Under the pieces are notes generated by a model that saw only the letters and a program-made list of their open reading frames with translations, had not been told where the DNA came from and searched no databases. A stretch of DNA of 32,000 bases from Halomicronema hongdechloris C2206 (GTDB lineage Bacteria; Cyanobacteriota; Cyanobacteriia; Phormidesmidales; Phormidesmidaceae). The stretch is from the NCBI RefSeq assembly GCF_002075285.3, contig NZ_CP021983.2, forward strand, positions 5,340,001-5,372,000. Direction: 5' to 3'. Made by a program: the position numbers and the translations under genes. Positions 1-32,000 of this stretch are shown one piece after another. Every line of letters starts with the position of its first letter. Position 1 is the first letter of the stretch.

Positions 1-728
1 GAGCGGTTACGGCCATTGCCCAAAAAGATATCAAGCGTATGGTGGCCTACAGTTCCATTGGTCATATGGGCTATGTGCTCCTAGGGGGAGCGGCCTTGAC
101 CGATCTGGCCCTGACTGGAGCCGTGACTCAGATGGTTTCCCATGGGGTGATTCTGGCGATTCTGTTCCACCTAGTCGGCATTGTGGAAGCCAAGGTGGGG
201 ACTCGGGAACTAAATGTGTTGAATGGATTGATGAACCCGATTCGGGGCCTGCCTATGGTCAGTGCCCTGTTGGTGATGGCTGGCATGGCCAGTGCCGGGA
301 TCCCGGGTCTGATGGGATTCGTGACTGAGTTTCTAGTATTTCAGGGCAGTTATCAGGTCTATCCGATCCCCACCCTATTGGGGGTAGTGGGTACAGGGGT
401 GACAGCGGTGTACTTCGTGATTTTGCTGAATCGCACTTGCTTTGGCCGCTTGGATAATGCCATTGCCTATTTTCCCAAGGTGGAGTTTTCGGAACGGTTT
501 CCTGCCTTTGTGTTGGCTGCCATGATTCTGTTTTTTGGCATTCAGCCCCAGGCTCTGATGTCTTGGGGAGAGTCGGCGGCGACGACGGTCATGACGGCGA
601 TGACGGAACCAGTGCCGACTCCATCGGCGACCACGGCTGCCCCCTCCTCAGGCTTGACGGTGTCTGCAGCCGAGCCGATGCCTTCTGGTTCCAACCCATC
701 CCCGAATCCGACTCAGCCATGTATTTGA
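1..728 (+). CDS. ndhD3: NAD(P)H-quinone oxidoreductase chain 4 (NdhD/NuoM family), 3' part; the gene continues upstream of the window. Called the NdhD3-type paralogue because it is linked to cupA
   Basis: The frame is open from base 3 (AVTAIAQKDIKRMVAYSSIGHMGYVLLG...), which is the conserved NuoM/NdhD C-terminal membrane core. Stop at 726-728. A CupA/ChpY homologue starts 25 bp downstream. The paralogue assignment (D3 versus D4) rests only on the neighbour. Confidence 0.85.
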   Translation, partial: AVTAIAQKDIKRMVAYSSIGHMGYVLLGGAALTDLALTGAVTQMVSHGVILAILFHLVGIVEAKVGTRELNVLNGLMNPIRGLPMVSALLVMAGMASAGIPGLMGFVTEFLVFQGSYQVYPIPTLLGVVGTGVTAVYFVILLNRTCFGRLDNAIAYFPKVEFSERFPAFVLAAMILFFGIQPQALMSWGESAATTVMTAMTEPVPTPSATTAAPSSGLTVSAAEPMPSGSNPSPNPTQPCI

Positions 729-753
729 TAGAGACGCTACTGGAGGCTCATCT

Positions 754-2055
754 ATGACGACGGCAACCCTATCCTCTCCATCTTCAATCATTCCACCGTC
801 CCGCCATCCCCATGCCGATGTGATTCATCGCCTGGAGGCTGGGGGCTCGATGCTGCCGGATACGCCGGACAACTTGATGCAGATCATCGCTATCTATAAG
901 GCCTATGCCGTACCGATGGACTTTTACTGGCGGGATCTGCTCTACATTGCCGAGCGGGTATTCTTGGATCCGCTGCCAGCCTTTAAGTACTTTCTGCCCC
1001 AAGAGTATCTGGATCTGCCCAATCACTATGCCGGAGATACCGCCGATCTACGCATCTGGCGGGGACCGGCTACGGCCCATCCGGAGTTGTTGGAGTTCAT
1101 GGCCCAGGGGGAAGTGAAGCGCAGGTGGCCGAAGCTATTCCATCACCTCTGGCATGACCGGGTGAATATGGAGTTTGCCGAGGCCTGTATGCAGGCGATG
1201 TTCTGGCATCAGGATATGGGCGGCCGCTTCAATGATTATTTGTACACGGATGAGTACAAGCAGGCATGCGATCGCACCATCAAGGCCTACTTCAAAGGCA
1301 ACCCGCTGATGCTGGGCCTGCACAAGCTATTCCCGGAGATGTTCTACGAAAAATGTCGAGAACTCTCCTACTACGCCAACCTAGGGTTGTTCTGGGAGGT
1401 AATGGCTCCGGTTTTCTTCGAGATGTCAGACATCTACGACGAGGGCGGCTTCCAGGGAGTCCCCGACGCCATGGATTTCCTAGTCAACGGCATCTTCGCC
1501 GTGGCCGGGCGTCCCATCTACCACCATGTCTATATTGACGGCGAATGCTTCGAGTTAATCCCCAAATCCTGTGGCTTCACCTGGCTCTACGAGGCTGCTC
1601 TGCCTTATGTGGAAGCCGTGTTCTACCGCACTGCCCCCTTCCGCGGCACCAAGTCCTACAACGCCCAAGCCCACCAAGTGCCTGATGACCAGCACGACTT
1701 CCACTACGGCATCCTCTACGCCGATGTCTTCCCGGTGGGCAGTGCCGGCATTCCCCCCACCCTGCTGATGCAAGACATGCTGCATTTTCTCCCCCCTTAC
1801 CTGCTGGACCATTACCGCCAGTACTGCCGCGGCGAAGACGACATGCTGATTCAACTGGGGATTACCTTCCAACGGTCCATGTATAACGTCACCTCCGCCG
1901 TGATTCAGGCCCTGCGCACGGCTCTACTGTATCCCTTAGATGATCCTAATCCGCGCCATCGCCAGGCCAATCGTGCCTTCTTCGAGGCCCAAATGGATCG
2001 ATTCCTGCGCCCAGAAGCCCGGCTGCGGGATATCCAGCGCCAGGACTATCGTTAG
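754..2055 (+). CDS. cupA: CO2 hydration protein of the NDH-1MS CO2-uptake complex (CupA/ChpY family)
   Basis: 433-aa ORF directly after ndhD, with family-typical blocks (WHDRVNMEFAEACMQAMFWH, GIPPTLLMQDMLHFLP, ANRAFFEAQMDRF). The length is about that of the long CupA form rather than the shorter CupB, judged from memory of family sizes. Confidence 0.8.
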   Translation: MTTATLSSPSSIIPPSRHPHADVIHRLEAGGSMLPDTPDNLMQIIAIYKAYAVPMDFYWRDLLYIAERVFLDPLPAFKYFLPQEYLDLPNHYAGDTADLRIWRGPATAHPELLEFMAQGEVKRRWPKLFHHLWHDRVNMEFAEACMQAMFWHQDMGGRFNDYLYTDEYKQACDRTIKAYFKGNPLMLGLHKLFPEMFYEKCRELSYYANLGLFWEVMAPVFFEMSDIYDEGGFQGVPDAMDFLVNGIFAVAGRPIYHHVYIDGECFELIPKSCGFTWLYEAALPYVEAVFYRTAPFRGTKSYNAQAHQVPDDQHDFHYGILYADVFPVGSAGIPPTLLMQDMLHFLPPYLLDHYRQYCRGEDDMLIQLGITFQRSMYNVTSAVIQALRTALLYPLDDPNPRHRQANRAFFEAQMDRFLRPEARLRDIQRQDYR

Positions 2056-2060
2056 GGAAA

Positions 2061-2122
2061 TGTTGAGTTCTTAGTGTTGAGTTCCTAGTGTCTGCTATAG
2101 GGTTTTAATTCAAAACTCAACA
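2061..2122. repeat. Tandem 14-mer (TGTTGAGTTCYTAG x2, 2061-2088) plus the inverted copy AACTCAACA (2114-2122); a possible weak stem-loop downstream of cupA
   Basis: Read directly from the sequence. The 9-bp arms TGTTGAGTT/AACTCAACA can pair. There is no T-run after the stem, so terminator function is uncertain. Confidence 0.4.
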
Positions 2123-2200
2123 TTCAAACTTCAAAACTAATCTCACCACTCCTTCCCTTTCCTTGCCCCATGCCCCCGTGCCCCATTTCTTCTGCCACCC

Positions 2201-2386
2201 ATGAAACAGCTCCTCGACGACCTCGATCCCATCTTCATGGCCACCGCCGTCATGATCGCCGGCCTCACCCTGGCCGCCCAGATACCCACACCCCCTATGC
2301 ATCTAGATCATCCTGACCTAGACCTGCGGCAGGACATGTCGGTTAACAGTGATGAAGTGGGTCGCATTGATGGAGAGAGGCGATGA
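2201..2386 (+). CDS. Possible small hypothetical protein (61 aa) with one hydrophobic segment
   Basis: ATG ORF whose first half uses GC3-rich codons like neighbouring genes (IFMATAVMIAGLTLAAQI). No obvious Shine-Dalgarno sequence and no recognisable family. Confidence 0.2.
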   Translation: MKQLLDDLDPIFMATAVMIAGLTLAAQIPTPPMHLDHPDLDLRQDMSVNSDEVGRIDGERR

Positions 2387-2444
2387 CCTACACCACCCCA
2401 TCACCATCACCCCTAAGCCCTGCGGGCAGGCTGCGCCTACACCC

Positions 2445-2493
2445 CATCACTCATCACTCATCACTCGTCACTCATCACTCGTCACTCATCACT
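2445..2493. repeat. Heptanucleotide tandem repeat, 7 units of CRTCACT (STRR-like), within a pyrimidine-rich tract
   Basis: CATCACT CATCACT CATCACT CGTCACT CATCACT CGTCACT CATCACT read directly. The reverse-complement family (GTGACGA x3) occurs at 13510-13530. Confidence 0.9.
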
Positions 2494-2538
2494 CCTCCCG
2501 CCTACCTGTTCTCCGTTGTTCCCGTTACCTAAAGACCC

Positions 2539-2952
2539 ATGCCGACCATCGCCGACATCGCCATCAACACAGACGGATTCTCGACCCTGGTCGCGGCTGT
2601 TCAGGCTGCCGGTCTGGTGGAGAGCTTGCAAAGCCCCGGTCCGTTCACCGTCTTCGCCCCCAACGACGAGGCCTTCGCCCAGCTGCCGCCAGGGACGGTG
2701 CAAACACTGGTGCAAAATCCACCGCAACTGGCCCGCATCCTCACCTATCATGTGGCTGCCGGTAAGTACACTCAAGCCGATCTGATCCGCCTGGGACAGG
2801 TGGACTCTGTCGAGGGAGCACCTATTCCCATCGATGGCAACGAAGGGGGCACCGATGGCTTTGAAGTGAAAAATGCCACGGTGCTGGCCGCCGACATCGA
2901 AGCCGACAACGGTATCATCCATGTCTTGGACCGGGTGATCTTGATGGGATGA
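2539..2952 (+). CDS. Fasciclin (FAS1) domain protein, 137 aa
   Basis: Classic FAS1 motifs are present: [23 protein letters not shown] (H1), YHV and [12 protein letters not shown] (H2). Confidence 0.9.
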
Positions 2953-3093
2953 GGACATGGTTGAGGTCATGGATGTAGCTGGGGTCATGCAGACTCGGTC
3001 ATAACTGTAGGCAAATGGCCATGACGTCCCCAGGTGTGGTTTGGCCTATGATGGCAGCAGAGACTCCACCCGTATGATCACGCCTCCTTCGCT

Positions 3094-3321
3094 ATGGCTC
3101 CAGATCCTACCGGCCAGCAGGGTGCGGCTGCCCAGCGGTTGCGGCTGTATCGGGCCCTGCAAGAATTGCCCTCGACCCAGTTCGAGGCCCTGGGCCAGAC
3201 CCACACCGTCTTCTTCAAGCTGCGGGGGGCGGGTCTGGTGCGGCGGCGCAGCAGTGTGCAGGCGGTGGTACCCCGCTGTCAGGTGTATGAGACCTACTTT
3301 CGGCAGCATCTGGCGGGGTAG
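3094..3321 (+). CDS. Small hypothetical ORF (75 aa). Its C-terminal tail (PRCQVYETYFRQHLAG) resembles, from memory, the tail of cyanobacterial AAA-like/ATPase-associated proteins, so it may be a gene fragment
   Basis: The ORF is present. Its last ~50 bp plus ~27 bp downstream are duplicated at 4082-4147. Functional status is unknown. Confidence 0.3.
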   Translation: MAPDPTGQQGAAAQRLRLYRALQELPSTQFEALGQTHTVFFKLRGAGLVRRRSSVQAVVPRCQVYETYFRQHLAG

Positions 3322-3347
3322 CGTGTTCCCCCGGCGCTGCCTTCCGT
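3272..3347 (+). repeat. Left copy of a degenerate ~70-bp direct repeat bracketing the HNH cassette
   Basis: The core GGCGGGGTAGCGTGTTCCCCCGGCGCTGCCTTCCGT (3312-3347) matches GGCGGGTTAGCGTGTTCCCCCGGCACTGCCTCCCGT (4112-4147). Weaker similarity extends ~40 bp upstream (CGCTGT..TGTAT..AGACC). Confidence 0.8.
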
Positions 3348-3371
3348 CGCAGCAGCATCCTCAGCTTCGGG

Positions 3372-3827
3372 TTAAGTGCCTTCCTCTCGTGGATCATGTT
3401 CAGGGGGATGCCAGCCCCCCTTAATCCACAACCTTCTGGCTTTCAGAATAGAGCCTTCATTGTGGAAATCATCGTTCAAGTCCAGTCTGTGACAGGTGGC
3501 CCGCCCGCAAGGTGTCGTGCCAATAATTCTCAGGCCATCGGATGACCACCTGAAATGGTCTGCCCAAATCTGTTCTCGTGGATTGAATAGCGGTACGGTC
3601 TCATCTGTTTCTGGATCGATGCCTGTCGTGAAGTTGTAGCGATAGCTGTTGCAACGTTGGCAGGCCAAGGCAAGGTTATCCAGTTGATCTGGCCCTCCCA
3701 AGGAACGGGGCAGAATGTGATCGACCGCAAATCGGGCTGCACTAGCATCTTCAGGAGAGTGGCAGTATTCACAGAGATAGCTGGCGCGTTGCTGCACCTG
3801 TTGCCGCATGCCAGGGCGGATGGTCAT
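3372..3827 (-). CDS. HNH endonuclease (151 aa)
   Basis: HNH motif CEYCHSPEDASAARFAVDHILPRSLGGPDQLDNLALACQRCNSYR (Cys pairs, DH, N...N). The start overlaps the stop of the upstream small ORF by 4 nt (ATGA). Confidence 0.85.
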   Translation of the reverse strand: MTIRPGMRQQVQQRASYLCEYCHSPEDASAARFAVDHILPRSLGGPDQLDNLALACQRCNSYRYNFTTGIDPETDETVPLFNPREQIWADHFRWSSDGLRIIGTTPCGRATCHRLDLNDDFHNEGSILKARRLWIKGGWHPPEHDPREEGT

Positions 3828-4063
3828 GCTTCGGCGATGATTTTGGCGTTGAGCAGGGTGAAAATCCGGTCTAGCTCAAGCAGCCCAGCCAGCTCAGCAT
3901 GTTCTTCATCTGTCAAGCGATCGCATTTGTGCCGTTCGTTCAGGTTGTCGAGCCGAGCTTGCAAGGAGTCTGTAAATTTGAAGAGATACTGGTTGCGGAC
4001 TTTGCGAAGGGTAATTCCTGAATCAACCCAAGATGAGGGCTGAACCATCGTTTGGGTGATCAT
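3824..4063 (-). CDS. Small hypothetical protein (79 aa), translationally coupled to the HNH endonuclease
   Basis: 4-nt overlap with the HNH start. Helical, charged sequence (RLDNLNERHKCDRLTDEEHAELAGLLELDRIF). No family recognised. Confidence 0.55.
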   Translation of the reverse strand: MITQTMVQPSSWVDSGITLRKVRNQYLFKFTDSLQARLDNLNERHKCDRLTDEEHAELAGLLELDRIFTLLNAKIIAEA

Positions 4064-4081
4064 TGGCGGGGTATGGACGAA

Positions 4082-4147
4082 CGCTGTACCTGTATTTTAG
4101 ACCCTATGATGCGGCGGGTTAGCGTGTTCCCCCGGCACTGCCTCCCG
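4082..4147 (+). repeat. Right copy of the direct repeat bracketing the HNH cassette, followed by a strong hairpin (about 4134-4178)
   Basis: See 3272-3347. GGCACTGCCTCCC...GGGAGGAATGGCAGTGCC can fold into a long stem immediately upstream of the MNT gene. Confidence 0.8.
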
Positions 4148-4222
4148 TACAATGCCTCTGGGAGGAATGGCAGTGCCTGCCTAACCGATGGAATCACCGT
4201 GAAAGCTATTCGCCCAGAAAAC

Positions 4223-4567
4223 ATGGCCACCTATCGGCAGACGCTGCGGCTGCGAGAGGCAGAGGCTCAGCAGCAGCGGCAGCAGCGCTGGCAGGCGGCC
4301 TGGGGGGTGGCGAGGCAGGGCGGTGACATCCTGAAGCAAGAGTTTCGGGCGATCCAGGTGATTGTCTTTGGCTCCTTGCTGCATCCAGAGTGGTTTTCCA
4401 TGACCTCGGATATTGACTTGGCCGTTGCGGGACTTTCTGCTTGGGATCACTTGGCCGCCATTGCCCAGATGCAAGATCTGTCGGATTTCAAGGTGGATGT
4501 CATTCGCCTAGAAACCTGTCCCCCACGGTTGCGGGGGGTGATTGAGGCGGAGGGACAGGAGCTTTGA
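4223..4567 (+). CDS. Nucleotidyltransferase-domain protein (MNT-type antitoxin)
   Basis: Pol-beta NTase signature VFGSLLHPEWFSMTSDIDLAV (GS...DxD). I prefer the ATG at 4223 over the upstream start at 4052, which crosses the repeat; GTG 4199 is also possible. The stop overlaps the next gene's start. Confidence 0.8.
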   Translation: MATYRQTLRLREAEAQQQRQQRWQAAWGVARQGGDILKQEFRAIQVIVFGSLLHPEWFSMTSDIDLAVAGLSAWDHLAAIAQMQDLSDFKVDVIRLETCPPRLRGVIEAEGQEL

Positions 4568-5055
4568 GGACGACTTATCTAACCATTGCCGGGCGCATTC
4601 GCCAAGAACTGACTGAAATTACCCAGGTGGTTGAGCGAGTACAGCAAATCTGGCAGCTGTATACATCGACTCAACCGAGGGGCAATGAGTTCTTAGTGGA
4701 TGCCACAGCTCTTAACCTACACAGTTTCTATGCTGGCATTGAGCGGCTGCTGGAGGTTATCGCCGATCGCATTGATCGGGAGAAACCTATGGGATCGGCC
4801 TGGCATCGGGAGCTACTGCAGCAGATGACGGCGGATATTCCTGGGGTGCGTCCTGCGGTTCTCAGTCCAGAAACGCGCACTCGCTTGGATCGCTATCGCG
4901 GCTTTCGCCATGTCGTGCGCAATGTCTATAGCTTTAGCCTAGATGTGGAGCAGATTGTGCCATTAGTGCGGCATCTACACGCAGTTGACGCTCAGATCCA
5001 GCGCGAGCTCTCCCAGTTTGCTGACTGGCTGGAGCAGGCTGCCGGTGCTGAGTGA
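4564..5055 (+). CDS. HEPN-like partner of the nucleotidyltransferase (putative toxin), 163 aa
   Basis: TTG start overlaps the MNT stop (TTGA). All-helical sequence with an R/H-rich motif, YRGFRHVVRNVYSF. The assignment rests mainly on the conserved MNT-HEPN gene-pair architecture. Confidence 0.55.
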   Translation: MRTTYLTIAGRIRQELTEITQVVERVQQIWQLYTSTQPRGNEFLVDATALNLHSFYAGIERLLEVIADRIDREKPMGSAWHRELLQQMTADIPGVRPAVLSPETRTRLDRYRGFRHVVRNVYSFSLDVEQIVPLVRHLHAVDAQIQRELSQFADWLEQAAGAE

Positions 5056-5216
5056 ATTGGGCTTAGGGATGGCTTTTGATTCTGGGCACGCTCCGCGAGA
5101 TGTAGGAATCGTCTATGTCGCTGACGCGCCACACCAAACGATGAAAATCGTGTCTATTTTCAGAGCAATGACGGGAGTGTGATACCCGTGGAAGCTAAAT
5201 CAACGTTGGCAAGCAT

Positions 5217-5275
5217 TACCGTCATTCCGGGCAAGCGTCAGCGCCACCCGGAATCCAGGTAGAGGGCTGGGCTAT
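5217..5275 (+). repeat. Hairpin-containing dispersed repeat, copy 1
   Basis: The 39 bp CGTCATTCCGGGCAAGCGTCAGCGCCACCCGGAATCCAG (5220-5258) are identical to 5656-5694. Inside it, ATTCCGGG-N15-CCCGGAAT forms a stem-loop. The downstream AGAGGGCT is also shared. Confidence 0.9.
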
Positions 5276-5299
5276 TCGCCCAGAACTTCTCGGCGGAGA

Positions 5300-5555
5300 T
5301 TTTCAGGGATGGGATTCCGGCTATGCCCTCGGGGTACGCCTGCCCTGGACCTACGGCTGTCGGTGGGTGGTGGCAGATCTCGATAAGACCGCACTTGGCT
5401 TTCTAAATCAGAGGGCTCACCTGGGGGAATTTCGATTTCCCCCAGACCCCCTCGCCCAGGGCCGGACCGCCGCCCTGGACCCAGCGGAAGGGCTGATCTG
5501 TGATGTGGTCTAGATCGCGTTGCATCGGTGAGGAGGCGTCCTGGCATTGGGGGCA
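5300..5555 (-). repeat. Copy A of a ~260-310 nt non-coding element (candidate structured RNA), homologous to 13578-13880 on the opposite strand
   Basis: Shared blocks, as A(-)/B(+): 5379-5396 = 13785-13802 (18/18); 5512-5528 vs 13607-13623 (16/17); 5472-5493 vs 13642-13663 (21/22). Hairpin 5421-5445 matches 13737-13760 with two compensatory pair changes. The element boundaries are approximate. Confidence 0.75.
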
Positions 5556-5580
5556 GATGTCGTGGGGCCAGGCTTGACGC

Positions 5581-5611
5581 CCTGGATTCCCGCCGCCGCG
5601 GGAATGACGGT
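5581..5611 (-). repeat. Related hairpin repeat in inverted orientation, with a short loop
   Basis: The minus strand reads ACCGTCATTCCCGCGGCGGCGGGAATCCAGG. It has the same ACCGTCATTCC...GGAATCCAGG ends as 5217-5259, with a different stem top and loop. Confidence 0.75.
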
Positions 5612-5652
5612 ACAGGGTTTCCTCAGGCGGCAGACTCACCGCGTGACAGTGG

Positions 5653-5712
5653 TTTCGTCATTCCGGGCAAGCGTCAGCGCCACCCGGAATCCAGACAGAG
5701 GGCTATAGCCCA
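5653..5712 (+). repeat. Hairpin-containing dispersed repeat, copy 2
   Basis: Identical 39-bp core to 5220-5258, sitting 436 bp downstream of copy 1. Confidence 0.9.
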
Positions 5713-5811
5713 TGGCCCCGTCCCAAAATCGCAACGGACCGGACAAAACTCATTGCGTCCCGCCTAGACTTCGATGCGGCCCACAGAAACTTCACAGAGA
5801 CCTACCCAGAT

Positions 5812-5922
5812 ATAGAGAAGGACCGAGCAGAAATCGTTGCGTCCCAAAGAAAAATCAATGGGGACCGCTCAGACATAGAAAAGGACCGCGCAGAAATCGT
5901 TGCGTCCCAAAGAAAAATCAAT
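5812..5922 (+). repeat. Two 48-bp repeats with a 63-bp period
   Basis: ATAGAGAAGGACCGAGCAGAAATCGTTGCGTCCCAAAGAAAAATCAAT (5812-5859) versus ATAGAAAAGGACCGCGCAGAAATCGTTGCGTCCCAAAGAAAAATCAAT (5875-5922), with 2 mismatches. The GGACCGnGCAGA submotif also occurs in the 15-bp spacer. Confidence 0.9.
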
Positions 5923-5990
5923 AGATCTTTATCGCAACTTCATGGTACAGACCGGGCACCTTAAGGATGTCCAGTAAATAGGTGATTACC

Positions 5991-6638
5991 ATGCATCAAA
6001 CCATTGACGAATTCATTACCGCCGTCCAAGTCGCCATCGACAACGCCTTAGCCAACTCCACCCTGCAAGCCGCCCTGAGTGACTTCGGCTATACCCCCGA
6101 GCGCCTCGCCCAGGGACGGTCCCTCCACGCCAGCGCCCTGGTCGCCCACCTGCAGCAACGGGCCGAATATGGCGATCAGGCCAGCGCCACCGCAGCCCTG
6201 CAACAAACCCGCGACACCGCCGAGAAGAGCTACATGCGCCTGGTCAAAATCGCCCGCATCGCCTACAAAGACAACCCCGGTGCCCTGGTGCGGTTGGACC
6301 TAAACGGCAAACGCAAGCGCAGCCTCTCCGGCTGGCTGTTGCAGGCTCAGCAGTTCTACAGCAATCTGCTGGCCGCCCCCGACCTGCTGGACAGCCTGAA
6401 GCAGTACGGCGTCACCGCCCAGAAGGTCAAAGCGGCCCAGGCAGAGCTGGCTGCGGTGGCAGCCGCCAATTTGGCCCAAGAGCAGGAAAAGGGCCAGGCC
6501 CAAACCGCTACCCAGGTCCGCGATACGGCTCTGGATGCCCTCAGCGACTGGTTCAGCGACTTCATCGCCATCGCCCGCATCGCCCTGGAGGATGAGCCGC
6601 AGATGCTGGAAGCCATGGGGGTGATGGAGCCTTCTTAA
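5991..6638 (+). CDS. Hypothetical protein (~215 aa), alanine/glutamine-rich and helical
   Basis: Long ORF with host-like codon usage. ATG at 5991, with GTG 5982 as an alternative. No family recognised. Confidence 0.6.
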   Translation: MHQTIDEFITAVQVAIDNALANSTLQAALSDFGYTPERLAQGRSLHASALVAHLQQRAEYGDQASATAALQQTRDTAEKSYMRLVKIARIAYKDNPGALVRLDLNGKRKRSLSGWLLQAQQFYSNLLAAPDLLDSLKQYGVTAQKVKAAQAELAAVAAANLAQEQEKGQAQTATQVRDTALDALSDWFSDFIAIARIALEDEPQMLEAMGVMEPS

Positions 6639-6798
6639 TACAGAAAGGCAAAAGGCAGCGGTAGGCTGTCTTCGGATTTCAGGGATGAATCTCCCTCCTC
6701 GCCATCGACCGAATCTCCACAACATTCCATAACGCTGAATAGCTCCTCCCTGGCCAGAGATATATCCTGATGTCATCCCCAGGATTGAGGAAAAGCCC

Positions 6799-9700
6799 AT
6801 GGGTTGTCCTGACAAGTTTCTTGGTCTAGTCGCCGCTACCGTGTTAGTGGCTCCGGCGCTGCAACTGCCTGGATGGGCCAACGACTCAAAAACGTTCCAG
6901 GAGTTGCCAGTTGCCCAGGTAGCAGAGCCCACCGCGCTGTTGCAAGTAGATGGAGTCCTTGAGCAGGGCGATACCACCCTGAGTAGTGGACACCTGGTGG
7001 ACTATCATTCCCTGGAGGGTCAGGCTGGGCAGGCGATCACCATCCGCCTCAGCAGTGACGACTTCGATCCCTTCCTAGGAGTATTGACCGCTGAGGGGGA
7101 GGTGTTGGGGGTCCATGACAATCTCAGTGTCTCGGATACCAACGCTAGCCTGACGATGATCCTACCCGCGGACGGCGCCTACAGCCTCGGGGTGACGTCA
7201 AGCCCTGAGGCCAGCAATGGCCAGGGACGCTATCGACTCATCGTAGTCACGGCCAGTGCTGCCGAGGTTCGCAGAGCCGAGGCTGAGCAATTGTTGCAGC
7301 AAGGTATTCAGCACTATCGTGCCGGTCAGTTCCAAGCGGCCGCCGATGTCTGGGAAACTGCTCTGGAGCACTATCAAGACCTGGGTGATCGGTCTCAAGC
7401 AGTAGTGCTTCTGATCAACCTGGGAGACGTCTACACCTCCCTAGGACAGTATCCGGCGGCGGTAGCCCGCCTGGAGCAGGCCCTGGAGATTGCCCAGTCC
7501 AGGCAGGATCCCCAGCAGGAGTCTGATGCCCTCAATGCCCTGGGATGGACCTATGTGCTGATGAATCAGTATCGGTTGTCCATCACCTACTCGGAGCAGG
7601 CGCTGGCCCTCCACCGACAGATCGGAGATCTCTGGGGGGAAGCCAGGGCCTTGAATCATCTGGGATTGGCCTACTACGCCTTGAACGACTATCGCCAGGC
7701 CATTACTTACTACGAGCAAGCCCTACCGGGATTCCACCAGGTGGGAGATCGTCGGGGCGAGGCCAATGCCCTGATGAATCTGGGCAGTGCGCACTGGTCC
7801 CTGAGCGATTACCGTCAGGCCATCGCCTACAGTGAACAGGCCTTACCAATCTTTCAATCCCTTGAAGATATAGAAGGGGAAGCCAAGGCCCTGACGAATC
7901 TGGGCAATACCTATCTATCTCTGAGTGACTACCGCCAGGCCATTACCTACTACGAGCAGGCGCTGCCTCTGTTTCAACAGATTGAAAGCCCCCTAGGGCA
8001 AGCCAATGTGCTAATGAATCTAGGGTTGGCTAACAATTATCTCAGCGACTATCGTCAGGCCATTGGCTACTACGAGCAGGCATTGCCTATCTTTCAGGCC
8101 ATCGGCGATCGCTTGGGCGCAGCCAATGTGCTGATGAATGTGGGCAACGCCTATTTCTTCCTCAGTGACTACCGCCAGGCCATTACCTACTACGAGGAAG
8201 CTTTGCCGGTCTTTCGAAGCATCGAAAACCGGCAGGGCGAAGCCAATGCCCTGATGAATCTGGGCAATGCCCACAACTTTCTCAGTGAGTATCAGCAGGC
8301 CATTGTCTATTACAAGCAAGCGCTTCCCGTATTTCGGACCATTGAAGACCGCTTGGGGCAGGCCAATGTGCTGACGAATCTGGGCAATGCCTATCTCTCC
8401 TTGAGTGACTATCATCAGGCGACGGTCTCCTACGAACAGGCGCTGCCGCTGTTTCAGGCCATTGAAAACCGCTTAGGCGAAGCCAATGCCCTGATGAATC
8501 TGGGGCTAACCAATACATTTCTCAGTCTCTATCAAGAGGCGATTACCTATTACCAGCAGGCCCTAAAGCTATTTCAGCAAATTGAGGATCGTCAGGGGAA
8601 AGCCAATGCCCTCAGTAACCTGGGCCTGACCTACTGGTCCATCGGTGACCCCGGAGAAGCCATTGCCTACTACGAGCGATCTCTGCCGCTGTTTCAGGCC
8701 ATTGAAAACCGGTCAGGGGAGGCCAACACCCTGATGAACCTGGGTCTGGGATACTTCTCCTTGGGGGATTATCAAACGGCTGCAACATACTACGAGCAAG
8801 CCCTCCCCCTGTTTCAAACCATTGAAGATCGAGCCGGAGAGGGCCGTCTGCTCAGTAATCTTGGTAGATTGTTTGCCATCCAAGGGCAGTCAGACCTGGC
8901 CATCATTTTCTACAAAGCCTCGGTTAATGTGCGGGAGTCAATCCGCAGTGGTTTGACTGGCTTATCCCAATCGCTCCAGGAAACCTACACCGAGTCTGTC
9001 GCCAACGACTACCGTGCCCTAGCCGATCTACTCCTGGAACAGGGCCGGATTCCAGAGGCTCAGCAGGTGCTAGACCTATTGCAACTAGAAGAATTACGAG
9101 AGTTCACCGAGACAACCCGAGCCACCTGGAGCGGCGGCGATCTGCAATACACCGAGCGAGAGCAGCCGGTCATCGATACCCACGGTAGCCTCATCACCCT
9201 GGGACGACAGATCTATGAGTGTCGCCAGACTCGCTGTGGTGATTTAACGGATCTACGCCAACAACAGCGGGCCTTGACAGAGCAGTACGAGGCCCAAGTG
9301 GCGGCGTTTGAAACGGCCATCGATGAGAATAGGCAGGATGACGATCTGTTTCAAAATCCCGGTGACCTCAGCGACGACGCCTATAAGCTGCTGCAAGCCA
9401 ATCCCGATGCCGTGTTGATCTATCCCTTTGTCACCGAAGATAAGCTCTGGCTGCTATGGGCTGCTGCCGGGGGCACGGTAGGCAGTGTCGAGGTACCAGT
9501 GTCCCAGGGGGAGCTAGCCACGGCGATCCAGCAATTTGGTGACCAGCTCAACACTCAGGCCCCCTTATCGGAACTACAGGCCAGTAGCCAACGCCTCTAC
9601 GAATGGTTGATTCAACCCTTGGCAGCCGAGTTACAGGCCAACGGTATCCGGCAACTCATTTTCGTCAATGATCGGGTGACTCGCTATGTTCCCATGGCCG

Positions 9701-10506
9701 CCCTTTATGACGGCAGCCAGTATTTGCTGGAGCGCTATACCGTTTCAACGGTCATCGCCCCCAAGATTACGGACACGGCAGCAACGTTGACCGAGGTTGA
9801 CGACTCCGAAGTATTGGGATTAGGCCTGACTCAAGCGGTGTCAGGGTTTGCAGCGCTGCCAGCGGTTGAGCAGGAACTGGATGCCATCGTTCTCAGTGAT
9901 GACAGCGATCGCACCGGTATCTATCCTGGCCAGGTGCTGTTAGATGATGCCTTTACCTTGGAGGCGATGCAGGCCAACATCGAATTTCGTCGGATCCTGC
10001 ATATTGCCACCCATGCTGAATTTGCTCCCAGTCGCCCGGAGGACTCCTTCATCGTGTTGGGCAATGGCGAGCGCATGAGTATCAAGGACATCGAAGTCAT
10101 GCAGGAGAGTCTGCGCGATCTACACCTGGTAGTGCTCTCTGCCTGCAAAACCGCCCTGGGAGGCACCGCCGGAGATGGGACCGAAATTGCCGGTATCAGT
10201 TCTTACTTCTTGGCGGCTAATCGGGCCGAGACCGTGATCGCCTCCCTCTGGTCTGTGAATGATGACAGCACTAGCCTGCTGATGCAGCGGTTCTATGAAC
10301 TGCTGGCCTCTGGAGAACTAACTAAAGCCGAAGCCCTGCGTCAGGCGCAACTCAGCCTGCTCTATGACGACGATACTGAAGCTCGCCTGGCGGCGGCGCG
10401 GGCAGGCATTGTGGTAGAGGCTCGCGATGGTAGCCAGTTGCCGGGCACCAGGCTGCAGCATCCCTATCACTGGGCACCGTTTATCCTCATCGGCAATGGC
10501 TTGTGA
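6799..10506 (+). CDS. Secreted multidomain protein: signal peptide, pre-peptidase C-terminal (PPC)-like domain, ~13 TPR units and a C-terminal CHAT (caspase-like) domain
   Basis: N-terminal hydrophobic leader. PPC-like segment (GQAGQAITIRLSSDDFDPFLGVL...GRYRLIV). 40-aa repeats of the form NLGxAYxxLSDYRQAIxYYEQALPxFQ. CHAT His/Cys dyad contexts RILHIATHAEF and LVVLSACKTALG. Confidence 0.9.
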   Translation: MGCPDKFLGLVAATVLVAPALQLPGWANDSKTFQELPVAQVAEPTALLQVDGVLEQGDTTLSSGHLVDYHSLEGQAGQAITIRLSSDDFDPFLGVLTAEGEVLGVHDNLSVSDTNASLTMILPADGAYSLGVTSSPEASNGQGRYRLIVVTASAAEVRRAEAEQLLQQGIQHYRAGQFQAAADVWETALEHYQDLGDRSQAVVLLINLGDVYTSLGQYPAAVARLEQALEIAQSRQDPQQESDALNALGWTYVLMNQYRLSITYSEQALALHRQIGDLWGEARALNHLGLAYYALNDYRQAITYYEQALPGFHQVGDRRGEANALMNLGSAHWSLSDYRQAIAYSEQALPIFQSLEDIEGEAKALTNLGNTYLSLSDYRQAITYYEQALPLFQQIESPLGQANVLMNLGLANNYLSDYRQAIGYYEQALPIFQAIGDRLGAANVLMNVGNAYFFLSDYRQAITYYEEALPVFRSIENRQGEANALMNLGNAHNFLSEYQQAIVYYKQALPVFRTIEDRLGQANVLTNLGNAYLSLSDYHQATVSYEQALPLFQAIENRLGEANALMNLGLTNTFLSLYQEAITYYQQALKLFQQIEDRQGKANALSNLGLTYWSIGDPGEAIAYYERSLPLFQAIENRSGEANTLMNLGLGYFSLGDYQTAATYYEQALPLFQTIEDRAGEGRLLSNLGRLFAIQGQSDLAIIFYKASVNVRESIRSGLTGLSQSLQETYTESVANDYRALADLLLEQGRIPEAQQVLDLLQLEELREFTETTRATWSGGDLQYTEREQPVIDTHGSLITLGRQIYECRQTRCGDLTDLRQQQRALTEQYEAQVAAFETAIDENRQDDDLFQNPGDLSDDAYKLLQANPDAVLIYPFVTEDKLWLLWAAAGGTVGSVEVPVSQGELATAIQQFGDQLNTQAPLSELQASSQRLYEWLIQPLAAELQANGIRQLIFVNDRVTRYVPMAALYDGSQYLLERYTVSTVIAPKITDTAATLTEVDDSEVLGLGLTQAVSGFAALPAVEQELDAIVLSDDSDRTGIYPGQVLLDDAFTLEAMQANIEFRRILHIATHAEFAPSRPEDSFIVLGNGERMSIKDIEVMQESLRDLHLVVLSACKTALGGTAGDGTEIAGISSYFLAANRAETVIASLWSVNDDSTSLLMQRFYELLASGELTKAEALRQAQLSLLYDDDTEARLAAARAGIVVEARDGSQLPGTRLQHPYHWAPFILIGNGL
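7390..8950 (+). repeat. About 13 tandem 120-bp (40-aa) TPR-coding units inside the CHAT gene
   Basis: 120-bp periodicity, with long near-identical DNA strings between units (for example GACTACCGCCAGGCCATTACCTACTACGAGCAGGC near 7927 and 8168). Confidence 0.85.
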
Positions 10507-10552
10507 TTGACTCAACCGCAGGAGATCTCTACATGCCAGGGCATCCCTGGGC

Positions 10553-11417
10553 TCACTGGGGGTCGGTATGCAGCGACAACGACAGTTGGTAGATTTCCTG
10601 CTTAGGCAGACCCGTGGTTTTTGCCAGTTGGCGGCTGGCGTCGGAGCGGGAAACCCCGGCTTGCAATAACTGGGCCAGTTCCTGCTTCAGGGCATCGGCA
10701 GAAACTGCAGGCGGCGATGCCGGGGTGCCGGCGATGACTAGAGTGAACTCGCCCTTGGCAGGATCCTGCTGATAATGCTGGTGGGCTTGGCCCAGGGTGC
10801 CGCGCCAGCATTCCTCAAACCGCTTGGTCAATTCTCGGGCCAGGGCGACAGGACGATCGTCCCCCAGCACCTGAGCCAAATCGGCCAGGGTGACCAGCAA
10901 CTTATGGGGGGCTTCGTAGAGGATGATGGTGCGGGGTTCCCGTTGCAGGGCGATCAGGCGTTGGCGGCGGCGAGGACCCTTGAGGGGCAGAAACCCCTCG
11001 AAGATGAACTGATCGGTGGGCAGGCCGCCAGAGATGCAGAGGGCGGTGATGGCAGCGGTGGGGCCAGGAATGGGGACCACGGGAATGGTGGCCTGCAAAC
11101 AGGCCTGGATCAACCCATGGCCGGGGTCGGAGATCCCAGGCATGCCGGCGTCGCTGACCAGGGCCACGGATTTTCCCTGCGCTAATCGGGCCAGCAGCTC
11201 CTCGAGGCGAGCCTGGCGGTTATGCTCGTGGTAGCTGATCTGGGGAGTATCGATGGCAAAATGCTGCAGGAGTTTGCCAGTGTGGCGGGTGTCTTCGGCG
11301 GCAATCAGATCGACGTCCTGTAATATCCGCACGGCCCGGAAGGTCATGTCTTCTTAGGTTGCCGAGGGGGGTGCCGACGAGGTAAAGGTGGCCGGGACGA
11401 GGGTCGGTGGCGGTCAT
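10553..11417 (-). pseudogene. rsmI: 16S rRNA 2'-O-ribose C1402 methyltransferase RsmI, interrupted by a single-base frameshift (or an assembly indel)
   Basis: MTATDPRPGHLYLVGTPLGNL (11417 to 11355) is in one frame. EDMTFRAVRILQDVDLIAAEDTRHTGKLLQHF..., a strong match to RsmI, continues from 11353 in another frame. One extra base lies at about 11354, and a TAA blocks the long frame just upstream. Confidence 0.8.
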
Positions 11418-11492
11418 GGCAGGGTGGACTTCCCTAGCTGCAAAAACGCTGTATCTACGTCTTAAGCCTATCGGACGGTCGAGGAGGAATGG

Positions 11493-12349
11493 GTGGCACG
11501 GGGATTATTTGTGGGGCTGATGACGCTGGATTGCCTCTATCGCGTCGATCATGTCCCGGCGGCCAATGAAAAGCTGGTGGCCCAGGATTGTCTGTTGCTG
11601 GCCGGGGGGCCGGCTACCAATGCGGCGGTGACCTTTGCCCATCTGGGCCATCAGGCCACGGTGATGGGGGCCTTGGGGCAACACCCGCTGACGCAGCTGA
11701 TTCGGGCGGAGCTGAGCCAGCATGGAGTTGCGATCGCACCTCTCCTGAGCGATACCCCCGAGCCCCCGCCCCTATCCACCAGCCTGATCACCCTGGCCAC
11801 CGGCGAGCGGGCCGTGGTCTCCCGCAATGCTGTGGGTCGGCAGCGACACCGGCACCGGAGCTGGCGGCTGCCCTAGATGACGTGGATATCGTGTTAATCG
11901 ATGGCCATCAGATGGCCGTCGGCCAGACCCTGGCTGAGGCGGCTCGGCAGCGGGGACTGCCCGTGGTCATCGACGCCGGCAGTTGGAAACCTGGCTTTGA
12001 GACCCTGTTGCCCCTGGCGACCCACGTGATCTGCTCGGCTAATTTTTACCCGCCAGGGTGTAGCAGCCCGGACGCCGCCTTGAGCTACCTCCAGCATCTG
12101 GGAATTCCCCAGGTGGCCATGACCCGGGGAGCCGAGCCGATTCTCTACAATCGGCAGCAGTCCTGGCAGGCCTTGCCAGTGCCCCAGGGCCCCGTCGTAG
12201 ACACCTTGGGGGCTGGCGACATCTTTCACGGTGCCTTCTGCCACTACGGCCTCAGCCAGCCCTGGCCCCAGGCCCTGACTCTGGCCGCCCAGGTAGCCAG
12301 TCATGCCTGCCGCTATGTCGGCCCCCGGCCTGGATGCAGCACCCCTTGA
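11493..12349 (+). pseudogene. PfkB-family carbohydrate kinase, split by a single-base frameshift (or an assembly indel)
   Basis: The N-terminal part GLFVGLMTLDCLYRVDHVPAANEK...GERAVVSRNAVG is in the frame of GTG 11493 (Shine-Dalgarno GAGGAGG). The C-terminal part SAATPAPELAAALDDVDIVLIDGH...DTLGAGDIFHGAF (PfkB signature) is in another frame. The break is at about 11835-11837. Confidence 0.75.
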
Positions 12350-12437
12350 AGATTGAATAAATTGGCCCCAGGAACCTCTGAACCGCTAGGGCCAGTCGGT
12401 AGACTGAAGCAGATCTCTAGTTTTCTGACACCGAGCC

Positions 12438-13406
12438 ATGGCATACGAGCGCGAACGACAACTGGCAATCGAGGCGGCCACCGCCGCCGCTGCTCTCTGT
12501 GAGGCGGTGCGGCGGGACATGGTGCCCCACGCCATCGAGAAAAATGACAAGAGTCCGGTGACCGTGGCCGACTTTGGCTCCCAGGCCGTCATCTGTCGTG
12601 CCCTGGCCGAGGCCTTCCCCACCGATCCAGTGGTGGGCGAAGAAGATGCTAGCGACCTGCGGCAACCGGCCATGGCCACTCCCCTGGCCCAGGTCACCCA
12701 GCAGGTGCAGCAGGTGGTGCCAGCCACTAGCTCCGAGCAGGTGCTCGACTGGATCGACCACGGCAATGGCACGGTGGGACAGCGCTACTGGACCCTGGAC
12801 CCCATCGATGGCACCAAGGGATTCTTGCGGGGAGACCAATATGCGATCGCATTGGCCCTGGTCGAAGCCGGCGACATCAAGGTCGGTGTCTTAGCCTGTC
12901 CGGCCCTCAGCTTCGACGGCGGCACCCCCGGCTTACTCTTTACCGCCGTGCGAGGGGAAGGAACCACCCTGATGCCCTTGCCCCAAGGACCGACCCAGCC
13001 CCTGCGGGTGAGTCAAGCAGCCGACAGGCTGCGGTTTGTCGAGAGTGTAGAAGCCAGCCACGGTAATCAAGCCCAGCAAGCCGCCGTCGCCCAAGCGGTG
13101 GGCATCACCGCCGACTCGGTACGGATGGACAGTCAAGCCAAATATGGCGCCGTCGCTGCCGGCCACGCCGCCCTCTACCTGCGCTTACCCTCCCCCAAAT
13201 CCCCAGACTACCGGGAAAAAATCTGGGACCATGCCGCCGGAGTGCTGGTGGTAGAAGAAGCCGGTGGCCGCGTCACCGACATGTTTGGTCGTCCCCTCGA
13301 CTTCAGCCAAGGAGACCGGTTAGTGAATAACCAAGGCGTCGTCGTCAGCAATGGCACCATTCACGAGACAGTGCTGGCCGCCCTGAAGCAGGCAGTGACC
13401 GCTTGA
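12438..13406 (+). CDS. 3'(2'),5'-bisphosphate nucleotidase, inositol monophosphatase superfamily (HAL2/CysQ-like)
   Basis: IMPase-family motifs WTLDPIDGTKGF and WDHAAGVLVVEEAGG. The 322-aa length and the EKNDKSPVTVADFGSQ block are typical of HAL2-type PAP phosphatases. Confidence 0.85.
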   Translation: MAYERERQLAIEAATAAAALCEAVRRDMVPHAIEKNDKSPVTVADFGSQAVICRALAEAFPTDPVVGEEDASDLRQPAMATPLAQVTQQVQQVVPATSSEQVLDWIDHGNGTVGQRYWTLDPIDGTKGFLRGDQYAIALALVEAGDIKVGVLACPALSFDGGTPGLLFTAVRGEGTTLMPLPQGPTQPLRVSQAADRLRFVESVEASHGNQAQQAAVAQAVGITADSVRMDSQAKYGAVAAGHAALYLRLPSPKSPDYREKIWDHAAGVLVVEEAGGRVTDMFGRPLDFSQGDRLVNNQGVVVSNGTIHETVLAALKQAVTA

Positions 13407-13560
13407 GGAGAGCGAAGGACGGGGAAAGAGTGGATGGGTGATGGGGAAAAGGGAAAACGGAGGACGGAGGGCGGAGGACGGAAAAGAGGGCGGAGGAGGG
13501 GAAGGGGAAGTGACGAGTGACGAGTGACGAGTGGATGGGTGGATGGGTGGATGGGACAGG
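13407..13560 (+). repeat. ~150-nt polypurine (G/A-rich) tract ending in GTGACGA x3 (13510-13530) and GTGGATGG x3 (13531-13554)
   Basis: Read directly. It has multiple GGG/GGGG runs, and the heptamer is the reverse complement of the repeat family at 2445-2493. Confidence 0.9.
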
Positions 13561-13577
13561 GTAGGGGCGCGGTTGCC

Positions 13578-13880
13578 GCACCCAATGTAGAAAACCGGCT
13601 ACCCTGCCGATGCGACGCGATCTTGAACGACCAACCGACAGGCCCTTCCGCAGGGTCCAGGGCAGTGATTCGACTACGTTGCTCCTGCGGAGCCGCTTTG
13701 CGAACATCACAGGCGGCTCGCCCTGGTCGTCGGAGTCCGAGGGAAGCGAAATTCCCTCGGGTGAGACCCCCGAGCTACACGATTAAGTGCGGTCTTATCG
13801 AGGTCTATCACGCTTCGCCGATGCGACGCGATCCACACCGGCTGATCGACCATCCCACGAGGGCTTGGATCGCCCCTCTC
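13578..13880 (+). repeat. Copy B of the non-coding element (candidate structured RNA), immediately upstream of the thiC TPP riboswitch
   Basis: See copy A (5300-5555). Helix CCAGGGC (13657-13663)/GCCCTGG (13720-13726) encloses 56 nt here but only 9 nt in copy A. CCGATGCGACGCGATC occurs twice within B (13607 and 13817). Confidence 0.75.
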
Positions 13881-13923
13881 TCTATAGCTCAGTTGGGCCA
13901 GAGGTGCTATGCTGACAGACAAG

Positions 13924-13997
13924 CTAGGGGTGTCCGAATTCTCGGGCTGAGATCATACCCTGAGAACCTGACCTGGGTCATACCAGCGGAGGGAAGC
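13924..13997 (+). promoter_or_regulatory. TPP (THI-box) riboswitch aptamer
   Basis: CTAGGGGTGTCC...GGGCTGAGATCATACCCTGAGAACCTGACCTGGGTCATACCAGCGGAGGGAAGC matches the conserved GGGGUGC / CUGAGA / ACCUGAUCUGGAUAAUACCAGCG / GGGAA core. It is on the same strand as thiC and upstream of it. Confidence 0.85.
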
Positions 13998-14219
13998 GTT
14001 GATTGAGGTTCTACAACCGAAGCGACGGGGGATCGTGTCTCTACAGGGGGCAGCGGCTACGGCCCATCAAGGTTGGTCTTGGCCGTCCCTGGCTGTGATG
14101 ACTAGGCTGGGCAGCTTGGCCTAGGCGATAGGTGCCTTGCGGCCACATTGACCCCATCCCAGAAACCTGTCTGGATCTCTATATCCGCCTCTAGCCTGCT
14201 CAATTCGAGGAGGAGGGGT

Positions 14220-14339
14220 ATGTCTATTGGCGCTGTGGCGTTGCTGGTGACGCTGGTGGCCGCCGCCGTCTTTGCCTTATTGGGGTTGGTGCATGCTGGA
14301 CGGAGGATATCCCCATTCCCTGAGTTGCCAGCCGGCTAG
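14220..14339 (+). CDS. Possible 39-aa single-pass membrane peptide between the TPP riboswitch and thiC
   Basis: A strong Shine-Dalgarno sequence (GAGGAGGAGGGG) lies directly 5' of the ATG at 14220. Sequence MSIGAVALLVTLVAAAVFALLGLVHAGRRISPFPELPAG. No known family. Confidence 0.35.
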   Translation: MSIGAVALLVTLVAAAVFALLGLVHAGRRISPFPELPAG

Positions 14340-15806
<1,467 letters not shown>

Positions 15807-15826
15807 GGAAGCGGGCCCTGATGTCC

Positions 15827-15857
15827 GGCGCAGTGGCTCTACCGGGGTCACTGCGCC
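15827..15857 (+). terminator. Stem-loop downstream of thiC (candidate terminator)
   Basis: GGCGCAGTG (15827-15835) pairs with CACTGCGCC (15849-15857). Only a weak T-rich tail follows (GATTGTTT). Confidence 0.4.
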
Positions 15858-15908
15858 AGCACTGATTGTTTACGCGTTGCCAACGCCCGATGTCTATGGC
15901 CCCCATGA

Positions 15909-16629
15909 ACAGGGCGGCGTCCCCGACGAAACTCTATTAGCGAAAGGCAGAAGGCGGATATTCGCCGCCATGCCCGAGCCTGGATTCAGGCCCACCATGA
16001 GCAGGTGGCCGAGTGGATTGCCCAGGCCCAGGCCACGGCAGAGATCCCTGAGGTGGCTCCCGAGCTCCAGGGGGAAGCCGCCGCCGCGGGCAACGACCTG
16101 CCCGCCACACCGCTGCGGGTGGTGACCCAGCGGTTTGAACCCTTCGTCATCTACGAAAATCAGGCCTATTCCGGGTTCAGTGCTGAGCGTGGACTCCAGT
16201 TACCGGCCGATGGGAATCCCTACACGACCACTGACATGCTCACCTGGATCAGTGATTTAGCCGAGGGCCTAGACCAGGTCGAGACCGCCATCACTGCCCG
16301 CAGAAGAACTGGTGGCCGATGCGATCGCAACGGTCACCAATCTCCACTCGTATTACGATGGCTTGATCCATAGAGTCATGGCAGCTGCCTTACCGACTCA
16401 CCCCGATTGGGCGCTGGAGAACGCCCGTCGCCGGGCCGAGTCGATCATGGATGTTGGCAAAGCCAAATATTATCACCATGCCGTCGACTGGCTCAAACGG
16501 GTGAAAGCGGCCTATGAGGCGCTCAATCAGCCTACCGAATGGTCGTCCTACTATCATCAACTCCGCATCACCCACGGCCGCAAACGCAAGTTAATGGGCT
16601 TGATGGCAGCCGCCTTAGCAGACAATTGA
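15909..16629 (+). pseudogene. Remnant of a conserved hypothetical gene with a frame break and no convincing start
   Basis: Frame A is open from 15909 to 16373 (...KADIRRHARAWIQAHHEQVAEWIAQ...DLAEGLDQVETAI). Frame B is open from 16273 to 16629 (LPAEELVADAIATVTNLHSYYDG...AKYYHHAVDWLKRVKAAYEAL...THGRKRKLMGLM). The junction at about 16290 looks like a 1-nt shift. Confidence 0.45.
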
Positions 16630-16704
16630 TGCTAGTCATTATCGATTTGGCCAGCGACAAAAGGATAGAGAAACTTGGCTAATGGGACATCAAGGTTTCA
16701 ACTC

Positions 16705-17106
16705 TTACACCGACAGAAGTTCGCTCAGGAGATCCAGCAACTGCTGTCCGTCCGCCAGATAGGCGACATAGCTATACTCGTCGACTTTTAAGTTTCGTCC
16801 TTCCAAGGCGACTGGATAATTCTCCGCTAAAACAATTACAGGAATGGACTCAGGTACCCCCCCGTCTCGACGGATCATCTGCCCGGTAGTCATGCTTTTG
16901 CTGGTAGACTGCCCTACCTGATTGACCAGAATTAAACTGAGAGATTCAGCATGATTGGCTGCCCGCTCAGTAGCATCCGCTTGGTTTAGGGAAATCAGAA
17001 TTCTATAGCCTCTATTCTCTAGATTTTCTCGAAGTATAGGGCGAGTAACATCATCAGTTTCTAGGACCAAAAGGGTCCGCGACGATGGTTCATGCTGCTG
17101 TGTCAT
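16705..17106 (-). CDS. Degenerate receiver-like (pseudo-receiver) domain protein, 133 aa
   Basis: It has a receiver layout (LLVLETDD...LILVNQVG...IPVIVLAE). Asn replaces the phospho-acceptor Asp and there is no KP motif. ATG at 17106 is preferred over 17154. Codon usage is AT-rich. Confidence 0.6.
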   Translation of the reverse strand: MTQQHEPSSRTLLVLETDDVTRPILRENLENRGYRILISLNQADATERAANHAESLSLILVNQVGQSTSKSMTTGQMIRRDGGVPESIPVIVLAENYPVALEGRNLKVDEYSYVAYLADGQQLLDLLSELLSV

Positions 17107-17208
17107 GTGACGGGTGTTCTCTTGATAGGCTAACTGCAAACCTATATACTTCAATTTAAGACTGATGATCCTCGTTCAAGCTAAGACAGAATTAAAAATC
17201 AAGGGAAC

Positions 17209-17220
17209 ATATGATCATAT
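17209..17220. promoter_or_regulatory. Perfect 12-bp palindrome ATATGATCATAT between the Crp-family gene and the pseudo-receiver gene (candidate operator)
   Basis: Read directly. It lies about 100 nt upstream of the 17106 start codon in an AT-rich spacer. There is no functional evidence. Confidence 0.2.
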
Positions 17221-17235
17221 ATTATGACTTTTCTA

Positions 17236-17931
17236 TCATTTTTTAAAAAGTAGTCGCTCGTATTCTTCTTGAACAATCCTATAGCATTCACAAGCATTAG
17301 CTTCTAATCCTGGTCGATCACAGACATTAATATGTCCTCGACTATAGGAGATCAAGCCATTGTCTTGTAATTTTTGAGCCGCCTGAGTCACCCCGGCCCG
17401 CCGAACACCCAGCATCTGCGCAAGGAATTGCTGAGTCAGTTCGATATGATCAGATTCAGTTCTAGCTTGGGCTTCTAATAACCACCGGCATAGACGTTGT
17501 TCAAGGGAATGAAGTCGGTTACAAGCACTAGTCTGTGAGATTTGAGCAATGAATGCCTGAGTATATTTCAGAAAAAATTGACGCAGGAGCTGATCCTGAA
17601 TAAATATTCTCCGAAATATTTCGGCATCTATTTTCAGGGCAGTACCGGCAATTTGAACGACATGTTCGGTGCGAATAGGTAAGCTCCCACTCATGAAAGC
17701 ACTAACACCTAGTACGTCTTGATTGCCAACAATCCCTGATTCCATCGTCGCGCCATCTTCCATAATGGTGATAATCGAAAGCAGACAATCAATGGGGAAA
17801 TAAAGGTATTTAATATTGTCTCCGGGTAAATGGAGAGAGGTACCTTGCGTTAAGTGGATCGGGATTAAATGAGGGCGAAGTCGCTCATAGGATTCCGCTG
17901 AGAGAGCATCGAGCAGGCGATTATAGGTCAT
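17236..17931 (-). CDS. Crp/Fnr-family transcriptional regulator (cNMP-binding-like domain plus C-terminal HTH)
   Basis: N-terminal beta-roll-type region (LHLPGDNIKYLYFPIDCLLSII...GIVGNQDVLGV). HTH ELTQQFLAQMLGVRRAGVTQAAQKLQDNGLISYSRGHINV. ATG at 17931 is preceded by GAGGAA. Confidence 0.85.
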   Translation of the reverse strand: MTYNRLLDALSAESYERLRPHLIPIHLTQGTSLHLPGDNIKYLYFPIDCLLSIITIMEDGATMESGIVGNQDVLGVSAFMSGSLPIRTEHVVQIAGTALKIDAEIFRRIFIQDQLLRQFFLKYTQAFIAQISQTSACNRLHSLEQRLCRWLLEAQARTESDHIELTQQFLAQMLGVRRAGVTQAAQKLQDNGLISYSRGHINVCDRPGLEANACECYRIVQEEYERLLFKK

Positions 17932-17969
17932 ATTTCCTCTCGATGCGTTAGCTTCCCCCACTGTAAGCT

Positions 17970-18443
17970 TTACGCACAGTCTTGGCAATGGCCATATTTC
18001 TGTGGGTTTGCTTCGGAGAACTGGGCAACCGTTTCCACCAGCTGAGCAACAGTTTCAATCAATGTTTCAAAATCATAAGGCTTTGCAATATGTCGACAAA
18101 ATCCTACGGACAGTGCTCGAGCCTCAGCTGCCAGACTAGCCTGAGTGGTCAATGCAATCGCTGGAATCTGTAGATTGTGACAGTCTGCAAAGGCTTTGAC
18201 TTTTCCAAGTAGCCAATAACCGTCCTCGTCAGGCAAGCGAAGTTCACTAATTAATATCTTAGGCTGAAATATCGGCAGTTTTCTGAGCGCTTTTTGAGCT
18301 GAATTAACCGCTAAAACTTCAGCATCAAGGCCTTCTAAAACAGATGCCGTTAAGTAGAGCGACTCTTCATGGCCATCTACTACCATTACACGTAGGCCAA
18401 CAATTAAGGACGTTGGGTCACATAAATAAGCTGGATAACACAT
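17970..18443 (-). CDS. Single-domain response-regulator receiver with Glu at the phospho-acceptor position
   Basis: VMVVDGHEE..., KILISELRLPDEDG (Glu where CheY has Asp57), IPAIALTT (Thr87 equivalent), HIAKP (Lys109 equivalent). There is no output domain. Confidence 0.8.
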   Translation of the reverse strand: MCYPAYLCDPTSLIVGLRVMVVDGHEESLYLTASVLEGLDAEVLAVNSAQKALRKLPIFQPKILISELRLPDEDGYWLLGKVKAFADCHNLQIPAIALTTQASLAAEARALSVGFCRHIAKPYDFETLIETVAQLVETVAQFSEANPQKYGHCQDCA

Positions 18444-18497
18444 GGAAAATCTTCCCTAGATGAAATTAGATTTACTTTTTTAGTAGCCAACAACAAG

Positions 18498-18851
18498 CTA
18501 GCTGTTATCGATGGCATAATTTTTGAGAGGTATTCTCTTATACTCTGCTAAATTTGTGGCAAATTTGAGAGCACTTTGATAATCATCCCGACTACAGATA
18601 AATCGCCCAAATGTAAAACGATCACTATTTTCTGGCAACAGCTCTATAGCAGTGTTGGAGGCATAAACTGAATATATCTCATAAAGAGGCATGGTTTCGT
18701 ACTGCGTCCTATAGTAGTCATCAGTCAGCTGTCGAAGTGAGCTAAAAGCCACCCGATCAGTAGACATAAGCAGGCTTTCAGAAATATTGTGAAAGCTCAT
18801 GCAAGATGGCTGAAAGCCTCTACAGGAATTGTCTTGAAGGCTAAGCCTCAT
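18498..18851 (-). CDS. Hypothetical protein (up to 117 aa), first gene of the low-GC module
   Basis: ORF co-directional with the receiver, Crp and pseudo-receiver genes. The start is uncertain (18851, 18800 or 18767). No family recognised. Confidence 0.45.
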   Translation of the reverse strand: MRLSLQDNSCRGFQPSCMSFHNISESLLMSTDRVAFSSLRQLTDDYYRTQYETMPLYEIYSVYASNTAIELLPENSDRFTFGRFICSRDDYQSALKFATNLAEYKRIPLKNYAIDNS

Positions 18852-19343
18852 GTATAGCCATCGTCAGCCATCGTCACGATGCTTTGCACGGTGGCTAGCT
18901 AGCCAGCTACCGACTGGGCTATTGGGAAATCAGCTATGTTCTAAGCGATCTGGCTAGGGCTACAACATTAACCATCAGTAGCTATGAACTTCCTATGAAC
19001 TCATATTTCTACGAGCCTATTTCTGTTCTATTGGAAAAAAAGTTTGGTCAAGAAACGCTTTACCCTCAAGGTAGCTTGTCTGTTAGAGCGATTCCGTACG
19101 AAACCGTACCTTAAGAATTCTCCGAAACAGAACTACAATGTGAGCTGCCCAGAGACTCGCTTCCCCTTACTGATATCCCGTTACTCACACGTATCTAGAC
19201 TTTCGGGAAATGGGTATCAGCACACAGGAAGAGATTGCCGATCAAGGAAAAATCATGTGTGTCTTCATCTCCGAGAATGGAGATAACCCTATGGCAACCT
19301 ACATAGTAGATATTTTCACCTTACTGGGAAGCCGGCGTTGACA

Positions 19344-21257
19344 TTACCTGCTCACCATTTCCCGGCGCCGGCTCTGTAACTCCAAATACACCAACAGGGC
19401 ATTGATATCGGCTGGGTTGACGCCGCCGATGCGAGAGGCCTGCCCCACTGTTAGCGGTCTCACTTGGCATAGTTTTTCCCGAGCTTCCCGGGACAGGGTA
19501 TCAATGGCCATGTAGTCCAGGTCATCGGGTAAAGGCCGCTGGGCATTGCGACTTACCTGCTCGATCTGGGCCTCTTGGCGCTGAATATAGCCGGAATACT
19601 TAATGTCGATTTCAGCCCCTTCCTGCTCTTCACGCGTTAGATCCGCCCGCCCGAGTCCATAGCGGAGTAGGGCGTCATAGTGGAATCCAGGCCGACGCAG
19701 TAAATCGGCCAGGGTAATAGAGCCCTTGATGCGCTGCCCCGTCTCCGCCACAATCTGCTCACCCACGGCATCATGGGCCTTAATGCGGGTGTCGCCCAGG
19801 CGAGCTTTCTCGGCGGCAATCTGGGCTTGCTTGTGCTGGAAGTGTTGCCAGCGGCGGTCATCGATCAGGCCCAAGTCCCGGCCCAGGGGGGTCAGTCGTT
19901 GATCGGCATTGTCAGAGCGCAACAACAAGCGGTATTCCGAGCGGGAGGTGAGCATGCGATAGGGTTCCCGCAGATCCTTAGTGCACAGATCATCGATCAG
20001 GGTGCCGATGTAGCTCTGCTCCCGCGGGAAGATCACCCTATCCTGGCCCCGCACGAAACGGACGGCATTGATCCCAGCGACTAGTCCCTGGGCGGCTGCC
20101 TCTTCGTAGCCGGTGGTGCCGTTGATCTGTCCGGCACAGAAGAGCCCTTCCACCCGTTTGGTCATCAAAGTCGGGAAGCACTGGGTGGCGGGCAAGTAGT
20201 CGTACTCCACCGCGTAGGCGGGCCGCAGCATGCTACAACGCTCCAAGCCAGGCAGGGTATGCAGCATGGCCAACTGCAGTTTCTCTGGCAGCCCGGTAGA
20301 AAAGCCCTGGACATAGATCTCAGGAGTGGTGCGGCCCTCCGGCTCTAGAAAGATCTGGTGGCTAGCCTTATCGGCAAAGCGGACGATCTTATCTTCGATG
20401 CTAGGGCAGTACCGCGGTCCCTTGGCCTCCACCCAACCGCCGTAGACGGGAGATAGGTGCAGATGATCGCGGATCAGCTGGTGGGTCTCTGCTGTGGTGC
20501 GAGTCAAATGGCAGGGTAGTTGGGGCCGCTCTTGCCAGACTTCGGAGTCAAAGCTGAACCAGCGTACCGCTTCATCCCCAGGTTGGGGGTCCAGGCGCTC
20601 GAAGTCAATGGAGCGCCGATCTACCCGGGCGGGGGTGCCGGTCTTGAGGCGGCCGGTCTCGAAGCCCAGCTGATTCAGAGTGTCGGTCAAGCCAGTGGCG
20701 GCAAACTCTCCAGCGCGACCGGCAGGCATAGACCGGTTGCCTACCCAGATCACACCGCCGAGGAAGGTGCCGGTGGTGATAATGACGGCCCGCGCCTGAA
20801 AGGCAACGCCGAAGTAGGTCTCGACCCCGAGCACCTCATCATTGTTGCCCAGTACCAGATCCGTCACCATGCCTTCGCGAAGCACCAGATTCTCTTGGCT
20901 CTCCACGATCTGTTTCATCACGGCGGCATACTCGCGCTTATCGGTCTGAGCTCGCAAGGCCCATACGGCCGGCCCCCGGGAACTGTTGAGGATGCGCTTC
21001 TGCAGATAGGTGCGATCGGCCATCTTGCCGATTTCGCCTCCCAAGGCATCTACTTCGTGGGTCAGTTGCGACTTGGCTGGTCCTCCCACGGCAGGATTAC
21101 AGGGTTGCCAGGCAATCTTATCTAGGTTCAGGGTGGTCAGCAGGGTACGACAGCCCAGACGTGCCGCGGCCAAGGCTGCCTCACAGCCAGAATGTCCGGC
21201 CCCCACTACGACCACATCAAACTCATCTAAAAATTCGACTGCAGTGGAAGACACCAT
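19344..21257 (-). CDS. mnmG: tRNA uridine 5-carboxymethylaminomethyl modification enzyme MnmG (GidA)
   Basis: 637 aa with the FAD-binding motif [21 protein letters not shown]. Full-length MnmG similarity through to the C-terminal LSREAREKL...GGVNPADI region. Confidence 0.95.
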
Positions 21258-21332
21258 ACCGATCCATCGTCACAAACGTCCTATGGTCAAATTCTAACGG
21301 CTTGCCTTGCTTGGCTTCAGTCACCACTAGAT

Positions 21333-21361
21333 AACGGGGCAAGGACTTACCTTACCCCGTT
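21333..21361 (-). terminator. Stem-loop downstream of infC
   Basis: AACGGGG...CCCCGTT forms a 7-bp stem with a 15-nt loop. No clear U-tract follows on the minus strand. Confidence 0.3.
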
Positions 21362-21387
21362 CCAGGTCTATGATATTTAATCCTCGC

Positions 21388-21873
21388 CTAAGCAGGGGCT
21401 ACGAAGAGGGTTAAGGCTCTTTTATCGAAGGATTGCACCTTACCAGCTTCACCCAAGTCATCAACTACCCGATTCAGTAAATCTGTCGCTCTGTCACGGT
21501 GCTGGTGCTCTCGCCCCCGCAACCGCACTAGGAACTTCACGGAGTTGCCTTTATCTAACCAATCTTGGGCCCGCTTAATTCGCAGCTCATAATCAGACTC
21601 GCCGACATTGGGCCGCAGCTTCACCTCTTTGACCGTGGGTTTAGAGGTCTGTTTCTGCCGTTTACTCTGCTGATACTGAAACTTGCCATAGTCCATGATG
21701 CGGGTCACTGGAGCCTCTTTGCTCTGGCCAACCATGACTAGGTCCAGTCCGACCGCTTCGGCCATTTTCAGAGCTTCGCGCGTCTCTGTTAACCCTTGGT
21801 TGTTCTGATCTTGATCAATCAGTAATACCTTGGGGGCTTTGATCTGCCGGTTAGTGAGCTGTTTCTTACCGAT
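21388..21873 (-). CDS. infC: Translation initiation factor IF-3; there is no ATG/GTG/TTG start for the N-terminal domain, so the start is probably a non-canonical AUC/AUU-type codon
   Basis: The frame is open upstream of Met-21765 back to a TGA at 21886-21888, and encodes ...TIGKKQLTNRQIKAPKVLLIDQDQNNQGLTETREALKMAEAVGLDLVMV, the IF-3 N-domain. The only plausible start is ATC at 21873. The 5' end is uncertain. Confidence 0.8.
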   Translation of the reverse strand: MGKKQLTNRQIKAPKVLLIDQDQNNQGLTETREALKMAEAVGLDLVMVGQSKEAPVTRIMDYGKFQYQQSKRQKQTSKPTVKEVKLRPNVGESDYELRIKRAQDWLDKGNSVKFLVRLRGREHQHRDRATDLLNRVVDDLGEAGKVQSFDKRALTLFVAPA

Positions 21874-22086
21874 AGTTTTGTCCTCGTTAACTCAACAAAA
21901 TAGCTCAATCGCTATCAGAAACTAAGCTAGTAGCTCGCGCTGTTTAAGACAATCTGCAGCTACTTTGCCAACCCTTACTTATTGATACCTTAGCGTATCT
22001 CTGTTGGCGTCTTCCAAAAGTATAGTGATGGCCATGATGAGTCAGCACATTCCTGTTAAATAACTTCTCATCGGCTCAGAGTACCG

Positions 22087-22121
22087 CCAAAACAAAGCTC
22101 CCCAGGGCAAGCCCTGAGGAG
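22087..22121 (-). terminator. Rho-independent terminator of psaAB
   Basis: The minus strand reads CTCCTCAGGGC-TT-GCCCTGGGGAG followed by CTTTGTTTT, starting 32 nt after the psaB stop. Confidence 0.65.
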
Positions 22122-22152
22122 TTTTACGCTAGTCACCTAACAGTCAGCCTGG

Positions 22153-24375
22153 TCAACCAAAGCGACTGGAGGTTGACGCAATTAGGAAGGCGGCATAGGT
22201 GATGATATAGCCCACCGAGAAGTGAGCTAATCCCACCAAGCGGGCCTGCACGATGGAGAGGGCCACGGGCTTATCCTTCCAGCGCACTAGGTTGGCCAGG
22301 GGCGTGCGCTCGTGGGCCCACACCAGGGTCTCGATCAGCTCCTGCCAGTAGCCTCGCCAGGAGATCAAGAACATGAACCCGGTGGCCCAGACCAAGTGCC
22401 CCAGCAAGAACATCCAGGCCCAAACCGCTAGGTTATTCATGCCGTAGGGGTTGTAGCCGTTGATCAGCTGGGAGGAATTCAGCCACAGGTAATCCCGCAG
22501 CCAGCCCATCAGATAGGTGGATGATTCATTGAACTGGGCCACGTTGCCCTGCCAGATGGCCAGGTGCTTCCAGTGCCAATAGAAGGTGACCCAGCCAATG
22601 GTGTTCAACATCCAGAACACCGCCAGGTAGAAGGCATCCCATGCCGAGATGTCGCAGGTGCCGCCCCGACCCGGACCGTCACAGGGGAAGCTGTAGCCGA
22701 AGTCTTTCTTGTCCGGCATCAGCTTGGAGCCGCGAGCATCTAGGGCGCCCTTCACCAGAATTAGGGTGGTGGTGTGCAGCCCCAATGCGATCGCATGGTG
22801 CACCAAGAAGTCCCCCGGACCGATGGTCAGGAACAGGGAATTATCACCGCTGTTGATGGCATCTAGCCAGCCTGACAGCCAGACATTGCCATAGTTGGGC
22901 CAAGCGGTGCTGGCGATGCTACCAGGATTCGACAGCAGGGTGTCAAAGCCATAGAGCAGCTTCCCATGGGCCGCCTGAATCCACTGGGCAAACACTGGCT
23001 CCACCAGAATTTGCTTCTCAGGGGTACCGAAGGCCACCATGACGTCGTTGTGCACATACAGCCCCAGGGTGTGGAAGCCCAGGAACAGCGACACCCAGCT
23101 CAGGTGGGAGATGATCGCTTCCTTATGCTGCAACACCCGATCCAGCACATTATTGCTATTGGAAGCTGGATCGTAGTCGCGGATCAAGAAGATAGCCCCG
23201 TGGGCAAAGGCCCCCACCATGATGAAGCCAGCGATGTACTGGTGGTGGGTATACAGAGCGGCCTGGGTAGTGTAGCTCTTAGCCAGAAAGGCATAGGGGG
23301 GCAGCGAATACATGTGCTGCGCCACTAGAGAGGTAACTACCCCCAGAGCAGCCAGCGCCAAGGCCAACTGGAAGTGCAGGGAGTTATTCAAGGTGTCATA
23401 GAGACCCCTATGCCCTTCCCCCAGATCACCAGGGGTACCCTCGGGCGGATTATGAGCCCCCAAGATCTCCTTCATGTTGTGGCCAATGCCGAAGTTAGTT
23501 CGGTACATGTGGCCGGCAACGATGAACAACACGGCGATGGCCAGATGGTGGTGGGCCATATCCGTCAGCCAGAGAGATTCTGTCTGAGGATGGAAGCCCC
23601 CTAGGAAGGTGAGGATGGCAGAGCCAGCCCCATCCGCCGTGCCAAATACATGGCTAGCCGTATCCGGGTTTTGAGCATAGACACCCCAGTTCCCGGTGAA
23701 GAAGGGCGTGAGCCCAGCCGGGTGAGGTGGAGTGGACAGGAAGTTATCCCAGCCGACATGCTGTCCCCGGGATTCGGGAATGGCCACGTGAACCAAGTGC
23801 CCCGCCCAGGCCAGAGAGCTAACGCCGAACAGACCAGCCAAGTGGTGGTTCAGGCGGGACTCTGCGTTTTTGAACCAGGACAGGCTAGGACGAAACTTGG
23901 GTTGCAGGTGTAGCCAGCCAGCAAAGAGGAATACCGCTGACAGTAACAGCAAGAACACCGCACCACTATATAGTTCATTGTTGGTGCGCATGCCAATGGT
24001 GTACCACCAGTGGTAAACCCCAGAGAACGCGATGTTCACCGGGCTAGAGGCCCCCGCCTGGGAGAAGGCATCTACCGCTGGTTGACCGAAGTGAGGATCC
24101 CAAATCGCATGGGCGATGGGGCTAATGTTCAGTGGGTCTTTTACCCACTGCTCGAAGTTACCTTGCCAGGCGACGTGGAACAGGTTGCCAGAGGTCCACA
24201 GGAAAATGATTGCCAAGTGGCCAAAGTGGGAGGCAAAGATCTTTTGATAAAGATTCTCCTCCGTCATGCCATCGTGGCTTTCAAAGTCGTGGGCTGTGGC
24301 AATCCCGTACCAGATCCGACGTGTTGTCGGATCTTGAGCCAGATCCTGGCTAAATTTCGGGAATTTCGTTGCCAT
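22153..24375 (-). CDS. psaB: Photosystem I P700 chlorophyll a apoprotein A2
   Basis: [34 protein letters not shown]... through the [18 protein letters not shown] Fx-cluster loop to the C-terminus. ATG at 24375 gives 740 aa. The longer ORF from 24477 overlaps psaA and was rejected. Confidence 0.97.
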
Positions 24376-24400
24376 AGGTCTAAAAGATTCCTCCGCGCTC

Positions 24401-26665
24401 TTATCCAACTGCAATAATGCGAGCCAGGAAGAAAGCCCAAGTGGTGGCAATCCCTCCCAGAAGGAAGTGGGCCACACCCACAGCCCGACCCTGAACGATG
24501 CTCAGAGCTCGAGGCTGAATCGCAGGAGCCACCTTCAGCTTGTTATGAGCCCATACAATCGACTCAATCAACTCCTGCCAGTAGCCACGACCGCTGAACA
24601 AGAACATCAGGCTGAACGCCCAGACAAAGTGGGCACCCAGGAACAGCAGGCCATAGGCCGACAAAGCTGACCCGTAGGATCCAATCACCTGAGAGGCTTG
24701 CGCCCACAGGAAGTCACGCAGCCAACCGTTGATGGTGATCGCGCTCTGGGCAAAGTTCCCCGCCGTGATGTGGGATACCGACCCATCTGGCGACACCGAG
24801 CCCCACACATCCGACTGCATCTTCCAACTGAAGTGGAAAATCACAATCGAGAGGGAGTTGTACATCCAAAACAAACCCAGGAACACATGATCCCAACCAG
24901 AGACCTGGCAGGTACCGCCTCGGCCTGGTCCATCACAAGGGAAGCGGAAGCCCAACTCACCCTTATCTGGAATGAGACGAGAATTGCGGGCAAACAATAC
25001 CCCTTTCAGCAGGATCAGCACCGTCACATGAATGGTGAAGGCGTGAATATGGTGCACCATAAAGTCAGCGGTGCCAAGGGTAATGGGCATCATGGCCACT
25101 TTTCCGGCTACAGCCACCGCATCGCCACCGAAGGCCGGGCTCACCCCAGCCAATGCAGTGGGTGCGGTGCTTCCTGCCGCTGCGGCATGCAGGTTCTGCA
25201 CCCACTGCGCGAAGACTGGCTGCAGTTGAATGGCAGAGTCAGAGAACATGTCCTGGGGACGTCCCAGAGCCCGCATGGTGTCATTGTGAATGTACAGTCC
25301 AAAGCTATGGAAGCCCAGGAAGATACAGACCCAATTCAAGTGGGAAATGATGGCATCGCGAGAGCGAATCATCCGATCCAGCGCATTATCCAGGTTCACG
25401 CCCGGATCGTAATCCCGCACCATGAAGATGGCAGCGTGGGCACCGGCACCAACTACCAGAAAGCCACCAATCCACATGTGGTGGGTGAACAAGGATAGCT
25501 GGGTGGGATAATCCGTGGCGATATAGGGATAGGGCGGCATCGCATACATGTGATGCGCCACGATGATGGTCAGGGAACCCAAGAGGGCCAAATTAACGGC
25601 CAACTGAGCATGCCAGGAGGTGGTCAAGTTTTCATAGAGACCATCATGGCCCTTGCCGCCGAACAGCAGCGGATCCCCTTTGTGACCTTCTAGGATCTCC
25701 TTCATGCTGTGGCCAATCCCCCAGTTGGTGCGGTACATGTGGCCAGCCACGATGAACAGCACCGCCAAGGCTAGGTGATGATGAGCGGTATCGGATAACC
25801 ACAGACCGCCGCTGACGGGATTGAGACCACCTTTGAAGGTCAGGAAGTCGGCGTAAACTCCCCAATTCAGGGTAAAGAAGGGCTTTAGGCCTTGAGCAAA
25901 GCTGGGATACAGCTCGGCCATCAAACTCTTATCGAGAATGAACTCATGGGGTAGGGGAATATTCTGCGGTGCTACGCCAGAGTCCAAGAGTTTGTTAATG
26001 GGCAGGGAGACGTGAATCTGGTGACCGGCCCACCCCAAGCAACCAAGACCCAGCAACCCTGCCAGGTGATGGTTCATCATCGATTCCACGTTCTGGAACC
26101 ACTCCAGCTTGGGTGCCTTCTTGTGGTAATGAAACCAACCAGCAAATAACATCAGGCCGGCCATGACCAGAGCTCCAATGGCGGTGACATAGAGCTGGTA
26201 ACTGTTGGTGATACCGGCTGCCCGCCAGAGTTGGAAGAAACCCGAGGTAATTTGAATTCCCTGGAAACCGCCGCCGACATCGGCGTTCAGGATCTCTTGG
26301 CCGAAAATAGGCCAAACCACCTGAGCGCTGGGCTGAATGCCAGTGGGATCGCCCATCCAGGCCTCGTAGTTTGAAAATCGAGCGCCATGGAAATACATGC
26401 CGCTCAGCCAGACAAAGACAATGGCCAAGTGGCCAAAGTGAGCACTGAAGATTTTACGCGAAATGTCTTCTAAGTCACTGGTATGACTATCGAAATCGTG
26501 AGCGTCGGCGTGGAGGTTCCAAATCCAAGTCGTAGACTTTGGACCTCGAGACAAGGTGCGGTCGAAATGACCAGGCTTAGCCCACTTCTCGAATGAAGTA
26601 GGCACCGGATCCATATCGACTGTCACCTTGACGTTCGCCTCCCGCTCGCGCGGGGTAGTTGTCAT
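24401..26665 (-). CDS. psaA: Photosystem I P700 chlorophyll a apoprotein A1
   Basis: [34 protein letters not shown]... and [22 protein letters not shown] at 26665 is preceded by GAGAGGAGAG. 754 aa, and psaB starts 25 bp downstream. Confidence 0.97.
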
Positions 26666-27159
26666 GGAGACTCTCCTCTCTCTAGACAAGATGCGAGCAA
26701 ACAGATGGAACTCATCTATCGACTTGTTCCGATCATACCGTCGACATCACAGACTAATAGACTAGTGGGTATGAGCCGGAAGTTCGACAGGGATTACTCT
26801 TCAAGCATTATAGTCTCGTATTCTTCACAATCTTGACAAGCCTTTACAATATTTCAACTGCGCAAAGCCTCATCTCATAACGGTTTTGCGTTTAATCCAC
26901 GCATAAAATCGAACTCTGGCATGGCTTTCATTAACAAAACTCAATAAACCAGGAAAGCTCAATTCAAGCAAAAATAAGATCTTCAACCTTTTGCTTAACA
27001 AAGCTTAAATAATTTGTTTACATTTTTGCTGCCGTTTTTGGCGGGCTTCCAAGCAAGAATATGGCTGGCCCCTGGGTTGAATAGGGGGCCCTCCTGAGCG
27101 GGCACTCCAGTAAATCCACATAGTGCCCTATGGTTATAGAGACGCCTTAAGGAAAGAGC

Positions 27160-28884
27160 ATGCAAGGGGGCAGCATGTACGTGCTACGACAGATAGTTAC
27201 TGGGTTTCTGATCGTGCTGTTAGGGATTGGCGTTTGGGGATGCAATGGTCAAGGGCCGGCCCTGAAGGGCCATCGCAATGCCACCAGCCAACTCATCAGT
27301 GAGCCCGGCGATACCCCCAATCAGCTGGCTGGTCGCCTCGCCGAGGTATCACCGCCCCAGACCATTCAGGCCCTCAAGGCCATCATCGATCGCTACCATC
27401 CCCAAGTCCGCATCCTCAGCCCTCGCCCTGACGAGGTGATTGAAGATACCACCGTAGCAGTACGCTTCCAAGTGCGAGATTTGCCCCTCTTCAAGCATCC
27501 TGACTGGCAATTAGGCCCCCATCTGCATGTCTTTCTAGACAACCAACCCTATCAAGCTGTCTACGATCCCTCAGAGCCTCTTGTCTTCTCCGATTTAAAT
27601 CCCGGCACCCACACTATCAGGGTCTTTGCTTCCCGGCCCTGGCATGAAAGCTTCAAAAATCAGGGGGCCTATGCCCAGACAACGTTCCACCTATTTACGA
27701 AGACGTCTGAAAATGCCATCGACCCTGAACAACCGCTATTAACCTATAGCCGCCCCCAGGGCAGCTACGGCGCCGAGCCAATCATGCTGGATGCTTATCT
27801 GACCAATGTTCCCCTGCACTTGATTGCCCAAGAAGATAGTGAGGATGATATTCCGGATTGGCGCCTCCGCTGTACCATCAATAGTCAATCTTTCATCTTT
27901 GATCGCTGGCAGCCTATTTATCTCAAAGGTTTTCGGCCGGGACAGAACTGGGTGCAGCTAGAGTTGATCGACGACCAGGGCACCCCCATCGACAATACCT
28001 ACAACAGTACGGTGCGACTGATTCAGTATGCCCCCGGGGGAGACGATACCCTGTCTCGCCTAGTGAGGGATGAGCTCACCGTCGCCGAAGTTGGCGGTAT
28101 TGTTGACCCCGACTATGTTGCCCCTGCCCCTGAGACAGCTGAGCCTGAGGTGGAAGTAGAGGAAGCAGAGGAAGCAGAGGAAGCTGCAACAGAGGAAGCA
28201 GAAGAAGTAGAAGCAGGCCCCAAGCCGGCTGAGCCAGAGTCTCAACCAGATACCAAGGAACCTCCTGAACAGCAGCAGGTTGAGGATAGAGCACCAGAAA
28301 CTGAAACCAAGGTGGATAGGGCTGCCGATACCGAGACATCCCCCAAGCCCCCCTCAGAGACAACACCTACCGAAGCGGTGACACCCTCAGAGGCCGAGCC
28401 GTCCTCCTCTCCAGCCTCTAAGGAGACATCCCCAGCCACTATTGAGCCAAAGCCAGACGACCAAGCACCTGCCCCGAGGAGCTCAGAGGATAATGTAACC
28501 AGCCCTAATCCCGATCAACAGTCCTCGGCGGATGAAGCAGCACCTGCCCCGGAGGAAACAGCTGGCCCAGAACCTAAGGCGTCGGTAGAAGATGTAGAGC
28601 CATCTCAGGGGCTACGGCGTCGCTGGCAGCAATGGCGGCAACGTCGTCAACCATCGCCAACCCATACCGAAGGTGATCGTCCGGAAGCGTCAACATCTCA
28701 GTCTGACTTAACCGTCCCCGAGCCCCCCGAGCCCTCCGAAGACCAAGCCGCGGCTAAGGCTGGCGGTAAAGAGGCGGCCGAGACTGAGCGTAGTGACCAG
28801 GACAAGTCTGAAGAGTCCTCCTCCGAGGATTCTGAAGCTGTCGATACCGAGCCAGCTCCCAGTCTGGAGCAACCTTTCATTTAA
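27160..28884 (+). CDS. Exported, possibly lipid-anchored protein: a conserved-looking ~320-aa N-terminal region plus a ~250-aa acidic Pro/Glu/Ser/Thr-rich disordered tail
   Basis: Signal peptide ending LLGIGVWGC (Cys28, a lipobox-like context). The tail from about 28130 is low complexity (EVEVEEAEEAEEAATEEAEEVEAGPKPAEPE...). No family recognised. Confidence 0.7.
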   Translation: MQGGSMYVLRQIVTGFLIVLLGIGVWGCNGQGPALKGHRNATSQLISEPGDTPNQLAGRLAEVSPPQTIQALKAIIDRYHPQVRILSPRPDEVIEDTTVAVRFQVRDLPLFKHPDWQLGPHLHVFLDNQPYQAVYDPSEPLVFSDLNPGTHTIRVFASRPWHESFKNQGAYAQTTFHLFTKTSENAIDPEQPLLTYSRPQGSYGAEPIMLDAYLTNVPLHLIAQEDSEDDIPDWRLRCTINSQSFIFDRWQPIYLKGFRPGQNWVQLELIDDQGTPIDNTYNSTVRLIQYAPGGDDTLSRLVRDELTVAEVGGIVDPDYVAPAPETAEPEVEVEEAEEAEEAATEEAEEVEAGPKPAEPESQPDTKEPPEQQQVEDRAPETETKVDRAADTETSPKPPSETTPTEAVTPSEAEPSSSPASKETSPATIEPKPDDQAPAPRSSEDNVTSPNPDQQSSADEAAPAPEETAGPEPKASVEDVEPSQGLRRRWQQWRQRRQPSPTHTEGDRPEASTSQSDLTVPEPPEPSEDQAAAKAGGKEAAETERSDQDKSEESSSEDSEAVDTEPAPSLEQPFI

Positions 28885-30329
28885 GGTTCTGACTTCAGGG
28901 AAGATCCTGTCTCTGCAGGAGTCTCTTGGGCCAAGGTATCCGATGTGGCCTGAGAATCAACCATCACGGGTTCGCGCTGATCGGCTGCTAGGGACTTTTC
29001 GGCAGGCCGCGACACATCAGGCTTGGCTTCTCGGACGCCTTGGGTAGCTACCGCTGCCACCAGCATAGAGCTGCCCCCTAGCACCACGGCTAACAGGCGG
29101 CTTTCTCCCAGCCAGTGCACCATCACCCATCCCAGCACCAAGGAGGCGAAGATCTCGGGCAAGACGATGAAGAAGTTAAAGATACCCATATAAATGCCAC
29201 TTCTCTTTGGTGGCAACGCCCCTACTAACATGGCATAGGGCAGTGACAGCATACTGGCCCAGGCAATGCCGACCCCCACCATGGCCAACAATAGGGTGTA
29301 GCGATCGTGAATCCACATTAGGGATATCAACCCGATTCCTCCGCAGGTTAGGCAGAGGGCATGAGTCATACGCCGATTCAGAATGGCCGATACCCGTGGT
29401 AGCAAAAACGACACTCCAAAGCAGACGGCGTTGTAGGCAGCAATACAGAGTCCAGCCCATTCAATCCCTTCGGTATAGAGGGCCGAGGCCTCTTCCGTAG
29501 CTCCCAGCACATTATGAGCCACCGCGGGAGGGAAATACAGGAACATGCAGTACATGCCCAACCAGCTGAAGGCCTGCACCCAGGCCAATTGCCGCATGGT
29601 CAATGGCATTTGCTTCAGAGCTATTGTAATTTCCCGAAAGGTGGCCAAAATACCCAAGCGGCGTTCCTGCTGCCGTTGAAAGGCCTCCATATCCTTGGGA
29701 GGGCGCTCCTCCGTGGTCATGACCGTCCACAATACTGTGCTCAGGAACACGGCTGCCCCAATGTAAAAGGACAGCTTGACCGTCAGAGGAACTTTATGTT
29801 CTGCAGCGTCGGTGACGACTCCGAATAGATGGGTCAATATCCACGGCAGTGCTGCTGCCGTCACTGATCCCAGGCCAATGAAGAGGCTCTGCATGGCAAA
29901 TCCCTTGGTTCGCTGATCGGAGGGCAGCAAATCCCCCACAAAGGCCCGAAAGGGTTCCATGCTGATATTGGCCGAAGTATCCAAGAGCCAGAGCAGGCCA
30001 GCAGCCATCCACAAGCTCGAGGAATTCGGCATCAGTACCAGGGCAAAGGAGCTGAGGATGGCCCCAGCTAAAAAGTAAGGACGGCGGCGTCCCAAAGGCC
30101 CCCAGGTGTTATCGCTGAGGTTACCGATAATGGGTTGAATGACTAAGCCAGTTAAGGGAGCGGCCAGCCAAAGGATCGGAATTTGGTGGGCATCAGCCCC
30201 GAGATGCTCGAAGATAGCGCTGGTGTTGGCCATTTGCAGCCCCCAGCCAAACTGAATGCCTAAGAAACCGAAGCTCATATTCCAGAGCTGCCAGAAGCCC
30301 ATTCTTTTTTGACTCACACTTACCTCCAC
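28881..30329 (-). CDS. MFS transporter of the GPH/SLC45 sucrose-H+ symporter-like family
   Basis: FGFLGIQFGWGLQMANTSAIFEHLGA...PLTGLVIQPIIGNLSDNTWGPLGRRRPYF is the characteristic N-terminal signature, and about 12 hydrophobic segments follow. The start is ambiguous (GTG 30329, GTG 30317 or ATG 30302). Confidence 0.85.
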   Translation of the reverse strand: MEVSVSQKRMGFWQLWNMSFGFLGIQFGWGLQMANTSAIFEHLGADAHQIPILWLAAPLTGLVIQPIIGNLSDNTWGPLGRRRPYFLAGAILSSFALVLMPNSSSLWMAAGLLWLLDTSANISMEPFRAFVGDLLPSDQRTKGFAMQSLFIGLGSVTAAALPWILTHLFGVVTDAAEHKVPLTVKLSFYIGAAVFLSTVLWTVMTTEERPPKDMEAFQRQQERRLGILATFREITIALKQMPLTMRQLAWVQAFSWLGMYCMFLYFPPAVAHNVLGATEEASALYTEGIEWAGLCIAAYNAVCFGVSFLLPRVSAILNRRMTHALCLTCGGIGLISLMWIHDRYTLLLAMVGVGIAWASMLSLPYAMLVGALPPKRSGIYMGIFNFFIVLPEIFASLVLGWVMVHWLGESRLLAVVLGGSSMLVAAVATQGVREAKPDVSRPAEKSLAADQREPVMVDSQATSDTLAQETPAETGSSLKSEP

Positions 30330-30768
30330 TCCAGTGAACTGTTACTCTTTGCAGCCACAGTTCCTGGTGGCGGGTAGTAATAGAGTAAAAACACCATGAC
30401 AACTAGGAATGACAACAGTCCCCTACGGAATACATTCCCTCGGCAGATAGTGAGACCGGTTAGCCAATCCTCAACGGCATGTCACGTTGGCAACAGCACG
30501 GCACCGTTAGGAGCCTACGAATTGGGATTAACAGGTTATCGATGTCAATATAGGGGTTACCCACCCAGGGAAAGGACACGAGGCAACCTTGGCAGGGAAC
30601 CTTTTACCAGCAGCCCTGGAGTCATCACCTTAACTCATTAGGAGTCAGTATTCAGACTCGGGGCCGGGCAGCTCAAGGACCTCCCTACCAGATTCCTGTG
30701 AGGCACTGTTTTTATCCTAACGTGTTTTATTCGAGCTTCCCTGTTATGGGGACTACTGCCAATGGTGC

Positions 30769-31824
30769 CTATTTAGCTGATTGCGAGGCTCGCAACTGGC
30801 CACAAGCGGCTGATTTCTCTAGACCGCGGGAATAGCGGACGCTTACGGCAATGTGGTGCTCTGCCAGGGTCTGAACAAATCGGCGAATATGCCGGTGGCT
30901 GGGGCGCTGATAATCAGCTTCATCAATGGGATTGTAGGGAATTAAGTTGACATGGCTTTGAAAGCCCCGCAGGTGTTCTGCTAACTCGATGGCATGGTTC
31001 ACCCGATCATTGACACCTGCCAATAGGATGTATTCGAAACTGACCCGCCGCCCAGTTTGATTGACATACTCACGACAGTCATCCAGCAGGGCCTGGAAGG
31101 GATAATGGCGGGCACTGGGAATCAAGCGCTCCCGTAAGGATTGGTTCGACCCATGCAGGCTCACCGCCAAGGTGATTTGCAGTTGGTGCTGCGCTAGTTG
31201 TTGAATTCGCCCCGGCAAGCCAACGGTTGACAGGGTCATGGCGCGTTGACTAATTCCCACATCCTGATTGAGGCAGCGAATCGCTGCTACAACAGCGTCG
31301 ACATTCAGGAGCGGTTCTCCCATGCCCATGAAGACGATATGGCTGACTCGCTGTTGAAAGTCTTCTTGTACCGTCAGAACTTGATCGACAATCTCATGGG
31401 TGGCCAGGTTACGCAGAAACCCGCCTTTGCCAGTGGCACAAAAGTCACAGGCCATGGGACACCCGATCTGCGATGACACACAGACTGTGAGTCTTTGGGC
31501 ACTGGGAATACCAACGGTTTCGATGATGTGACCGTCGGCTAGGCGCAGTAGATATTTGACGGTGTCGTCTGGAGCGGTGACGCGATGATGCAACTGAGAG
31601 CGGCCAATGGGAATATCGGCCACCTGCTGCCGCCAGGCCTTGGGAAATACCGAGATATCGGCTAGGGAGCGGATGCCCTGGTGATAGATCCAGCGATGGA
31701 GTTGCCCGCCGCGATAGGCCGGTTGGCCTTGGGCAATAACCCAGTCAGTGAGCTGTCTTTGGGAAGCGCCTAACAGGGGCGTGAGGGATGTCGTCGGGGC
31801 GGAGGTAAGGGTGGCATCAGCCAT
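30769..31824 (-). CDS. rlmN: Dual-specificity 23S rRNA/tRNA adenine-C2 methyltransferase RlmN (radical SAM)
   Basis: [10 protein letters not shown], the radical-SAM CxxxCxxC motif ([12 protein letters not shown]), MGMGEPLLN and the C-terminal AACGQL. ATG at 31824 is preferred over GTG 31869. Confidence 0.93.
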
Positions 31825-32000
31825 GGCAGCAACGTCGAGGCAGGTGACTAGGGCGACACGACAACACACGAGGTGAACTCGAGATAGGGTCCTATCCTAA
31901 CAATCTCTCAACGTGTAGTGTCGGCTAGCTCTGTATCAGGGTGAGGGGAGCCTCGAGTAGATCGGTAAGCCTAGTTGGCAGGCGTTAGCCTTGGTCTTGC

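Follow-up and report, generated by a model that had tools for sequence, protein, structure and literature searches.

The BOX elements of Streptococcus are composed of boxA, a variable number of boxB modules, and boxC (PMC3049150). They are interspersed and intergenic, range from 67 to 637 bp with their varying number of modules, are predicted to form stem-loops if transcribed, give rise to spurious ORFs on either strand, and are confined to a narrow lineage (PMC3049150). ERIC and REP-BIME sequences are spacer repeats with imperfect palindromes, often found at the 3' ends of genes; they show insertions and deletions at fixed points, and binding by proteins or an effect on mRNA stability has been proposed for their conserved motifs (PMC3184786). 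An ERIC sequence consists of a single long imperfect palindrome with TA on its flanks, and REPs are 20-40 nt long and linked to RAYT transposases (PMC3184786). MITEs, in the strict definition, have terminal inverted repeats and target-site duplications (PMC3184786, PMC3049150). The cyanobacterial MITEs Nezha and MaeMITE are small, non-coding, multi-copy elements that reside in spacers alongside other repeats (PMC3184786, PMC10969869). The omega-RNAs of IscB and TnpB (HEARO) and the bridge RNAs of IS110 are 150-250 nt in size, comprise several stems, and occur in many copies. In the NsiR1 array of Nostoc, small RNA units of ~60 nt, each carrying a promoter and a terminator, are arranged in tandem.

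Here, we describe a repetitive element of Halomicronema hongdechloris C2206, which was found in a window of 32,000 nt (contig NZ_CP021983.2, positions 5,340,001 to 5,372,000 of the forward strand; positions given below refer to this window unless another locus is named). The element resembles BOX in all of the traits listed above, with no similarity in sequence; BOX has terminal inverted repeats and target-site duplications, neither of which was found for the H. hongdechloris element, and the latter is G+C-rich. Its likeness to ERIC and REP-BIME concerns the palindrome-containing spacer repeats, the frequent location at 3' gene ends, the indels at fixed points, and the conserved motifs. It differs from both by its unit of ~163 nt with several separate blocks, which can be arranged in tandem and has no known partner protein. 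All traits named for Nezha and MaeMITE apply as well, but the element lacks terminal inverted repeats and target duplications at its flanks, and these flanks are homologous from copy to copy. In size, number of stems and copy number the element is similar to omega-RNAs and bridge RNAs; unlike these, it has no adjacent nuclease or recombinase gene and no HEARO match, and its flanks are conserved rather than variable in the manner of guides. With the NsiR1 arrays it shares direct tandem units in a cyanobacterial spacer and a hairpin in each unit, but neither promoter or terminator signals nor a match in Rfam.

Copies of the element and anatomy of its unit

A preliminary description of the window had reported homology between two oppositely oriented regions, 13578-13880 (+) and 5300-5555 (-), which we call copy B and copy A, respectively. 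This homology is confirmed. Within the 32-kb window, blastn aligns 13720-13806 with 5462-5375 (75% over 88 nt, E 6e-11) and 13607-13663 with 5528-5472 (77% over 57 nt, E 4e-7), and both regions can be aligned over their entire length with MAFFT. The three block matches named there were reproduced, i.e., 18/18 for 13785-13802 and the reverse complement of 5379-5396, 21/22 for 13642-13663 and that of 5472-5493, and 16/17 for 13607-13623 and that of 5512-5528. The homology reaches slightly past the ends given there, to ~13562-13878 and ~5318-5575.

Copy B (13562-13878, +), delimited by blastn and by MAFFT against copies A and C, comprises a 5' leader, one full unit and a degenerate second unit (nhmmer E 2e-86; covariance model 172 bits). 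Copy A (5318-5575, -) consists of a full unit and a partial second unit (nhmmer E 5e-83; covariance model 171 bits). A third full copy, copy C (L011:5296-5560), was found in the closest relative, represented by locus L011 on a 499-kb JGI metagenome contig; its ThiC is 94% identical and is the closest other ThiC. The assembly of the relative is JGI 3300022725, with contig Ga0254891_1000004 and its companions. Copy C occupies the tpiA-pnp spacer on the strand opposite to both genes. In addition, there are two 5'-only copies. Copy D (2314-2400, -; nhmmer E 1e-3 with the A/B/C profile) is degenerate and contains a leader, the 17-mer-like sequence ATCAATGCGAC, a linker and a decayed form of the 22-nt block; heptamer repeats precede it, as they do copy B. 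The other is a stub upstream of thiC in L011 with the same parts (leader, 17-mer, linker, decayed 22-nt block). Three full and two 5'-only DNA copies are present at non-orthologous sites in two genomes.

At least four further copies are known as ORF translations alone. A comparison of ORF 13524-14006, which covers copy B, with 1.84 billion representative proteins yielded four. XM38_029510 (ASC71997.1; P0121) and XM38_016780 (ASC70733.1; P0122) are annotated as hypothetical proteins of H. hongdechloris and lie outside the window, and P0123 and P0124 stem from JGI metagenomes; a fifth match in the same search is to the translated riboswitch. XM38_029510 matches window 5603-5081 and is a paralogue of the entire composite around copy A. 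This gives at least five loci with copies in H. hongdechloris and at least four in relatives, where the DNA inspected from the two element-bearing genomes amounts to ~75 kb. The element forms a family and is no chance pair.

At thiC, six relatives at a greater distance (L056, L057, L063-L066; ThiC 88-90% identical) carry no copy, and neither the nhmmer profile nor covariance model R1 detected further copies in the DNA examined. An exact scan of the genome contig collection with the 18-mer gave 10 matches, all within unrelated coding genes, and one of metagenome contigs with CTTCYGCWGGGTCCAGGGC gave 41, all by chance. Viral contigs yielded no exact match of the 18-mer and 5 chance matches of the 17-mer, and distant blastn against plasmids and phages returned nothing. 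A similarity between 5420-5468 and 6074-6122, the latter inside ORF 5982-6638 (73% over 49 nt), was judged to be chance. The repeat family is previously undescribed and, among the genomes examined, restricted to H. hongdechloris and its nearest relative.

The unit is ~163 nt long (range 163-211 nt). Its modules follow each other in the order 17-mer, linker of ~18 nt, 22-nt block, variable hairpin, 9-bp hairpin with GGTGAG, linker of 19 nt, 18-nt block, and tail of ~14 nt. In copy B, the full unit covers 13606-13816 and measures 211 nt, including an extra hairpin segment of 47 nt. The initial 17-mer (GCCGATGCRACGCGATC; in copy B GCCGATGCGACGCGATC at 13606-13622, +; in copy A 5513-5529, -) is the most conserved block of the family. 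It carries at most one change across ~10 instances, decayed copy D excepted, and is translated as PMRRDL or CRCDAI in P0121-P0124. The 22-nt block (GCCCTTCYGCWGGGTCCAGGGC; in copy B GCCCTTCCGCAGGGTCCAGGGC at 13642-13663, +; in copy A 5472-5493, -) is invariant at 20 of 22 positions in copies A, B and C and holds a small CCCU/AGGG hairpin. For the variable hairpin CCAGGGC...GCCCTGG, the preliminary description had reported a helix kept around loops of different length. This applies to copy B, where it encloses a structured loop of 56 nt (13657-13726, +), and to copy A with its 9-nt loop (5456-5478, -), while in copy C the 3' arm is deleted and the helix is lost. The insert of this hairpin recurs at other lengths in P0121, P0122 and P0124. 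Near the 3' end of the unit, the 18-nt block (AAGTGCGGTCTTATCGAG at 13785-13802, +, in copy B; 5379-5396, -, in copy A) is identical in A and B and retained at 14/18 positions in C.

In every full copy the unit restarts after the 18-nt block. Copy B does so with a second exact 17-mer at 13817-13833, which forms with the first a direct repeat of 17 nt that had been missed before, and which leads into the degenerate second unit (13817-13878, +). The spacing from 17-mer to 17-mer, 211 nt, equals 164 nt plus the 47-nt extra segment. The 5'-only copy that lies before thiC in the relative is the probable orthologue of this second unit. Copies A and C restart without an intact 17-mer, and MAFFT places their 18-nt block under the 17-mer. 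XM38_016780 contains PMRRDL twice, 54 codons (162 nt) apart, and thus spans two tandem units; copy B has the same junction of 18-nt block, short tail and 17-mer. The modularity is seen in full, 5'-only and tandem forms and in a hairpin insert of varying length: units occur singly, singly with a partial second unit, as a 5'-only stub, or two in tandem, and are placed in intergenic spacers in both orientations.

Copies B, C, D and the JGI copies are preceded by a leader that combines a G+C-rich hairpin with repeats of the heptamer or purine-rich type. In copy B, its hairpin is GGGGCGCGG-TTG-CCGCACCC (13564-13583, +), which is present in copy C and weak in copy A. Tandem arrays of heptamers or octamers (CATCACT, ACGGAGG, AGTGACG, GTGGATGG) are located directly 5' of copies D and B, at 2445-2494, 13457-13482 and 13509-13555. 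A purine-rich tract of the GGAGGAC type lies 5' of copy C (L011 5262-5300) and of the translated JGI copies.

Copy A is flanked by a separate MITE-like repeat of ~120 nt in one full and one partial copy (5580-5699 and 5167-5268, both on the minus strand). This repeat ends in inverted repeats of 9 nt (CTGGATTCC...GGAATCCAG) and has a hairpin inside; 49 nt of its two copies are 96% identical. Its translation is also contained in P0123 and XM38_029510, so that the two occur together at other sites, too. Direct repeats of 49 nt on either side of copy A, considered as a target duplication of the element, turned out to be two copies of a different repeat. Between the direct repeats D and A, an islet of 2.9 kb (2400-5318) carries a 151-aa HNH endonuclease (3372-3827, -), a 79-aa ORF (3824-4063, -) overlapping its start, and an MNT/HepT-like toxin-antitoxin pair (4052-5055, +). 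Elsewhere in the window, two overlapping ORFs that are read in different frames, 11493-11876 and 11588-12349, correspond to the N-terminal and the C-terminal part of the PfkB kinase profile; the gene at 11493-12349 looks frameshifted, or there is a sequence error.

Coding potential, conservation and RNA structure

The preliminary description had taken the element as non-coding and had named codon-periodic substitution as a sign to the contrary. Substitutions are spread evenly over the codon phases (30/25/28, 27/22/19 and 31/34/34), the annotated ORFs over other copies cross the unit in differing frames, and none of the six overlapping ORFs has a Pfam match. One might still regard the copies as belonging, whole or in fragments, to a small family of protein-coding genes, since GenBank lists hypothetical proteins over two other copies and long ORFs span copies A and B. 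Besides the missing phase bias and the empty Pfam result, this is contradicted by a stop in copy A within the frame that is open in copy B, by XM38_016780, whose second unit is read partly in another frame than the first, and by ORF 13524-14006, which passes through the TPP riboswitch. A published proteome table reports zero spectral counts for XM38_016780. We assign next to no probability to a gene family of this kind. Judged by its sequence, a coding role for the element is excluded, and XM38_029510 and XM38_016780 are most likely spurious ORFs across repeat copies.

The conservation among copies A, B and C is a mosaic. Within the four blocks, 55 of 63 columns are invariant (87%), as against 14 of 49 (29%) in the linkers and the variable region; on the scale of the two genomes, fourfold-degenerate sites of thiC are 73.5% identical. 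The blocks are either under constraint or subject to homogenisation. Blocks that are near-perfect between copies whose linkers are saturated point to a function in each copy.

The only robust structural element is the 9-bp hairpin CCGAGGGAA-GCGAAA-TTCCCTCGG (13737-13760, +), which is followed by an invariant GGTGAG (13760-13765). Comparison with its counterpart CTGGGGGAA-ATCGAAA-TTCCCCCAG in copy A (5445-5421) confirms the earlier observation that two pairs are changed on both arms. In total, 3 of the 9 pairs are changed on both sides with pairing kept, and 96% of cells are paired. In P0121 and P0124, the exchanges E>G plus F>S imply that A-U became G-C, just as it did in copy C. Covariation could be assessed on three DNA sequences (A, B, C) and hence with little statistical power; three pairs covary, all of them in this hairpin.

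Beyond the 9-bp hairpin, RNAalifold proposed one long-range helix, which pairs the 17-mer with the 18-nt block. The free energies of this duplex are -16.3, -9.4 and -19.1 kcal/mol; random windows do as well or better in 6%, 37% and 1% of cases, respectively. Compared to shuffled sequences, z-scores for folding are -1.9 and +0.8 for the whole elements, and for the cores they range from -1.5 to -2.2 in sense and from -0.7 to -2.4 in antisense. Predicted folds are of low stability on either strand. Mismatch and wobble positions favour different strands in different helices. A further candidate, the long-range pairing CCGCA/TGCGG between the loop of the 22-nt block and the 18-nt block, is broken in copy C.

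The preliminary description, which matched the element to no known RNA family, had suggested a comparison with Rfam. In Rfam 15, including HEARO, group II intron domains, ribozymes, 6S and Y RNA, the TPP riboswitch alone passes, and each copy searched singly at E<=10 gives nothing above 15 bits. Neither a sigma-70-like promoter nor an intrinsic-terminator-like site was found at any copy. A group I intron, considered for the ~190-nt segment that is present or absent, was discarded, since a terminal U of the 5' exon and a terminal G of the intron cannot both be had at any boundary, and since the element lies outside any gene.

Copy B and the probable thiC promoter

Copy B had been placed directly 5' of a thiC TPP riboswitch, and this is indeed the case: the riboswitch is found at 13916-14011 (Rfam, 68.3 bits), and thiC comes next (Pfam). 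The ThiC encoded in the window shows 100% identity to the H. hongdechloris C2206 protein. Just before the aptamer, and outside the element, we observe a probable thiC promoter with the extended -10 motif TGCTATGCT (13905-13913, +). The motif TGnTATnnT is conserved at the same place, as TGATATGCT in L011 and as TGATATCAT in L064. Transcription of thiC is predicted to start at ~13919-13922. As this conserved extended -10 is located between element and aptamer, copy B is probably situated upstream of the thiC promoter, outside both the riboswitch leader and the thiC transcript.

This bears on the idea that copy B is a cis-regulatory element of thiC which acts together with the TPP riboswitch. Its position directly upstream of the riboswitch and the 5' stub upstream of thiC in the relative would fit such a role, but the extended -10 separates element and aptamer, the other copies adjoin unrelated genes in other orientations, and the thiC spacers of the six other relatives, four of which are just ~100-230 nt long, show no trace of it. 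We consider a regulatory role of this kind very improbable.

Upstream of thiC, the relative has just the 5' stub, where H. hongdechloris has the stub plus a full unit; the alignment fits an insertion and an unequal recombination alike. The gene order around thiC is wholly different between the window and L011, with the synteny break coinciding with the element: an inositol-monophosphatase-family gene lies upstream of thiC in the window, and an epimerase and two tRNA genes in L011. These are genes for tRNA-Tyr and tRNA-Thr (9096-9261, -), ~100 nt upstream of the element stub. In the window, the segment CTATAGCTCAGTTGGGCCAGAG (13881-13903), just upstream of the thiC -10, resembles a tRNA 5' acceptor plus D-arm and is partly conserved in L011; ARAGORN predicts no tRNA in the window.

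Origin and interpretation of the repeat

For the nature of the element, a guide-type RNA of the HEARO or omega-RNA kind and a MITE had been put forward. No terminal inverted repeats common to A, B and C were detected (scan with seed 6, length >=10 nt), and no target-site duplication at the copies; the sole flanking direct repeat, the 17-mer in copy B, belongs to the conserved interior of all copies. Genes for tnpB, iscB, a transposase, an IS110-type recombinase or a reverse transcriptase are absent near the five DNA copies (Pfam on window ORFs; gene tables of L011), and the one nuclease in the neighbourhood is the 151-aa HNH protein, 1.5 kb away. The idea of a guide-type RNA is therefore not supported, with no neighbouring tnpB or iscB and no match to HEARO in Rfam. 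The suggestion of a MITE agrees with an element that is small, multi-copy, spacer-located and devoid of a transposase gene. Since terminal inverted repeats, target-site duplications and a nearby transposase or recombinase gene are all lacking, it nevertheless falls outside the strict definition, and mobility stays a proposal for the same reasons.

Two other readings deserve attention, in which the unit is either an RNA gene or a cassette. In the one, the units are structured non-coding RNA genes of ~160 nt that stand alone, as paralogues within a multi-copy family; the blocks would then be junctions or binding surfaces, both hairpins helices, and the pairing of 17-mer and 18-nt block would close the domain. 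A covarying stem, a stem of variable length at a fixed site, and conserved blocks give the classic look of a structured RNA. Mosaic conservation (87% of block columns invariant, 29% in linkers), the three compensatory pairs in the 9-bp hairpin, the restriction of the length-variable insertion to one hairpin, and the intergenic copies in either orientation relative to their neighbours are all in line with it. Even the four changes of copy C in the 18-nt block comprise two that are wobble-compatible and two at unpaired positions of the closing helix. Of the structured RNA proposed in the preliminary description, the absence of coding, the family and the covarying hairpin stand. The second helix, CCAGGGC/GCCCTGG, does not, as it is missing from copy C; nor do folding energy, strand preference, and promoter and terminator signals. 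The closing helix is energetically ordinary by the comparison with random windows, the core z-scores of -1.5 to -2.2 are similar on the reverse strand, mismatches and wobbles give contradictory strand signals, and neither promoter nor terminator conservation is seen. Truncated and decayed copies exist, and there is no relative in Rfam. An RNA gene therefore appears to be a tentative option on the unlikely side.

In the other reading, the unit belongs to a mobile or recombination system: the 17-mer is the core site at which a site-specific recombinase inserts and excises units as cassettes, or a guide-type RNA, similar to an omega-RNA or a bridge RNA, is encoded by a unit that has been left without its protein gene. 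It draws on the exact 17-nt direct repeats 211 nt apart in copy B and the single 17-mer at the thiC site of the relative, on the retention of the 17-mer with at most one change in ~10 instances except in decayed copy D, and on copies D and A as direct repeats around the 2.9-kb islet with its HNH endonuclease and MNT/HepT toxin-antitoxin pair. However, no gene for a recombinase, TnpB, IscB, an IS110-type protein or a reverse transcriptase occurs near the five DNA copies, HEARO and the other mobile-element RNA models of Rfam are unmatched, and the flanks of the copies are homologous to each other, unlike those of independent insertions. Unequal recombination between tandem units accounts just as well for the difference of one unit at thiC. 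We regard this mobile cassette as quite improbable. Somewhat less doubtful, though still improbable, is the more general proposition that the unit is an undescribed functional structured RNA or single-strand module (e.g., a processed unit-length RNA) or a recombination cassette recognised by its 17-mer; either would explain four near-unchanged blocks amid saturated linkers.

The reading we put first, and to which we give about an even chance, is that of a non-coding interspersed repeat of the BOX/ERIC/REP kind which is modular, able to form tandems and confined to one lineage. Truncated copies, tandem units, co-occurring repeats and a range limited to one lineage are easier to reconcile with an interspersed repeat than with an RNA gene. 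For such a repeat, unequal recombination or slippage between the directly repeated starts of units may change the copy number at a locus, which would account for the one extra whole unit upstream of thiC in H. hongdechloris. New loci would arise from a process at the DNA level, either segmental duplication or mobilisation in trans. The hairpin and the invariant blocks would be selected features by which host proteins, or the machinery copying the element, recognise it. As for BOX, ERIC and REP, effects at the RNA level would presumably result from co-transcription in the UTRs of neighbouring genes and not from a dedicated RNA gene.

From a biological point of view, the element as it stands is chiefly a matter of annotation: it accounts for two, and probably more, spurious hypothetical proteins in the genome record of H. 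hongdechloris, and it probably sets copy B apart from the thiC riboswitch leader. It also marks spacers that are prone to rearrangement, as the thiC neighbourhoods of the two genomes differ exactly at the element. Invariant blocks next to saturated linkers suggest that sequences in each copy are recognised. If the recogniser were an RNA fold or a dedicated recombinase, the repeat would represent a small new system of one cyanobacterial lineage.
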